Below, one piece after another: positions 1 to 64,000 of a stretch of 64,000 bases of DNA. How positions within the stretch are numbered: the stretch's first letter is position 1; each line of letters starts with the position of its first letter. Below the pieces are notes generated by a model that ran no database searches, was not told the origin of the DNA, and worked only from the letters and a program-made list of their open reading frames with translations. The position numbers and the translations under genes are program-made. This DNA is from an uncultured Nitrososphaerota archaeon (GTDB lineage: Archaea > Thermoproteota > Nitrososphaeria > Nitrososphaerales > CADDZS01), in contig CAWCYI010000006.1 in the NCBI GenBank assembly GCA_963799845.1, forward strand, positions 1,056,001-1,120,000, written 5' to 3'.

Positions 1-1283
1 GACCCATCTTTACCAGGAAGCTTGCTGCCCTAATGACTCCCTCATACGGATCGCAAGATTGGAGGACTTGGGCTTTGTGCATCCGCCATGCGAGTATTAT
101 TGGGAAGGCAACCTCATCCAATTGGATCCCGCCCCAGTATGTTTGTCCATCTATCCAAAAGTTCTGAGGGTACCCGCCGTCCTCAAGCTGACTGGTAGAT
201 AGGTAGATCAGAGATCGCAGAGGAGTGTCAATATTTCCCGCCGCAAGCAGAGCGCTTGCGCTGTTGACCATGTCTCTTGTCCAGACGAGGTGGTAGCCGC
301 CCTTGTCCTCGTCACCCTTTGACTCCCCCCAAGGGATGGACATAGAGGCAATGATAGCACCAGGGTACGTCTTGTCTTCATGAGCTGAGGATCACACTGT
401 AGCTCGTTCGGTACAGATTCCCAGAGTCTCCTGATGCCCTATTCAAATCGAGCAAACGCTGGTATGGACGATCCCATTGTTCAAGGAATCGCATTCGATG
501 ATCTGTGAATGGGAGACCTAGGGACTGGAGAAGAGTTGTAACCGCACTGTGGAGGCTGTCTCCCAGAGCGATCCCTAGAGTAAATTCTCCATCGTTTTTC
601 TCAAAATCCACCTCGCCCATAAGAGCGACGTTTCCATTGAGGGCAGTATCAAACTCCCAATCCATCTTGAAATTTTCATTGAGGTCAGTCCATCCATCGC
701 TCGCCCCAACATAACCGCAGGATAATCGCTTGAATGAAACTGTAGCGCACATGGCGAGCCACGTTCCATTTTTCTCCGCGACAAAAAGCTCTCGACCTGC
801 TACTCTTGCAACGTAAGCATTGTTTCCTGATCCCCCTCCATCCAAGTGTGGAGCGCAGAGTGCGTAGAGATGTAAATCGGAGCTAAAGTCCTCTGAAATT
901 TCAAATCTAGTATTCTGAAGAATACAAGGGAGATGTGGATCGGCTATTATCTCCTTTCTGATCCTATATCGTCCCCGCGGATCTGAATTGGTTATCCTGT
1001 AGCCGAGATCTCGACGCTCCAATCTTTCGATTTCGGTTGTCAGGACTCGCTTTTCCTCGTCAAAAAAAGTGGATTCGTCGCTCACGAGATACTCCATATC
1101 TCGAAGTTGCGGTCGATCAACTGTGGGATAATATGCCTCAGTCAGTGTTCCGCGCCAAACCGTAAACCAGATCCTGCTATCCGCCGAATAAGCGGTTCCC
1201 ACACCGTCCTTGTTCCCCCGGGTCCACTTGGGTGGTATTCCAGGAGTTCCAAACGCGTTCACGTCCCCGCGAAAACTTGTCAT
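1..1283 (-). CDS. Glucoamylase/glucodextranase, GH15 (runs off window edge; apparent +1 frameshift at 383-388)
   Basis: N-terminal PGIPPKWT..KDGVGTA..YYPTVD. After removing one base the frame continues AHEDKTYPGAIIASMSIPWG..GGYHLVWTRD..PQNFWIDG..IQLDEVAFP, the GH15 catalytic domain. Confidence 0.9.
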
Positions 1284-1485
1284 CCAACTATCGACTCGGT
1301 TTTTTCAGCTAATCAGATTTCGCATTACCGGTTTCTGTTTTATTGGTCAAGAACACTCGATTTGGATTTCATTACGGGTTTAATGCAATCTGTCTCCAAC
1401 TGACCAACTCTGCGACGGCCTCGACAACTTTAATTGATCATCTGTACCCTGAATCCATGAATTCGCGAAAGGATCCTGATAACTC

Positions 1486-2673
1486 TTGAAGATTTCTGGG
1501 ATTGATATATACCAACTGGGGGAACAGTCTGCCGGCGGTGCGACATGGGCTGGAAACTCGATAATTCTAAAACTGACAACTTCCGACGGCGAGGTAGGTT
1601 TTGGCGAAGCCGTCCCTACTCTCAGAGTTGAGCCGGTAATTGGTTCCCTCCGCGAAGTCGCCAGAGTCTATCAGGGAAAAAATCCTCTAGACGTCGAGGC
1701 CAATCTTCACGAGTGGCACAAGCATGATTTTTACATGCCAATGTCTTTCGAATCAACAACTGCAGCCAGCGCGTTTGACATCGCGTGCTGGGACATTATA
1801 GGAAAACACTACGGTGCCCCAATCCGCGATTTGATGGGCGGGTCTTTCAGGGACAGAGTCAGACTCTATGCGAACGGCTGGTACGATAATTGCGTGACGC
1901 CCGAAGAGTTCGGAGAAAGAGCGGCCAAGTGGGCAAAGATGGGTTATACTGGACTGAAGTTTGACGTTTTTGGCGCTTACTATGATTACATTGATGAAGC
2001 AGGGCTGCAGCTCGCGTACGACAGAGTCAAGGCGGTGCGAGATGCAACGGATGGAAAAGTGTCGATGATGATCGAGCATCACGGCAGGTTTAATCCGACC
2101 TCGGCCATCATGATTGCGAAAAAATTATCCGATTTGGATCCTCTCTTCATGGAGGAGCCGATTCATCCGGACAATTTAGAGGGGCTAGAGAAATACAGGA
2201 AATCTACCGACGTGCGAGTCGCGCTGGGGGAAAGACTACTTACGAAGGAGCAGGTTGTCTATGTTTTGAAAAACAATCTGACGGACTTTCTTCAAGCTGA
2301 CATTACCAATATTGGAGGAGTGACAGTTGCGAAGAAAATTTGTTCAATTGCTGAGGCGTTTGGCGTCGAGATGGCGTTCCACAATGCTTTCGGCCCGATC
2401 CAAAATGCCGTTACTCTACAGCTTGACTCCTCGATTCCAAACTTTCTTATCCAGGAATCTTTCTGGGACGCCTTCCCTGCCTGGAAGAAGGAGCTAGTGA
2501 GAAATCAAACGCCGGTCGAAAGAGGCCATAGTACAGTTTCAACGAGGCCCGGGATTGGAGTGGAAGTGGACGAAAAAATAATCGAGAAGTACATTGCATC
2601 GGGCCAGGAGTACTTTAATCCGGATGAACCAGTCTGGGTCGTAAAGAATACCTGGAAGAACGAGGGGGTTTGA
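1486..2673 (+). CDS. Mandelate racemase/muconate lactonizing family acid-sugar dehydratase (gluconate/galactonate dehydratase-like)
   Basis: GEVGFGE, DIACWDIIGK, IEHHGRF, MEEP, GERL, GGVT and FHN motifs. Confidence 0.88.
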   Translation: MKISGIDIYQLGEQSAGGATWAGNSIILKLTTSDGEVGFGEAVPTLRVEPVIGSLREVARVYQGKNPLDVEANLHEWHKHDFYMPMSFESTTAASAFDIACWDIIGKHYGAPIRDLMGGSFRDRVRLYANGWYDNCVTPEEFGERAAKWAKMGYTGLKFDVFGAYYDYIDEAGLQLAYDRVKAVRDATDGKVSMMIEHHGRFNPTSAIMIAKKLSDLDPLFMEEPIHPDNLEGLEKYRKSTDVRVALGERLLTKEQVVYVLKNNLTDFLQADITNIGGVTVAKKICSIAEAFGVEMAFHNAFGPIQNAVTLQLDSSIPNFLIQESFWDAFPAWKKELVRNQTPVERGHSTVSTRPGIGVEVDEKIIEKYIASGQEYFNPDEPVWVVKNTWKNEGV

Positions 2674-2681
2674 GAAAACGC

Positions 2682-3395
2682 TCAGTTGTTTTGAATGACA
2701 CTACTTTCTAGTTGTTTTTCTTTTCTCTGAGTAAGAAATCTGATCACAGTGTAAATAACAGTAATCAGCATTCCAATTATGAATGCTATTTCGTGGACTC
2801 TCCAGTTGTATTGATCCGAAGCTATGAATATAGGTTCTAGGAACAAGATAAACCAGAGAGTGGTTGCAATCAAAGTTGCGTAGATTATCGCAAATGAATT
2901 TCGAATGTACCTGTCCGAATGAGGATTTCGATAAAGTGTATCGAACAAACCGAAGATAGAAAAAGTGAAAATGATCGCTTGCGCGGCGATGTCTATTGAC
3001 GACGCACCGAAAGGAAAAGTTTTGGCCAGATTAAAGACAGAATTCCATATTAGATTCGAGACCACTCCAATCGTGATACTCGCCGAAACGAAATATATGG
3101 ACAGAGACTTTCTTTCTTTACTTGGAGCCCCAAGAAGAATTGGCGCGAATAGGATCGTTACTCCCAAAAGACCGCCAATCGTTCCCCAAGAATCGAATAC
3201 GAAGGGTGCCACGATGACGCCCCAATAATGATGGTCTAGTACACCGAGTATAACGTTTGAGCCAAAGAAATAGGTCCCCAGATTCAAAACAACTAGAGCG
3301 AGGAATCCTATGATTACTAGATGAATGTAAGAACCAGTAAAAAAAGTCCAGAATTCATTGATTGCTGAGATTCTATGTTCTTGTCCTTTTAACAT
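2682..3395 (-). CDS. Multi-pass membrane protein, rhomboid-like
   Basis: About 6 hydrophobic segments; FGASS (GxS) and a C-terminal VHEIAFIIG resemble the Ser/His dyad motifs. Confidence 0.5.
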   Translation of the reverse strand: MLKGQEHRISAINEFWTFFTGSYIHLVIIGFLALVVLNLGTYFFGSNVILGVLDHHYWGVIVAPFVFDSWGTIGGLLGVTILFAPILLGAPSKERKSLSIYFVSASITIGVVSNLIWNSVFNLAKTFPFGASSIDIAAQAIIFTFSIFGLFDTLYRNPHSDRYIRNSFAIIYATLIATTLWFILFLEPIFIASDQYNWRVHEIAFIIGMLITVIYTVIRFLTQRKEKQLESSVIQNN

Positions 3396-3923
3396 CCGAC
3401 CGAATGTGCCGAATCAGACCAATATGAACTTGCCCAATCGTACAATTACTTGGTATCGAAGGATTGCTGAATTTGTTAAATACGAATACGTTTGTTTTGC
3501 GAAACGCAGTCCGTCGTGGACTAAAATACAAGGTAGAATTTGAAAATGGCATAAATCGATACGATCCACTTCCAGATTACCCGATAAAATAAGAGAGAGT
3601 GAGTGGTGATCATTCACTCTGAGATTCGGTGACAACCATTGGGGTAGCTAGGTTGTGTGAAGACTGATTGAGTTCCCAATTCGCGACTGCATCTCTCGTT
3701 CGCCCACAAGTCCCCAGACTGCTTATGAACGCGTGATCGCTACAATCTGGATATTCGATGTAGTTTGAGGCGAAGTATATCCCTCCTCCAAGAGCATATA
3801 TTGCCCAATTTTAATCACCCCATCGCGGTCTGATCAGGCCCGGAAAGACCTGATATTGGCTGAAACCGTCTTTTTCCATGTCATAACGCACAAGAAAAGA
3901 CTACACGTAAAATATCTTCATTC

Positions 3924-5393
3924 GTAACCATTTAGCGTTTTGAAGTAATCGGCCGAAAGCTATTTGGCCAAGATTCTCCATTGAACTTTCCGTAAGCCTT
4001 TGTCTTCGATTGACGATGAACCAAGTAATCTTCCCGAATACTACCAAAGTCAAATCGATGAACTTGAAGAACAAAACAGACTCCTGAAGGAGGAGAATAA
4101 ACAGCTCAAGGAGGAGCTTGCCTCCCTCAAGACAACGCTTGGGGCAGTTGTTGCAAGGAGCATAAACGCAAAGAAGGACACTCCCGCGACCTTTACTACA
4201 ACCACCTCCGATAACAGAAAGTACCACAAGAAATCTGGGAGAAGAAAAGGTCACGAAGGCGGGACGAGAAGAAAGCCAGACCACGTTGATCATACAATGG
4301 AACTGGATCAAACTGTATGCCCCAAATGCGGAGGAGTCCTCTCAGAAAAACCTACAGACAAATACGAAAGATTTGTCGAAGATGTCGTTCCCGCAAGATT
4401 GGTTGTAACAAGATACGTAATTAAGAGGAGATATTGCTGCGGATGCAGGAGACAGATCTCTCCTGAAGTGCCCAATGTCCTCAGCAACGAGCGATTCGGG
4501 CTCAGACTGATGCTCCTTATAGTTTCGCTCAAATTGCTGGGGCTGTCGTACGCAAAAATCACCTCACTATTCAAGCTCATCTTCAATCTTGAGATGAGTG
4601 AGGCTTCGGTGGAGCACTCTGTGATGAAGGTTGCAGAAGCATTCGGTCCGCGTTACAGTGATCTCATCTCAGAAGTGAGAAATGAAAAGAGTCTGCATGG
4701 CGATGAAACAAGCTGGAGGATCAAGGGAAAGAACCACTGGCTCTGGACGTTTGTGGGCAAATGGTCGGTTATCTACGAGGTGGCAAGATCTCGAGGCAGC
4801 GAGGTTCCCATAAAGGTACTTGGTAGAGACTACGCTGGGACCGTGATAAGCGATTCATGGCCGGCATGGAACTACGTTGGAACAAAACACCAGAGATGCC
4901 TTCTGCACTACCTCCGTGATATAGAAGACACCCAGATCTATAAGAGACCGGGAAAAGAATTCACACCGTTTTCAAAGAAACTCAAACGCATACTGAATGA
5001 CGCGATAAAAGTTGGAAAGAGCGTGAATGGAAAGAGGGATCGCCTAAGAGCCAAGAAGAGGTTTGAAGCGAGGGTCGAGAAAATTAACGCATCGTATTCG
5101 ACCGTGGATGAGACAAACTGCATGCGGTTTGTCAAGCGTCTGAGAAGAGAGAAGGGAATGCTGTTCACGTTCCTTGAAGAGCTTGGAGTTGACTGGAACA
5201 ACAATACAGCGGAGAGAGCAATAAGACCAAGCGTTGTCATTAGAAAGATAACCTACGGCAACCAATCGATGGAAGGAGCAGATGCACACAAAGTGTTGAT
5301 GAGCGTGAAAGAGACGTGCAGGCTGAGAGGATTGAACTTTTACGATTATGCCATGAACTATCTAAATCCAGCTTCAAAAAGCTAAACGGTTAC
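3924..5393 (+). mobile_element. IS66-family insertion sequence, single-ORF (ISBst12-type), 1470 bp
   Basis: TIRs GTAACCATTTAGCGTTTTGAAG and GTAACCGTTTAGCTTTTTGAAG (reverse complement); 8-bp TSD CTTCATTC at 3916-3923 and 5394-5401. Confidence 0.95.
4000..5385 (+). CDS. IS66-family DDE transposase
   Basis: Coiled coil, GRRKGHEG, CPKCGG zinc finger, HGDETSW, ISD, QRCLLHYLR and NNTAERAIR motifs. Confidence 0.95.
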   Translation: MSSIDDEPSNLPEYYQSQIDELEEQNRLLKEENKQLKEELASLKTTLGAVVARSINAKKDTPATFTTTTSDNRKYHKKSGRRKGHEGGTRRKPDHVDHTMELDQTVCPKCGGVLSEKPTDKYERFVEDVVPARLVVTRYVIKRRYCCGCRRQISPEVPNVLSNERFGLRLMLLIVSLKLLGLSYAKITSLFKLIFNLEMSEASVEHSVMKVAEAFGPRYSDLISEVRNEKSLHGDETSWRIKGKNHWLWTFVGKWSVIYEVARSRGSEVPIKVLGRDYAGTVISDSWPAWNYVGTKHQRCLLHYLRDIEDTQIYKRPGKEFTPFSKKLKRILNDAIKVGKSVNGKRDRLRAKKRFEARVEKINASYSTVDETNCMRFVKRLRREKGMLFTFLEELGVDWNNNTAERAIRPSVVIRKITYGNQSMEGADAHKVLMSVKETCRLRGLNFYDYAMNYLNPASKS

Positions 5394-5427
5394 CTTCATT
5401 CTTATTTCGAATCTAAGATCAAATCAG

Positions 5428-5463
5428 AAAAAAGAACGTGAACGGGTGAGATTTTCTCACCCG
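5428..5463 (-). terminator. Hairpin plus T-tract downstream of the secreted-protein gene
   Basis: CGGGTGAGA-ttt-TCTCACCCG (5443-5463), then a T6 run on the minus strand. Confidence 0.55.
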
Positions 5464-5498
5464 ATGAGTACGTTGATCGGGACTATTTCGGCCTTAAT

Positions 5499-7686
5499 TC
5501 ATCTGAGAACGTTGACTGAACTTCCCCAGTTCGCGAATGTATTCCTGGTACCTCCACAAACTCCCGCAGCCGGAAGGCCGTTCACAAGGATTTGGTTGCA
5601 GTTAGGTGACTGGATGTAGTTTGTAGCGAAGAATATTCCACCGTGAGTTCCTGGAACGAATATAGCCCAGCTATAATCACCCCACCTTGGTCTGTAGAGG
5701 TAGAGTTGCGCATATCCTGTGGCGAAGAATTGATATTCGGTGAAGCCGTCTTGTGGAGATTTTCCGAGTGCTGTGATGTGAATCGTGGCTTGATTTGAGG
5801 TCAACCATGCATAGGCAGTGCTTGGATAGTAGTCTGGACCGGATAATGTGAAAGTCATCAGGGCACTACCGGAGTTTGTGGCTGCTATCGCGGGAAATTC
5901 GAGATCTTCGTGGGATGCACTGACATATCCCTCCCTACTGATGGTGAATGATGGTCCCGCACCTGTACTGATATCCCAGTAGGCCGCACCCATATGGTTC
6001 TCTGAGGATTTTCCAAATGTCTGTATTATCTGGGTACTCACACCTGCCCAGAGCTGTCCATCTGAGTACGAAACCTGGGTGACTCCATCGCCATTCGTCT
6101 GTATTCCGCTCTCCGGGCATGACAAGGAGGTTGACAGACCTTGAGCACCACACATGTCGCCGAGTGGTATCGGACCTGATTTCTGAACACCCAGACCACA
6201 ACTTCCACCAAATTGCGCGAGGCAGTTGATTCCTTCGTTCATGTACACAACTGGAGTGTTAATAATTGATCCTCCGAATTTGATGTTAGTACATGCGCTG
6301 CAAGCCGGGGTGTTTAGGCTAGACAATCCCGTCCAGTAGAAGGTTGCCGTACGATTATCGCCCAGCCCGGAGTTGCTAAAGAATGACAGGAAGTCACCTG
6401 TGCCCATCATGAATCCGGTTCCCCCGTTATTGTTGTCATACTGCGAGGGATCTGGCGTTTGAGCTGGAATTACCTGATACCAGCAATAGACACCGACTCC
6501 CGATCCTGTGAAACAACTTTCGGCTGCGGGCTGGAAGATTCCGTCAGCAGGAATAGGATAAAGGTTTGGTGCATTACCCATGTTTTCGTATGCGACCGTG
6601 ACTTTGCTTGACGCCCATCCCATTTCCAGGGAATTCTTGTTGAAGGCGAATTCCTGAGCTCCGTTGAATCCATGGCATCCGAAGGCAGGGCACGCCGGAT
6701 ACTGAGATCCAACCAGGATGAACTCATCATAGAACATAGTGAAGGCGTCCTGAGTTGATCCGATCTTTGCAAAGTCATTCAATAGGACACCGGCGCTTGC
6801 CCCGGGATCATTGTTCACTTTGTTTGGATCGACAAAGTACACGTTGTAAGATCCCATTGGATTATTGGTTGTGCTGACTGCTAATCCCTCCCTGCATGTA
6901 TCAGAGACTCCAACGAAGCAACCAGTGAACGCGCTCTCTGGTTCTGGGGTTGTCGACACAATTTCTGTAAAGAACCAGTGGCCGCCATTGGCATAGTCAT
7001 ACATGCAAGATATGTCTCCAGCGCTACCCCACTTCAGGGCTGTCAGGCCCATTAACCCGTCCAACGTCGCGTAACCGTTTGCAACGGGTTGGAGATTGGA
7101 TGCAGAGTAGACCTGAGCCTCTCCGAGATTCAGTACGTCAATAGCGTACTGACTGTTGGCACACAAACCTTGATCGGGGGGTTCAATGTCGAATCCATAG
7201 GAAAGTCCACTGTCGACTGCATTCAGCCCCTGGAGTTGGGTCGTGGCGCCGCCGGAAGCACCGCTAACACTATCGCAACCAGAACCGGGGCAATTAATTA
7301 CCGGAGGATCAGGCAAGGCACCGGGACTTGCTGATTGAGATCCAGCATTTGGGGCAGGAAGAGATCGCGCCTGAAAACTAGCTACGGAGTTACTAGTTCC
7401 ATTAGCAGGGCCGCCTAAAATCGTGGTAGGGGGGCTGCCGAAGGCTGACGGGACTAGAATTGGACCGCTTAGAAATTTATCCGCGCTTCCTACAAACGAG
7501 GGAGCAGCAGCAGCTAAGGTTGTACTTGTGGAAGGAATTACATTTGTGGGAGATAGTACACTGGAGGTTTCGCCAAAGGTTCCCAGCGTAGACGCAAGCG
7601 CTCCACTAGCTAGTAGCATTGCCAGAAGAGTCTATCGAAATTAGACCAATCTTCTTTCGTTTTGAAAATACTTTCAAGAAGGACAT
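5499..7686 (-). CDS. Large secreted Cys/Gly-rich hypothetical protein (apparent +1 frameshift in the signal peptide at 7629-7633)
   Basis: 706-aa ORF. Removing one base gives the signal peptide MSFLKVFSKRKKIGLISIALLAMLLASGALA. Motifs EPPDQGLC and RPRWGDY. Confidence 0.8.
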
Positions 7687-7825
7687 TGAGATGAGGCGCG
7701 TGTAAGTCTCTGATTTAAGACTTCTTCTAATTCTTACTCATGGTATCGAGACTCACATGAGAATCGAAATAGACAGAAAATTGATGTTAAGATGTATCGG
7801 ATTCCGCTATATGGTGGTCGAAGAG

Positions 7826-9200
7826 TTATGAAGTTCCGGCCCAGATGACGTAACTCATATCTTGAGTCAGATTCGATAGGTCGTCCGTCGTACCGTTGTA
7901 ACTGAGCAGCATTCCGCCCTTGTTAGCGTATCCTCCAATTATCCACAAATCTAACCACGAGCTCAGGGCGATTGAAAGGACGCTGGAATCCGCATTGACG
8001 TTAGTTGCATAACTTGGTAGAGCCGAACTCAAATTCGAGAAATCTTTCGAGTTGAAGCCTGCGAGCCAAGCGTGGCTGGCAAAGGACGTTAGAGCAACCG
8101 CCTCTCCTCCTCCGATCAACCATGACGAGCCATTCCAATCAAGCGCATTCACGGAGTATTGCGACTGATCGACCTGCAAGGGAAGAACGGCCTCTAATTT
8201 CTGGGTCAGGTCTGTAAAAACAGAATTATTGTACATCGCAAAAAATCCCGTTCCACCGATCAGCCAATATTGTCCGTTCCACGCAATGCTCTGAATCGAG
8301 GAGAATTCAGGAATTGAAGATGCGATATCGGCTGTAAGGTCTGAAAAAGTTGCGCCGTTGAACGAGAAAAGCACGCCCTCTCCCAGGTACCCGCCTCCGA
8401 CTAACCACTGATTATCACCAAATGCATTCGCGTAAAGAATCCCATCCATCTGCTGAGGCAATTCTGATGAGAGATCGGTGAAGGTTGTCCCGTTGAATAG
8501 ACCAGCAGATAGGTGGTTGGTAGCATCAGGCGACACTGTCCCCAATATCCCAGAACCCATCCCGGAGAGGAACCACTCGCTGGCATTGGAGCTGATAGAA
8601 AAAACATCTCCACCATTCCATTCAGCCTCGGCAGCATCTTCCACGCTGTCGCTTAGAGCGTTCGTTCCGTTGAAGACAAACAGGTACGGATTTGGCGCAT
8701 CAGTTGCGTCGTCCCCACCCCAGCCGGAAATGAGCCAGTCGGATCCGTTCGAATCACCACTCCAAACTGTTCCTTGGCCATCCACAGGATTCAGCCTTCT
8801 AACGAAGTGATTGGAAAGTGAGATTTGCAACAGTCTCGGAAACTGCGAGTCCGTAAACCAACTTCCATTTTGGCCGCCAACAAGAAGGTAGCCGTATTGT
8901 TGGTCGGCGACTTGCTGGATTATTTGTGATTCAGTTACGGTTGTCGTTAGGGTCGACGTGATTGTGTATTGAGGAGCTGAGTACAGTGGAAGTCGACAAA
9001 GAAGGCGTGACAAAGACTGTGGTGGTTGCATCATTATCGATAGTCGTCGTAAGGTACACAGTATTAGTGTCAATACTTGTCACAAAACGCGTTGTGACCT
9101 CGTTTCTTTGAGAAAATGAATGGGAATTGAATATTACTACCGATCCAATTAGAAGAAACATTATCGAAACAACGATTGATGCTTGAGTTTTCATGTTCAA
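7826..9200 (-). CDS. Membrane-anchored/secreted WNG-repeat (putative beta-propeller) protein, copy 1 (apparent +1 frameshift at 8975-8980)
   Basis: N-terminal TM helix, Thr-rich stalk, then repeats such as WNGQYWLIGG, WNGSSWLIGG and FNGxxFxDL. Confidence 0.75.
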
Positions 9201-9467
9201 GAAAGGATTCCTCGAAAAATTTTGTTAACCGCAAGAATTAATGCTGGAAAAAAGTTGGACTGCCACATTTTCTGAAGGAGTTAACTCTTTTCCTAGATTG
9301 TTCCATGATTCATTGATTGACGGGAATCAAGTCCGGAACTTGTGGATTTCAAGATCTGACGAAAAATTCGAGAGCAATCCCCCAAGTGGGAAGGAGCTGT
9401 ATTCTTCCTACTAGTTCGGCATCGCGCGTTAGATACAATTGATCTGCCGTCCCTTTTGGAAGGCAGA

Positions 9468-9788
9468 TTATAATTTTCTTATTTCTGCCACTACATCGGT
9501 AAGATCGGAATACATTCGATCTGGAATCGAGAATGATTGCTTGAGTTGGACGATTATGTCCCTTTCCACGTAAGAAGAACCGAATCGGAAAATGTTCTTG
9601 ATCGTTTTTGAAAATAATTCGGGATTTCGAAAGATGTCTCCTTTTGCGAGATTGTAATCCATTTCGAACTTTTGAAAAACCAGACGAGAACTATTATCGT
9701 CGAACCGAGAGAAGCCCCTCTCGATTGACCTTAGGAAATCACGCTCAATCGAACTGGACTGGAATTGAGAGAGAGAAAGGATCTTCAA
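9468..9788 (-). CDS. Small DUF3227/NitrOD5-like archaeal domain protein
   Basis: Pattern IERGFSRF..VFQKFE..DIFRNPELFSKTIKNIFRFGSSYVERDII. Confidence 0.6.
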   Translation of the reverse strand: MKILSLSQFQSSSIERDFLRSIERGFSRFDDNSSRLVFQKFEMDYNLAKGDIFRNPELFSKTIKNIFRFGSSYVERDIIVQLKQSFSIPDRMYSDLTDVVAEIRKL

Positions 9789-10291
9789 ATTTTATTGCTT
9801 GAAAAATAAAGCCCAAAACCGTATATGATTTGTATGGAGTTCAGTGATGTAACGGATTCCAGAAGTTGCAGATTTCGATTAGCATCTTGGATCGCCAATT
9901 ATTCACCAGTTTTGGAAACCGACTTCACTTTCCTCAGAATTATCCTGGTTCCCCTCATTTTCAGGTCCGCGGGTTCAAGACTGCCTGATGTAAGCATAGC
10001 CGCAGTACTTTACCGCTGGACGTGGGAAATTGGCCCTCTTAATTTGCGATAGCATTAGAACTTGCCAACAGAGCTGAGAAACGAGCTCTTCGGTACGCAG
10101 AATTGCGCCCCCATGTAGAAAAGGGCAAAATTGGCATAATAAATCAATGAAGTTGAGAGGATGACTTCGATTGATAAAGAGGGTACGGGTACAGGAGAGA
10201 GAGACCTGCGGGAGATATTCAAGCTCAACTGATTATTTCCACTTTTAGAAAACAGGATGTCACTTGCGGGCAAAATTTTATTTCTCTAAAG

Positions 10292-11017
10292 GTGTTGCTC
10301 AAAGTCGTATTGCACAAAGGTAGTCCGTTTCTGTCTCAGCTTCAATGTCGAATCCTGTCTTCCATGTATCTCTCCAAAATAGAGTATCTGAATTCTGAGA
10401 CGATCCTGAAACAAACAGGAATTGCTCAGTCGACATGGTCGGAAGAGCAAAACCGATTGACCGAGATGGGACTATTGGAAAAGAAGCAGTCGCGAATGAT
10501 GACTTCGAACATTATTACCAGGGTCATGAACTATAAACTCACGGACAAGGGGAGGCTAGTGGCCTTGAATTTGACGAATATTTCGAGAATTTTGGCACCA
10601 GACCTGTTCTCGCCAGATTCAAGTGAATTACGAGGACTTCGTTCTTCACTCAAACCTGCTCCCAATGATGAAATTGATCTTGACGTTAAAATTCTAGAGT
10701 GCATTGAAATCGGTTTGGACAGTTTCGGTATGAATTTGGACAAGCTGGTAAGGTCGGAAATCGAAAAATCAGATAAGATTCAGTGGATGCAAATTGCAAG
10801 GTTTCCGGAAAAGCTAGAATTCCACTTGAGAGAACTATTTGGCGCCGGTGGATCGTCGACGATCGAGAGCATGATTGCCGCAAACATTCGATCCCGTTTC
10901 GGTCTCAGATCGATCCGGTCTAATAGTATTCCCGCGCTCATTGGCGAAATTCGACTTTCTGATAGAAAATCGGCAAATAGCTTCTCTGAGAAAAGTACTC
11001 TTAGTGTGGTTGAATAA
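10292..11017 (+). CDS. Winged-helix regulator fused to a DUF3227-like C-terminal domain
   Basis: wHTH QTGIAQSTWS..LTEMGLLEK..YKLTDKG; C-terminal IARFPEKLEFHLRELFGAGGSSTIESMI resembles the 9468 protein. Confidence 0.65.
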   Translation: MLLKVVLHKGSPFLSQLQCRILSSMYLSKIEYLNSETILKQTGIAQSTWSEEQNRLTEMGLLEKKQSRMMTSNIITRVMNYKLTDKGRLVALNLTNISRILAPDLFSPDSSELRGLRSSLKPAPNDEIDLDVKILECIEIGLDSFGMNLDKLVRSEIEKSDKIQWMQIARFPEKLEFHLRELFGAGGSSTIESMIAANIRSRFGLRSIRSNSIPALIGEIRLSDRKSANSFSEKSTLSVVE

Positions 11018-11031
11018 GAGTTGTTTCACTC

Positions 11032-11421
11032 GTGAATATTTTTGATATTCCTGCACAACTAGTAATTCTGGATATGGTCTCGATTGTAGCAGCCTTGGGT
11101 GTGGGCTACTATGCTGCAAGAATGTTCAATCACATGAGACGGGGGCGATTGGAGAAAGGATGGAACTGGATGATATTCGGCGCGCTGGTGACTGCAATCG
11201 GATATTTTTTTCTAACTATCGAGGACTTTTTTCTAGCTTATTCCTTTTATTATTCGAGCTTGGACTATGTTGGGACTGCGATTTGCACGGTGGGTCTGGT
11301 CTTCCTCATGTTTGGAATCCGCTCGCACTATTCAGCATGGTCTCCAAACAGATTAAAGGTCCATATTGCTTCGAGAGCTGAAAAACGGGAAAACAGCGAG
11401 GCCATATCAGATTCTAGTTAG
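11032..11421 (+). CDS. Small membrane protein (3 TM), possible sensor-type domain
   Basis: Three hydrophobic segments, with GRLEKGWNWMIFGAL; 14 bp downstream of the wHTH gene. Confidence 0.65.
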   Translation: MNIFDIPAQLVILDMVSIVAALGVGYYAARMFNHMRRGRLEKGWNWMIFGALVTAIGYFFLTIEDFFLAYSFYYSSLDYVGTAICTVGLVFLMFGIRSHYSAWSPNRLKVHIASRAEKRENSEAISDSS

Positions 11422-11625
11422 GGTACACGTTGATCGATGACCTGAAACTTTTTCACCGGATTTGAAAGCTGCAACATCCACCAAAGGGCGATTTTGTAAT
11501 TTTCGAAAATGAAGCAGGTGTATCTCGTCTCCGTTTGTCTTTCATACTAGGCAGATGGATTAACTAATGTCGCGACAGCTCATGGAAGAAAATGATCGTG
11601 TTTGCCGAAGGCACCGGCCGTACTG

Positions 11626-12896
11626 TTATCCGGAGCCTACCCAGTCAACGTAGCCCATATTTCCGATGGGGCTACTCATGTTAGTGGTAACTCCAGTAGA
11701 GTTGTCAAAGAAAAGAAGCATCCCTCTATTTGTTGATGGGGTATCGTATCCTCCGATTACGAGCGTTGTGCCACTGTAATTTAGAGATAAGACGGAAGAA
11801 GCTCCAGTGGCGAGGACATTCGCGGGAATCGCGTCGATCTCTTTGAATTTCTCATTGTCGATCGGCTTATACGATGCCACCAACTCTGCCCGGAGCCCGT
11901 GATCGATATGGGAAGGCCCCCACCTAACAACCAGAGGCTACTTTGAGTGTTCCAAATAATCTTGTTTACTGAGTTTGGGTAATTCAACTGCTGAGAAGAA
12001 CTCAAAACAGAATTCAAATTGTTGGTTAAGGAAATAAACGACTTTCCTGTGTATTCAGCAAGAAATCCCATTCCTCCAATCAGCCAATCCTTCCCGTTCC
12101 ACGCGATGCTTGTCACAGCTCCCTGAACTTTTGTCGCAGATTGAAGCAGAGTAGTGAGAAACGAGAACGCTCCCGTAATCGGAGTGTACTTGAACAGTAT
12201 TCCCGAACTCAAATAGCCTCCGCCGACAAGCCAATAATGGCCATTCCATGCGCTGGCATATATGATGAAATCGGCCTGATGCTTCTCAAATCCCTTTGCT
12301 CCAGAGAGATCTATAAAGTTCGATCCATTGAACAGGCCAAGGGCCATGTGATTATCGCATACTTGATTTCCGCAACCGGTTGCTCCTCCCTGATTAGAAC
12401 TACAACCGGGCTGAAAGGAAGGGAGACATCCTGAACCCAAACCACCAACTAGCCAGTTTCCCTTTCCCCCGAAACTTGCAGTAAAGATATCTCCTCCCCA
12501 CCAGCTTGACATCTTGCTTTCGATCAGGGAATTGTTGAACGAGACTGAATTGAGAGACTGGTCATATAGGTTGATCTGAGGGCTGTGCAAATTTCCAGAT
12601 GAACAGCAGAATCCTGATACCAACCACTGTGAGCTGTTACTTGCGCCGGTCCAAATCGAACCAGAAGATGGCGTCGGCAATCCGGTCGTCAAATTCGCAA
12701 CTTCATTTCCTGAGCTCATCGACATTTGAAGAAAAATTGGACTCTGATTTGGTGTAAACCAAGTGCCAGTTTCACCGCCAATAAGTATGTAGGGAGGAGT
12801 GATGGAAGTGGCGGAAGTCGCAATGGATGAAGAACTAAAACCCAAAAGTAAAATTGTGATCAAAATCAAGGAACTTTTTTTGAGATCTAGTTCCAT
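11626..12896 (-). CDS. Secreted WNG-repeat (putative beta-propeller) protein, copy 2 (one base missing near 11880)
   Basis: Signal peptide; shares LIGGETGTWF, WxGGDIF, NHMALGLFNG, WNGHYWLVGGG and MGYVDWVG with copy 1; two overlapping ORFs join. Confidence 0.75.
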
Positions 12897-13116
12897 CTAA
12901 AATTGCCAAACAGAAAAAATTTCTGAGATTATTTAAAAGAGAATGATTGGTTCCATTCATTGGATAGTTGTGACTCACAAGAATGAATGATTGTCTTTCG
13001 AATCCCATGATTCACGCGAAAATAGAATATAGCCTACCGCCCTAAGCGCAATTATGTTTTATTTACGAGATTGTGTCTCTCGATATTACGAGTTCCGATA
13101 TCCTAGACGAAATGAA

Positions 13117-13803
13117 CTAGCCACCGATCTGGAGTCGAACGTCGTCTGAATCGCAGATCTGCGCGTCGTACCAATACTTTTCATATACTAGGGCCTTTTC
13201 GTGCGACAGTCCCATTATTCCTCCGGGATCATCGAAGGCTGCAACACAATCGCTAACCATGACTGGGACGAATCCACGGAAGAAAGCATCAGCAGCTGTG
13301 TGTTTGTTGCAACAGTTCGTGTGCAGGCCCGTGATATACAATTTGTCCCCAGGCTTAAAGCCGAGTTTCTTTAACAAAGCATCCATTGCAGTGGATCGTC
13401 CTCCATTGTCGGAAAAACCGCTGTAAGTCCCCTTTTCGACTTCAAACAAGAGCTCGTTTCTCTTGATTTTTGACACGTCTGATGGCGTCCAATTTCTCTC
13501 CAAAATGCGGACCTTGGGTTTTTCTGGGAGCAAACCGTTGATGATCTTCGAACCTTCAGTTCCCTTCATCGAATGAGGTCCCCATCTCTTAAGCTCGAAA
13601 TCTGACTGCAGGTGGCGATCGGTTGAATAAATTACAGGGTGATTCGAATTGAGAAAATCATCTTCTAAATCGCGGATACGGGGAACCAGTCCCAGACCTC
13701 GCTCGAGGGCTAAACCTTCGTTGTAACTTTTAAGTAGAAAATCATTTGTCATATCCACGATGATTAGAGCAGATTCCGGACTCCGGGCTTTCGTACTCGG
13801 CAT
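13117..13803 (-). CDS. Isochorismatase-family cysteine hydrolase (nicotinamidase-like)
   Basis: VDMTNDF, DRH, WGPH, EKGTYSGF and GLHTNCC (Asp-Lys-Cys triad). Confidence 0.88.
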   Translation of the reverse strand: MPSTKARSPESALIIVDMTNDFLLKSYNEGLALERGLGLVPRIRDLEDDFLNSNHPVIYSTDRHLQSDFELKRWGPHSMKGTEGSKIINGLLPEKPKVRILERNWTPSDVSKIKRNELLFEVEKGTYSGFSDNGGRSTAMDALLKKLGFKPGDKLYITGLHTNCCNKHTAADAFFRGFVPVMVSDCVAAFDDPGGIMGLSHEKALVYEKYWYDAQICDSDDVRLQIGG

Positions 13804-14224
13804 ACTTTCGTTAGATAGATTTTCTCAGCATCCTTATTTCATTTTCTTTGAAACTATGCGATAGATTAGAAGTAGTTCCCAAGCTTAGTTTGATAATACG
13901 TAAAATGATTCATTTGTGATATCAGAAAAAAGTGAACTCGTACAATCCGGAGCTGAGGCGGGACCTACGGAATCATTCGCGTTAAGGAAGTTTCCCAGAT
14001 TTGATCTATTATTCAGTTAGTAGAATTCAGGTACCGAGTCGATCTTATCTAGCATAAAAATAGCATTTCCAAGTGCTTTCTTAAAGCTCAGACCGAGTCA
14101 GGCCAAGAGAGAAAATTCTCCGAGAATGGCAAATCTCTATTGGAGCACAATAGCCAAAGTTTTTAAATTCGTACAAACCGTTCAAACGCTAATCGTTCTT
14201 TGTTTTAGGGAGTAGAGTAGTTAA

Positions 14225-14572
14225 ATGTCTGCTGAAATTTCAAGTAACCTGCCAACTTTTCGGGAAACGATTGTTCTTTACATAATCAAGGAAAACTATG
14301 CTGTAACCGGCTATCGGATTAGAAAGATGTACGTTCAGGCCACCGGGAAGGAAATGAGCTTCGGAACGCTAGTTCCAATGCTACACAGATTTGAAAAAGA
14401 AGGTTTGGCGATAAAAGAAAGAGAAAGTGAAGATGCTCCACTTGCATATAATTGGCATGTTACTCCGCTTGGAATGGAGAAGTTGGACGAATTGCTCAAC
14501 ATACTTGACAAGATGTTGAGAAAACAAAGCCAACAAGAACAACAACTTCCGCAGATCCCCATTCAAGATTAG
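14225..14572 (+). CDS. PadR-family transcriptional regulator
   Basis: TGYRIRK..MSFGTLVPMLHRFEKEGL..VTPLG. Confidence 0.8.
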   Translation: MSAEISSNLPTFRETIVLYIIKENYAVTGYRIRKMYVQATGKEMSFGTLVPMLHRFEKEGLAIKERESEDAPLAYNWHVTPLGMEKLDELLNILDKMLRKQSQQEQQLPQIPIQD

Positions 14573-15012
14573 GGATCAAATCCCCCCTTTACTCTTGAAG
14601 GGATTTCATTCAGCACTAAGTGTATAATTCAAAAGCGTGCTTCAGCTCGGCCGAGTGTAATTCCCAATCACAGGAGAGACATAGGAACTTTTTATGCACT
14701 GAGCAGTACGTCACATCTTCGTCCTTGCCGCAAATTTCGCAAAAACCATAATCCACCATATGCCCTCGCCTTTCCGTGACTGCCTAGCTATAGGTTAGAG
14801 CATGATTTAACCGTTTGATGAAAAGTATGGATAATTTAGGTCAAAGAGGTGATATTCGCCCTTTTTGGAGCAAAGATGTTAGCTGCTCTGCGTGCCAATG
14901 TATCCTCAATTTGATCAAATACTAGTTGAGAAAAGTTATAACTCAAACAGGATGTCTTTGTGGAGATACAAGCCGATCGCTTGCTGATTGACATCTTCCG
15001 GAGAACAACTTA

Positions 15013-16008
15013 ATGATATTCGGTTTTCATCCACTCACAGATTTCTTTTCGCCTAAAAGAATGCTCGAGGAAACGGTGGCGGCAGAAAGGTTTGGCTTCA
15101 GCGAGATTTTCTACGCTGATCACTTCCATCCTTGGACTGTTGCAGAAGGGACAACTTTTGCTTGGACGTTAATCGCCTCGGCAGCTGAAAGAACATCAAA
15201 GGTCAAGATCGGAACCGCGGTAACATGCCCGATGTTACGATACAACCCGGCGATCGTTGCGCAGGCTTTTGCAACTCTGGCTTCGACCTACGAAGAAAGA
15301 GTATTTCTCGGTGTGGGGACAGGAGAGGCATTGAATGAAGTTCCTGTCGGGTATGAATGGCCAAGTGGGAAGATCAGAATCGAGATGCTCGAAGAGGCCG
15401 TACAGATAATCAGATTGCTCTGGGCGAATGATTACGTGACATTCAAGGGAAATCATTACTCAATCAAAGATGCAAATCTTTTTACGAAGCCCTCAAGACC
15501 AATCCCTCTTTACATCTCTGCCCTGGGCCCAAAGTCCGCCTACCTTGCGGGAAAGCTGGGCGACGGCTGGATCACGCTAAACCTGCCCGAAGATCGAATA
15601 AAGCATACTTTGTTACCCAAATTCGAGCAAGGGTTCCAAGATAGATCAGATAATAAAGAATATCAAACAGGACAACGCCCACGAAAAATCGCTGAGATTG
15701 TTGTTTCCTATGATGACGATATCGACAAGGCGATCGAAGCTTGCAGACCTTTTGCTGGAACCTTTTCACCGAAGGTATTCCAAAATGAGTTGATAGATCC
15801 TCGCGAGATAAAGGCACTTGGAGATCAGGTCGACAAAAGAGCTATTGAAGAAAGAATGCTCGCGACTGATGGCGTCGAAAAAATAATCGCGACTGTTGAA
15901 AAATTCGAAAGACTCGGTTTTGACTGCGTCGAGGTGGCGAGCCTCAGCCCCGATCAGAACAGATTCATGAGCGTATTCAGAGAAAGAGTTGCATCACATT
16001 TCAATTGA
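15013..16008 (+). CDS. LLM-class, probably F420-dependent oxidoreductase (G6PDH-like)
   Basis: DHFHPW, GTAVTCPMLRYNPAIVAQAFATL and GVGTGEALNE. Confidence 0.88.
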   Translation: MIFGFHPLTDFFSPKRMLEETVAAERFGFSEIFYADHFHPWTVAEGTTFAWTLIASAAERTSKVKIGTAVTCPMLRYNPAIVAQAFATLASTYEERVFLGVGTGEALNEVPVGYEWPSGKIRIEMLEEAVQIIRLLWANDYVTFKGNHYSIKDANLFTKPSRPIPLYISALGPKSAYLAGKLGDGWITLNLPEDRIKHTLLPKFEQGFQDRSDNKEYQTGQRPRKIAEIVVSYDDDIDKAIEACRPFAGTFSPKVFQNELIDPREIKALGDQVDKRAIEERMLATDGVEKIIATVEKFERLGFDCVEVASLSPDQNRFMSVFRERVASHFN

Positions 16009-16038
16009 AGTGCGGTACGAATTTAGTTCGCTGCAAAA

Positions 16039-16395
16039 CTAGCTCATTAGCTTCTGCAAGCGCATCAGATCATCCATCGGCCCCTTAACTTTCAGCTTGC
16101 CGGTCATGTAAGCAGTCATTGGATTGGACGTTTTGTTCATGATACCTTCCATCAGGGAATTTGCGACAGTAATCACAATGTTCGCGTTTGGAAGACTCTT
16201 CTTCTCAACATTCGCGAGTTTTCCATCGTCAACAGTAAACACATAGTCCTCCTTGAGATCGGTGAATGAAAACTGCATCGTCTTGCTGAAACCTTTGAGT
16301 GATTCTTGAACTGAAGGATCAGCGAACCTTTCTTTCAATTTTGCCACTGATCCAGGCGCACTTCCGCTACTGGGGGTGGGAGATGTGGTTGACAT
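16039..16395 (-). CDS. SCP2 sterol/lipid-binding domain protein
   Basis: C-terminal NPMTAYMTGKLKVKGPMDDLMRL; start placed at ATG 16395, downstream of an AT-rich box. Confidence 0.8.
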   Translation of the reverse strand: MSTTSPTPSSGSAPGSVAKLKERFADPSVQESLKGFSKTMQFSFTDLKEDYVFTVDDGKLANVEKKSLPNANIVITVANSLMEGIMNKTSNPMTAYMTGKLKVKGPMDDLMRLQKLMS

Positions 16396-16874
16396 GGCTC
16401 TATCTGGTTCGCTATTCATGTTTAAGCTTATACCGAGACTAACTATCTGAGTTCGTACGTAACTATGGCAAATATCGAAAAGGATACATCTGGCAGTACA
16501 CGAGATAGTTGTCAACATGTCGAATGTACGAGATAGTTGGCGGTTTGTGATTATTTGTTAGTTAAAGCGTGTTCCGTACGAAACGTGACATTTTGATGAT
16601 TCATTTCAATCCAGAGATCCTTATCGTTTCTGAAGATAGGTGAAATCCGATCAATTTCGAATCTAGGATTGACAACTTCCTCTTAGTCGTAGTTAGCGCC
16701 ATTGGTCTACTAAGTTGACACAAATAGAGAAAAGCTGAGCGTGCGTCTAAACGTTTGGTGCAAATCTCTCCCGTGAAAATCTTCTATTGAAGAAGGAATA
16801 TTAAACATCATCAAGTCACTCCTGTCTGCCTGCTATTTTCCTTTTTTCTCCGATTGTGACGGCCAAGCATGCGA

Positions 16875-18041
16875 TCAAGATTCGTTGAGTACCTGCTCCA
16901 GTACGCTAACGTCCGATGAAAGGCTTTTGGCTAGCTCTGGAACGCTCTCTGGTAGTATCGCGTCTTTGATGACTCTTTGAGCATTGAAGGATGTTTGCCT
17001 CATCTTCTTCGCTGTCAGATACTTGTCCTCCTCGACGTACCTCTGCTTGAATGTAAGCATCTTCCAGACAATGCAGGCGAGTTTCCTTGCAGCATCAACC
17101 TGAGCCTCCTGAGGAGCTTTCCCCCTCTTGATGTGCTTCAGGTAGACTCTTTTGACAGCAGAATCCGTCTTGGCTTTCACGGCTCCACTCACTGCGCATG
17201 TTAGAGCGTACTTCAATATGACGTCGCCGTGCTTTACGTGTTCGTGGTGGGACTCACGCTCTCCACTGTTGTCAGCACCTGGAACGACTCCGGCATACGA
17301 GCAGAGATGTTTCTTTGTGGGGAACCTTGAAGCGTCTCCTATTCTTGCCTTGATGGCTACTGCGGTGAAAGCATTGATGCCAGGGTGACTGAACAGAAGC
17401 TGGCAGTCTTCGTCTGAGGCTGCCATCTTTGCAATCTCGGTCTCAACCTCCGTATGCTGGGTTGCATAGAACTTGAGCTCCGAAAGATGCAATGCGAGAG
17501 CCAGCCTGTCTTGCTTTGGAAGCTCTATCTCTCCGAGCTTTTGAAGACCTCCGTTACTGAACACGTCAGAGAATTCTGAGAACTCGCTCTGGACCATGTT
17601 TCTCTCCAGTAGAGTCTGGATCTGGTTCTTTACTCTCGATATCTTTGCGCCAATCTCTATCTGTTGGGTCACAAGAAAGCGCATGTCTTCTATGTACTGT
17701 GAGGGAACGTAGCACCTTCTCAAGTAGCCCAGTGCATCCTCCTTGACGATACGCTCGCAGTCTCTCTTATCGGTTTTCACAGATGCTTTCTTCTCTGGTG
17801 GCGCAACCATGTGAATCACGTGCTGGTTTGATGCGAAAGAAGAAATCATTCTCGTGACCGCCTTTCCAGTTGTGCTAGATTCGATGACAAATACAGATTT
17901 GTCCGGAATCTTTGCTAGCATCTCAGAGACTCCTGCCCTGCTCGTCTTGAAGACGAAGGATTGTATGGGTGACTCTTCTCCGTCCGCGAAGACCTGCGTG
18001 GTGCAGCTCTTCTTATGTGCGTCTATTCCGACTCTCGTCAT
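16875..18041 (-). CDS. IS110-family DEDD recombinase/transposase
   Basis: VGIDAHK, IESS and KTDKRD (DEDD RuvC); PGI..RF..SYAGVVP..NSG (catalytic Ser); AARKLA. Confidence 0.95.
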   Translation of the reverse strand: MTRVGIDAHKKSCTTQVFADGEESPIQSFVFKTSRAGVSEMLAKIPDKSVFVIESSTTGKAVTRMISSFASNQHVIHMVAPPEKKASVKTDKRDCERIVKEDALGYLRRCYVPSQYIEDMRFLVTQQIEIGAKISRVKNQIQTLLERNMVQSEFSEFSDVFSNGGLQKLGEIELPKQDRLALALHLSELKFYATQHTEVETEIAKMAASDEDCQLLFSHPGINAFTAVAIKARIGDASRFPTKKHLCSYAGVVPGADNSGERESHHEHVKHGDVILKYALTCAVSGAVKAKTDSAVKRVYLKHIKRGKAPQEAQVDAARKLACIVWKMLTFKQRYVEEDKYLTAKKMRQTSFNAQRVIKDAILPESVPELAKSLSSDVSVLEQVLNES

Positions 18042-18049
18042 TGGTTTCG

Positions 18050-18277
18050 ATTCATACTCCTATTGTTTGACTGGTTGTTTGCGTCATGGATCCCAGACCG
18101 ACAATCTCCCGTACGTCCATTATGGACAAGCGGGCCGGTCGTTTCGATCATCGTCAATTGTGACGATGACTGTGCAGCCATGCTGGGGAACATGCACAAG
18201 GCACAAGAGATTCGAAGGCTGCGGGGATCCATGACCACAACTCCAGCTGTCTCTTGCTGGAGGGGAGAGGCTAATCT
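18050..18277. ncRNA. Candidate IS110 bridge/seek RNA (structured non-coding end)
   Basis: 12-bp outer stem 18083-94/18224-35 enclosing several hairpins; internal-loop strands match both insertion junctions; transcribed strand unknown. Confidence 0.6.
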
Positions 18278-18360
18278 AAGATTTTCATGCCCGCTGGGAA
18301 TTCGGCGCACATCCCACGATTTACGCTCGAAAAAGTGGATTCTATGAACTCGTGATGGGT

Positions 18361-18379
18361 GCGAAGGGGATGGGATTTG
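18361..18379 (-). other. Degenerate tRNA 3'-end-like fragment (Ser-like)
   Basis: Minus strand CAAAT-CCCAT-CCCCTTC-GC resembles T-loop, T-stem, acceptor strand and discriminator; no 5' half. Confidence 0.35.
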
Positions 18380-18686
18380 CTCCTACTGTAGATTAGGATG
18401 GTAAATAACTATCAACGCTCTAAATGCAAAGAAGGAAGAACACCGGGCTAAAGTTTCTCGGAATTGAAGCCAAGGATCCTCGGTCCATGGTGTATCCAGA
18501 CCTCAAACTTTGAGCGACCTTAATAATAGGAACCAGAAAATTGGTTCTTCTCATCTATTTCTGTCTTGTTGCACTCGCTGGTTCTAGTCTTCAGAACAGC
18601 GTATGTGGAGAGAAGGAACGAATCCTCAGTGTTCTTGAGCCTAGAACTAAATAGTCAATTCAGAATTATTCCAAAACAAAGAAACC

Positions 18687-19130
18687 ATGCAAATCGCTAG
18701 AAGCTTGTTTATCGGAGTCGTGCTGACGGTTTTCGTAGCAGCATTCTTGGTCGGCATTGGGTTCACAGATAGTACCGTCCAGCAACAGACTACCTCTTTT
18801 ACTACAACTACAACCACGACTATGTTTGTGTCGGAAAAGCTCGATAATTCTAACATCTCGATAGTAAAGGAGATTCTAATAGAGCACGTGTTGACCAATG
18901 AAATTTGTGTGGCTAACCTCGAAAATACAACCGTTACCACTACGCTATTTTCGGCAACTGGCAACTCAGAAAATAGTCTCTACGTTACGTTGTCAACGAT
19001 AACCATTTCCTATGACTCCACAAGCACAATCTACGAGAATGCCACCATCATCTCCAATGGCAGTACTTGCACGGAAATCAATCCCTACTACAACGTGTCA
19101 ACGACCAATTCAAATTGCGAGTGTGTTTGA
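18687..19130 (+). CDS. Membrane-anchored Thr-rich hypothetical protein
   Basis: N-terminal TM helix, poly-Thr stretch, several NxS/T sequons, C-terminal cysteines. Confidence 0.65.
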   Translation: MQIARSLFIGVVLTVFVAAFLVGIGFTDSTVQQQTTSFTTTTTTTMFVSEKLDNSNISIVKEILIEHVLTNEICVANLENTTVTTTLFSATGNSENSLYVTLSTITISYDSTSTIYENATIISNGSTCTEINPYYNVSTTNSNCECV

Positions 19131-19441
19131 TCGTTCAATTACAAGCGATATCAATCAAGGGATATTGATCAGCTGGATTAACAACCGAAACAAGACAGTT
19201 GTTGGAACAGCATCGCAACAAAGTTAATGAAATATGAAGAACCGCCTAGCAAATTTTGGAAATAGATCCTGGAAAGAGGCCATTTTCATCACTATTTTTT
19301 GGGGCAGTTCACTTTTGGAACTCTCGTTATTCGGCAAAGTCCGCCTGGTTCCAGCACGATCGATAACAATCGCTGAGTGAGGGACTAGGGAAATGCTGAT
19401 ACTTGTTGCCGTTTCCAGTCTGAACGGCTGACTTGGAATAT

Positions 19442-19729
19442 CTATAGCAGTATCTTCCCGAGCGAAATGATTGATGTGAAGTAGAGTCCCACGAGCATAC
19501 ATAAGATGCCCAAAATCACGACCCCGAGCCCTCTGTTCCTTTTTCCGGCCTCTCTTCTCCACAAGTAGGCCCCCATGATTATGGCCAATGAGCATAACAG
19601 TTCGGGAAAGACGAAGAGACCGAAAGCCGCGCTCGCGATTCCCAGAATGAAGTAGTATTCATTCCGGTCCGATTCCACCTTAAAGGCCTCTGGGTGTTCG
19701 GAAGAGGTACCCTTCCGCTGATTGGACAC
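19442..19729 (-). CDS. Small 2-TM membrane protein (DUF4190-like)
   Basis: ILGIASAAFG..LAIIMG..GLGVVILGIL. Confidence 0.6.
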   Translation of the reverse strand: MSNQRKGTSSEHPEAFKVESDRNEYYFILGIASAAFGLFVFPELLCSLAIIMGAYLWRREAGKRNRGLGVVILGILCMLVGLYFTSIISLGKILL

Positions 19730-20168
19730 AGTGAGTCATCTGCATCTTGACTGATCTCCTTCTCTATTTATGGTTCTTACAGTGTTTACATATACATGTC
19801 ATAGACATTTTTTCATCACTTCGCCATGGAGTTCGGCTCGCTTGTCTTTTTCTCGAGCCGCCCTAATCAGGATAGCCTCCGCAATCTGATCCCTCAACTT
19901 TGAAGACAGGATTAAGACTCATCAACGAGATCTTGGAATATCCTGGCAGTCTCCGTTCTCATGTATTCTCTTCTCTTCCGTTCCTCGAGAGAGCCCGAGT
20001 TCATACCTTTGTAGTAAGAGCGAGAGTGGTTCTTTAACAGATGGATTTGCCCACGATGCATACGAATCTGTTCTTTTCATGGACAACGACTTCGTCGAGC
20101 GCGCCGACGTTACCCCGCTGAGTCTCATACGTCACTGTCAGGTCTCCACGTTAATTAGTTCCACCAGC

Positions 20169-21053
20169 TTATTTCACATCCAAAGCGTCTCTCAGACCGT
20201 CTCCCAGAAGACTGAAACCAACCACGCTTATCGCAATCATAAGACTGGGGAATAAGGGTAACCACGGCGCTGAGATTAGGTCGTCCTGATAGAGATCCAC
20301 CATTTGTCCCCAGTCAACGTGGGGCGGAGTGACGGCTAAACCCAAGTAGCTGAGTCCCGCATATACCAGAACTATGGTCCCCACGTCAAGAGTGGCATAG
20401 ACGAGCAGAATGAAGATCACGTTATGATATATGTGTCTGAAGATAATCCGAACACGGCTGATCCCGCTCATCCGTGCTGCTTCAATGAAACTTTGCTGAA
20501 CAACTTTCAGTGTTTCACCTCTCGCCAGCCTAGCATAGGTTGGCCACCAGACTATCATCAGGACAATCGTCATATTTCTTATTCCAGGCCCCAGTATCAC
20601 CGCAATTACTATGGCAAGAACCAAGACGGGAAGAGCGAAGAAGACATCCGTGACTCTCATTAGCGCCTCGTCGAAGATCCCACCGAAGTAAGCCGCGAAG
20701 GACCCAATCAATAAACCAGCAGCTAACCCGATCGCCACCACAGTTATGCTTACCCCCATATCCGTGGGCATCACTGAGATTACCTCGCTGAAGAGATCCC
20801 TTCCGAGGCTGTCGGTCCCAAACAGATGACTCCATGACGGGGGCGACAGACGGGGTCCGACGAGCAATTGTATCGGGTCATATGGTGTGATTCTCGCACC
20901 GAAGAGGCCGAAGATAAAGACGGCAAGCGAGATAACCATGTAAACGGAGACGATAATGGAGCCGGCTAGCAAGCCCGGGTGGTCCCGCATGCGCTGTAAA
21001 ATTGATCGGAGTCTCGTACCTGTTTTCATTTCTGTGGAGTTACTGTTGCTCAA
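20169..21053 (-). CDS. oppC: Opp/Dpp-type ABC transporter permease (C subunit)
   Basis: PPSWSHLFGTDSLGRD, FIEAARMSG and LLGDGLRDALD. Confidence 0.92.
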   Translation of the reverse strand: MSNSNSTEMKTGTRLRSILQRMRDHPGLLAGSIIVSVYMVISLAVFIFGLFGARITPYDPIQLLVGPRLSPPSWSHLFGTDSLGRDLFSEVISVMPTDMGVSITVVAIGLAAGLLIGSFAAYFGGIFDEALMRVTDVFFALPVLVLAIVIAVILGPGIRNMTIVLMIVWWPTYARLARGETLKVVQQSFIEAARMSGISRVRIIFRHIYHNVIFILLVYATLDVGTIVLVYAGLSYLGLAVTPPHVDWGQMVDLYQDDLISAPWLPLFPSLMIAISVVGFSLLGDGLRDALDVK

Positions 21054-21062
21054 AGCTCTTCG

Positions 21063-22086
21063 TTATCCTAGCCTTATCTGCGGATCCACCACCACGTAGA
21101 GCACGTCGACAACGAGGTTTGCGACGACGATGACCACGGCGTAGATCAACGTAGTTGCGAGTATGCCCGCATAATCCTCAGCAGCTATTGCGCCCACGAC
21201 GTACTGGCCCAATCCTGGATACGCGAAGATGTTCTCTACAAAAAGCGTTCCTGAGACTAGCCCGTATAATATCAGAGATGAAAGAGTCAAGACTGGTATC
21301 AACGCGTTCCTCAATGCATGGTTAAAGAACACCGTGTCCTCGCCAACGCCCTTCGCCCTTGCAGTTCGAATGTAGTTTGACTGGAGGACCTGGAGTGTGG
21401 AAGCCCTCAGAATCCTTACAACTATACCAAAGGCGCCCACCGCAAGAGCCGCAGCTGGCAGAATAACATGGTACAGTGAGCTTGAGAGATACGTCCAGTT
21501 AAGTTCGAGCGCCGCGTCGAGCATGGGTATCCCAGTTATGGAAGTCGGTGGTGCTATGCCAGTAGCAACGGCCCCTCCTGCCGGTAATATTCGGAAAAAG
21601 TACGTAAAGACGATAAGGAGGAGAAGAGCCACGAAGAAGGCGGGGCTCGATACACCGGCCAGGTAGAATGCCCTGATACCATGATCTATCGGTTTGTGGG
21701 AATATCTCGCCGCCAACACTCCGAGTGGGATCCCAAGTCCCATTGCAATCAGAAACGCGAAGAACGCGATCTGAAGCGAGAATGGGAGAGTCCCTGCGAT
21801 TACCTGGACGACAGGGAGGAAGCCCCTAGAAGTTGCGTATCCGAGGTTACCATGAAAGACATTTTCGAAGTAGTAAAAGTATTGAATGTAGATTGGGTTG
21901 TTGTAATGGTATTGTGCTGAGAGCTTTGCCACAAGCTCGGGGTGCGACGTCAGCTGTTCGTCCGAGCAGAGCATCGATTGGGTTGCCCGGAATAAGGTGA
22001 GAGAGGACAAAAGTTATCGTCATGACACCCCAGAGAACAAAAATTGCAAGCGTAAGTCTTCTAATGATGTAAGGAACGAGATTCAA
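21063..22086 (-). CDS. oppB: Opp/Dpp-type ABC transporter permease (B subunit; apparent +1 frameshift at 21950-21955)
   Basis: YIIRRL..PGNP N-terminus; YIRTARAKG, HALRNALIP, FAYPGLG and DPQIR. Confidence 0.9.
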
Positions 22087-22301
22087 CTGTTTTGTCCAAC
22101 TGACTCTGTTAAGGCAAGTTACGCTCAATCAAGCTCAAGGGATGATCTCTCGACTTTTCGATTCTCGCGTGTACTATTCTCATCTCCTCAAGGGAGGGAA
22201 CCGAACAAAAGAGATTGTTCGAAGCTTGACACTTTACTCTGAAATGCACTGCACCTGCGACTTACATCGTATTACTCTGAACTGAAAAGAAAGGGATTAA
22301 C

Positions 22302-24417
22302 CTATGGTTGGCAGTCAACAGGCTGGCCAGGAGGAGTGACAGTGTTGAAGATGGGCGCGGTGTCAGCTCCGCTCCACATGGCGTCGAAGCAGAACCCGCC
22401 GACGGTACTTTTCTGGAATGCCACAGAGCCGTCTCCCGTCACCAACTTCAGTACTCCAATCCATATGAATGGAGCCTGATCGTAGACGCTTTGCTGGGCC
22501 GCCATTCCGAGCTGGGCTAAAGTCTGATTACCAGTACTACCTCCGAGTAGAGCATTTACGTATGCCACAGTCGCGTTGCTCTGCCAGCCCGAAAATTCAT
22601 TGGGGCAATATGCCGAGCTTTTGCACACTGTGAATTCCGCCCAATTGTCTATCGGTGTATTTTGGACTTGCCCATAGCTGGGTATACCATTGAACGCGAT
22701 GTTAGCGACCTCGGATGAGTTTGAGACTATGTCCACAGAATTGTAGAAGTTCATGTACGTCGGGTACGAGTAGACTTGAAGGTTGAGAGTTATGCCCAGA
22801 TTCGTAGCCAGCTGCGACTGGATGAAGCTCGCTATATTGGTCAATACGGTATAACCTGAGACCAAGGACACCGTTATAGTAGGGAAGGGGTTGCTGGAAT
22901 TGAAGCCGGCGTTTGTCAGCAGTTGCTGCGCGAGCGTCGTGTTGAAGGAGTATTGAGAATAGTTCCCGGGGTCATAGGCGCCGTTGCTGCTGAACCCAGG
23001 CGTCGAAGGTCCGACATATGGAGTAATTGCTCCCTGAGGAAAGACCACCTGGTCCAACAGCGTGTAATTGATCGCATGTTCGATTGCAAGTCTCACGTCC
23101 GTGATGTTAGTTGGATACCAATTAACGTTGAATGCAAGAAATGAAACGATGTTCGCCCAAGGCGGGAACTGAACCCAACCGTAGGTATTCGTGTTGCTCG
23201 TTATCAGGTTCCAGTCCGCAGACTCGATAGAAGCAATCTGTACTGCCCCTTTCGAGAGATCTGTGTATCTGGCGAGGTCATCCGCCTTATAGTACATTAT
23301 CACTTGCTTATAGTGACCCGGATCGAGAAGTGGGTTCACAGCCACCTGTCCCGCAGTAAGACTATTGCCCCAATAGTCCGGGTTCTGTGTGAACGTTACG
23401 TAGGCGTTCTGGACATAGGTGGTGATGTCGTAGGGACCCGTTCCCGGTACCGCGTTGTTTGAATAGTAACCAAATGCGGGAGTCCCATAAGCCGGGGGAC
23501 CACCGTGATTCATCACATATTGTGCGTCATAGACTTCGCCATCCAACCCGCTGAGTACTCCCAGTAAATACTGAAAAGCCAAGGTAGTGTGGAAGACCAG
23601 CGTGTACGGACCAATCACGTAGATGGGGAGGCTCCTGTTCGACATGTACGCCAATGCTGCCGCTGAAGGATCCGCGAGGCTAGACTGATTGAACATCTGG
23701 ATTGTGGCGGGACCGAAGGGGGCCATGGTAGAGAAGTTGAAGATGCCGGGATATGAATATGCAAACGCGAAAGTGACGTTATCAAACACAAAGTATGAAG
23801 TGTAGAATTGGAACCAAGCCGTGTACGCGTTGAAAGGATCACCATTCGAGAAAGTCACGTTCTGTCTGAGGTTGAACGTGTAGTTCAGACCAGCACCCTC
23901 TGGCGATACCGTCCAATTCAATGCAAGGCCGGGAAGGTCAGCTGTACGCACCGTTCTGATATTCCGCGTTTATGTTTGGGTCAACGAGCGGCTGATAGAC
24001 GTCGGACTCCCCCCAATTGGGATAGGTGAGACCGGGGAACAAGACGTTTAGGTTGTAGCTCGGCCAGAACGCGTCGTCAATATTTAACGTGCCTGAGGGT
24101 GCCGAGGTAGTTGACGAAGAGAGTGTTGAGGAAGATGTTGTTAAAGTTGTTAAGGAAGCGGGTGCCGAGGTAGTTGACGAAGAGAGTGTTGAGGAAGATG
24201 TTGTTAAAGTTGTTAAGGAAGCGGGTGCCGAGGTAGTTGACGAAGAGAGTGTTGAGGAAGATGTTGTTAAAGTTGTTAAGGAAGCGGGTGTTGACTTGGG
24301 GGTTACAGCAAAATATGCCACAGCACCAGCGAGAACGATAATCACGATAACAATTAGTGCCGTTACCGTTCGCGATATGGCTCGTGACGAGCTGCCGCTC
24401 AAGCTTTTGACGCGCAA
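22302..24417 (-). CDS. ABC transporter substrate-binding protein, family 5 (apparent +1 frameshift at 23938-23943)
   Basis: Class-III-like signal RAISRT plus TM helix; S/T linker; YQPLVD..PGLALNW..YTFNLRQNVTFSNGDPFNA, GTGPY and VRLAIEHAIN. Confidence 0.9.
24097..24290. repeat. Perfect 63-bp tandem repeat x3 encoding the S/T-rich linker PASLTTLTTSSSTLSSSTTSA
   Basis: Identical units start at 24097, 24160 and 24223. Confidence 0.97.
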
Positions 24418-24805
24418 GATTTACGACAACACACGGTGCTCTATTATTTGTATGTTGCTAATGAGTTGGCTTCTCCCGTTTTAAGTCAGCATTGTGTTTG
24501 CCCGGGCAACTTACAAGGCGGCAACCGAAAGAAGGACCGTAAGAATAGACGAAGTAAGGTAACACATCAGTCATGATACTGGCGCATAATCGCATTAGCT
24601 AAATAGTTGAAGCATCATTATTGGAAAGGGTAACAATTTTGAGTATACGACTCTGTTAGAGGTCTTTCTTACGCAGGGATTTGTTATTCATAACTTCGCG
24701 AATTGAAGGATAACAATGCTTTTCCTTAGTTTAGTGCTGACATCTTGGAGAAAAATCCATTCCAAAGATGCTCCCGAGCCACGATAATGAATTTGGGAAT
24801 ACATC

Positions 24806-26497
24806 ATGACTTCGGAAATATTGTCGGACCCACTAAATTCAGATTCTAATCGGCTTGTCGCTATTTCTGATGCAGCTAGATTGTCATATGATGTTCTGAT
24901 TGTAGGTGGTGGAATAGTTGGAACAGGAATAGCCCGAGACGCCAGCATGCGCGGGATGTCAGTCGTCCTCTTTGATGGTCAGGACCTTTCATCGGGAACA
25001 AGCAGTAAGTCAAGTCGACTGATTCACGGAGGTTTGAGATACTTGGACACCTACGACTTTGGTCTGGTGTACAAAGATCTTCACGAAAGAGAAAAGTTAC
25101 TCCATATCGCTCCTCATCTAATCCATCCGTTGAGGTTCGTTGTTCCAAATTACGATCAGAGTACATCCCACAGGCTTCGCTTGAGGATCGGCATGACCCT
25201 TTACGACCTTCTTTCGATGGGGAAGACACTACCTTCCCATCAGATGCTTTCCTCAGATCAAGTAATTCAAATCGAGCGAAGCCTAAGAAAAGAAGAATTG
25301 CAGAATGGTGCCCTCTTTTACGATTGCCAGGCACCATTTGTTGAACGGCTATCAATCGAGAATGCCCTCTCGGCGACCGAAAATGGAGCAAAGATTTTCA
25401 CTTACGCTCAGGTCATCGGCTTTGATTCAGGAAAAAGTGGTTCGAGCATTGTGCAGGTGGAAGACGGCCTCTCTGGAGAGAAATTTAGCTTTCGCGCTCG
25501 ATGCGTAGTTAACGCGACTGGACCCTGGGCTGACTTGACACTTCATGCCTTTGAGGAAAAAAATAGCCTGAACAGACTTAGGACTACAAAGGGAATTCAT
25601 GTTGTCGTTCCACGATTGAATGAGAATGCCGTAGTTCTCTACTCCAAGTCAGACGACAGACTTCTCTTCGTGATTCCATGGCTAAATTACTCTCTGATTG
25701 GAACGACCGACACAGATTATTCCGACGATCCCGCTAAAGTCTGTCCTGATTCAAATGACATAGAATACCTAGTGAAGGAAACCGCCAAGGCGATACCGGG
25801 CGTCTCTGCTGACAAAATTCTCTTTACATATGCAGGAGTTAGGCCCCTCGTTCGCTCCGGTCGGGGTAAAAAAGAATCTTCTGTTTCTAGAAACTACAGA
25901 ATAATTGATCATTACTCGAAAAACAGGAGCGGTGGACTTATTTCACTCCTCGGCGTCAAGATAACTTCGTATCGAAGAGCATCAGAAGATGCGACTGATC
26001 TTATCTCTAGAAAGCTAAAAAACGTTAGGAAGTGTTCAACAGATATTGAACCATTGCCGGGAGGAAAGGGCATCGCTGATTACGAAGAATTTGTGAGCAT
26101 CTATTCTACTAAATTGAGAAAATATGGACTGGATGAAAAACAGATTCCTCATCTTTTGGGACTTTACGGAAGCCGCATGTCAGAGGTCACGGATATTATA
26201 GATAAGGATAAACCTCTCGTGAACAGGATCTGCCCTAACAACCCTGATGTGGAAGCACAAATAGTCTTGTCCGTAAAAAGTGAATTTGCGATCTCAGTCT
26301 CGGATTTTATGATGAGAAGAGCCCCGATTGCTTTCGGTGCCTGTCGAGGTCTAGATTGTGCAGAAACCGTTGCCCGTTGTATGGGTCGATTATTGAATTG
26401 GAGCGAAGAATCAACTCGATTTCAAGTTGAATCGTACAAGATGGAAGTAGATTCAAGAATTCCGCTCAGTTTTGGGCCCAAGAGAGCGAGCGGCTAA
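24806..26497 (+). CDS. glpD: FAD-dependent glycerol-3-phosphate dehydrogenase (GlpD/GlpA family)
   Basis: GGGIVG, GTSSKSSRLIHGGLRYL, NATGPWAD, KGIH, IGTTD and AGVRPL. Confidence 0.9.
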   Translation: MTSEILSDPLNSDSNRLVAISDAARLSYDVLIVGGGIVGTGIARDASMRGMSVVLFDGQDLSSGTSSKSSRLIHGGLRYLDTYDFGLVYKDLHEREKLLHIAPHLIHPLRFVVPNYDQSTSHRLRLRIGMTLYDLLSMGKTLPSHQMLSSDQVIQIERSLRKEELQNGALFYDCQAPFVERLSIENALSATENGAKIFTYAQVIGFDSGKSGSSIVQVEDGLSGEKFSFRARCVVNATGPWADLTLHAFEEKNSLNRLRTTKGIHVVVPRLNENAVVLYSKSDDRLLFVIPWLNYSLIGTTDTDYSDDPAKVCPDSNDIEYLVKETAKAIPGVSADKILFTYAGVRPLVRSGRGKKESSVSRNYRIIDHYSKNRSGGLISLLGVKITSYRRASEDATDLISRKLKNVRKCSTDIEPLPGGKGIADYEEFVSIYSTKLRKYGLDEKQIPHLLGLYGSRMSEVTDIIDKDKPLVNRICPNNPDVEAQIVLSVKSEFAISVSDFMMRRAPIAFGACRGLDCAETVARCMGRLLNWSEESTRFQVESYKMEVDSRIPLSFGPKRASG

Positions 26498-27971
26498 CCG
26501 CATCTTTCCACTTATCGTAAAGGCGATTACTTACTGCCTTAGTCATTCTCGGGGTAAACTCCTTATCCAGCTTCCATGATTTTGAGATTTCGTCCAAGCT
26601 TTTCCAGATTCCCGTCGACAATCCGGCGAGCAATGCAGCTCCGGAGGCAGTAGTCTCCGTCAAAAGAGGACGCTGAATTTTCACTCCCAAAATGTCCGAC
26701 TGGAACTGCATTAAGAAATCATTGGATGAGCCGCCGCCATCCGCCCTCAATACCTTAATTTCAAAATTAATGGCGTGCTTCAAACTCTCAAACACGTCTC
26801 TTGTTTGATAACAAATTGCTTCAATCGCGGATCTATACAGATGCTCTCTTGTAGTACCCCGCGTAATTCCGATAATGAGCCCCCGAGCCGTAGAATCCCA
26901 ATACGGAGCACCCAATCCTGTCAAGGCGGGGACAAAGTAAACTCCTTCATTAGAATCCAATTTTCTGGAAATTTTGAGGAAATCAGAGGATTTCCAAGAA
27001 ATTTTGAGCCCCTCCCGAAGCCATTGGAGCCCCGCGCCGGCGACCAGAACGCTTCCCTCCACGGCGTACGTCACATCGTTTCTACTCAGGCCCCATGCGA
27101 TCGTGCTCAACAAACCGTTCGGTGGATTCGAAATTCGCTGGCCAGTATTAGCGAGCAGAAAGCATCCAGTCCCGTAAGTGTTTTTCGCGAGCCCACGCCA
27201 AAACGCCGCCTGTCCGAAAAGAGATGCCTGCTGATCACCGATTACTGCTTCGATCGGAAGCCTTCTTCCAAAATATTTCTCGTTGCTTTCCCCGAAGGCA
27301 TGACTGGAGGGATGCGCCTCGGGCAAAATTTCGGGAGGAATTTTGAATAGCCTTAGTAATTCATCGTCCCAACAGAGTTTGTTTACGTCAAAAACCATAG
27401 TCCTCGACGCATTGGTATAGTCTGTTGCGTGAACAGAACCATTGGTGAGCCTAGAGAGCAAGAAGGAATCAACTGTTCCAAAATGAATTTCCCCTTTTTC
27501 CGCTCTCTTTCTTAACTTGGGAGACCTGTCAAGCAACCAACAAATCTTTGCGGCCGAAAAGTATGGATCTATTACTAGTCCAGTTTTTTTCCGGACGAGA
27601 TCAGAATATCCGGCCTCTCGGAATTCTTCACAAATTCTGTCAGCTCGTCGATCTTGCCATACGATAGCTTTGCTGACCGGCTCTAAAGTTCGTTTGTCCC
27701 AGAAGAGAGTCGTCTCCCGCTGGTTTGTTATTGCAATCGCTGTAATATTCTGTAGAGGGGCTTTCGAAATTGCGTCCCTGGCTGCGCGAATCTCCGTCTT
27801 CCAAATTTTCTCAGGATCCTGCTCCACCCAGCCAGGCTTTGGATACTCTTGTTCCAGTTCTCGCCTTGCTATCGACACAACCGATCCGGAGCCCGAAAAA
27901 AGAACAGCTTTAGAGTTGGTGGTACCCTGATCTAGCGATAGAAGCAAGTTGACGGGACCACGCGCGCTCAA
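26466..27971 (-). CDS. glpK: Glycerol kinase (FGGY family)
   Basis: LDQGTT, ITNQRETT, WQDRR, DPYFSA, TDYTNASRT, GDQQA, KNTYGTG and GLGAPYW; start placed at TTG 27971. Confidence 0.92.
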   Translation of the reverse strand: MSARGPVNLLLSLDQGTTNSKAVLFSGSGSVVSIARRELEQEYPKPGWVEQDPEKIWKTEIRAARDAISKAPLQNITAIAITNQRETTLFWDKRTLEPVSKAIVWQDRRADRICEEFREAGYSDLVRKKTGLVIDPYFSAAKICWLLDRSPKLRKRAEKGEIHFGTVDSFLLSRLTNGSVHATDYTNASRTMVFDVNKLCWDDELLRLFKIPPEILPEAHPSSHAFGESNEKYFGRRLPIEAVIGDQQASLFGQAAFWRGLAKNTYGTGCFLLANTGQRISNPPNGLLSTIAWGLSRNDVTYAVEGSVLVAGAGLQWLREGLKISWKSSDFLKISRKLDSNEGVYFVPALTGLGAPYWDSTARGLIIGITRGTTREHLYRSAIEAICYQTRDVFESLKHAINFEIKVLRADGGGSSNDFLMQFQSDILGVKIQRPLLTETTASGAALLAGLSTGIWKSLDEISKSWKLDKEFTPRMTKAVSNRLYDKWKDAVSRSLSWAQN

Positions 27972-28045
27972 AAGTGGCTGACCTAAACTTTCCTGAAGGA
28001 TTTCTGGCAAGAATAAATAATCCAATCGAAATTTGTGAGTTCGAT

Positions 28046-29107
28046 ATGGATAAGGTAAGAATCGGACTGATCGGTGCTGGAATCATGGGCTCGTACGGCC
28101 ATTTCCCTGGATACATGGAAATTCCAACGAAAGCAAAGGTTGTTGCGATCTGCGACAAAAATCCCAAGGCAGTCGCAAACCTGGTTGAAAAGTCTGGGGC
28201 GAAGGGCTATTCGAGTTTTGAAGTTCTACTGAACGATTCGAATGTGGACGCGGTCGACATTTGCTTGCCTCATAATCTACATGGTCCGGTCGCGCTCTCT
28301 GCTTTGAAGGCGGGAAAGCACGTTATTGTAGAAAAGCCGTTTACAATTAACCTTGCGGAGGCTGATCAAATAATCAATGAGGCAAAATCGAGGGGGCTCA
28401 AGCTGATGGTTGCTGAAAACATGCGGTTCATAAAGGCTTACGACATCGCAAAGCGACTTGTTGACTCAAAAGTGATCGGCGAAATCTGCTACGTGCGAGG
28501 TTACACTGGAGGCCCAAATGAAGAATCTAATGACCCCTCCAACTGGAGAATTAGGGCATCGGAAGCCGGAGGAGGAACGATTATGGATGATGGAATCCAT
28601 TGTTTTTACCTGTTCAGATGGTTCGTCGGCGAAGTGAAAAGTATCTATGCCGTTACGACCAAGTATAGGAAAAGTGGTATCAGCGAAGTCGAGGATAATG
28701 CTGTGGGAACCCTCAGATTTGCGAATGGCGCTCTCGGCATCTTTGGATTTTCGACTACGACCGATTCTCCATGGACTGAAGAATTACAACTGTTCGGTAC
28801 GAAAGGGTCTATCTTCGTTGATTTCCTCGCATCAAATCCCCTCCGGGTATTTTCCACTGTTGAGAGATCTACTAACACTTCAGACTGGTGGAGTAGATAT
28901 GGAGATGTATCGTGGGAATACCCTTTTGTCGAGCATTCTACAACCGAATGGGTGACCTCGTCGATGCGGCGAGAAGTTCAGCATTTCGTGGATTGCATTC
29001 TGAACAACAAGGAACCGCTAGTAACGGGTGAAGATGGCAGAAAAGCGGTCGAGCTTTGCCTTAAAGCATACGAATCAGCGCGGATTGGAAAGGAAGTTTC
29101 AATCTAG
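28046..29107 (+). CDS. Gfo/Idh/MocA oxidoreductase
   Basis: GLIGAGIMG, GKHVIVEKP and GGGTIMDDGIH. Confidence 0.92.
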   Translation: MDKVRIGLIGAGIMGSYGHFPGYMEIPTKAKVVAICDKNPKAVANLVEKSGAKGYSSFEVLLNDSNVDAVDICLPHNLHGPVALSALKAGKHVIVEKPFTINLAEADQIINEAKSRGLKLMVAENMRFIKAYDIAKRLVDSKVIGEICYVRGYTGGPNEESNDPSNWRIRASEAGGGTIMDDGIHCFYLFRWFVGEVKSIYAVTTKYRKSGISEVEDNAVGTLRFANGALGIFGFSTTTDSPWTEELQLFGTKGSIFVDFLASNPLRVFSTVERSTNTSDWWSRYGDVSWEYPFVEHSTTEWVTSSMRREVQHFVDCILNNKEPLVTGEDGRKAVELCLKAYESARIGKEVSI

Positions 29108-29179
29108 CTCGATTTATCTCAAGGAATTCTAACTTGATGTATCATTCCTTCTAACTTTCTGGGAGTAAAATCATCCACG

Positions 29180-30001
29180 ATGCGGCTTGCTTTTGATACT
29201 AGCCTTCTAAGATCCATCCCGCTTGAAAGAGCCTTCGAGGAAATCTCAAAGGCAGGGTACACTCATATAGAGATTGGGCTCGCCCACTTCAGTGCCTCTG
29301 AATCAACCGACGAAGATGCCGCATCTTTGAGGGATGCACTTTCTAGAAACCACCTCAATTTAGCGGCACTCTGCGGCATCTACCCGCTTTCGTACCCCGA
29401 AGAGGAGGTCAGAGCGGCCGGAGTACAGCTCTATCTTAGGGCAATAGACAGAGCGCAGAGTTTAGGTTGCAAATTACTCGTTTCGGAACTAAATGGCGAT
29501 ATGGATCATAGATCTGAGAGCCAGCTTGCTTTTTTGAAGTCGTTCGATGAAATTCGTCCACATTTGGAAAAAACCGATGTAATACTTTGCTTTGAAGCAC
29601 ATCCAGGAGATTTTGTCGAATCCAATACTCTTGCCGTTGACCTGATCAAGAAGGTAAACTCAAACCAGTTACGATATCTTTTCTGCGCTCCGCATAGCTT
29701 CATTCTCGGTCGAAACATTTCCGAAATGGTGGAATATTCCAAGGAATTCATTGGATATGTCCACTTTGCCGATTCGCTTCGTCCAGAGAAAACGTTCTTT
29801 TCGGGGCGCTACTTTCCGAAAGTATTACCACACCAGCATCTTCTTCCGGGACTAGGCGATGTCGATCTTAAGAGCCTAGTTACGGTTCTGGAAGAGCTGA
29901 ATTATGGCGGATTCATCACGGTCAATCCGTTTTCGCATTTCGATCATCCAATCGAGTCGATGAAGGATTCAAAGTCGAAGACTGACGCTCTTCTAATCTA
30001 A
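29180..30001 (+). CDS. Sugar phosphate isomerase/epimerase (AP endonuclease 2 TIM barrel; IolH-like)
   Basis: FEAHPGDF, CAPHSF, VHFADS and HQHLLPGLGDVD. Confidence 0.82.
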   Translation: MRLAFDTSLLRSIPLERAFEEISKAGYTHIEIGLAHFSASESTDEDAASLRDALSRNHLNLAALCGIYPLSYPEEEVRAAGVQLYLRAIDRAQSLGCKLLVSELNGDMDHRSESQLAFLKSFDEIRPHLEKTDVILCFEAHPGDFVESNTLAVDLIKKVNSNQLRYLFCAPHSFILGRNISEMVEYSKEFIGYVHFADSLRPEKTFFSGRYFPKVLPHQHLLPGLGDVDLKSLVTVLEELNYGGFITVNPFSHFDHPIESMKDSKSKTDALLI

Positions 30002-30774
30002 AACTTTCCCTCTACTAGGTATTTTGAAGCACTGAATCCACCATCAACAGGCAGCGTGACTCCCGCGATGAACGACGCATCCTCAGAAGCAAGAAAAGCG
30101 ACGGCTTTTGCGATATCTTCTGGAGTCCCAGACCTTTTTACAGGAGTGTTCGCCACCATCCACGAGGAGCTCCGGGAATCCTTGTCGATCTCCTTCATCA
30201 TTCCTGTGCCAGGGACAAAACCCGGGGCGACAGCATTAACATTGATCTCAGGCCCAAGCTCGACCGCGAGAGATCGAGTCAACTGGATAATACCACCCTT
30301 CGACGCGCCGTAAGCGGCTCGCCTATTCTGCCCCAAAAGTCCGCTGATTGAGGCGATATTGACTACCTTGCCTCTCCCCTTTTCGAGCATCATCGGAGCT
30401 ACAGCCTTTACCATGTAGAACATTCCGGTCAAATTTACTCCAATAGTTCGATTCCACTCTTCATTGGGTATTTCGAGAACTTTCCTTACATATCTAATGC
30501 CAGCGTTGTTTACAAGAATATCTACCATGCCCAGATCCTTTCTGACAAGCGAAACGTTTTGCGTCACACTTTCGTAGCTTGCGACGTCGGTTTTGTACGA
30601 CTTTGATATTCCTCCCGCCTTTGTTATGATTTCTTCGGTATCCTTGGCCGTTAATTCATCAAGGTCAAAAATGGCAACTTTTGCTCCACATTTTGCAAAG
30701 TGCTCCGCTATGCCTCGCCCGATTCCGAATCCGGCACCAGTAACTAAGACGGTTTGATTTTCAAACTTATTCAA
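29998..30774 (-). CDS. Short-chain dehydrogenase/reductase
   Basis: TGAGFGIG, NNAG, YGASK and VDGG. Confidence 0.93.
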   Translation of the reverse strand: MNKFENQTVLVTGAGFGIGRGIAEHFAKCGAKVAIFDLDELTAKDTEEIITKAGGISKSYKTDVASYESVTQNVSLVRKDLGMVDILVNNAGIRYVRKVLEIPNEEWNRTIGVNLTGMFYMVKAVAPMMLEKGRGKVVNIASISGLLGQNRRAAYGASKGGIIQLTRSLAVELGPEINVNAVAPGFVPGTGMMKEIDKDSRSSSWMVANTPVKRSGTPEDIAKAVAFLASEDASFIAGVTLPVDGGFSASKYLVEGKF

Positions 30775-30993
30775 GGGATTTCTGAAATCCGATCGTCTGC
30801 GAAGATAAAAACTTTGGATGTGAAATACAATTCTAATTTTTAGTCGAAACGGTTCAGATTATCAATAGATTGTAAGCAAGAGCTAGTTGGCAATGGCTAC
30901 TTTTCATTCTAAGATCGCTTCAATTTCATCATACCCAAAGTGTTGGCGGCAAATGCTTGATAAAGGCAAGAGTTTCTTGCGTCATCGCCTTAC

Positions 30994-32115
30994 ATGGCCT
31001 TGATCAAACCTCTCGGATACAGTCCTGACCGATGCCGTAGACTTTTGGAGGAGCGAGCGCTTTCGGGAATCATTCTTACTTCTAACGACAACGTGTTCTA
31101 TTCGACAGGGCTTCCTGTAACGAGAGGACACCAGAATCCAATTCTCTTTGCACTGTCCAACAAGTTCCCACCGTACTCGGTTATTAATTCTGATGGTATG
31201 CCGGCATCAATTGTCTGGGCTGGGGCAATTGGGCATCACGAGCTTTGGACAAAGGTGGTCTTGACTTCTTTCTTCCCTAACGGGACAACAGAAGAACTAG
31301 TTCAATATGTCGAACAGATTTTTCCGCGAGGATCTAGAATTGGAATCGAGTCTACAATGCCTTATCCCCTCGCCCAGGTGATCGAGAAGAAGATCGATGG
31401 AGTCGAGTTCATAGTTGTCGATGAGCTAATGGATGAACTTAGGTTAATCAAAAGCCCCGAGGAGATATCGAAGTTGAAAGATTCTCTTGAGATCGCCGAG
31501 GCGGTAGAGGAGACCATTTTTTCTGAAATGACTTCGGCTTGGAGTGTTTTCAAACTTGTTTCCAGATCGAAGCAATTGATCTATGAGTTAGGCGGAACCG
31601 GAGTCGACCACGCGACGATAGCGATTGGGAAGAGCAATCCCGAGATACTCGAGGATTACGTAGGAGTCGCAGGAGACCTCGTAGTCCTTGATGTCGGAAG
31701 TATTCTGGATGGTTATGTGTCCGACACTAGGAGACTGGCGCATCTCGGCGAGATTCCAGTAGAACTAGCAGATCTTAACAAGACCATAGCCGACATTGTC
31801 ATGGAAACTGGCAAGTCTCTTCGGCCCGGACGTACTTTTTCAGAAATCTGTGCCGAAGTAGAAGCAAGATATCTGGAGCACGGGCGAGATCCTCTTTTCC
31901 TTAGCGCCGGGCACACTATTGGAATCCAGACAGAGGAAGTCTGGTTGACGAGGGAGTCGACCAGGAAAGTCCAAGAAAATATGATCTTTAACGTCGAACT
32001 GTACTCTTCATTAAAGCCTGGAGTGTATGTCGGAACGGAAGATACATTCTTGATTAATAGTTCTGGAGGAGAGAGGTTAACTCGTATCTCCCATGACTTA
32101 GTAAGAATTCGCTAA
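30994..32115 (+). CDS. M24-family (Xaa-Pro peptidase/creatinase fold) hydrolase
   Basis: RLIKSPEEI, LDVG..GYVSDTRR, GHTIG, NVE and TEDT. Confidence 0.85.
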   Translation: MALIKPLGYSPDRCRRLLEERALSGIILTSNDNVFYSTGLPVTRGHQNPILFALSNKFPPYSVINSDGMPASIVWAGAIGHHELWTKVVLTSFFPNGTTEELVQYVEQIFPRGSRIGIESTMPYPLAQVIEKKIDGVEFIVVDELMDELRLIKSPEEISKLKDSLEIAEAVEETIFSEMTSAWSVFKLVSRSKQLIYELGGTGVDHATIAIGKSNPEILEDYVGVAGDLVVLDVGSILDGYVSDTRRLAHLGEIPVELADLNKTIADIVMETGKSLRPGRTFSEICAEVEARYLEHGRDPLFLSAGHTIGIQTEEVWLTRESTRKVQENMIFNVELYSSLKPGVYVGTEDTFLINSSGGERLTRISHDLVRIR

Positions 32116-32116
32116 T

Positions 32117-33184
32117 CTAGATCATAACTTCTTTTCCTTGATTCGCAGATTCGTAGCACTTCAAAGAGATCTCGACGTCTCTCCGGCCGTCTTCACCTGT
32201 AACAAGGGGTTGTTTGTCCTCGAGGACACACTCGACAAAGTGTTGCACTTCTCTTCTCATTGAAGTTGGTTTCCATTCAAAGGCTGAATGAGAGATGTAT
32301 GGCTCCATCCACCCGACATCCCCATAGTACGACCACCACTCAGCCATGTCTTCAGACCTATTTTTCGTCGAAAACACCTGGATCGGTCTCTCCGAAAGCA
32401 TGTCGACTATGATAGAGCCTTTGGTACCGAATATTTCTAGTCGCTCCGTCCACGGAGCTTCTGTCGTATTCGAAACCGAAAAGTTTGCTATGGCGCCATC
32501 GACAAAGCGGATTGTCCCCATCGCATTGTCCTCCACATCCTGATAGAGATCTTTGAAAAAAGTCATTGTCGTCGCTTGAACGCTCTTCATCTCTCCGATC
32601 ATCCAACGTAGCAAGTAGAACGAATGAACACCGGCGTCAAACATCACTCCACCTCCCGCGGTGTTTTTCTTACCTATCCAGTTGTCCGGATCTGACAGAC
32701 GGATCCGTTCGGAGCCTCCCAGATATGTTCTCGCAAAACAAATCTCCCCGATAGACTCTTTTTCTACGAACTCGTGCGCCACCTGATAGGCACGGACAAA
32801 TCTCGTATTCTCTGCAACCATCAGCTTCACGCCTTTGTCCTTCGCCGCGCTAATGACAGCGTCAGCCTGTTCGAGAGTCGTCGTAAACGGTTTTTCGCAG
32901 ATAACGTTTTTTCCTGCTTTGACCGCAGCGAGCGCTATGCGTCCGTGCAAAAAGTGTGGGACGCATATATCGATGATGTCGATATCCGGGTCCGCAATTA
33001 TTTGATTGTAATCACTGTAGGTTTTTGCCCCGTGGAGCTTCGCCGGCTCATTTATCACGCCGGGATTGGTGTCACAAAAAGCCACCAGTTTTGCCTGTTC
33101 AGGTATCTCTTCGTATCCATGAAGATGCCCCCAAGTTCCAACTCCACCTAGTCCAATCATACCGACGCGTGCTTTATCCAACAA
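32117..33184 (-). CDS. Gfo/Idh/MocA oxidoreductase (close paralog of the 28046 gene)
   Basis: GLGGVG, ICEKP, MVAENTRF and DAGVH. Confidence 0.92.
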   Translation of the reverse strand: MLDKARVGMIGLGGVGTWGHLHGYEEIPEQAKLVAFCDTNPGVINEPAKLHGAKTYSDYNQIIADPDIDIIDICVPHFLHGRIALAAVKAGKNVICEKPFTTTLEQADAVISAAKDKGVKLMVAENTRFVRAYQVAHEFVEKESIGEICFARTYLGGSERIRLSDPDNWIGKKNTAGGGVMFDAGVHSFYLLRWMIGEMKSVQATTMTFFKDLYQDVEDNAMGTIRFVDGAIANFSVSNTTEAPWTERLEIFGTKGSIIVDMLSERPIQVFSTKNRSEDMAEWWSYYGDVGWMEPYISHSAFEWKPTSMRREVQHFVECVLEDKQPLVTGEDGRRDVEISLKCYESANQGKEVMI

Positions 33185-33323
33185 GAATCAGCCTTTGTCG
33201 GCAAAAAAAAAGTCGTGGCTTATTTATGTTGAACTCAGCATATCATTCATTTTTTCTCTGGGGCACATTCAGATTTTTATGCCACCTGATAGAATCTGAA
33301 TTTCATTTAGGGGAAGTTGAATA

Positions 33324-33980
33324 TTGGAAAGTACTAGTGAAGAAGCCCTTCGAAGGGAAATCATTGATTTTGGCCTTCGTTGTTATCGCAGCGGATTTGT
33401 TACTGAAACTGAGGGCAACCTGAGCGTTCGAGTTTCAGAGGACAGATTTCTCGTGACCCCAAGCCATGTTCCGTACGAAAGCCGGCAACTTGAGGATGTA
33501 GTGTTGCTTGACGGCGAGGGTGAAGTCATACTGGGAGAGCGACGGCCTACCTCGGAGACAAGGATGCATTTGGGAGTGTTCAAGGCACGCTCAGACGTCA
33601 ATGCCATAGTTCACGCCCATCCGCTGTACTGCACGATGCTGGCCGTGATGGGAGAACCGCTCAGACCCATTCTAGACGAAATGCTCCCCTACCTCGGAGG
33701 TGTAATTGAAGTAACAAACTTCGCTCCATCAGGAAGTGCAGAAATTGCGGCAGAATGTGTGAAATCTCTAGGTAACAGAGCCGCTGTTCTTCTAGCAAAT
33801 CACGGCAATCTGTGCGTTGGAAAGAATATGAGCAGGGCGTTTCAGACGGCGAAGTATGTCGAAAAGTACGCACGGATCTACCTTCAGGCGCTCAACCTAA
33901 ATCGCGTTAGGCTCGTGCCGGAAGAGCGGCAAAAACAGCTTACACCGTTCTATGAGTATTTGAAAACCATGGATTGGTGA
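33324..33980 (+). CDS. Class II aldolase/adducin family (fuculose-1-phosphate aldolase-like)
   Basis: EGNLSVR, TPS, PTSETRMH, VHAHP and LLANHG. Confidence 0.9.
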   Translation: MESTSEEALRREIIDFGLRCYRSGFVTETEGNLSVRVSEDRFLVTPSHVPYESRQLEDVVLLDGEGEVILGERRPTSETRMHLGVFKARSDVNAIVHAHPLYCTMLAVMGEPLRPILDEMLPYLGGVIEVTNFAPSGSAEIAAECVKSLGNRAAVLLANHGNLCVGKNMSRAFQTAKYVEKYARIYLQALNLNRVRLVPEERQKQLTPFYEYLKTMDW

Positions 33981-34165
33981 CGGATTACTTTGATCGAGCC
34001 ACGAGCTGTGGCGTCTGGAGTCCGTATATCTTCATAGTAGCGCGCGCTAGTGCGATATCATTCGCTAGAACGCTTGATAATTTCTTTGATTCCGTATGGT
34101 TTATTGCAGCTCCTGCTCAGCCAACCATCAGATCAATTGAATCTGATTGAACCCAATTCCCAAGA

Positions 34166-35017
34166 ATGCTTAAATTGCAAAACGGGAGTCAAACGATCTC
34201 GAAGATGATGCAAGGACCAAAACAAGAAAAACTGGTCATCACAGTTACGGCAAATCCTTCATGGATTTATCCTGAAACTAAAAATCACCCCTTGACGGCG
34301 GACCAAATTGCTGACGCGGTGTACGATTCTTACAAGGCTGGTGCAAGTATTGCTCATATTCACGCCGATGGAATCCAGAAAGAAACAAGCAAAAAGATTC
34401 GGGACAAGTGTGACATTCTTGTTCAGTACGGGCTATCGGGCCAGTCGCTTGAGGTCCGTAGGCCGCTATTTGAACAGCAGCCAGATATGATTTCGATAAT
34501 ATTGACTCATCACGACGAACAGTTTACGAACGAGGCATTCAATGTTCTTCATCTGAAATCGGAGCTTGAAGAATACTGTCGTCTCTGTCTGAAATACAAA
34601 GTAAAACCAGAATTCGAGGTTTGGCATACCGGCGCTTATTGGAACCTGATGTATCTCGAAAGAAAAAATCTGGTCAAGAAGCCATACCTGCTAACTATTT
34701 TCTTTGGATGGCCCGGAGGCAGCTGGTCACCTGTCGAGGCTGATGAGTTCTTCCAGAGGGTGAAATACATGCCTGCCGGAAGCGTTTACTCGACTAGCGT
34801 GTTGGATCCTGACCAGACAAAGATCCTTATGCTCGCGATTGCAAATAGCGGCAATGTGAGAGTCGGAACTGAGGATTATCCTTTCATATCGGAAGGAGTT
34901 CTTGCAAAAGACAACGCTGCCCTCGTTTCCAGGATAGCTGGAATCGCCAAATCAATGGGGAGAGAAATTGCAACCCCTAAGGAAGCTAGAATGATGATCG
35001 GGCTGGATCGTTCCTAG
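34166..35017 (+). CDS. Beta-keto acid cleavage enzyme (BKACE/DUF849, Kce family)
   Basis: LVITV, AGASIAHIH, VKPEFEV, NVRVGTED, NAALV and GREIATPKEAR. Confidence 0.88.
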   Translation: MLKLQNGSQTISKMMQGPKQEKLVITVTANPSWIYPETKNHPLTADQIADAVYDSYKAGASIAHIHADGIQKETSKKIRDKCDILVQYGLSGQSLEVRRPLFEQQPDMISIILTHHDEQFTNEAFNVLHLKSELEEYCRLCLKYKVKPEFEVWHTGAYWNLMYLERKNLVKKPYLLTIFFGWPGGSWSPVEADEFFQRVKYMPAGSVYSTSVLDPDQTKILMLAIANSGNVRVGTEDYPFISEGVLAKDNAALVSRIAGIAKSMGREIATPKEARMMIGLDRS

Positions 35018-35206
35018 AGCGGCCCCATCTTAGTAGTCCCTACTAATTTTCAAGTTTTTCTCGATTCTTGGTTACTCTCCGTAAGAATCGCCGCGGGGAT
35101 CAATTCGGAAAGTAAAACTGATTGCGATATCTCATTCAATGGCTAAGCCCGAGAATTATCATTAGGAAATAGTCAAGTATGCGAATCCCCGTCGGTCTCG
35201 AACAAA

Positions 35207-36208
35207 CTAGGCGGTCTTATTCACAAAGTGGCATGCAACGTAATGTCCCGGTGAAACTGGTTCTAATGGAGGATTGACCTCGGAGCAGATCTTTTCCGCA
35301 TATGGACATCTTGGGTGAAACCTGCATCCACTTGGCGGATTTATTGCACTTGGGACTTCTCCTTTTATCTCAGCAGTAAGCAGATTTCTTTTCCAAGGAT
35401 TTGGAATTGGAGCAGAAGAGATTAGAGTGATGGTGTACGGATGTCTCGGCTTTTCAATTACGGATCTAGTCGGGCCATATTCCACCAGACTCCCAGTATA
35501 CATCACTGCAATATTGTCAGAGAGGTATTGCGCAACGGCAATGTTATGGGTGACGAGCATGTAGGACAGTGAGTACTCCTTTTGGAGATTCAGAAGCAAC
35601 TTGAGAATCTGCGCCTGAACTGAGGCGTCTAGAGCGCTCGTCGGTTCGTCAAGGACGACTAGCTTCGGCGTAGTCGCAATCGCTCTTGCAATAGCGACTC
35701 TTTGCTTTTGACCGCCGCTTAGCTGACCCGGTAATCGGTCGGCGTGTTCTGATGATAGGCCCACCGCGGCCAGACTTACGTCGACTTGTTGCTTTACGGC
35801 CTCGCTGTTTGCGCCAAGCAATCCACGAAGCGGTTCTCCGACAGAATCCTTAACCTTGAATCGCGGATCTAAAGAAGAGTCAGGATCCTGAAACACCATC
35901 TGGATGTTTCGATAGAGCTCTTTCCAGTTCTGGTGTTTGACATTTGTGATCTCCCTCCCCTCAAAGAAGATCTTTCCACTCGTTGGTGGAATGAGCATTG
36001 TAACCGTACGCGCAAGGGTCGTTTTTCCGCAACCGGATTCACCGACGACGGCGGTTGTCTTCTTCCTCCCGAGCTGGATCGAAACTTTGTCAACTGCCCT
36101 CACATATTTCTTCGATGATCGAGATAGGAGGCCTCCGCGGATGGGGTAGTACTTAGAGAGATCGTCGGTTGAAAGGATCGTACTCTCGGGAGATTCGCTA
36201 GCTTCCGT
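35207..36208 (-). CDS. oppF: Opp/Dpp ABC ATPase (F subunit); start codon uncertain
   Basis: GESGCGKT, LSGGQKQR, LDEPT and PPSGCRFHPRC. The frame is open upstream of GTG 36103 and encodes ILSTDDLSKYYPIRGG. Confidence 0.9.
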   Translation of the reverse strand, partial: TEASESPESTILSTDDLSKYYPIRGGLLSRSSKKYVRAVDKVSIQLGRKKTTAVVGESGCGKTTLARTVTMLIPPTSGKIFFEGREITNVKHQNWKELYRNIQMVFQDPDSSLDPRFKVKDSVGEPLRGLLGANSEAVKQQVDVSLAAVGLSSEHADRLPGQLSGGQKQRVAIARAIATTPKLVVLDEPTSALDASVQAQILKLLLNLQKEYSLSYMLVTHNIAVAQYLSDNIAVMYTGSLVEYGPTRSVIEKPRHPYTITLISSAPIPNPWKRNLLTAEIKGEVPSAINPPSGCRFHPRCPYAEKICSEVNPPLEPVSPGHYVACHFVNKTA

Positions 36209-37272
36209 AAAGAAAACACTCCACCATATGGCCAGGCTTTGCTTCCAAGAGCTTTGGTCTCTTTTCCTTGCAAACTTTTATCGCAAACGGGCACCTCGGT
36301 TCAAATCGACACCCCGTCGGCGGATAGAGCAAGTTTGGAACATTGCCGGGTATGGGTTCCAAATTCGTGTCATCTTTGAATCCTGATGGAATGCAGGAGA
36401 GAAGACCCTTGCTGTATGGGTGAAGAGGATCGGAAAAGAGATCATAAACGTTAGCTATTTCCACGATCTCGCCGGAATACATCACTATCACTTGATCAGC
36501 CACCTGACTTGCCACTGCAAGGTCGTGGGTCACAAGAAAGATGCTCGTACTGACTTCGTTCATCAGTTCCTTCATGAGCTTCAGAACTTGGGCTTGAGTC
36601 GTGACATCAAGTGCAGTGGTGGGTTCATCCGCAATCAGAAGGGACGGCTTTTGAGAAATCGCCATCGCGATCATCACTCTCTGTCTCATCCCCCCGGATA
36701 GCTCGAACGGATAACGCTCGATCACCTGCTCCGGGTCTGCAATTCTAACAAGTTTAAGCGCTTCGATTATTTCATCTCTGAGGTCGGAGCTCAAGTGCCT
36801 CCTGAATCTCGGGATCCTCGATATTCGAATTGTTTTCGAGCTGTAAGTCTTTTGCATCACATCGCTGTTCGAAAGATCTGATTTCTTTGCTCGTCGAACT
36901 TCCCTGACGAGGATCGCCTCTGCTATCTGATCTCCAACCTTGTAGACAGGATTCAGACTGGTAAGCGGCTCTTGGAATATCATTGCAATCTCCGTTCCAC
37001 GGAATTCTCTGCGTTGCCGTTCATTCAGCGGAACCAGATCTGCATCTTTGTAATTGATAGAACCACCAGTAATTTTCGCGGGGGGCATCGGCAGCAGACC
37101 AATAATCGAGAGGCCTAGGGTGGACTTGCCGCAGCCTGACTCCCCCACTACAGCGATTCAGCTTGTTCTTCGGGACCTCAAGGCTGACGGCGTCCACGGC
37201 CTTGAGCTTTCCCCCGGATGCTGAGTATTCTATCGTAAGATCTTTAACCGATAGCAGTTTTTCTTCTGACAA
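36198..37272 (-). CDS. oppD: Opp/Dpp ABC ATPase (D subunit; apparent +1 frameshift at 37158-37163)
   Basis: LLSVKDL..KAVDAVSL joined to GESGCGKS, LSGGMRQR and ADEPTTALD. Confidence 0.92.
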
Positions 37273-37322
37273 TCGTTTTTCACAATCAGTTTAAGAATGT
37301 CTCAGAGCTCGTGGGACAAAAG

Positions 37323-38363
37323 TTAGATTGTCGAGCTCGGATTGATCACACCTTCAAGTTTTTCGCCGTTTATGAAATTTTGCACCTGTTTTGCGACAAT
37401 CTCAGCGCCCCGAAGCGGAACTTCCCGCGACGCACCTGCGATGTGCGGAGTGATGAACACATTGTCCATCGAAACAAGTGGATTATCTGGCGATACAGGC
37501 TCCTTCTTCATGACATCCAAGCAGGCTCCGGCTATTCTACCGTTCGTCAATGCCTCCAGCAGTGCGGATTCGTCGAGCAAGCTGCCGCGGGCAGAATTGA
37601 TAAAGTACGCACTCTTCTTCATTAACTCGAATTGTTTCTTTCCAAACATATTCTCGTTTTCTTTCGACTCACGCGCGTGCAGGGAGACGAAATCCGATGA
37701 GGCTATCAGAGTATCGAGATCGGCGGATTTGATACCGGGAGCTTCGATCTTTGATTTGTCGATGAACGGGTCGTATACCAGAATGGACATTCCGAACGGG
37801 AGAGCTCTCTTAGCCACCCGCGATCCCACGTTTCCATAACCAACAAGTCCTAGTGTTTTTCCACCCAGTTCATGACCGAAAAAACTGTCGAAGGTCGAGC
37901 GATCGAACTTTCTCTTTTCCCTAAGGAAGATGTTAGCTCTTGATAGATTTCTCGCAAGAACTAACATTACGCCCAAAACATAGTCAGCAACAGCTTCAGC
38001 GTTTCTGCCGGGCGCGGACACCACAGGAATGCCCATGGCAATAGCGGCATTGACGTCGATATTCACCGGCCCTCCTCGCGCGCAACAGATGAGTTTCAAA
38101 TTCGGCGAGGCGTTCATCACCTCGTCTGTAACTGGTGCGGCATGTACCACCAGAATATCTTCGTCCTTGAGCTCTCGAGCAATCTGCTTTGGATTTCCCG
38201 AAAACTCTCGAATGGATTTCTCCGACTCAGTAGAGGGGTTTAGGCGATCGGCTTCATCCATCTGAATGTATCGTATCCGGTTGTCCGGAACCAAAAATGA
38301 AAAGGCTGTTCGAAACGTATCAACCGGCACGTAGAGATCTGCTGCAATCAAGATTCTTTTCAA
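37323..38363 (-). CDS. D-isomer-specific 2-hydroxyacid dehydrogenase
   Basis: GLVGYGNVG, INSARG, LDV..EP and ITPHIAGAS. Confidence 0.92.
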   Translation of the reverse strand: MKRILIAADLYVPVDTFRTAFSFLVPDNRIRYIQMDEADRLNPSTESEKSIREFSGNPKQIARELKDEDILVVHAAPVTDEVMNASPNLKLICCARGGPVNIDVNAAIAMGIPVVSAPGRNAEAVADYVLGVMLVLARNLSRANIFLREKRKFDRSTFDSFFGHELGGKTLGLVGYGNVGSRVAKRALPFGMSILVYDPFIDKSKIEAPGIKSADLDTLIASSDFVSLHARESKENENMFGKKQFELMKKSAYFINSARGSLLDESALLEALTNGRIAGACLDVMKKEPVSPDNPLVSMDNVFITPHIAGASREVPLRGAEIVAKQVQNFINGEKLEGVINPSSTI

Positions 38364-38400
38364 GAACTAGGCCTCACTAATACTTGGCTGACAACGGTGG

Positions 38401-38410
38401 TTTATATAAT
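38401..38410. promoter_or_regulatory. Putative shared TATA box of a compact divergent promoter
   Basis: TTTATATAAT in the 55-bp gap between divergent genes. Confidence 0.5.
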
Positions 38411-38418
38411 GAATTGGT

Positions 38419-39895
38419 GTGCACGAAGCCGTGATGCGAACAGCTGGTAAGCCAGCGTTCTGTGTTATCGATGTCGGAACCGGCGGAATAAAATGCCTCG
38501 TATTTGACTCGAAAGGTTCGCTGGCTTTCAAGGAAAGTTCCCCGATTGACTTCTTGCTGGATGGCTATGCGATCAGTTTCGATCCATCGTCAGTCTGGAC
38601 AGATATCTGCAGAATGACGAGAAAAGCCTCGAGGGAGTGCACAAAGAAAAAACTTCAGATCGTCACTGTAAGTTCCACGAGCATGCGTGAGGGGAACGTC
38701 TTCTACGACGCCGAGGGAAACGAGCTGATTAGCGGTACCGAATTTGGACGCCAGGGCATTCATGGAAGCAGCAGAAATTCAGGGATCACCAGGAGATGCA
38801 ATATATCTTTCATCAGGACATTGGCCTTCACCGATATTCGTCGCTAGCCGGCTAAAATTTCTAGCGAAGAACAATCCCAACCTTTTCAAAAAAATTCTCA
38901 AAATCTCCATGATCAATGATTGGGTCTTGTTCAAATTCTCAGGAAAGATCGTTTCTGAACCAACTAATGGTTGCGAGACAGCCCTCTTTGATTTGAAGAA
39001 GCGAGACTGGAGCGATGAGTTGATCCGCGAGTGCTCTTTCGATCGCTCTTTGTTTCCCGAGATTAGAGAATGTGGTTCACTCATAGGTTCTGTTGTGAAG
39101 GATGCGAGCAGGAAGAGTGGTCTGAACGAACATACATCGGTAGTAGTTGGAGCTGCTGACACTGAATCGGCCGTTGCAGGTTGTGGGTTATTCGACGAAG
39201 GAAATGTAGCCGCCGTCGCAGGGACAACCACACCTGTCCAAGCAGTAACAGAAAATCCTGTGTTGGATCCCGAGAAAAGAACTTGGACCTGCTGTCACGT
39301 TCTTCCGAATCGGTGGACGCTGGAGAGCAACGCAGGCGCTACGGGACTCGTATTCAACTGGTGGGCCAAAATGACGGGGGAGGATTTTTCGGTTCTTGAC
39401 CTTGAAGTGAAAAAGGAGAATCCGGCTCCGGGAAAGGTGATAGTGAACATCGGGACGAGCCTGATGAACGCGCGATATCCCCACCCAATCGTTGGCACGA
39501 TCCGGGGCGTGAACCCGTGGACTCCGCGGGCTGAAGTTACACTGGGCATCCTTGAAACAAATTGCTTCAGCGTCAGGGCAAATCTCGAACAGATTGAAAA
39601 GGTGCTTGACAAGAGATTCGTCGAAGTGTACTTCTGCGGAGGTGCGTCAAAAAGCGAGATCTGGAGGAAACTCCAGTCGAACATTTTGGGTAGGACTATC
39701 CTAACGTTCGGCGAAGGCGAAGCAAGTGGAAGAGGTGCCGCGATGCTTTCGGCCGTTGCCATCAAAGAATTCACAGACATGAGTGAAGCGTCAAAATCAT
39801 TTCTGAGGCGAAAGACATCAACCAAACCGGATGGAAAGATTTTCGAAAGCTACGAAGTCTTATATCAGAACTGGCTAAACGGCATAAACAAATAG
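38419..39895 (+). CDS. FGGY-family carbohydrate kinase (apparent +1 frameshift at 38723-38728)
   Basis: IDVGTGGIK, TSMREG, (P)NLDAR, GAADT, AGTT, ESNAG and CGGASKS. Confidence 0.88.
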
Positions 39896-40024
39896 GCGTC
39901 TCAATTTCTTTAATCTGAGTGCGGTTGGAGTATGTTTCGCTGGGCAAGAATGGTCCGAATCTACCGAAGATCAGTAGGGCGGATGTAGACGATTAAGCAA
40001 AATTGAACTATTTTCAGTAACACA

Positions 40025-40900
40025 GTGATAGTATTAATCTTGAATCAATCTAAATGGAAGTTCGCATATCTGCCATACTTTGGTTTCAAATCGATGGATG
40101 AAGCTCTCAAGTCAATTTCGGCGCTCGGTTACGAAGGAGTGGAGCTGCCTTCATTGATACCGTACAAGACGGCGAAGGATCTCTCCGGAGTCGTCGCTCA
40201 AGCAAAGTCGTACAACCTAGAGATCTCCGAGGTTGGGTTCTCGCAAGATTTCATAGTTCTAGACGAAGAAAAAAGAAAGGAGAAGGTCAGGGAGACGAAG
40301 GAGAAGATCCGAATTGCCTCTGAGTGTTCGATTTCGATCGTCAAAGGTCTGACGGGCCCTTACCCGTGGGACAAGAACGCCCTGCGACTCGGAGTGGATC
40401 TAACCGAGGGAAAAGCCTGGAAACTCGTTCTAGATAGCTTCAACGATTTTATCGGGGCTTGTGAAAAATACAACGTCTACTTTGCGCTGGAAGCTTGCTT
40501 CGGCACGCTGACTCGAGATTACTACACGACGAAGGAATTGCTGGATTCAGTTAATTCGAAGTACTTGGCGATAAACATGGACCCATCGCACTACAACCTT
40601 TATGGAAACGATGTAGCGTGGGTGGTTAGAAGATTCGGGAAGGATAGAATCAAGCACGTCCACTTGAAGGATTCCGTTGGGGTGCCGCGAGACGAAGGTA
40701 GGGATTTTATTTTCCCGCTTTTGGGCGAAGGAACAATCGACTGGAAAGCATTCTTTCAGGCATTGCGGGATATCGGTTACGAAGGTTATTTCTCGGCCGA
40801 ATACGAATCAATGAACTACTTCAAAAATATCCTCGACAGTGACCCGACAAAAACTGCCGAGCTCAGCTTGCAACTCATGAAGAAACTTGCATCGCTTTGA
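40025..40900 (+). CDS. Sugar phosphate isomerase/epimerase (TIM barrel)
   Basis: GYEGVEL, NMDPSH, HVHLKD, LGEGTIDW and SAEYE. Confidence 0.88.
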   Translation: MIVLILNQSKWKFAYLPYFGFKSMDEALKSISALGYEGVELPSLIPYKTAKDLSGVVAQAKSYNLEISEVGFSQDFIVLDEEKRKEKVRETKEKIRIASECSISIVKGLTGPYPWDKNALRLGVDLTEGKAWKLVLDSFNDFIGACEKYNVYFALEACFGTLTRDYYTTKELLDSVNSKYLAINMDPSHYNLYGNDVAWVVRRFGKDRIKHVHLKDSVGVPRDEGRDFIFPLLGEGTIDWKAFFQALRDIGYEGYFSAEYESMNYFKNILDSDPTKTAELSLQLMKKLASL

Positions 40901-40997
40901 GTTACTGTTTTTTCGGTCTTTCATTCATTTCTGACAAGCATAGATGCCATTTCGCTTATTAGCTGAGCCGATTTCGAGATTTGGATAGTGCTATAGA

Positions 40998-42062
40998 ATG
41001 TCAGAAGAGTCGACGAAAAGAATTGGAATCGGGATGATTGGTACCGGTAACATTTCAGATCTTCACTCCGTAGGTTATAGAAAGAATGAAAGGGCGAAAA
41101 TAGTAGCTGTTGCAGACATTCAAGCTTCAGTCGCGGAGGAAAAGCGAATCGCCTTTGGAGGAGATCGGAGTTATTCGGACTACAATCAGTTGTTGAAGGA
41201 CAAGTCGGTTGACGCGGTTGACATTTGCGTCCCGAATTTCTTGCATTCTCAGATAGCAATAGCCGCGGCAGAAGCTGGGAAGCACGTGCTTGTCGAAAAG
41301 CCCATGGCCATCACGGTAAAGGAGTGCGACGAGATGATATCGGCCGCCCGAAAAAATGGAGTGAAGCTGATGGTCGGACACAACCAGGTATTTTACCCGC
41401 CGCACCAGGAAACCAAGAGATTGATTCAGGAAGAATTGGGAAGACCAATTCTGCTTCTAACGCGATTGCACAATGGGTTCCGCCAGAACATGGGCTGGAG
41501 GGCAGACCCGAAAGCTGTGGGCGGCGGTTTCTTTATGGAAGCCTGCGTTCACCGGTTGTATCTTTCGAGGTATCTAGTTGGTGAACCTACGAAGATCATG
41601 TGCCGAATGACGAAGATATTTCCAGATACCGTCGCGGAGGACATTGTGCAGGTGGCGATTGATTTTGAAAATGGAATCGAAGGATCGTTAATTGCAAACC
41701 AGGGTGGTCCTATGCCTCTATGGGATGACCGAACCGAGGTCATCGGCAGCGAAGGTTTGATTATCGTCAATGGATTTGAAGAGCAGGCAATTCCTGGCTC
41801 TCCTCTAATGTTCTACAAGAACGGCAGGTGGACTCACTACGTCAAAGCTGGTCACCCCGCTACAGTTGGAGATTGGCCTTTAGGTAACCTCGAAATTGAG
41901 GCAGATTTTCCCAAGACCTATGCACACGTGACAAGCCACTTTGTTGACTCTATCTTCGAAGACAAACAACCAATGGTGACCGGAGAAGATGGAAGGAGAG
42001 CCATACAGATGGTTCAAGCTTGTTATGATTCGGCGAAGCTGGAAAAACCTGTGTCCGTGTGA
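40998..42062 (+). CDS. Gfo/Idh/MocA oxidoreductase
   Basis: GMIGTGNI, GKHVLVEKP and GGGFFMEACVH. Confidence 0.92.
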   Translation: MSEESTKRIGIGMIGTGNISDLHSVGYRKNERAKIVAVADIQASVAEEKRIAFGGDRSYSDYNQLLKDKSVDAVDICVPNFLHSQIAIAAAEAGKHVLVEKPMAITVKECDEMISAARKNGVKLMVGHNQVFYPPHQETKRLIQEELGRPILLLTRLHNGFRQNMGWRADPKAVGGGFFMEACVHRLYLSRYLVGEPTKIMCRMTKIFPDTVAEDIVQVAIDFENGIEGSLIANQGGPMPLWDDRTEVIGSEGLIIVNGFEEQAIPGSPLMFYKNGRWTHYVKAGHPATVGDWPLGNLEIEADFPKTYAHVTSHFVDSIFEDKQPMVTGEDGRRAIQMVQACYDSAKLEKPVSV

Positions 42063-42074
42063 GGAGCTCCTAGA

Positions 42075-43100
42075 TTGAAAGCCGCTGTCATGCATGAGAT
42101 AAACAAGTCTCTTACGATTGAGGAGGTTCCGGAGCCGAAGCTGGATTATGGAGAAGTCCTCGTAGAGACGAAGGCCTGCGGCATCTGTGGCACGGATTTG
42201 CACATCGTAGAGGGCACGGGATACAAGCCTAGACTCCCACACATTTTAGGGCATGAGCCGGCCGGGGTCGTTGCAAAGCTTGGAGAGGGTGCAACAAAGT
42301 TCAAGGTTGGAGACAGGGTCGTGCCAAATATCTTCTTCACCTGCGGTGAGTGCTTCTTTTGCAGAACGAACAGGGAGACGATGTGTACTAACTTCAAGGG
42401 GGCGCTTGGAGTAGGGATAAACGGCGGGTACGCAGAATACTTCAAGGCTCCGGCGAAGAACCTGTTTATTCTGCCTACTAAGATAGGATTCAAGGAGGGT
42501 TCGGTAATTGCGGATGCGGTTGTAACTTCCGTCCATGCTGTCAGACGAAGGGCTCAGGTAAAGGCAGACGACGTGGTTGTCGTGATCGGCGTGGGCGGAG
42601 TCGGACAGAGTGTGATCCAGATTGCAAAACATGCCGGAGCAAGGGTGTTTGGAGTTGCTCGAAGGGCGCAGAGGGCAGAAGTGGGTTCAAGGTTCGGAGC
42701 TGATGTGGTGATAAATTCCTCGAAAGAAGACGTTGGTCTGGCTGTCAACAAATTGACAAACGGGAATGGCGCGGACATCGCGATAGACAACGTGGGGACG
42801 AAGGAAACTTTGCTGCAGGCACTAGGCGCAGTTCACCGCGGAGGGAGGATCGTCCTTGTCGGCGAGACTGATGATACCATCCCATTATCCACATTCAAGC
42901 TTTGCGTCAACGAGCTGGATATTATGGGATCGCGATCAGGCGGCAGGCAGGATACGGTTGAAGCGATAGAACTTGTTGAAAGTGGTGTGGTCACTCCGTT
43001 TGCAAGCGACGCGTTTCCTCTCGAAAGAATAAACGAGGCGTTCGAGGCGATAAAGCAGGGAAGGGTCATGGGCAGAGCGGTGATTTCGTTTGAAAATTAG
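42075..43100 (+). CDS. Zinc-dependent alcohol dehydrogenase (MDR)
   Basis: CGICGTD, GHE, CGECFFC..C and GVGGVG. Confidence 0.93.
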   Translation: MKAAVMHEINKSLTIEEVPEPKLDYGEVLVETKACGICGTDLHIVEGTGYKPRLPHILGHEPAGVVAKLGEGATKFKVGDRVVPNIFFTCGECFFCRTNRETMCTNFKGALGVGINGGYAEYFKAPAKNLFILPTKIGFKEGSVIADAVVTSVHAVRRRAQVKADDVVVVIGVGGVGQSVIQIAKHAGARVFGVARRAQRAEVGSRFGADVVINSSKEDVGLAVNKLTNGNGADIAIDNVGTKETLLQALGAVHRGGRIVLVGETDDTIPLSTFKLCVNELDIMGSRSGGRQDTVEAIELVESGVVTPFASDAFPLERINEAFEAIKQGRVMGRAVISFEN

Positions 43101-43966
43101 TTCCAGCCAATTTCCTTTAGGATTCTAACCAGTTCTTTCCTATTTTTTGCTGCGGCTTCGAATGGAGCCGGGTGCTCCCATGTATCGATCTGCAACCACT
43201 CCAGTCTTGGACACTCCGACTTCATCGCTGCGAAAAGTTTCGGCATGTCGACGTTTCCATCGCCGAACGTTTGATGCTTTCCCGTGCCGAAGGGGCTCAG
43301 TGAAAAGTCGTTGTCCGCGACGTGAACCCAGCTGACGCGGCCGTTGAGCGATTTCAGAAAGCCCACCGGATCACCGTGCGAGATAATGTTCACGTGAGAA
43401 ATGTCGTAGAGAATCGCAAGGTTCTTCGATTTCACAGTGTTCAATACATGCAGCACGTCTTCGAGCGAGTCCCGCAGCCCTCCACCGTTAAGAATCAAGT
43501 TGGGTTCGGGTTCGATTGCCATCACCACGTTTCTCTTTTCTGCCTTTTCGACGACCTGCGAGACCACGCTGACGTACCTGTCCAGAAGTACGTCGTATTC
43601 TTTCGTCATTTCGCTGGTGAAGATCGGCGGTGTCAGAGTCGAGTGATGGGCGTCCAATTCCTCGGCAAACTTTAGGGCATCGTCTACGGCGTTTACATAG
43701 TTTGCCCTGTCAGTTTCGTCCTCGCTTATCGGCGGATAGAAAAATCCGATGTGCCCCGTCTGGATTCCGGGGATCTCCTGGTCGTAAGACGCGTAGTATT
43801 CCTTCGTAGCCTTTGCTACCCCAGGAGTGTACATCTCGAATTGCGCGTGGAGCTCAATGCCCTGAAACCCTTCTTTCTTTGCGAACGTAAGGACCTCGTC
43901 TCTGCGGATTATAGGGCCTGCGCTGATCCTGACGAACCCGTCCTCGCCGAGACAAATCTTGGGCAA
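43097..43966 (-). CDS. Sugar phosphate isomerase/epimerase (TIM barrel)
   Basis: GFQGIEL, IEPEP, YDISH, VHVAD and GDGNVD. Confidence 0.85.
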   Translation of the reverse strand: MPKICLGEDGFVRISAGPIIRRDEVLTFAKKEGFQGIELHAQFEMYTPGVAKATKEYYASYDQEIPGIQTGHIGFFYPPISEDETDRANYVNAVDDALKFAEELDAHHSTLTPPIFTSEMTKEYDVLLDRYVSVVSQVVEKAEKRNVVMAIEPEPNLILNGGGLRDSLEDVLHVLNTVKSKNLAILYDISHVNIISHGDPVGFLKSLNGRVSWVHVADNDFSLSPFGTGKHQTFGDGNVDMPKLFAAMKSECPRLEWLQIDTWEHPAPFEAAAKNRKELVRILKEIGWN

Positions 43967-43972
43967 CGCAAA

Positions 43973-44824
43973 TCATTCCAGATGAGTGATCTTGTCGAGC
44001 TGTTGTTTGGAGGCTTCGGCGGCTTTCGCCCATTCTCCTCCCCAAACATTCCTCAGGTAGTTATCGGATTCGAACTCGACGGAAAGAAAGCCGTCGTAAC
44101 CGACTTCGCTAAGCGCGTCGAAAAATCCCTTCCAATCAGTCACTCCCTCGCCGAGCATAGGGAACATGAAATTCTCGTTTTGAGTACCGGGCTTTCCAAC
44201 CGCGTCCTTTACATGGACGTGCTTGATTCTTTTACCTAGCCGTCTTACGGCGTACGCGACATCGTTTCCGTACAGAACCATGTGACTGGGATCAAGGTTT
44301 ACGGCTAGATTTTTCGAACCAAAGTAACTCAGAAATTCCTGAAGTGTGTAAAAATCGTGAACGAGCATTCCGAAAGCTGCCTCAAACGTTATCGTGATGT
44401 CGTTTTTCTCAGCGGCATCCACGATTGTGCTGAATGATTCTACGAGATTTTTCCACGCGACTTCTTCCCGGAAATCTTTTCCGATTTTTTGGGCGGATGG
44501 ATCCCACTCCGCAGGGCCGCTGAACAAATTCACCTTGTCGATTGACGCGTACCGCGCAGCCTCGATCTTGTCAACGGTATATTTTACTCGCTCGGCACGC
44601 TTTGCATCGTCTGGCACAACAAGATCAGATGAGCACATGATGTTTGCAACTTCCATCCCGTTCTTGCGGGTCAACTCGGCGAGGTTTTTCAGCTCGTCGC
44701 GAGTATTGAAGTGAATGTAGCCTATCCACTCGACGCCCTGGTAGCCGCAGCGGGAGAGGACATCGAGTGCTTCCTGCGCGTTGTTGGTGTAGTTCGGAAT
44801 GAACGAGGCTTTCCAGTCCGGCAT
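43973..44824 (-). CDS. Sugar phosphate isomerase/epimerase (paralog of the 40025 gene)
   Basis: NLDPSH, HVHVKD, LGEG and SVEFE. Confidence 0.88.
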   Translation of the reverse strand: MPDWKASFIPNYTNNAQEALDVLSRCGYQGVEWIGYIHFNTRDELKNLAELTRKNGMEVANIMCSSDLVVPDDAKRAERVKYTVDKIEAARYASIDKVNLFSGPAEWDPSAQKIGKDFREEVAWKNLVESFSTIVDAAEKNDITITFEAAFGMLVHDFYTLQEFLSYFGSKNLAVNLDPSHMVLYGNDVAYAVRRLGKRIKHVHVKDAVGKPGTQNENFMFPMLGEGVTDWKGFFDALSEVGYDGFLSVEFESDNYLRNVWGGEWAKAAEASKQQLDKITHLE

Positions 44825-44836
44825 GAAGTATTCACT

Positions 44837-45692
44837 TTACTTCGAGCTGACGCCGACTTTCTTGAAGACCTGTTCGAGGTATTCGCGCGAATCCCGCATA
44901 ACTGAATCTACGTCGTTTGGAAGTTCAGACCAAGATTGAGTGCAGATGTAGCCGTTGAAATCGATCTCGACGAGAGCCCGCACGATTCCTTCCCAGTCAA
45001 CCGATCCCTTACCAAGGGCTTCGTGAGTCCACTTTACACCGTCGTTGTCCGCGCCGTGGACGTAGCAGAGGTGCTTTCCGGCCCGTCTGATATCGTCCAT
45101 GAAATTGCGGTAGCTGATGTTTTGCTGGGCGGTATCGTAAATTATCTTGACGCAAGACGAATCCAATTCCTTGATCATATCCAGTGCGTCGTCTACTGTT
45201 ATCATTAGAGGGCTCTCTGCAATGTACTGGGGGTGGAGACCGAGGATAAACTTGGTTTTCTCAGCTTCTGCGACGAGTTCGTGGAGGGCATCCATCGTCC
45301 ACTTCAATCCCTGCTCCTTGGAGGTGCCGTAGAGGACGTGACCAGTTAGGACATTCATCAGTGGGCACCCGAGTTCATCGGCGAGTTTGATGTTGTCGAT
45401 GTAGTACTGGACCGTCCGGTTGCGGATGCTTTGCCTCGGACTGCTAAAGTTATACTGCAGTCCCAGCCCACCGCCGGCAACCGCAAATCCCGTCAGCTTC
45501 AATCCTAGATCGGAGATCAGTTTTTTCAGGGAATCCCGTTCGTGCTTTGTGTAATCCTCCGGCCATGCGTGCGGCGCGCCAGTGTAGAGATCTACTCCCT
45601 TGTAACCCGCGTTCGCAATTCTTCTTACTGCTTCTTCAACAGTGGTCTGTCTGTTGTATCCGAGAGTGCAAGACTGAAAGTTTTATCGACAT
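44837..45692 (-). CDS. Sugar phosphate isomerase/epimerase (apparent +1 frameshift at 45671-45675)
   Basis: Repaired N-terminus MSIKLSACTLGY..AGYKGVDLYTGAPHAWP; YDTA, VHGAD and GKGSVDW. Confidence 0.82.
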
Positions 45693-46013
45693 GATTTCTT
45701 TTCACCGAGGTGCTCCGTATGACCGTTGAGGCGCGGCCCCCGGTATTTATCTTATTTATTTCTCTACGCAGTCTGAGCTCTTCCAAGAGAAAACGCCTTG
45801 AATCAAGCTGTTTCAGTTGTCTGGAGTTGGAAACTAACCCCGCAGTGAACTGGAACGGGCGGGCTGCGATCGTTTCCCAATCCCGTAGAAAAATCGTGAC
45901 GGTGCATCTTCATAGATTGGAAGAAGCTTTTTGGAGGATATTTACAAGTCCTGTCTTCAGGAACAGATAAGAGCCCGCAAAAATCCATGTAAATCTCTGA
46001 AAAGAAGACAAAA

Positions 46014-46616
46014 ATGTTCATGACCGAATCGACACTTTCTGATTCCACACGTAATACAAAGAGTATTGTAGAAGAATTTTCGGATCGTTTCGTAAAACAG
46101 GCAGGAGTGATTTACACTGTGAAAAATCTAGACGAAGCAGTTTCAATAATTAATGATCTGATCAAGCGTAAGGGGAAAGGCGAAAGTTGTTGCGCTCAAA
46201 AACTTGAATTGATTGATGGTGGCTTGGTCACGGATATCGCTCCGAGAATACAACCTTCAATTCGATTTGAAGATCTCCAAAAAAAGTCAAAAGAACTCGC
46301 AAACCTTCTAGACGTGGGAATCACGAAAGCTGACTATGGAATTGCAGAAACCGGATCGATTGTGGATATTTCTTATACCGACGACAACCGGCTTTTGTCG
46401 TCCTTTTCACGAGTACATATTGCTGTATTAGAAAAATCTAAGATATTGTTGAAACTCGAACAATTGTCTCCCCAGATGAAGGAGTTATTGTTGCCAGGCA
46501 ACGGCAAAAAGCCAACTATCACATTTATCGGCGGCCCATCCAGAACATCTGACATCGAGCTAAAGTCGGTCCTAGGTGTTCACGGTCCCCACGAAGTTCA
46601 CGTCGTTCTCATCTAA
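46014..46616 (+). CDS. lutC: LUD-domain protein (LutC/YkgG family)
   Basis: GITKADYGIAETGS, GPSRTSDIE and GVHGP. Confidence 0.88.
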   Translation: MFMTESTLSDSTRNTKSIVEEFSDRFVKQAGVIYTVKNLDEAVSIINDLIKRKGKGESCCAQKLELIDGGLVTDIAPRIQPSIRFEDLQKKSKELANLLDVGITKADYGIAETGSIVDISYTDDNRLLSSFSRVHIAVLEKSKILLKLEQLSPQMKELLLPGNGKKPTITFIGGPSRTSDIELKSVLGVHGPHEVHVVLI

Positions 46617-46621
46617 ACGGA

Positions 46622-48750
46622 GTGACGGTTTCTGCCAAAAGACTATACAAACCTGAAGAAAAAAATTACCGCCGCCCTCGCGAGTCCTGAGAGAGGGAAA
46701 ACCCTTCTCGTCGCTGTGAAAAGGGGACGTGATGCGAGAAAAGACCAGCTCGCAACTCTTGAAAATCCGGAAGAATTTCGCCACGACATCAAACGGATCA
46801 AAACCGAGTCGATCGAAAATCTTGACGCCCTTCTAAAGACGTTCATCACAAACTGCCAGCTTAACGGTAACAGGGCCTTCGTTGCAAAGAACGGCACCGA
46901 AGTTGTAGACTACATACTTGATCTCGCGAACAAGTACAACGTTACGCTGATTGAAAAGTCAAAGTCGCTAACGACGGAAGAAATTGAGCTGAATCACCAT
47001 CTCCGAGAGGGAAAGAAAGATCTTCAGGTCGTTGAAACCGATCTCGGAGAGCGGATCATTCAGCTCGTGGATGAAAAGCCCTACCATCTTGTGTTTCCCG
47101 CGATTCACAAAACCCAGGCTGAGGTAGCCGAGATATTCTCGAAGGAAACGAAAAGTGAAATCCCTAACGACCTGCCTGCTATTATGGATGCGGTCAGGAA
47201 GCTTCTCAGACCCATTTTTCTGAATTCGCAGATCGGCATAACGGGTGCCAACATTGCTGTTGCCGAGACCGGTTCCATCGTTGTCGAGACAAATGAAGGA
47301 AATGCTAGGCTTGTCAGCGCCATTCCAGACATTCACATTGTCGTAGTCGGAATGGAGAAGATCATAGCTAACTGGGACGAAGCCTTGAAGCTCGTGATGG
47401 CGCATCCGATTAGTGCAACTGGGACGAGACTAACGAATTACGTTTCAATAGTCACGGAGAGGCTGCCGCTTGGAACTAATTCGCCCAGAGAGATGCACGT
47501 GATAATTTTAGACAACGGCCGATCCAAGATGAGGCAAGATCCGTGGCTGAAAGAAGGGTTGAACTGCATCAGGTGCGGTGCGTGTATGAATGCGTGTCCC
47601 ACGTACGGAGTGGTTGGCGGTCACGTTTTTGGCTACATCTACCCGGGTCCGATAGGCATCCCTTGGACGGAGGAGATTCACGGACTCGACAAAGCCGAGT
47701 TCGCTCATCTCTGCATCTCCTGCGGACTCTGCAAAGAGATTTGCCCGGCCGACATCGACATCCCAATGATGATCGCGAAGGTGAAAGAGAAGGATGTGGA
47801 TGAGAATGGACAGTTAACACCCAACAAAGTTCTTTCAAGATCTGATGATTTCGCGCGGATGGCGAGCGCGACTGCGCCGGTTTCAAACTGGGTGATCCAG
47901 AGCAGGATCTCTCGCAGTTTCATGAGTCGTTTCCTCGGCATTGAGAAGAAGCGGAAGCTACCGAGATTCACGAATCGGACCTTTGAAAAACGCTTCCCTT
48001 CAATGAAGCAAGCAATTGCAAATCCAAAAGCGCGGATAGTCTATTTTGTTGATCTCGTTGCGAACTATAACGAACCGGAGATAGGGATAAGGGCAGTCGA
48101 GCTGAATGCAGCAATCTGGAATCGAGACAGTCGTGCTGCCGAAGTTGAAGCCGAGTGGCATGCCATACGTTTCATACGGTGAGCTGCGGAAAGCAAAGAA
48201 GATCGCAGATTGGAACGTGAGCCTGCTCGCAGATTATGTAGAAAAAGGGTATGATGTCGTGGCAACCGAACCGACAGCTACCTACTGTCTGAAGGAGGTT
48301 TACCCAAAGCTTCTGGATAATTCAGAGAAAAGTCTCGCAGTGTCGGCAAGGTCTTTCGAATATTTTGAATACTTGGCTAAACATCGAGATCCGCTCAACC
48401 TAGGTAGAAGAAACTCCACAGCTGAAAGTAATACCATCGGCTTTCACATCCCATGTCATCAGCGCGCTCTCAGCTCCGGTAAATTCACAATCTCCGCACT
48501 TGAGACGGCCGGATACAGAGTGAAGGTGATAGAGACAGGAACCTGCTGCGGAATGGCTGGAACGTTCGGACTGAAAAAAGGGCCACTAGGGTACGACCTG
48601 TCCATGGCGGTGGGCAAACCGCTCTTTGACCTGTTCAATAATGAAAGCTCGATCAAGATCATTGCGACCGAAAGCAGCGTATGCAGCACACAGCTCACGG
48701 ACGGCACAAATTGCTCTCTCATTCATCCCTTGAACTTGATTTCATATTAA
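46622..48750 (+). CDS. lutB: LutB-type Fe-S protein fused to C-terminal CCG domains (apparent +1 frameshifts at 46640-46644 and 48100-48105)
   Basis: KSKS, ETDLGE, TGAN..AETG..TNEGN, CIRCGACMNACP, CISCGLCKEICP; then HIPCH and CCGMAGTFG. Confidence 0.85.
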
Positions 48751-48810
48751 TCCAAATATTTTGAGCTGGGCGAAAGCTTGCATTTAAACTAAGAACTATT
48801 GAAACGAGAA

Positions 48811-49847
48811 TGTTTTTTCCAGAAATCATTTCGCATCTGTCAGGAGACCTCCATAGACAAAGGATATTCAAGAGCATCTAACTGCGGCATCTTCTCGTAG
48901 TAAGCCTGGGTTGGCGTCTTGAGGTCAAGGGCTCCATGAGGCCTCACTTCATTGTACCACTTCATGAACTCATCTATCGAGGAGAACCACTTGATCTTAC
49001 TCTCGAATATGTCGAAGAACTTCTCGATCTTGCCGTTCGTCTGGGGGTGGTTGACTCTTCCGAGGATGAATCTTATCTTGTGCTTCAAGAGACACCTCTC
49101 GAATTCTGTCATCCCCTTCTCCCTCCTCTCAGATTCCATCGTGTAAAATGTGGTTCCGTGGTCGGATAGGATCGATGCAGGTTTGCCGTGTTCCTTCATG
49201 GCGCTCTCAAGACAGGAAACAGAGTACTCCGAGGTCAGCGTTTCATGGACCCCAAATCCGGTAATGAGACGAGAAGCATCATCTTCATAGCAGGTGAGCC
49301 ACTTGCCCTTCCACCTCGGATCCTTTACCTCGTGCCAGTCCGTATGCCATAATGAATTCGAGTGTTCCCTCTCGTATCTGACCCACTTCCTCCTTATCCA
49401 CTTCTTCCTAGAGTTTGACGCAAAGGAGTTCATCAGGAGCACCCTGTGTATCCTGTTGTGGTTGATGTGAATCTTGCTATCGCTCTCGATCTTTCGTTCA
49501 AGGTAGAGGGCGTTTGCCCTATATCTCTGATAAGCATCAATGACGAGTGAAGTTTCCTCGTCGGTAATTGGAATGCTTTTCCTTCCTGGTTTCTTGAGGA
49601 GGAGAGGCACACCCCCACCTTTCCTGTGCTGGGCAAGTATCTGCTCAACCCTCCTCTTTGACACTCCGAGCTGGAGAGCAATGTTTGCGCAGCTCTCACC
49701 CCTTTCTCTAGCCCTGAAGAGGTAACTGATCTTGTCGCTATCAAGCTTCGCGGGCACATGTTTCCCGTAACGTTTTGTTACGCTCTTCCAAAACTCTCCC
49801 AGTCTACTCCTGTTTACCAGCTTGCGAAATAATTGTCGGAAAAGAGA
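48811..49847 (-). mobile_element. IS481-family insertion sequence with a 15-bp TSD
   Basis: 25-bp imperfect TIRs (48811-35, 49823-47; 19/25 identical); direct repeat CTATTGAAACGAGAA at 48796-48810 and 49848-49862. Confidence 0.9.
48840..49757 (-). CDS. IS481-family DDE transposase (rve integrase core)
   Basis: N-terminal HTH, LWHTDW, DDASR, ILSDHG, HPQTNGKIEK and YNEVRPH. Confidence 0.93.
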   Translation of the reverse strand: MPAKLDSDKISYLFRARERGESCANIALQLGVSKRRVEQILAQHRKGGGVPLLLKKPGRKSIPITDEETSLVIDAYQRYRANALYLERKIESDSKIHINHNRIHRVLLMNSFASNSRKKWIRRKWVRYEREHSNSLWHTDWHEVKDPRWKGKWLTCYEDDASRLITGFGVHETLTSEYSVSCLESAMKEHGKPASILSDHGTTFYTMESERREKGMTEFERCLLKHKIRFILGRVNHPQTNGKIEKFFDIFESKIKWFSSIDEFMKWYNEVRPHGALDLKTPTQAYYEKMPQLDALEYPLSMEVS

Positions 49848-50078
49848 CTATTGAAACGAGAAAGAAAGACACTATATTGGCATGCTGGGACGGGGAATGG
49901 CCGGAATCTAGGCCGAAAAAAAGGTGGTTTGGATTATAGAAACAATCACTTAATCAAAACTAAGGGATTGGGTCTCGAATAACCGATAAAGTGCAAGGAT
50001 TGTTTTCACCCTACCTGCTGCAGAATAACGGAAGCCACTCAGTTGGGAGCACATGAGAACCAGTATCTACTAGGGTGG

Positions 50079-51056
50079 TTATGCTAGTCTAAAGCCGAGA
50101 ATTCGTTCGAGCAGATCGGTTATTGTTATGACGCCGCCAATCTTTCCGTCCCGATAGACGAAGGCTATCGTAACTCCAGCATTACTCATGCTATCCATAA
50201 CGGATGCTATCGAGGCATCAGCTTCCACCTTCGCCGGTTGCACGAGATAGTTCACAGTATTACTGTTGACGCCATTCTCAGAGATAGCTCGGGCGAGCGA
50301 GGGGAAAGTCACGACTCCGACAAACTCATCCTTGCTTTTGTCGTAGACCGGGATTCTAGGATGTCGAGATGACCCCATCACTTTCAGAGCTTCAATTACC
50401 GTTGCGTTCGAGTCAACCGAAATTATTCTTTCGGCTGGCGTGGCAATGTCCATCACATCATATTGCGAGGAGGCAAGGGTTGACCTTATCATCCTGACTG
50501 CATCGGGCCCGAATCTCTCGTCAGCTTCGAGCATGTCGATCATGTTTTCAAGTTCCTCGGAAATTTCGTCCTCACGGTAGGCCCGTTTGTTTCCGGTTAG
50601 AGCAGCAATCCTTCTTGCTAGGCTCGCAAGAGGTCCAGCAATAGGGGACAAAGCGTTGATGACACCTAGAGCCGATGGTGAAAGTGCTGCTGCCATCCTC
50701 ACTGGGTTCTCCACTGCTATTGTTTTCGGAATGAGATAAAGGAAAATCATTATCAACAGCGAGCCGACCACGACGCTCAAAATCCACCCGATTGGTCCAA
50801 ACAGCTCCGACAGTACGATTCCCATCGTCGTGACGACGACGACGTTTGCAACAGTATCGATAAAGGTAGTAACGCACACTAGTTTCGCCTTTTCCTCTGT
50901 GATTTCAAGAGCCTTCGTAGCGTTTGAAGAGCCTTCTTTCTGCATCGAGAATAATGATGGACGCTTGACGGTGAGGTAAGTTGCCTCCACTAACGAGATA
51001 TAGAAGGCGACAGTCGCGCTGGCAAATAGTGCTAGATAAATGACTAGACCGATCAC
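50079..51056 (-). CDS. CNNM/DUF21 transmembrane plus CBS-pair protein
   Basis: SLVEATY, LIPKTIA, HPRIPVY and GVITITDLLE. Confidence 0.85.
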   Translation of the reverse strand: MIGLVIYLALFASATVAFYISLVEATYLTVKRPSLFSMQKEGSSNATKALEITEEKAKLVCVTTFIDTVANVVVVTTMGIVLSELFGPIGWILSVVVGSLLIMIFLYLIPKTIAVENPVRMAAALSPSALGVINALSPIAGPLASLARRIAALTGNKRAYREDEISEELENMIDMLEADERFGPDAVRMIRSTLASSQYDVMDIATPAERIISVDSNATVIEALKVMGSSRHPRIPVYDKSKDEFVGVVTFPSLARAISENGVNSNTVNYLVQPAKVEADASIASVMDSMSNAGVTIAFVYRDGKIGGVITITDLLERILGFRLA

Positions 51057-51743
51057 AATATTGAGACATCTAAGATGCCTAATTAACTAACATGGAATGA
51101 CGCTAGTGCGGTCAAATAGATTGTAGGTGACGAAGGAAAGCCAAGATGAAAAGATTTTCGAAACCGAATAAGTCTCGTCGTGATCTGAGTACTAATCCAC
51201 CGGCCTCCGTCCTTGCTTGACTGACGAGTTAGATCGCCAGAGTATGTCGATGTGACGATCGTGTTTCCTGATCTTTGGAAAGACGGAGATGACAGTTGCA
51301 AGAAAGTGTGGAATGGTTAGAGAGAGCTTACGAGCAATATCAAGTTATTTTCCAAGAATCAATTCGGAACATTATTTCGAAGATCTTCACCCAGATCCCA
51401 GATTTTGCCTCGTGTGTGTGATACGCTCCGAACGACCGATCACTCGGGATTTTGGAGATTTTTGCGTTCCAAATGGGATTAGGTCACCTGCACCCGAAAC
51501 CCGGCTTAACCGAATCCCTAGGGATTCGAGACTCATGAATCCACAAATGTGGATTCCTGTGAAATAGGTCAGAGCCTCTGGAGATTCGGACTGAAACTGG
51601 TCCGGAACATCTTTTTTGGACAAGCTCGAAGAATCAAAGATGCGATGGGTTCGAATCGGATGGTCTTCGAACCCTATTTAGATGCCAATGGTAAAATCAC
51701 CGAGTTTTTCTGATATCTTATCAAGAATCGATGGGTAAAGGGA

Positions 51744-52409
51744 TTGTATCAGTTGGCCGATGAAAAAAATTCCAAAGAAACAACACCTCGTCTGAAGATT
51801 CAGACTCTTTCCGACCTGATATTCGGACTAGCTCTTTCCATAGGCGCTCTGACCCTGATTTCCCAGAAGCCTACCAACCTTCTTGAAATCGAGCTGTCTC
51901 TTCTCTATTTCGGTTTCGCTTTCTATGTGTTATCAAGCGTCTGGGTTAGATACTCCAGGATAATGTCTGTCCTCCCAGCAGAAACGGGGCCAGTAATTAC
52001 CATCAACATAGTCCTTCTTTTCCTCGTGTCGATCGAGCCCTATCTCTACAATCTCATGATCGGCTCCTCAAATGCTCCACCTCCAGGCCAGCTGTACTTG
52101 GGAACTACGACAAGCCTGTTTGCCGCTGATATGGGCCTAATTCAGCTCCTTCTAGCCTATCTTAGTTTTCAACTCACGGTAGAAGAAAGAAAGCTGATTC
52201 CAAAAGAACTGCTCAGAAACTACAGACTGTACACATATTCCAATGTTATTATTGCCGCATTGTTCTTAGTTTCCATACTTCCTATATTTTGGAGTTTCAC
52301 TATCTTCGGTATCCAGGCGAGGTTCTTGCTTTGGACGGGTTTTGCCGTGGTGGTGAATGTTAGAAGATTAGTAGAATTGAGATCCAAAAAATCGGTCGAC
52401 AAACGATGA
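51744..52409 (+). CDS. TMEM175 (DUF1211) family membrane protein
   Basis: KIQTLSDLIFGLALSI resembles the RxxxFSD motif; about 6 TM. Confidence 0.7.
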   Translation: MYQLADEKNSKETTPRLKIQTLSDLIFGLALSIGALTLISQKPTNLLEIELSLLYFGFAFYVLSSVWVRYSRIMSVLPAETGPVITINIVLLFLVSIEPYLYNLMIGSSNAPPPGQLYLGTTTSLFAADMGLIQLLLAYLSFQLTVEERKLIPKELLRNYRLYTYSNVIIAALFLVSILPIFWSFTIFGIQARFLLWTGFAVVVNVRRLVELRSKKSVDKR

Positions 52410-52629
52410 AAGGCAAAATAGCCGCCGAGAAGCACCCCCACGCAAACCTCCTTTCCAACGCGGGCTGGCAGCTGCTACGAGTGACCTGTGGCTGATCATC
52501 GTGGCTGTATTTACATACATCATCTCTAAATTTTACTCACGGCATTATTATCAAGATTGGTAATCGTCTAGTATCAATAATTAGCGCGTTTCTCAACCAG
52601 CTCTGTAAAGCTGGAGGTGAATAAGTGGA

Positions 52630-53013
52630 ATGGCTGAATCAAAAAGTTATTGTGGCAAGTGCGGAGCTCCAATCCCAGCTGGCGATTCATTCTGTCCCAA
52701 ATGTGGCACTGCTGTTGCAATGTCTCCTCAATCAAGTGCTCGAACATCATCTACTCCTCAGCAATTAGACTGGCGAGAACAAAGGCGCCAGATGAGAGCA
52801 GAAAGAAGGACAGAAAGATACAATCGTCCGGGCCCACATATAGGCGGACTCATAATTGCGACGATATTGATAGTGGCTGGTCTGGGCATCTTCTTCCCTC
52901 AACTCCCCTGGCAAGTGTTCTGGGGCTCTCTCTTGATTATCTTAGGACTTTGGATCGTCTACCTCTGGGCTACTAGAAGCAGAAGATACACATCCCCGAC
53001 AAAATCCCAGTAA
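52630..53013 (+). CDS. Zinc-ribbon plus 2-TM membrane protein
   Basis: YCGKCG..FCPKCG, then two hydrophobic helices. Confidence 0.8.
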   Translation: MAESKSYCGKCGAPIPAGDSFCPKCGTAVAMSPQSSARTSSTPQQLDWREQRRQMRAERRTERYNRPGPHIGGLIIATILIVAGLGIFFPQLPWQVFWGSLLIILGLWIVYLWATRSRRYTSPTKSQ

Positions 53014-53556
53014 TTCCTTGCCAATCGGTGGCAATACGTTAGGTGGGCGATCCCCTAACCTTGATTGCCCGTCTCATCTTTTTTGCAAACTGAACCGAAG
53101 ACAATTTTGCCTCCTTGAATAGGTGGAGCATTATCAGTTTTGATAAACGTCTCCATCGTTTATTTCCTATCTTCCTCATTGGATTAGCGCCCATCCACTT
53201 TTGAAAGGCGGAAAAATCCCTCAGAACCCTCGAATATTATGCAGAACTTGAATTAGGGTTCTGGTAACTTATAGGGACATAGAACCAAATTCTAAAGGTG
53301 TTAACTAGATGGACATGACGAATTTTAGATCTGTGAGGAGTTTTGAGCATTCAACACAAACTCTTACGAATTTTCCTTCATATTGAATGGATTCCATGTC
53401 TCTAACTCTGGTTGTTTTGTCGCACCTATGGCACTTCGTTATACGATTCAATGTGATCTCACTCAACTTGAGAGATGAAAGAGAGGTCTATTTTAACATG
53501 AAATAGGGGGAATTTTGAGGTTATTAACTGTCGGGACGCGGCACGAGAATCTTAGC

Positions 53557-53931
53557 TTAGGATGGCTTGTAACTTGTTAGGAAACGAACTATATCGACTT
53601 GCAGGGCATTATTAGAATTATTCCGAAGTCTTACAGTGTACTGCTGATTACCAATCGTAATCGGAAATGAGCTTCTGAATGTAGCGATTCGAGTGAAAAT
53701 AACAGTGGCAAAATGGATTCGACCTTCAAGATTTTCCTTGACTGTTCCTTCTGTTGCAGCCATTGGAATAGCAAGAAAAGCGATACCCTCTATCCAATTT
53801 ATTGTAGGCTCAACTGGACTTTGCTGAGTTAATTGCATTCGTATTATATCTTCGAAAAATGTAGAGTTCTCCTGTTCCACAATTTCATGAATTATTATTT
53901 CGGAAAAGGGGACGAATTTTACTATTGTCAT
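53557..53931 (-). CDS. Hypothetical protein, resembling a conserved TACK-archaeal family
   Basis: 124-aa ORF with an upstream TATA-like box; motif INWIEGIAF..GRIHFATV. Confidence 0.6.
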   Translation of the reverse strand: MTIVKFVPFSEIIIHEIVEQENSTFFEDIIRMQLTQQSPVEPTINWIEGIAFLAIPMAATEGTVKENLEGRIHFATVIFTRIATFRSSFPITIGNQQYTVRLRNNSNNALQVDIVRFLTSYKPS

Positions 53932-54334
53932 AATAGTTTTTGAAGTATAATGCCAGTATATAGGTTCATTTTATTTGGATTCTCTTACCTCTCTGAGGAA
54001 TTGACTGGATTTTTCTCGGTGTTAACGTTCGAGGAATGAAGGATTCGGCGGTCGAAACATAGGCACTAGTCGTAATAAGAGAAACTGTTGCTAGGCAAGT
54101 GCATCAAGAACTTCCTGATTGTACGTTGATCTGACAGAAATTAGACATTTATGGTCTAACGGATGCAGAGCGCAGAGAAATGATCCACAAAGGCAGTAGA
54201 ATCCAGCCATCTCTTTGCAGCTAAAACAGAAAATAGTTCCGCCGATGACCTTGACCCGCTGCTATCAGCCGTTAAGTAGCCGATATCGGAGACTATTATA
54301 GAAAACTATTTTTCTGAGCGTTCCCTTACTATTA

Positions 54335-54811
54335 ATGCTGGCGCTGCCAATGTATTCCCAACTGTCCGACATGGATAGGAAGATGTTGAGGTTGCTTCTC
54401 GATTCTGAGGGGAGCATACCGACACACGAAATATCTCAAAAGCTCAATGTGCCGATTAGCACAGTTCAGAGAAGGAGGAAGAGATTGGAGGAAGAATATC
54501 TCATTAAACATTATTCGTTAGATCCTATGAAATTTGGATATAGACGGATTGACCTCTTAATTTACACTCAAGGTGGGGAGACGATGAACATTGGAAAGGA
54601 ATTATTGGAGCGTGAAGAGGTAGTGTACGCGGCGAGAACAATCGGAGAGCATACAATAGACTTACGCATTGAAGTATTCGTAAAGGATAACGGCGTCTTA
54701 CTAGATCTCCTAGAACATGTCAAGGCCATGAAAGGAGTTAGAGACGTAATCTGGACCGAAGTGATTGAGACTATCGGGAGAAAGAATCCTCCGAATCACA
54801 TCATTTTGTAG
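54335..54811 (+). CDS. Lrp/AsnC-family transcriptional regulator
   Basis: DMDRKML..EISQKLNVPISTVQRRRKRLEE, LDPMKFGY and C-terminal RAM domain. Confidence 0.9.
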   Translation: MLALPMYSQLSDMDRKMLRLLLDSEGSIPTHEISQKLNVPISTVQRRRKRLEEEYLIKHYSLDPMKFGYRRIDLLIYTQGGETMNIGKELLEREEVVYAARTIGEHTIDLRIEVFVKDNGVLLDLLEHVKAMKGVRDVIWTEVIETIGRKNPPNHIIL

Positions 54812-54833
54812 CTTTGTCCGCTTCCAGAACTCG

Positions 54834-55437
54834 CTTACACCTGTAACAGTATCATGTGACGATTTCTAGAGTCCTGACTATATCCCCCCACCAGTCTCAC
54901 CCCCAAACCAAAAAAAACTAGGTAGAGAGATTACTTTGACGGTCAAAGATGCGCTATTCTTAGGTAGTAAAGTGATCGTATTCTTTGTTGGTATGTATAT
55001 TGGATATGTCCTTAGAGGTTAGAATACATGACTAGTCATAGATCATTATCTAAGAATAAGCCGTTCTATTGTGAAAATTGCAAGCAATATTTTGAAAGTA
55101 ATTATACAGAATTAGCATTATTGGAGTTTAGATGTAAAAAATGCGGTGTAGAAATGCTCAATGAGAGATCGAAATTAAGGGAATTAATGAGAGAAACTAT
55201 GCACTGACAACTTCTTTTGTATGATGAATCTTTCCAATTCCCTTTTTCAAATAACACAATTCATGATAAATCGTATGTCAGTCTAGTTAACAGCCTTCAA
55301 AACCAAGGCTCATGTTCCTTTAAGTTACCTGAACCAAAATTTGCTCACTTCAAACATCAAATCATAATGATTCCGATTAGGCATTAACTCAGACTTACAC
55401 CTGTAACTGTATCATGCGGCAATTTCTAGAATCCTGA
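54834..55437. repeat. 44-bp imperfect direct repeat pair (54834-54877, 55394-55437) flanking an AT-rich insert
   Basis: CTTACACCTGTAACwGTATCATGyGrCrATTTCTAGArTCCTGA, 39/44 identical. Confidence 0.9.
55028..55207 (+). CDS. 59-aa zinc-ribbon protein (TFE/TFIIE-alpha ribbon-like), below the ORF-track cutoff
   Basis: MTSHRSLSKNKPFYCENCKQYFESNYTELALLEFRCKKCGVEMLNERSKLRELMRETMH; upstream AGAGGT. Confidence 0.6.
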   Translation: MTSHRSLSKNKPFYCENCKQYFESNYTELALLEFRCKKCGVEMLNERSKLRELMRETMH

Positions 55438-55594
55438 GAGAGAGGCTAAAATGGTGGGCTCTCTCTCTCACATGTGAACGCACACGTCTAAGGGGTGCCT
55501 GGCAATTTTTTCTCACCCGGCAGGGCTATTTGATGAAGTATTAGCAATTTCGGAGCGTACCACACTCGAATGTTCAGGAGGCTAATCTTTCTGC

Positions 55595-55966
55595 TCATTT
55601 CCTCGTCCTTCTAATCGCTTGATTTATCGCCTTTGCGACTGACTGCTTATCCTCTACTTCGAAAATGATTTTCCTATACTTTTCGTCATCCAAGGTTACG
55701 GTGATGCATTTGTCTGGGTGATGCATCTCGAAAAACATCATCCCATCGCTAGTCAGATAATCACCGACTTTGACCAGGCCAGGGAATAAGTGTGTCGAAA
55801 GATTGACTTTCGCACTTGTAAATGGCTTCCAAGCAACCCTCTGCGTTGAAACTGAGACGACGTGCTTTAGCGGGACTGTGATTGTTCTCTTAATCGTAAG
55901 AATCTTGTCGATACCGTGAAGCTCGAAAATCAGGTTGTTCCCCTCGATTTTCGCGGTCGCCGACAT
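55595..55966 (-). CDS. Hypothetical protein (possibly PH-like fold)
   Basis: 123-aa ORF; ITVPLKHVVSV..GLVKVG..YRKIIFEVED. Confidence 0.65.
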   Translation of the reverse strand: MSATAKIEGNNLIFELHGIDKILTIKRTITVPLKHVVSVSTQRVAWKPFTSAKVNLSTHLFPGLVKVGDYLTSDGMMFFEMHHPDKCITVTLDDEKYRKIIFEVEDKQSVAKAINQAIRRTRK

Positions 55967-56100
55967 TTACGCCAACTCTTTCTTGTATGGAAAGAAGTAT
56001 TTGAATGCGAGGAGGAGGTAAACTAATGGGGCTCTCTCTCCGTACATGAGTGGTAACTTTTCCTCAGACGCCATTTGCTTTGGTCAATTCTCCCAGGGGG

Positions 56101-56586
56101 TCACTTGCCCTTGGCGGGCATCCCCTTCCGGTAATCCTCTTCCAGGGCAGCCACTAGATTATCCCAGTACTTGTTCGCGTTGCGGACCCACTGACTCCGA
56201 GTGGGATGCTTTCGTGTCATCCACCGTTCCGTGAGAGATAGGGTCACTCGCGTTCGTCCAGAACCGAGGCGTGCAAGCTTGTAATCCACCGCGTCAAGGT
56301 CCGTCACGCCTATCTGATCCTTGTGCCAGGCGTCAGGTGGAATCAATCGGACGAGTTCCACGGCTACCTTGGGGCTCTCGATAGGAGTGACCCTCTCAAT
56401 GATTCGGACCACGCGATCCGACCCGACATGAATCACCTTGTGACGCGTCTTCGAGAATTTCCCGTCGTCACTCCGAAAGTCGGTGCACCATTCGTACACG
56501 TATTTGATCGGCGCCTTGATGGTCTTCGTGACCTGGGCATGATGTGAAGCAAAAACGCGTCGGCTGGATTCCGGCATGTGACCCAT
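56101..56586 (-). CDS. SRPBCC/START-like protein
   Basis: TIKAPIKYVYEWCTDF N-terminus, GRTRVTL, C-terminal helix. Confidence 0.6.
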   Translation of the reverse strand: MGHMPESSRRVFASHHAQVTKTIKAPIKYVYEWCTDFRSDDGKFSKTRHKVIHVGSDRVVRIIERVTPIESPKVAVELVRLIPPDAWHKDQIGVTDLDAVDYKLARLGSGRTRVTLSLTERWMTRKHPTRSQWVRNANKYWDNLVAALEEDYRKGMPAKGK

Positions 56587-56880
56587 TAGAGTGACGGATT
56601 CCTCGCTATCAAGGTTTTCCTCGTCGGTGCTGTTAAGTTGATGGGCCCTCCTTCAAGTTCCTCTTCCTGTTAACCATCGGGCCCTGAGCCGCGTTCTGGA
56701 TGATCTTCAGCCACTTAACTTAACAGCTATGTTCCTCAATATGAAATCAGAAATCGATCTTTTTTATCAATCCTTGAAATCTTGGATCTTTTCTTATTTC
56801 GTCAAATGAATGATCGACATTTGTCGCGAGAGTATAGCTTCTTTGTGATCTGGCCAGTGGGCATCCCTAAATCCAAGAGT

Positions 56881-57573
56881 TCATTCCTCGACCGCGCCCC
56901 CACGCTCACGCAGGTGTCGACGGAGACTGTAGGAGGGATCCATCTCGCGTTTTGCTAGATAATCGTCAAAATCGAGCTGATCCCAGAGCCTCTTTCCGGC
57001 TTTGATCTTCTCCGCCTGGCTGCGCTCAACATTGTGAATTGACTTTGCGACTTTCAAAATTTCCTCAAGCTTACTTAACGAAACGAAAATGACTCCATCG
57101 TCATCCGCGAAAACAATGTCGCTGCTGTCAACTGCAAAACTCTCCCAATCCGCGGATACAAGGTCGAGGGGGCCTCGCTCGTCCAAGCGACGAGGGCCCG
57201 CAGAAAGTGATCCGTAGCTGAACACGGGGAAACCAATTGGCACGAGTTCACTCGTGTCCCGAATTAGACCTCTCACGACGAAGCCTGACAAGCCCCAGGT
57301 CCTAGCTTCGAGCACTGTAAGATCGCCGATGCAGCTTTCGTCGGTTCTTCCTTGATTATCGATAACTAACACGTCCCCTGGAATTGATTTCTTCATGGCT
57401 TCGATGAAAACATCGACGCTCCCCCTGTGACGGGCTGGCAGAACCCTTCCTGCAACGCGCATTCCACGGACAAGTGGATGTATTCCTGAGGGCGCCATTC
57501 GTAGAGGAATGTGCAGCCGAACGCAGGCGTCCGCTATAAGCGGAGTTGTTAGGTCAGCAAAAATATCTTCCAT
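56881..57573 (-). CDS. RraA/HMG-aldolase family protein
   Basis: IADAC, VAGRV, GDVLVID, IGDL, GLIRD and DIVFADDDGV. Confidence 0.9.
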   Translation of the reverse strand: MEDIFADLTTPLIADACVRLHIPLRMAPSGIHPLVRGMRVAGRVLPARHRGSVDVFIEAMKKSIPGDVLVIDNQGRTDESCIGDLTVLEARTWGLSGFVVRGLIRDTSELVPIGFPVFSYGSLSAGPRRLDERGPLDLVSADWESFAVDSSDIVFADDDGVIFVSLSKLEEILKVAKSIHNVERSQAEKIKAGKRLWDQLDFDDYLAKREMDPSYSLRRHLRERGGAVEE

Positions 57574-57780
57574 GGGACCACAACCAATTGAAATCTTGGG
57601 TGATAAATCTATGATCCAGCGTCTAACTCCGCAGAATTCCGGAGCTTTACCTCTTACGAAAGCTGCCTCACTTTGCGAATGCTCAGGCGCGACAAACCGC
57701 TCGATTAGTCTAGTATCTCATATGAAACATTCAGATATCGGGTTGGAGGTAACAAATTGAACCCACCTATAAATAGGATA

Positions 57781-57803
57781 GTTCCGAATCCCATCCCCTC
57801 CGC
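57781..57803 (+). other. Degenerate tRNA 3'-end-like fragment (Ser-like)
   Basis: GTTCCGAAT-CCCAT-CCCCTCC-GC; no 5' half upstream. Confidence 0.4.
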
Positions 57804-58133
57804 GCCGATTCTTGCAATATAGAAGCTACAGAACCAAAGAATCGACTGTTTCTCTCGCTGACAGATATTTTGAGAATCAGTGACAGGTATTTTGAGACGA
57901 ATGACAGGAACTTTGAGAAGCGACAACTTTCAGAGAGAGAGCTGAAATGGTGGGGTCGGCCTTGAACCGGCGATTTGTGGCGAAGATTTTCGACCGTCAG
58001 TGAGAAGAAATCTCATTAGTCCTCGCTAAACGTCAAATTCTAATTCCATCCATTTGTTGTGATCGGTTGCTTGATCTTACCATAAAGCGTAAAGCAAAAT
58101 TTTCAAATTGAGCCATGAAGAGCAGGCTGCAAA

Positions 58134-59495
58134 TTGAAAGTCGCAATAATTGGAGCCGGCAGTGCCGTCTTTTGGTTGTCATTGACCAGAGATTTCTGTA
58201 CCATGAATAGTGCTTCCGGGAGTACTTTCACGCTTGTCGATATCAACAAGGAACGATTGGATGCGGTCTATGATTTGGGAAGCCGCTACATCAAAGACCT
58301 TGGAACGGACATCAAACTCGAAAAGACGCTCGACCGTCGAAAGGCGATGGAGGGAGCAGACTTTGTTGTCAATACGGCAATGCCAGGCGGGCACGAGCAT
58401 CAGGAAGCGATGAGAAGTGTCGGAATGAAGCATGGGTATTACATGGGAGTTGACAACGCCGAGCACAATTTTGTCTGGGATTATTTCACCATCTTGGGAT
58501 ACAAGCAGTACAATCTAGCCCTCGAAATTGCGAGGGACATCGAAGAGATCTGCCCGGACGCATGGATGATGCAAACAGCTAATCCAATTTTTGAAGTCGC
58601 GACATTACTCCGGCGCAACAGCAAGATCAAGGTGGCCGGGTTTTGTCCCGGATACCACGCCGTTCACCACCTCATGTTTGCAGTTGGCTTGAGCCCAGCT
58701 GAGGTCGATTTCCAGGTTGCAGGGTTCAATCATTGCATCTATCTAACCAAATTCAAGAACAAAGAAACGGGAGAGGATGCCTATCCCCTACTAGATGGAT
58801 GGACGAAAACAGGGGCTCCCGAGCTTTGGAAAAATCATGACCTTGGTCTTTGGACCGAGACAGTTAGCCCTGCTGCTGTTGACATGTACGAACTCTACGG
58901 GATGTATCCAATTGGCGACACAGCGAGGTGTTTCTCATGGAAGTACCACTACGATCTGGAGACCGCGAAAAAATGGTACGGCGAAATCGGCGGTACCGAT
59001 TCAGAGCTTGGTCTCCAGTTGTGCTTAGATCGATTTCAAGGCAATGTCGACAGGATGTTCAGGCTCCTAAAGAACCCCAATCTGAATCTCACCAAAGAAA
59101 TTCGTCCCTCGAAAGGAAATGACGAATTCTCCGATTTCATAGATGCTATTTCATTGGGAGAGGAAAAGCGCCTCGTGTTGAATATTCCAAACGAGGGCAT
59201 ACTTACTCAATTTCCAAATGACCTTTCGATAGAGGTTCCTGTCAGCATCGTCAATGGAAAGTTGTACCCAGAACACGTGGAACCTTTTCCAAGCCGTTTG
59301 CTCAACTTTGTGATGAGGCCGAGGATGCTGAGGATGGAGTGGGCTCTTGAGGCTTATGACAGTGGAGACAAAGAGATGCTGGTTGAAAACCTAATTCGTG
59401 ATCCCAGGACAAAGTCCGAGGCGCAGGCGAGAGAGACGATCGACGATCTGCTCAATATGCCCCTCAATGCTGACATGAAGGCGCATTACAAGTGA
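58134..59495 (+). CDS. GH4 NAD-dependent glycosidase (alpha-glucosidase/galactosidase/glucuronidase type)
   Basis: IIGAGS, ADFVVNT, CPDAW..TANP, GFC, AGFNH and PIGDT. Confidence 0.92.
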   Translation: MKVAIIGAGSAVFWLSLTRDFCTMNSASGSTFTLVDINKERLDAVYDLGSRYIKDLGTDIKLEKTLDRRKAMEGADFVVNTAMPGGHEHQEAMRSVGMKHGYYMGVDNAEHNFVWDYFTILGYKQYNLALEIARDIEEICPDAWMMQTANPIFEVATLLRRNSKIKVAGFCPGYHAVHHLMFAVGLSPAEVDFQVAGFNHCIYLTKFKNKETGEDAYPLLDGWTKTGAPELWKNHDLGLWTETVSPAAVDMYELYGMYPIGDTARCFSWKYHYDLETAKKWYGEIGGTDSELGLQLCLDRFQGNVDRMFRLLKNPNLNLTKEIRPSKGNDEFSDFIDAISLGEEKRLVLNIPNEGILTQFPNDLSIEVPVSIVNGKLYPEHVEPFPSRLLNFVMRPRMLRMEWALEAYDSGDKEMLVENLIRDPRTKSEAQARETIDDLLNMPLNADMKAHYK

Positions 59496-59517
59496 GTTCA
59501 AGGAGTTTGTATTTGAA

Positions 59518-59796
59518 ATGAGTGCAGCAAGTCAATCACAGGGTCCGGACATTGGCGCATCGAGCGGAGGAACGTGCAATACAGAGTTGAAATTGGGAGA
59601 TTCGTGCGATTCATGCTGGAGGGGAATCATGATGCCTCCGGGCGGTATCAGTTATTACGTTCAAGAGATCGCGAAATATGGAAACATTCGACATTCTAGA
59701 GGTCAATACAAGATCAAGTGTCCAAGGTGTGGTCACTGGCATACTTCAATCGGACTCGATCTCAAAACCGGGTTCGATCCGATCGAAACGCCCTAA
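59518..59796 (+). CDS. Small Cys-rich (CxxC...CxxC) hypothetical protein
   Basis: CDSC and CPRC; 22-bp gaps to both neighbours on the same strand. Confidence 0.6.
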   Translation: MSAASQSQGPDIGASSGGTCNTELKLGDSCDSCWRGIMMPPGGISYYVQEIAKYGNIRHSRGQYKIKCPRCGHWHTSIGLDLKTGFDPIETP

Positions 59797-59818
59797 GAAT
59801 TCAAGGTTATTGAAAAAC

Positions 59819-61207
59819 ATGCCTTCTTCAGAATCTGAGTCATCTTACTCTCTAGAAAGGCTCTCCCAAGAGCTTGAATCGGGAAAGCTAACCGTGAATG
59901 AAGTTGTTCGGGACGAAATCTCGAATATCCAAACTTACAGCGATCTCAACGCCTTCGTCACGACGTTCGATTTTGATTCCCAAATAATTTCGGAAGCTAT
60001 CAAAAATGCAGGATCATATCTCAAGCGGAAGTCAAAAAATCTACCATCTCTGGCCGGGATTCCATTCGCGATCAAAGACAACGTTTTCGTTTCTGGTTAC
60101 AGAGCGACGAATGGATGCGTTGCATTCAAGGATTTCATCCCAAACGTGAACGGGGATGTATTCGATCTGTTCTATTCAAGGGGCGCGATCCCTCTAGGGA
60201 AGACAAATCTTCACGAACTATGTCTGGGACCCACTTGTTCAGCATCCTTTTTTGGTCCCGTAAGGAATCCAATTGATTCATCGCGGGTAACGGGGGGATC
60301 GAGCGGCGGTTCGGCTGTCTCCGTCGCACGGGCAAAATACGCGCTTGCAAGCATTGGTTCTGATACTGGGGGGTCAGTAAGAATTCCGGCGGCATTATGC
60401 GGAATCTGCGGATTCAAGCCTACTATTAACACGATCAGCTCGTTCGGAGTCTTCCCGCTGAGCGCGACGTTGGATACCGTCGGCGTGCTAGCGAGAACTA
60501 TGGAGGATCTGATTTTCTCCCTTTGTGGCATTATGCCGGAAAAATTCCAACTTGAAACCTCTATGAAATCGAGAAAAAGAAAAGTGAAAATTGGAATACC
60601 GGGGAAGAGGTATTTTGACGGAGCCGACAGATCTGTGCTCAAAGCTTTTTGGAACGCTATTGAAAAAATCCGTGGAGAGTTCGAAATAATTGAAGGAATC
60701 TCGATCCCTGACGAAGATAGGATTGCCCGCGTAAGAAGATCAATCATGTTGAGGGAGGGTGCGTGGTTTTACTCTGAAGTTCTAGGGAATGAAGAGTACA
60801 GGAAAAGAATGGACCCTGACGTGCTTACACCCCTTGATGCCGGACTGAAGATGGGAATGGTAGAAGCGATGCAAGCAGAAGCCTTCAGAGTCGCATTTAC
60901 ATCCAAAATGTTTGCAGTTTTCAATGATGTCAACTACGTCGCGATGCCTACATGCCTCATCGAGCCGCCCAAACTTGAGGACATGCTTGATAGATCGAAA
61001 TACGCGCTCGCGAGGCCCCTTTTGATCAGGAACCCCGAGGTCTGGAATCTGTGCGGGTTTCCAGCGCTTTCTCTCCCGAGCAACCGGCTAGACGGTCACT
61101 CTCTTCCGACCGGTTTGCAATTAGCTGGAAAATACGGTGATGATATCGGTGTCTTAGAAGTCGGAAGTAGAATCTGGCAGTTAATCCATCCACTTTCAAA
61201 TGTGTGA
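59819..61207 (+). CDS. Amidase signature family protein
   Basis: GIPFAIKD, GKTNLHE, GGSSGGS and GSDTGGSVRIPA; start placed at ATG 59819. Confidence 0.92.
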   Translation: MPSSESESSYSLERLSQELESGKLTVNEVVRDEISNIQTYSDLNAFVTTFDFDSQIISEAIKNAGSYLKRKSKNLPSLAGIPFAIKDNVFVSGYRATNGCVAFKDFIPNVNGDVFDLFYSRGAIPLGKTNLHELCLGPTCSASFFGPVRNPIDSSRVTGGSSGGSAVSVARAKYALASIGSDTGGSVRIPAALCGICGFKPTINTISSFGVFPLSATLDTVGVLARTMEDLIFSLCGIMPEKFQLETSMKSRKRKVKIGIPGKRYFDGADRSVLKAFWNAIEKIRGEFEIIEGISIPDEDRIARVRRSIMLREGAWFYSEVLGNEEYRKRMDPDVLTPLDAGLKMGMVEAMQAEAFRVAFTSKMFAVFNDVNYVAMPTCLIEPPKLEDMLDRSKYALARPLLIRNPEVWNLCGFPALSLPSNRLDGHSLPTGLQLAGKYGDDIGVLEVGSRIWQLIHPLSNV

Positions 61208-61521
61208 GAGCATTCGCTGTAAAAATGGAACATGAAGCGGCGAGAGCCGAGACAAAGCACGAAACCAGATTAAGGAGTTTTCGAAGCTCCTTCCCGCTTG
61301 CGAAATTTTATCGATAAACGGGCGTGGCACGAGGTTTCAACCAAAAGAAACCCTCCGCGTGACATCCTTTGAGGGCTGTTGTTTTCCTAGGAAATCAACT
61401 TGATATTGGGAGCCGAGGGAACGCAGTGATCGTTTTCTGCTATCCCTTCTAACTGGGCGAGCAAAGTCGGGGCACAGATTTTCCACCCAGAAAAAGGGTA
61501 GATTCTTCCCCCTTCCTGTTC

Positions 61522-61917
61522 CTACCATCGAAAGTAGTATCCTCTACGACGAAGATCGGATTCGAGTTCCTCCTTCCTCGCTCTTATCAGTCTAGCCATG
61601 TGAAGAACGCTTTCATCCGTCAATTCCTCGAGTTCTTTTGGACTGAGCTGCCGCTTGTAGTCATAACTCGAATTGAGAGAACCTTCAATGAAATCATCGA
61701 TCTTTAGCAGTGGCGTCTGCCCATTTTTTGAAGAGACGTATTCTTTCAGCGCCGATCTTATCACACCTGTTAGGCTACTACCTTCATCTTTCCCAATCAA
61801 AATTGCGGCATCAAGAACCGCCTTGTCTTCCTGCCTGAAGTTCAACGGGTGCACCCATCTCGGCTTTAACGTCAAGGTATGAACTATCCTCAATCTGTGA
61901 TGTTGTACTGCGTGCAT
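61522..61917 (-). CDS. Hypothetical protein with a putative ribbon-helix-helix N-terminus
   Basis: VHPLNFRQEDKAVLDAA..EGSSLTGVIRSALKEYV; true start probably downstream of 61917. Confidence 0.5.
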   Translation of the reverse strand: MHAVQHHRLRIVHTLTLKPRWVHPLNFRQEDKAVLDAAILIGKDEGSSLTGVIRSALKEYVSSKNGQTPLLKIDDFIEGSLNSSYDYKRQLSPKELEELTDESVLHMARLIRARKEELESDLRRRGYYFRW

Positions 61918-61977
61918 GTACTGCAGCGCTCAGGGTAGATACGTTTCCAATGCCTCCGGATGTCCCTTCCCCTGGCT

Positions 61978-62458
61978 TTACAACTCTATCATTGACTGAA
62001 TCTCGACATACTTCGGCTCCCAGTTTCCTGCTTCCTTCTGTGCCCTCGCTATCCCTGTGACTGTGGGTTTCCAAATTCCAATGCTGTCCTCGGTAGCCGG
62101 ATAGAGTTGTCCCTTCTCGACCAGGTTTTTTCGTGAGAATTTTATTACCGTTTCAACGACGTTCTTTTTAGATTCGGAGTAAACAGACTCGTAAATCGGT
62201 AGCGGTAAGTTCACGATACCACTTGCTTTTCACTTCCTCCAAAACAAATTTCGTCCGAACTCCGGACAAATGAGATTCAGATAAGACGCAAAGTATTGGA
62301 ATTTCTGGACTGCTTCGCGCCGGTGATCTCGTGGTGGCTGAGACGAAATTCCTGTAGTTCCTCCGTCGTCCCCGGAACGATTCGTTTTCTTGTAGATCAG
62401 AATCCTCCGAGATTCCTCTTGGATCCTCTCCAGTCGCTAATTTTGCTTCAGGTTTCAT
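61978..62458 (-). CDS. Stand-alone Mrr N-terminal-like winged-helix protein (apparent +1 frameshift at 62185-62189)
   Basis: PILCVL..DLRAVYSES..VETVIKFSRKNLVEKG..GIWKPTVTG after repair. Confidence 0.55.
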
Positions 62459-63046
62459 GAGTTGTTTCGAAATACGCGACAGAAAAGAGCCTCGTAATAA
62501 GCGTCCTTCTCTGCTAGTTCAGACGAGCACTCTGCAATGTTTCCCTAAAGTCCGGAGATTCCGAGATCTATCTACTGGTTCCTGATGCCGCTCTGTCTTC
62601 TACGGACAACGGTAGAGGAGGGAGTCGCTCTGTTTGTATCAGCTTGCAATTACCGCTAGGCACTTCTTCCCGATTTAGCGGTGGTTACTGCTGTTAGTTC
62701 CGGCTGCTTCGGCGCTACTATTTGCCGCTGCCTAGCGCTCGTTTAGATTTATTCGCCGTCACCAGCTTGTAAAGATGGGGCGCCGCTAGATGCGCTTTCG
62801 AAGCCAGAGTTCACCTCTGGAATTCATCATTTCCACATACCATTCGCGCGTTGTCGCTTCTTGTTCGGTTTGTCCGGCGAACGCTACAGACTGACCGGCG
62901 AGCAGGGCAGGCACCAGCTTGCCAGCGAGCTGCCCAAAATACTATTGGATGTCATCCCAGGATTTGCCGACGATCTACTATGATGTCTTCGAGAGCACGT
63001 CCCCGGAACGTCTTGCAATCATTATGTCTTTCAATGTGTAGTATCA

Positions 63047-63094
63047 TGGTGCAAACATCATTGTTAACTTGGTGCAAACATCATTGTTAACTTG
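63047..63094. repeat. 23-bp perfect tandem duplication
   Basis: TGGTGCAAACATCATTGTTAACT x2. Confidence 0.9.
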
Positions 63095-63530
63095 AATGCA
63101 ACATTGCGTGCACGTTCTGAATTACTCTTTGCAGATCTTTCTTCCCAGTTTTTTTGGGTCATGCCGGACATTCAGCCCATCCGATGATTAACAAATCGAC
63201 TCGAGATGCCTATGCGAGTGCGTTAACGCTTCGCTCAAATGCACCTATGCTTATTTTGGATGGAGCAACTGAGCCGCTGCATAGCCCTCTGGAGATTTAC
63301 ACGGAGGTTAGCTCTCCAAATCGGATCACGGAACCCAGTCCTGCCAAAGCTGTTAATGGTCAAGGGAACTAATAACTCTTGAAGGCGTATTCCGAAGTCG
63401 CCGTCAAAATTTTCGAGCGGGAAGGGAGTCCATTCAAAGATGTTCTTGAGACCTTTATCCGCTCATATCCACTATCGTCACCTAGAAAGATTAATTTCTA
63501 GATCCCAAGGCAGGGTGGCTTGGCCACACA

Positions 63531-64000
63531 ATGGCAAGAAAAAGATCAGGCAAACCGTTAGAGATTGCACTCGATATCGGGGAGAATGAAAAAGATCCTA
63601 ACGAGTTCAAGGAGTGCGTAATACTTGCAGAGAAACTCGGTTTCGACGTCGCGTGGCTCGGAGATCACTTCATGCCGTGGGTCCACAGCAGCGACAGATC
63701 TTCGTTTGTCTGGTCCCTCATGGGTGCGTGTCTTGAAGCTTCAAAGAAAGTAAGGCTCGGTCCTTATGTCACTACCCCGATAGGCGCCAGATATCATCCG
63801 CTGATAATTGCTCAAGCCTCAGCAACCCTTGACAACATGTATCCTGGTCGGTTCCTTCTGACAGTAGGAACCGGTGAAGCCATGAACGAAGCCCCGTTCT
63901 TTCAGGGATGGCCGCCCTGGAAGGAGCGCATGGAAAGGCTTGTCGAGGGAATTCAGCTGATCAAGAAGTTCTGGACAAGCAAATCATACTTTGATTTTGA
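63531..64000 (+). CDS. LLM-class (probably F420-dependent) oxidoreductase, partial (runs off window)
   Basis: MARKRSGKPLEIALD..GFDVAWLGDHFMPW..RYHPLIIAQASATL..VGTGEAMNE. Confidence 0.88.
   Translation, partial: MARKRSGKPLEIALDIGENEKDPNEFKECVILAEKLGFDVAWLGDHFMPWVHSSDRSSFVWSLMGACLEASKKVRLGPYVTTPIGARYHPLIIAQASATLDNMYPGRFLLTVGTGEAMNEAPFFQGWPPWKERMERLVEGIQLIKKFWTSKSYFDF

Follow-up and report, generated by a model that had tools for sequence, protein, structure and literature searches.

The window analysed here is a stretch of 64,000 nucleotides from the genome of an uncultured soil archaeon of the Nitrososphaerota (contig CAWCYI010000006.1, positions 1,056,001 to 1,120,000). Positions 16770-18293 of this window are occupied by an insertion sequence of the IS110 family (about 1.5 kb; 1524 bp without the core), the boundaries of which were derived from flank alignment. 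The genome contains four copies of the element, at 99-100% identity and with different flanks. The element, its gene and its termini are as follows.

16770..18293, minus strand: IS110-family element, genes on the minus strand
16875..18041, minus strand: recombinase ORF, 388 aa in the window copy (Pfam DEDD_Tnp_IS110 and Transposase_20)
16770..16773, plus strand: terminal CCCG of the RNA-distal end (start of RD′), complementary to CGGG of the loop B 3′ strand
18290..18293, plus strand: terminal CCCG of the RNA-proximal end (end of LD′), identical in its letters to the loop B 5′ strand
16774..16783, plus strand: left arm of the subterminal inverted repeat, TGAAAATCTT (direct reading)
18278..18287, plus strand: right arm of the subterminal inverted repeat, AAGATTTTCA (direct reading)

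The initial annotation of the locus as an archaeal IS110-family element is borne out by the domain architecture of the recombinase, which consists of an N-terminal RuvC-like DEDD domain (PF01548, E 1.3e-8) and a C-terminal Tnp domain (PF02371, E 2.6e-16) and scores 174.6 bits against the NCBIfam profile NF033542 ("IS110 family RNA-guided transposase"; cutoff 140). Judged by their IS621 counterparts as given in PMC11208158, D7, E54, D91, D94 and the S/T259-G260 motif are the putative catalytic residues. Among 27 homologs, D7, D94 and G260 never vary, E54 and D91 are each conserved in 26, and position 259 is a serine in 24 and a threonine in three; residues 259 and 260 belong to a conserved motif, G-(V/L)-V-P-x4-(S/T)-G, in which the second position is V in 22 homologs and L in five. 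The recombinase is 409 aa long in the other genomic copies compared to 388 aa in the window copy, where a 1-nt insertion at 16892 shifts the frame of the C-terminus and replaces the 25-aa basic tail. Similarity to ISEc11 and IS621 is limited: in a pairwise BLASTP comparison, only residues 198-335 align with ISEc11 (27% identity, E 7e-14), and phmmer detects weak similarity to the IS621 PDB chain (E 0.017).

The 10-bp subterminal inverted repeats described in the initial annotation are indeed present in the window copy, 4 and 6 nt inward of the core. The TGAAAAT-type ends are kept throughout the family; among the 30 downstream ends that were recovered, 28 carry GATTTTCA and the remaining two carry GGTTTTCA, and in distant subfamilies the subterminal repeats reach 12-15 bp. 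These repeats (GAAAA-TCTTAGAT) may double as a putative archaeal BRE/TATA promoter of the RNA described below. The non-coding end downstream of the recombinase is about 100 nt long (16774-16874) and contains no match to the covariance model of this RNA (R1). The RNA itself, with its two internal loops, here denoted A and B, resides in the long non-coding end, upstream of the recombinase.

~18083..18235, minus strand: bridge RNA core (RNAalifold and pair counts, 43 sequences)
18223-35 with 18083-95, minus strand: closing stem P1 of the bridge RNA, surrounding both loop domains
18205..18216, minus strand: target-binding loop (A), 5′ strand, UUCGAAUCUCUU, covarying with the downstream flank
18180..18191, minus strand: target-binding loop (A), 3′ strand, GUUCCCCAGCAU, covarying with the upstream flank
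18148..18169, minus strand: lineage-specific hairpin between the two loop domains (homolog alignment)
18129..18137, minus strand: donor-binding loop (B), 5′ strand, CGGCCCGCU, including the previously noted AGCGGGC
18103..18113, minus strand: donor-binding loop (B), 3′ strand, UACGGGAGAUU, including the previously noted TCTCCCGT

The proposal that the long non-coding end encodes a bridge RNA is upheld by the alignment of 43 distinct homologous RNAs, in which the fold comprises 35 pairs, 21 of these with compensatory changes. The paired cells amount to 97.2%, compared to 89.0% in shuffles (0 of 500 shuffles are as high), and in controls with slid partners 28-44% of the cells are paired. The perfect 12-bp outer stem (18083-94 with 18224-35) lies exactly where it had been placed, and this helix, like the others, is maintained in the homologs through compensatory changes. 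A covariance model (R1), a step proposed in the initial annotation, was built and picks out exactly the four copies of the element in the genome; in the window, the match spans 18080-18240, and the end of the RNA is separated by 42 nt from the ATG of the recombinase (18041). The RNA is located upstream of the recombinase in all 43 aligned homologs and likewise in distant R1 matches. R1 gave no match in 150 further genomes sampled from the phylum, and a borderline match upstream of the ORF in a Halobellus plasmid IS110 element (13.9 bits, E ~0.08-0.09) was not counted. The Rfam scan of 16000-19000 (E up to 10) identified no family, with two chance-level matches.

Single-sequence folding was indecisive with regard to the strand: for a 254-nt segment, z was -4.1 for the minus strand and -2.5 for the plus strand, and for a 161-nt segment, with -4.92 for minus vs. 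-4.61 for plus, the strands could not be told apart. Accordingly, G·U counts were used instead. The alignment contains 136 G·U cells vs. 13 A·C cells (93 vs. 13 when one invariant U·G pair is set aside), with G·U found in 26 pairs and A·C in eight among the 43 sequences. The RNA thus is encoded on the minus strand, in the same sense as the recombinase, which contradicts the original plus-strand reading, antisense to the recombinase.

Several details of the fold differ from the initial description. The helix that closes loop B is CGAC/GTCG (18138-41 with 18099-102), with compensatory changes in 2 of the 43 sequences (pair 154/193); the closure GACCG/CGGTC proposed originally is an alternative register that is possible in the window copy only. 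The hairpins occur at the positions reported, but two of them, at 18148-69 and 18241-62, are complete in just the window copy and its closest relatives, L012 and L039. The first is partial in L013 and L063, and all other sequences have 0-12 nt in its place. The target-binding internal loop, 18180-18216, had previously been listed merely as a hairpin; the flanks of the homologous elements covary with it. Expression of the RNA is hinted at by one assembled contig of 169 nt from a peat metatranscriptome, which covers 18065-18233 at ≥99% identity and nothing else of the non-coding end; the contig comes from an RNA library that possibly contains DNA, its strand and ends are not readable, and the parts of the element without RNA coverage were not counted as silent.

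The target-binding loop is the internal loop formed by 18205-18216 and 18180-18191 (loop A). Its 5′ strand reads as the plus strand of the left target half and CT and hence pairs with the opposite strand; its 3′ strand is complementary to the plus strand of CT and the right target half, and beyond this segment come two handshake positions that face the element end. The half-sites and the core are located immediately outside the element.

16757..16767, plus strand: left target half-site (LT′; guide-defined frame = window plus strand), matching the loop A 5′ strand, four copies
16768..16769, plus strand: CT core, left copy, the sole sequence common to the two junctions if CCCG is counted as part of the element
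18294..18295, plus strand: CT core, right copy, as the left copy
18296..18302, plus strand: right target half-site (RT′), facing UUCCCC of loop A

The variable positions of the loop A 3′ strand are identical to the upstream flank in 170 of 215 cases across 43 loci (shuffled mean 69.1) and in 94 of 120 cases across 24 representatives (shuffled mean 35.6). Likewise, the reverse complement of the 5′ strand is identical to the downstream flank in 188 of 210 cases across 30 loci (shuffled mean 104.7) and in 123 of 133 cases across 19 representatives (shuffled mean 64.5). In each of these four tests, none of 5000 shuffles reaches the observed value. In addition, column 108, a handshake position of loop A, is the same as nucleotide 1 of the element in 40 of the 43 sequences. 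The fit is poor at two loci (L059, 1/8 upstream; L058, 4/11 downstream) and requires a register shift of 1-2 nt at two others (L052 and L062); for 13 of the 43 loci, the available DNA contained no recognizable downstream end. In the archaeal genome itself, the target on the plus strand is roughly TTCGAATCT-CT-GGGGA, with the right half-site GGGGA in three copies and GGGAA in the window copy, the own target of which has 2-3 mismatches to the guides. The insertion site of the window copy is a short near-palindrome between genes rather than a transposase gene. A tRNA scan around the four copies, performed to assess whether the near-palindromic target could be part of a tRNA, found none.

The second loop, 18103-18137 (loop B), is the donor-binding loop, matching the CCCG-containing ends of the element plus the core. 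The two matches of this loop to the junctions of the element reported initially are exact: the 8-nt TCTCCCGT at 18105-12 is identical to 16767-74, and the 7-nt AGCGGGC at 18129-35 is the reverse complement of 18289-95. The conclusion drawn from them was that the loop binds the target, and no clear donor loop had been found; in fact, the donor loop is the very loop that was described. Its 5′ strand corresponds, in the plus-strand reading, to the last 5 nt of the RNA-proximal end (GCCCG) plus CT, and its 3′ strand is complementary to the plus strand of CT plus CCCGTG of the distal end, with one handshake nucleotide (18105) after it that faces the target.

Across the family, the letters of loop B are conserved jointly with the element ends (CCCGCU in 27 and ACGGGAG in 34 of the 43 sequences). 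Column 158, in loop B, and the neighboring element nucleotide form 30 Watson-Crick pairs, nine wobble pairs and four mismatches (43 sequences), and at the position with a C/T variant, loop B and the element end agree in 30 of the 30 loci with both ends. An exception is the CCCA found in the 5′ strand of eight of the 43 loops where the element end is CGGG, which results in an A·C mismatch. Three subfamilies differ in their ends (CGGGY / ACGGG, TCAACG / CAGAGG and TTAATA / CAGAGA), and each loop B matches its own ends; the second of these subfamilies additionally displays internal covariation (CAAC in L125, CAGC in L107 and TACC in L128). With 5-6 nt plus the core, the donor guides are short, so that further recognition probably comes from the 10-bp subterminal repeats. 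The one nucleotide of loop B that follows the target is the handshake nucleotide, which agrees with the first nucleotide of the target flank at 29 of 30 loci, compared to a shuffled mean of 14.1, and in all 19 representatives. The covariation between loop and target put forward in the initial annotation as a check is found for the strands of loop A and, in the loop to which the check referred, for this single nucleotide. The sequence TCTCCCGCT that had been considered the target is not one; homologs occupy unrelated sequences which share only CT.

It could be argued that the conserved structure is a cis-acting 5′ leader of the recombinase mRNA that controls translation or stability without any guiding, with specificity encoded in the protein. 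Such a role would fit the position of the structure directly upstream of the ribosome-binding site and the lack of an oligo-T terminator between the structure and the ORF, yet it gives no reason for two loop strands to covary with opposite strands of the DNA that flanks the element, or for a second loop to track the element termini across subfamilies, and as the sole explanation it appears very improbable; a leader role on top of guiding is possible.

The crossover core is CT, that is 2 nt, as in IS621, and not CCCG. The "repeated CCCG core" of the initial annotation does occur at 16770-73 and 18290-93, but CCCG represents the ends of the element rather than the core. The case is made by L057, which interrupts the gene of a DDE transposase: its upstream flank translates as ...HILCRVNHPQ, stopping at the last of the 102 positions in the Pfam rve profile, and the flank beyond CGGG+AG translates as TNGKLERF.... 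The two flanks thus join as HPQ|TNGK, so that the rve gene is interrupted at a 2-nt core and CGGG is element sequence; the flanks abut at this core, without target duplication past it. The same codons, HPQ|TNGK, are the insertion site of the entire subclade (L055-L058, L073, L075, L076, L080 and L096), all within rve-type transposase genes. Neither a circular junction nor an empty site was seen in two DNA read runs, which yielded no joints.

An alternative that retains the same RNA and the same target loop posits a 4-nt core, CGGG/CCCG, in which case loop B would be a junction or core loop, and the AG/CU beside the core would be handshake guides to a conserved AG-CGGG-AG target. CCCG is indeed present at both junctions, and most loci have AG on either side of it (AGCGGG in 29 of 43, CGGGAG in 23 of 30). 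However, under this scheme, the target loop would leave the core wholly uncovered, and the interrupted rve gene would give HPQRETNGK rather than HPQTNGK. Furthermore, the first position of the presumed core differs between the two junctions of some elements (e.g., TGGG downstream and CGGG upstream in L052 and L054), and a Thermoplasmata-type subfamily has the unrelated sequences CAAC and GAGG in its place, with the same AG adjoining. A genome pattern search for an empty site conducted under the 4-nt-core model produced no convincing site. The chances that this model is correct seem slim. The weakest of the alternatives, namely that loop 18103-18137 binds the target TCTCCCGCT, with a CCCG core and an RNA transcribed from the plus strand, antisense to the recombinase, accounts for the 8-nt and 7-nt junction matches, which are real and the order of which on the plus strand suits the IS621 target-loop convention, but can be practically dismissed in view of the G·U excess that places the RNA on the minus strand, the retention of this loop in homologs amid unrelated flanks, the covariation of these flanks with the other loop, and the restoration of the L057 rve gene by a 2-nt core only, which leaves CCCG to the element.

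Thus, the Nitrososphaerota archaeon is highly likely to carry, at 16770-18293, an active-looking insertion sequence of the IS110 family, with a recombinase that is guided by a bridge RNA encoded on the same strand directly upstream. The fold and strand of this RNA, both sets of guide matches along with their covariation, and the 2-nt core are directly supported by the observations described above. In the mechanism that we propose, the RNA core (~18083-18235) folds into a long closing stem around two stem-loops with one internal loop apiece. The 5′ strand of loop A would pair with the left target half plus CT on one DNA strand, and the 3′ strand with CT plus the right target half on the other; loop B would engage in the same two-strand pairing with the abutted element ends, ...CATGCCCG-CT-CCCGTGAAAA.... 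Beside the core, one or two nucleotides per loop would face the other DNA partner in a handshake, as reported for IS621, and recombination at the shared CT would leave no duplication beyond CT. By analogy with IS621, ISEc11 and ISEc21, the RNA would be made and bound by the recombinase, its substrate would be a circular intermediate, and strand exchange is presumed to follow the same chemistry as in these systems.

The guide conventions employed here are those given in PMC11208160, PMC11208158 (handshake guides) and PMC11187229. As described in the first two of these papers, IS621, of the IS110 group, shares with the present element the DEDD and Tnp domains of the recombinase, the RNA upstream of the recombinase, the two internal loops in the order target then donor (PMC11208160), the 5′ strand directed to the left of the core and the 3′ strand to the right on the other DNA strand, with both spanning the core, and the CT core itself, the post-core handshake positions on the 3′ strands and a target of about 14-16 nt (PMC11208160; PMC11208158). 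Unlike in IS621 as described there, the RNA and recombinase genes run antisense to the "top" strand that bears CT, so that along the direction of the genes the guides come in the reverse order; both loop domains lie within a long closing stem, the donor guides are just 5-6 nt, the subterminal inverted repeats are 10 bp rather than 2-3 bp, the recombinase (~409 aa) is weakly similar in sequence, and the host is an archaeon.

With the IS1111-type seekRNA elements (ISEc11, ISPa11 and ISKpn4), as presented in PMC11187229, the element shares subterminal inverted repeats of IS1111 length, a top-strand-complementary RNA segment located 5′ of the bottom-strand one (strands defined by the transposase direction), and the S/T-G catalytic motif after G-(V/L)-V-P. 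The IS1111 group is characterized by subterminal repeats of 7-17 bp and a transposase of 330-350 aa that is related to IS1111 along its entire length and carries the motif GL-P----S(t)G; in contrast to these elements, the RNA-coding region lies upstream, not downstream, of the transposase, which is ~60-70 aa longer and aligns with ISEc11 only in residues 198-335. Also unlike many IS1111 members, for which a donor multi-loop is depicted in PMC11208160, a simple internal loop binds the donor. Exceptions among IS1111 elements with an upstream or double non-coding region are reported in PMC11187229 (ISMtsp17, ISHvo10 and ISAcp5); these are likewise IS1111-like with a long upstream non-coding region, and ISHvo10 is haloarchaeal. 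The comparison with these three concerns the position of the non-coding region reported there, whereas here the RNA structure and guides are mapped. ISEc21, also of the IS110 family, inserts into the DDE region of transposase genes of the IS3 family (PMC11187229) and hence resembles the L057-type subclade in seeking out a conserved catalytic motif in other transposases; unlike in ISEc21 as reported, the motif used by this subclade is the E region, not the second D, and the host domain and guide order differ.

When the group definitions are taken strictly, the element thus shows features of both groups. The long non-coding region and the RNA upstream of the recombinase are as in the IS110 group, but the subterminal repeats are 10 bp instead of none or 2-3 bp, and the bottom-strand guide is not 5′ of the top-strand guide in the recombinase direction: when the flanks are read on the recombinase-sense strand, the loop A 5′ strand is complementary to the downstream one, and the 3′ strand has the same letters as the upstream one. 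The repeats within the 7-17 bp range and the top-strand-complementary segment 5′ of the bottom-strand one are those of the IS1111 group (PMC11187229), the position of the RNA is not. The combination of IS1111-like subterminal repeats with an upstream non-coding end, pointed out at the outset as an oddity, therefore is genuine, and the other oddity, the apparent problem with the guide order, vanishes given the donor-loop reading and the IS1111-type guide order defined in PMC11187229. If the top strand is defined as the CT-bearing one, the guide order along the RNA would be the same as in IS621; this frame, being antisense to the RNA and recombinase genes, would correspond to the IS1111-type order, with the RNA still upstream, as in the IS110 group. 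Under the broad definition of the IS110 family, the hallmarks that can be read from sequence are present, namely the recombinase domains, the D-E-D-D and S-G residues, a structured RNA, both loops and a short core. The bridge-RNA system is therefore normal in kind and of a known type, with a hybrid IS110/IS1111 layout.

The archaeal clade to which the element belongs includes Nitrososphaerota, Bathyarchaeia-labelled and Thermoplasmata contigs, with recombinases down to ~30% identity and the RNA upstream in all of them. Rather doubtful, although worth considering, is the more far-reaching interpretation that this clade constitutes a third, uncharacterized layout of RNA-guided IS110-family elements, with the RNA beside the "left-donor" end and antisense to the guide frame, one closing stem, minimal donor guides and repeats doubling as promoter. 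If so, the clade might stand between the IS110 and IS1111 arrangements in evolution, and, with its mapped guide RNA in an archaeon, it could help to probe whether IS110 recombinases are linked to Nop5, as has been proposed. Among the publications searched, none links bridge RNAs with Nitrososphaerota; a large survey of IS110-adjacent intergenic regions has been described in a 2026 preprint (10.64898/2026.10.21.760802), the data of which may already contain this family, undescribed.

An archaeal clade of the IS110 family now has a mapped bridge RNA, including the fold, strand, guides, CT core and handshake, a map drawn entirely from natural covariation. For the annotation of such elements, it follows that the CCCG "direct repeats" are element ends rather than target duplications, and that a conserved loop matching both junctions is the donor loop. 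Judging from the sequences, the IS621 logic of handshake pairing and a CT core appears to hold in archaea and in an element with mixed IS110 and IS1111 traits, and this mixture bears on the divergence of the two groups. The guide/target pairs of this clade, which are compact and naturally diverse, are candidates for programmable recombinases.

Direct reading of positions 16500-18600 recovers CCCG at 16770-73 and 18290-93, and the remaining landmarks of the initial annotation, which had placed an IS110 element at 16767..18295, are likewise found in the sequence: the 10-bp inverted repeat, the 12-bp stem 18083-94 / 18224-35, the named hairpins, TCTCCCGT at 18105-12, which recurs at 16767-74, and, at 18129-35, AGCGGGC, which reverse-complements 18289-95. 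The general idea, that this is an IS110-family element of archaea encoding a bridge RNA, also stands. In the following, the recombinase sense is the minus strand, and the guide frame is the plus strand, which carries the CT core.

Features of the IS110-family element and its predicted bridge RNA
16770-73 and 18290-93, plus strand: CCCG, terminal letters of the element (direct reading)
16768-69 and 18294-95, plus strand: copies of the CT core, one per side
16774-83 and 18278-87: 10-bp arms of the subterminal inverted repeat, TGAAAATCTT and AAGATTTTCA (direct reading)
16875..18041, minus strand: recombinase ORF, Pfam DEDD_Tnp_IS110 and Transposase_20
18223-35 with 18083-95, minus strand: closing stem P1 (RNAalifold, 43 sequences)
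P2 and P3: stems framing internal loop A (RNAalifold, 43 sequences)
18205-16, minus strand: loop A 5′ strand, UUCGAAUCUCUU, covarying with the downstream flank
18180-91, minus strand: loop A 3′ strand, GUUCCCCAGCAU, covarying with the upstream flank
P4 and P5: stems framing internal loop B (RNAalifold, 43 sequences)
18129-37: loop B 5′ strand, CGGCCCGCU; read in the guide frame, GCCCG (the five final letters of the RNA-proximal end) and CT
18103-13: loop B 3′ strand, UACGGGAGAUU, complementary to CT and the CCCGTG of the distal end, the final pair being a wobble

The ORF scores 174.6 bits against the NCBIfam model 'IS110 family RNA-guided transposase' (cutoff 140). As judged by sequence comparison, the protein is far from both sets of reference proteins: a PDB search gives E of about 0.01-0.02 for IS621 and ISCro4, and the alignment with ISEc11 is limited to residues 198-335 (27% identity). 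Its serine motif, G-(V/L)-V-P-x4-(S/T)-G, resembles the IS1111 logo in PMC11187229, a resemblance that is not decisive. The host assembly (4.6 Mb, 9 contigs) contains four copies of the element with 99-100% identity; when these are aligned with their flanks, similarity ends within about 12 nt of each side, and the leftover flank letters form a weak consensus. Two changes are confined to the window copy, a TC/CT swap at 17615-16 and a 1-nt insertion at 16892, through which the recombinase has a different C-terminus in place of the basic tail of 25 residues (388 aa vs 409 aa); the insertion-free version is seen in contigs of both soil metagenome runs.

A protein search yielded 170 matches among 3252 candidates, many at 50-86% identity, and an alignment of 27 homologs was used to fetch the DNA around relatives from metagenome stretches (91 confirmed, 80 kept), genome contigs (14 loci) and related genomes (further loci). 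Among 61 related genomes, 11 have an IS110-family protein match at E <=1e-20, most of these belonging to other subfamilies; none of the conclusions draws on the unpublished genome G001. A motif filter requiring the element end and the conserved loop was passed by 52 loci, from which spurious loci (L027, L036, L103), other copies in the same genome (L022, L029, L032) and exact duplicates (L081, L119, L120) were removed to give 43 distinct RNA sequences.

No Rfam match was found at the element. The RNAalifold consensus for the 43 sequences has 35 pairs, of which 21 show compensatory changes; standard pairs fill 97.2% of the cells compared with 89.0% in column shuffles (reached by 0 of 500), 111 cells are changed on both sides compared with 27.6 in shuffles, and when partners are slid by 1-3 columns just 28-44% of the cells are paired. 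Folding of single sequences does not discriminate between the strands (z of -4.92 and -4.61). The pair types do: G·U occurs in 136 cells and A·C in 13 (93 vs 13 when one invariant U·G pair is omitted), and because these G·U pairs would be A·C mismatches in a plus-strand RNA, the bridge RNA is assigned to the recombinase sense, contrary to the antisense orientation proposed in the initial annotation. There is no oligo-T run between the bridge RNA and the recombinase ORF; the RNA may be a separate molecule or a processed leader of the recombinase mRNA, and the conserved GAAAA-TCTTAGAT at the element end could be a BRE/TATA element. Two runs of a peat metatranscriptome contain pieces of the element at >=99% identity, namely a 169-nt contig spanning 18065-18233, which covers the RNA core and no other part of the non-coding end, and a 198-nt contig within the ORF. 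These are contigs assembled from RNA libraries in which strand and ends are not readable and DNA carry-over is possible, and they provide no more than a weak hint of bridge RNA expression.

Of the two loops, A is the variable one in this family; its 3′ strand has the letters of the upstream flank and its 5′ strand, when reverse-complemented, those of the downstream flank. Upstream, the match extends to 170 of 215 variable positions in all 43 loci (shuffled mean 69.1) and to 94 of 120 in the 24 representatives, that is, loci whose guides clearly differ (35.6); downstream, where real and shuffled pairs were both scored in whichever of 5 registers fitted best, it comprises 188 of 210 positions in the 30 loci with a far end found (104.7) and 123 of 133 in 19 representatives (64.5). 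In each of the four tests, all 5000 shuffles fell short of the observed value. Poor fits are L059 (1 of 8 upstream positions) and L058 (4 of 11 downstream positions), and L052 and L062 require a shift of 1-2 nt. The target that fits the guides of the four host copies is roughly TTCGAATCT-CT-GGGGA (plus strand), each site having 1-3 mismatched or wobble positions. Covariation thus identifies loop A as the predicted target-binding loop, in place of the loop (18103-18137) and target proposed originally. The two loop A nucleotides past the core face the element end: at alignment column 108 the loop has the letter of element nucleotide 1 in 40 of 43 loci, and at column 109 that of nucleotide 2 in 26 of 43. 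A recognisable far end is missing in 13 of the 43 loci. At L040/L120, GATTTTCA followed by TTTGG... stands where CGGGAG is expected; this locus, the downstream end of which may be degraded or recombined, was excluded from the downstream-flank counts.

The loop singled out in the initial annotation is loop B, which on its match to the element's own ends is the putative donor-binding loop. Its letters (CCCGCU in 27 of 43, ACGGGAG in 34 of 43) are conserved jointly with the element junctions (AGCGGG upstream in 29 of 43, CGGGAG downstream in 23 of 30); the 3′ strand varies at a single position, and there the C or T matches the element end in 30 of 30 loci, and of the 43 sequences, 30 have a Watson-Crick pair and 9 a wobble pair between column 158 and the adjacent element nucleotide (Watson-Crick shuffled mean 21.1, observed value reached by 18 of 5000 shuffles). 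The donor guides are only 5-6 nt long. One extra nucleotide follows the end-complementary stretch of the 3′ strand; lying past the core, it is the same letter as that with which the target begins in 29 of 30 loci (shuffled mean 14.1, reached by 0 of 5000 shuffles) and in 19 of 19 representatives, and so behaves like the handshake guide of the IS621 donor loop described in PMC11208158.

CCCG (CGGG in the recombinase sense), claimed as the core by the initial annotation and at first taken as such here, was rejected because of three observations. First, both strands of loop A reach exactly across the AG (CT on the plus strand) beside CGGG and leave CGGG itself uncovered. Second, one subclade (L055-58, L073, L075, L076, L080, L096) resides in rve-type transposase genes; the upstream flank of L057 translates to ...HILCRVNHPQ, ending at position 102 of the 102 of the Pfam rve profile, and the flank past CGGG and AG to TNGKLERF..., so that the gene is interrupted at a core of 2 nt and CGGG is element sequence. 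Third, in distant subfamilies unrelated letters replace both copies of CGGG while the adjoining AG is unchanged. Because the core is CT and CCCG belongs to the element, the predicted element is 16770-18293. The insertion point of the rve subclade lies exactly between the codons ...VNHPQ and TNGKLER... (e.g., L057:1-513 and L057:1928-2020; also L080/L081); this subclade homes into the conserved catalytic-E motif of other transposons, comparable to ISEc21 in the DDE region of IS3-family genes.

In IS621, the left guide is located 5′ of the right guide, by the positions given in PMC11208158, and, as described in PMC11208160 and PMC11208158, left guides pair with the bottom strand and right guides with the top strand, the order on the 3′ strand being right guide, core complement, handshake guide. 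The revised model fits these rules nucleotide for nucleotide: in the guide frame, the window RNA follows exactly this scheme, CT core included. This frame is antisense to the genes for the RNA and the recombinase, unlike in IS621. According to Siddiquee et al. (PMC11187229), reversal of the guide order separates IS1111-type from IS110-type seekRNAs, and IS1111 members have subterminal repeats and a downstream non-coding region with few exceptions (ISMtsp17, as well as ISHvo10 and ISAcp5, which have such a region on either side). The window element combines IS1111-type guide order and subterminal repeats with the IS110-type upstream position of the RNA, a combination of repeats and upstream non-coding end already noted in the initial annotation, and its donor site is an internal loop; it is a well-supported IS110-family member with a hybrid IS110/IS1111 layout.

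Two DNA runs contain flanks of other copies and neither an empty site nor a circle junction. A degenerate empty-site pattern allowing <=2 mismatches gives 16 matches (7 forward and 9 reverse, one palindromic site being listed on both strands) compared with 1 for the reversed control. Among them are a perfect palindrome, CGAATCCCTAGGGATTCG, in the window and CGGGCCTCTGGGGATTCG, which occurs three times. Insertion-free target-like sites are located at window 51511-51528 and, in the host genome (G000), at C4:489563, C4:530556, C6:1746389 and others (L139-L153). Because some of these sites also resemble occupied sites further into their flanks, the pattern suggests that the natural target is a short repeated genomic element.

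In the host genome, a covariance model built from the P1-enclosed RNA (R1) matches the four copies and nothing else. The same genome carries at least three more IS110-family recombinase genes (C4:1350503-1351216, C6:337478-338506, C4:1287433-1288461), the products of which are just 25-29% identical to the window protein; because R1 has no match at these genes, they are assigned to other subfamilies with other RNAs. R1 also has no match in a sample of 150 further genomes of the phylum. Beyond these, R1 matches lie immediately upstream of recombinase genes, and share their orientation, where the recombinases have just about 30% identity (L108, L099 and L101 at E of about 1e-10 to 1e-11; L125, L109, L104, L107 and L128 at about 1e-5 to 1e-6), on GC-rich archaeal contigs, two of which (L125, L128) are labelled Thermoplasmata. 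These elements have subterminal repeats of 12-15 bp and ends of the form TTAATA... / ...CAGAGA in one group and TCAACG... / ...CAGAGG in a second, and their loop B letters change in step with their own ends, as in the second group, where loop B tracks the end as CAAC (L125), CAGC (L107) and TACC (L128). The predicted RNA family is, on these matches, much wider than the Nitrososphaerota clade. On the Halobellus plasmid NZ_CP134948.1, a borderline match (L137:744-882; 13.9 bits, E about 0.08-0.09) sits immediately upstream of the gene for an IS110-family transposase of haloarchaea, a protein sharing 29% identity with that of the window, and the same layout may exist in haloarchaea.
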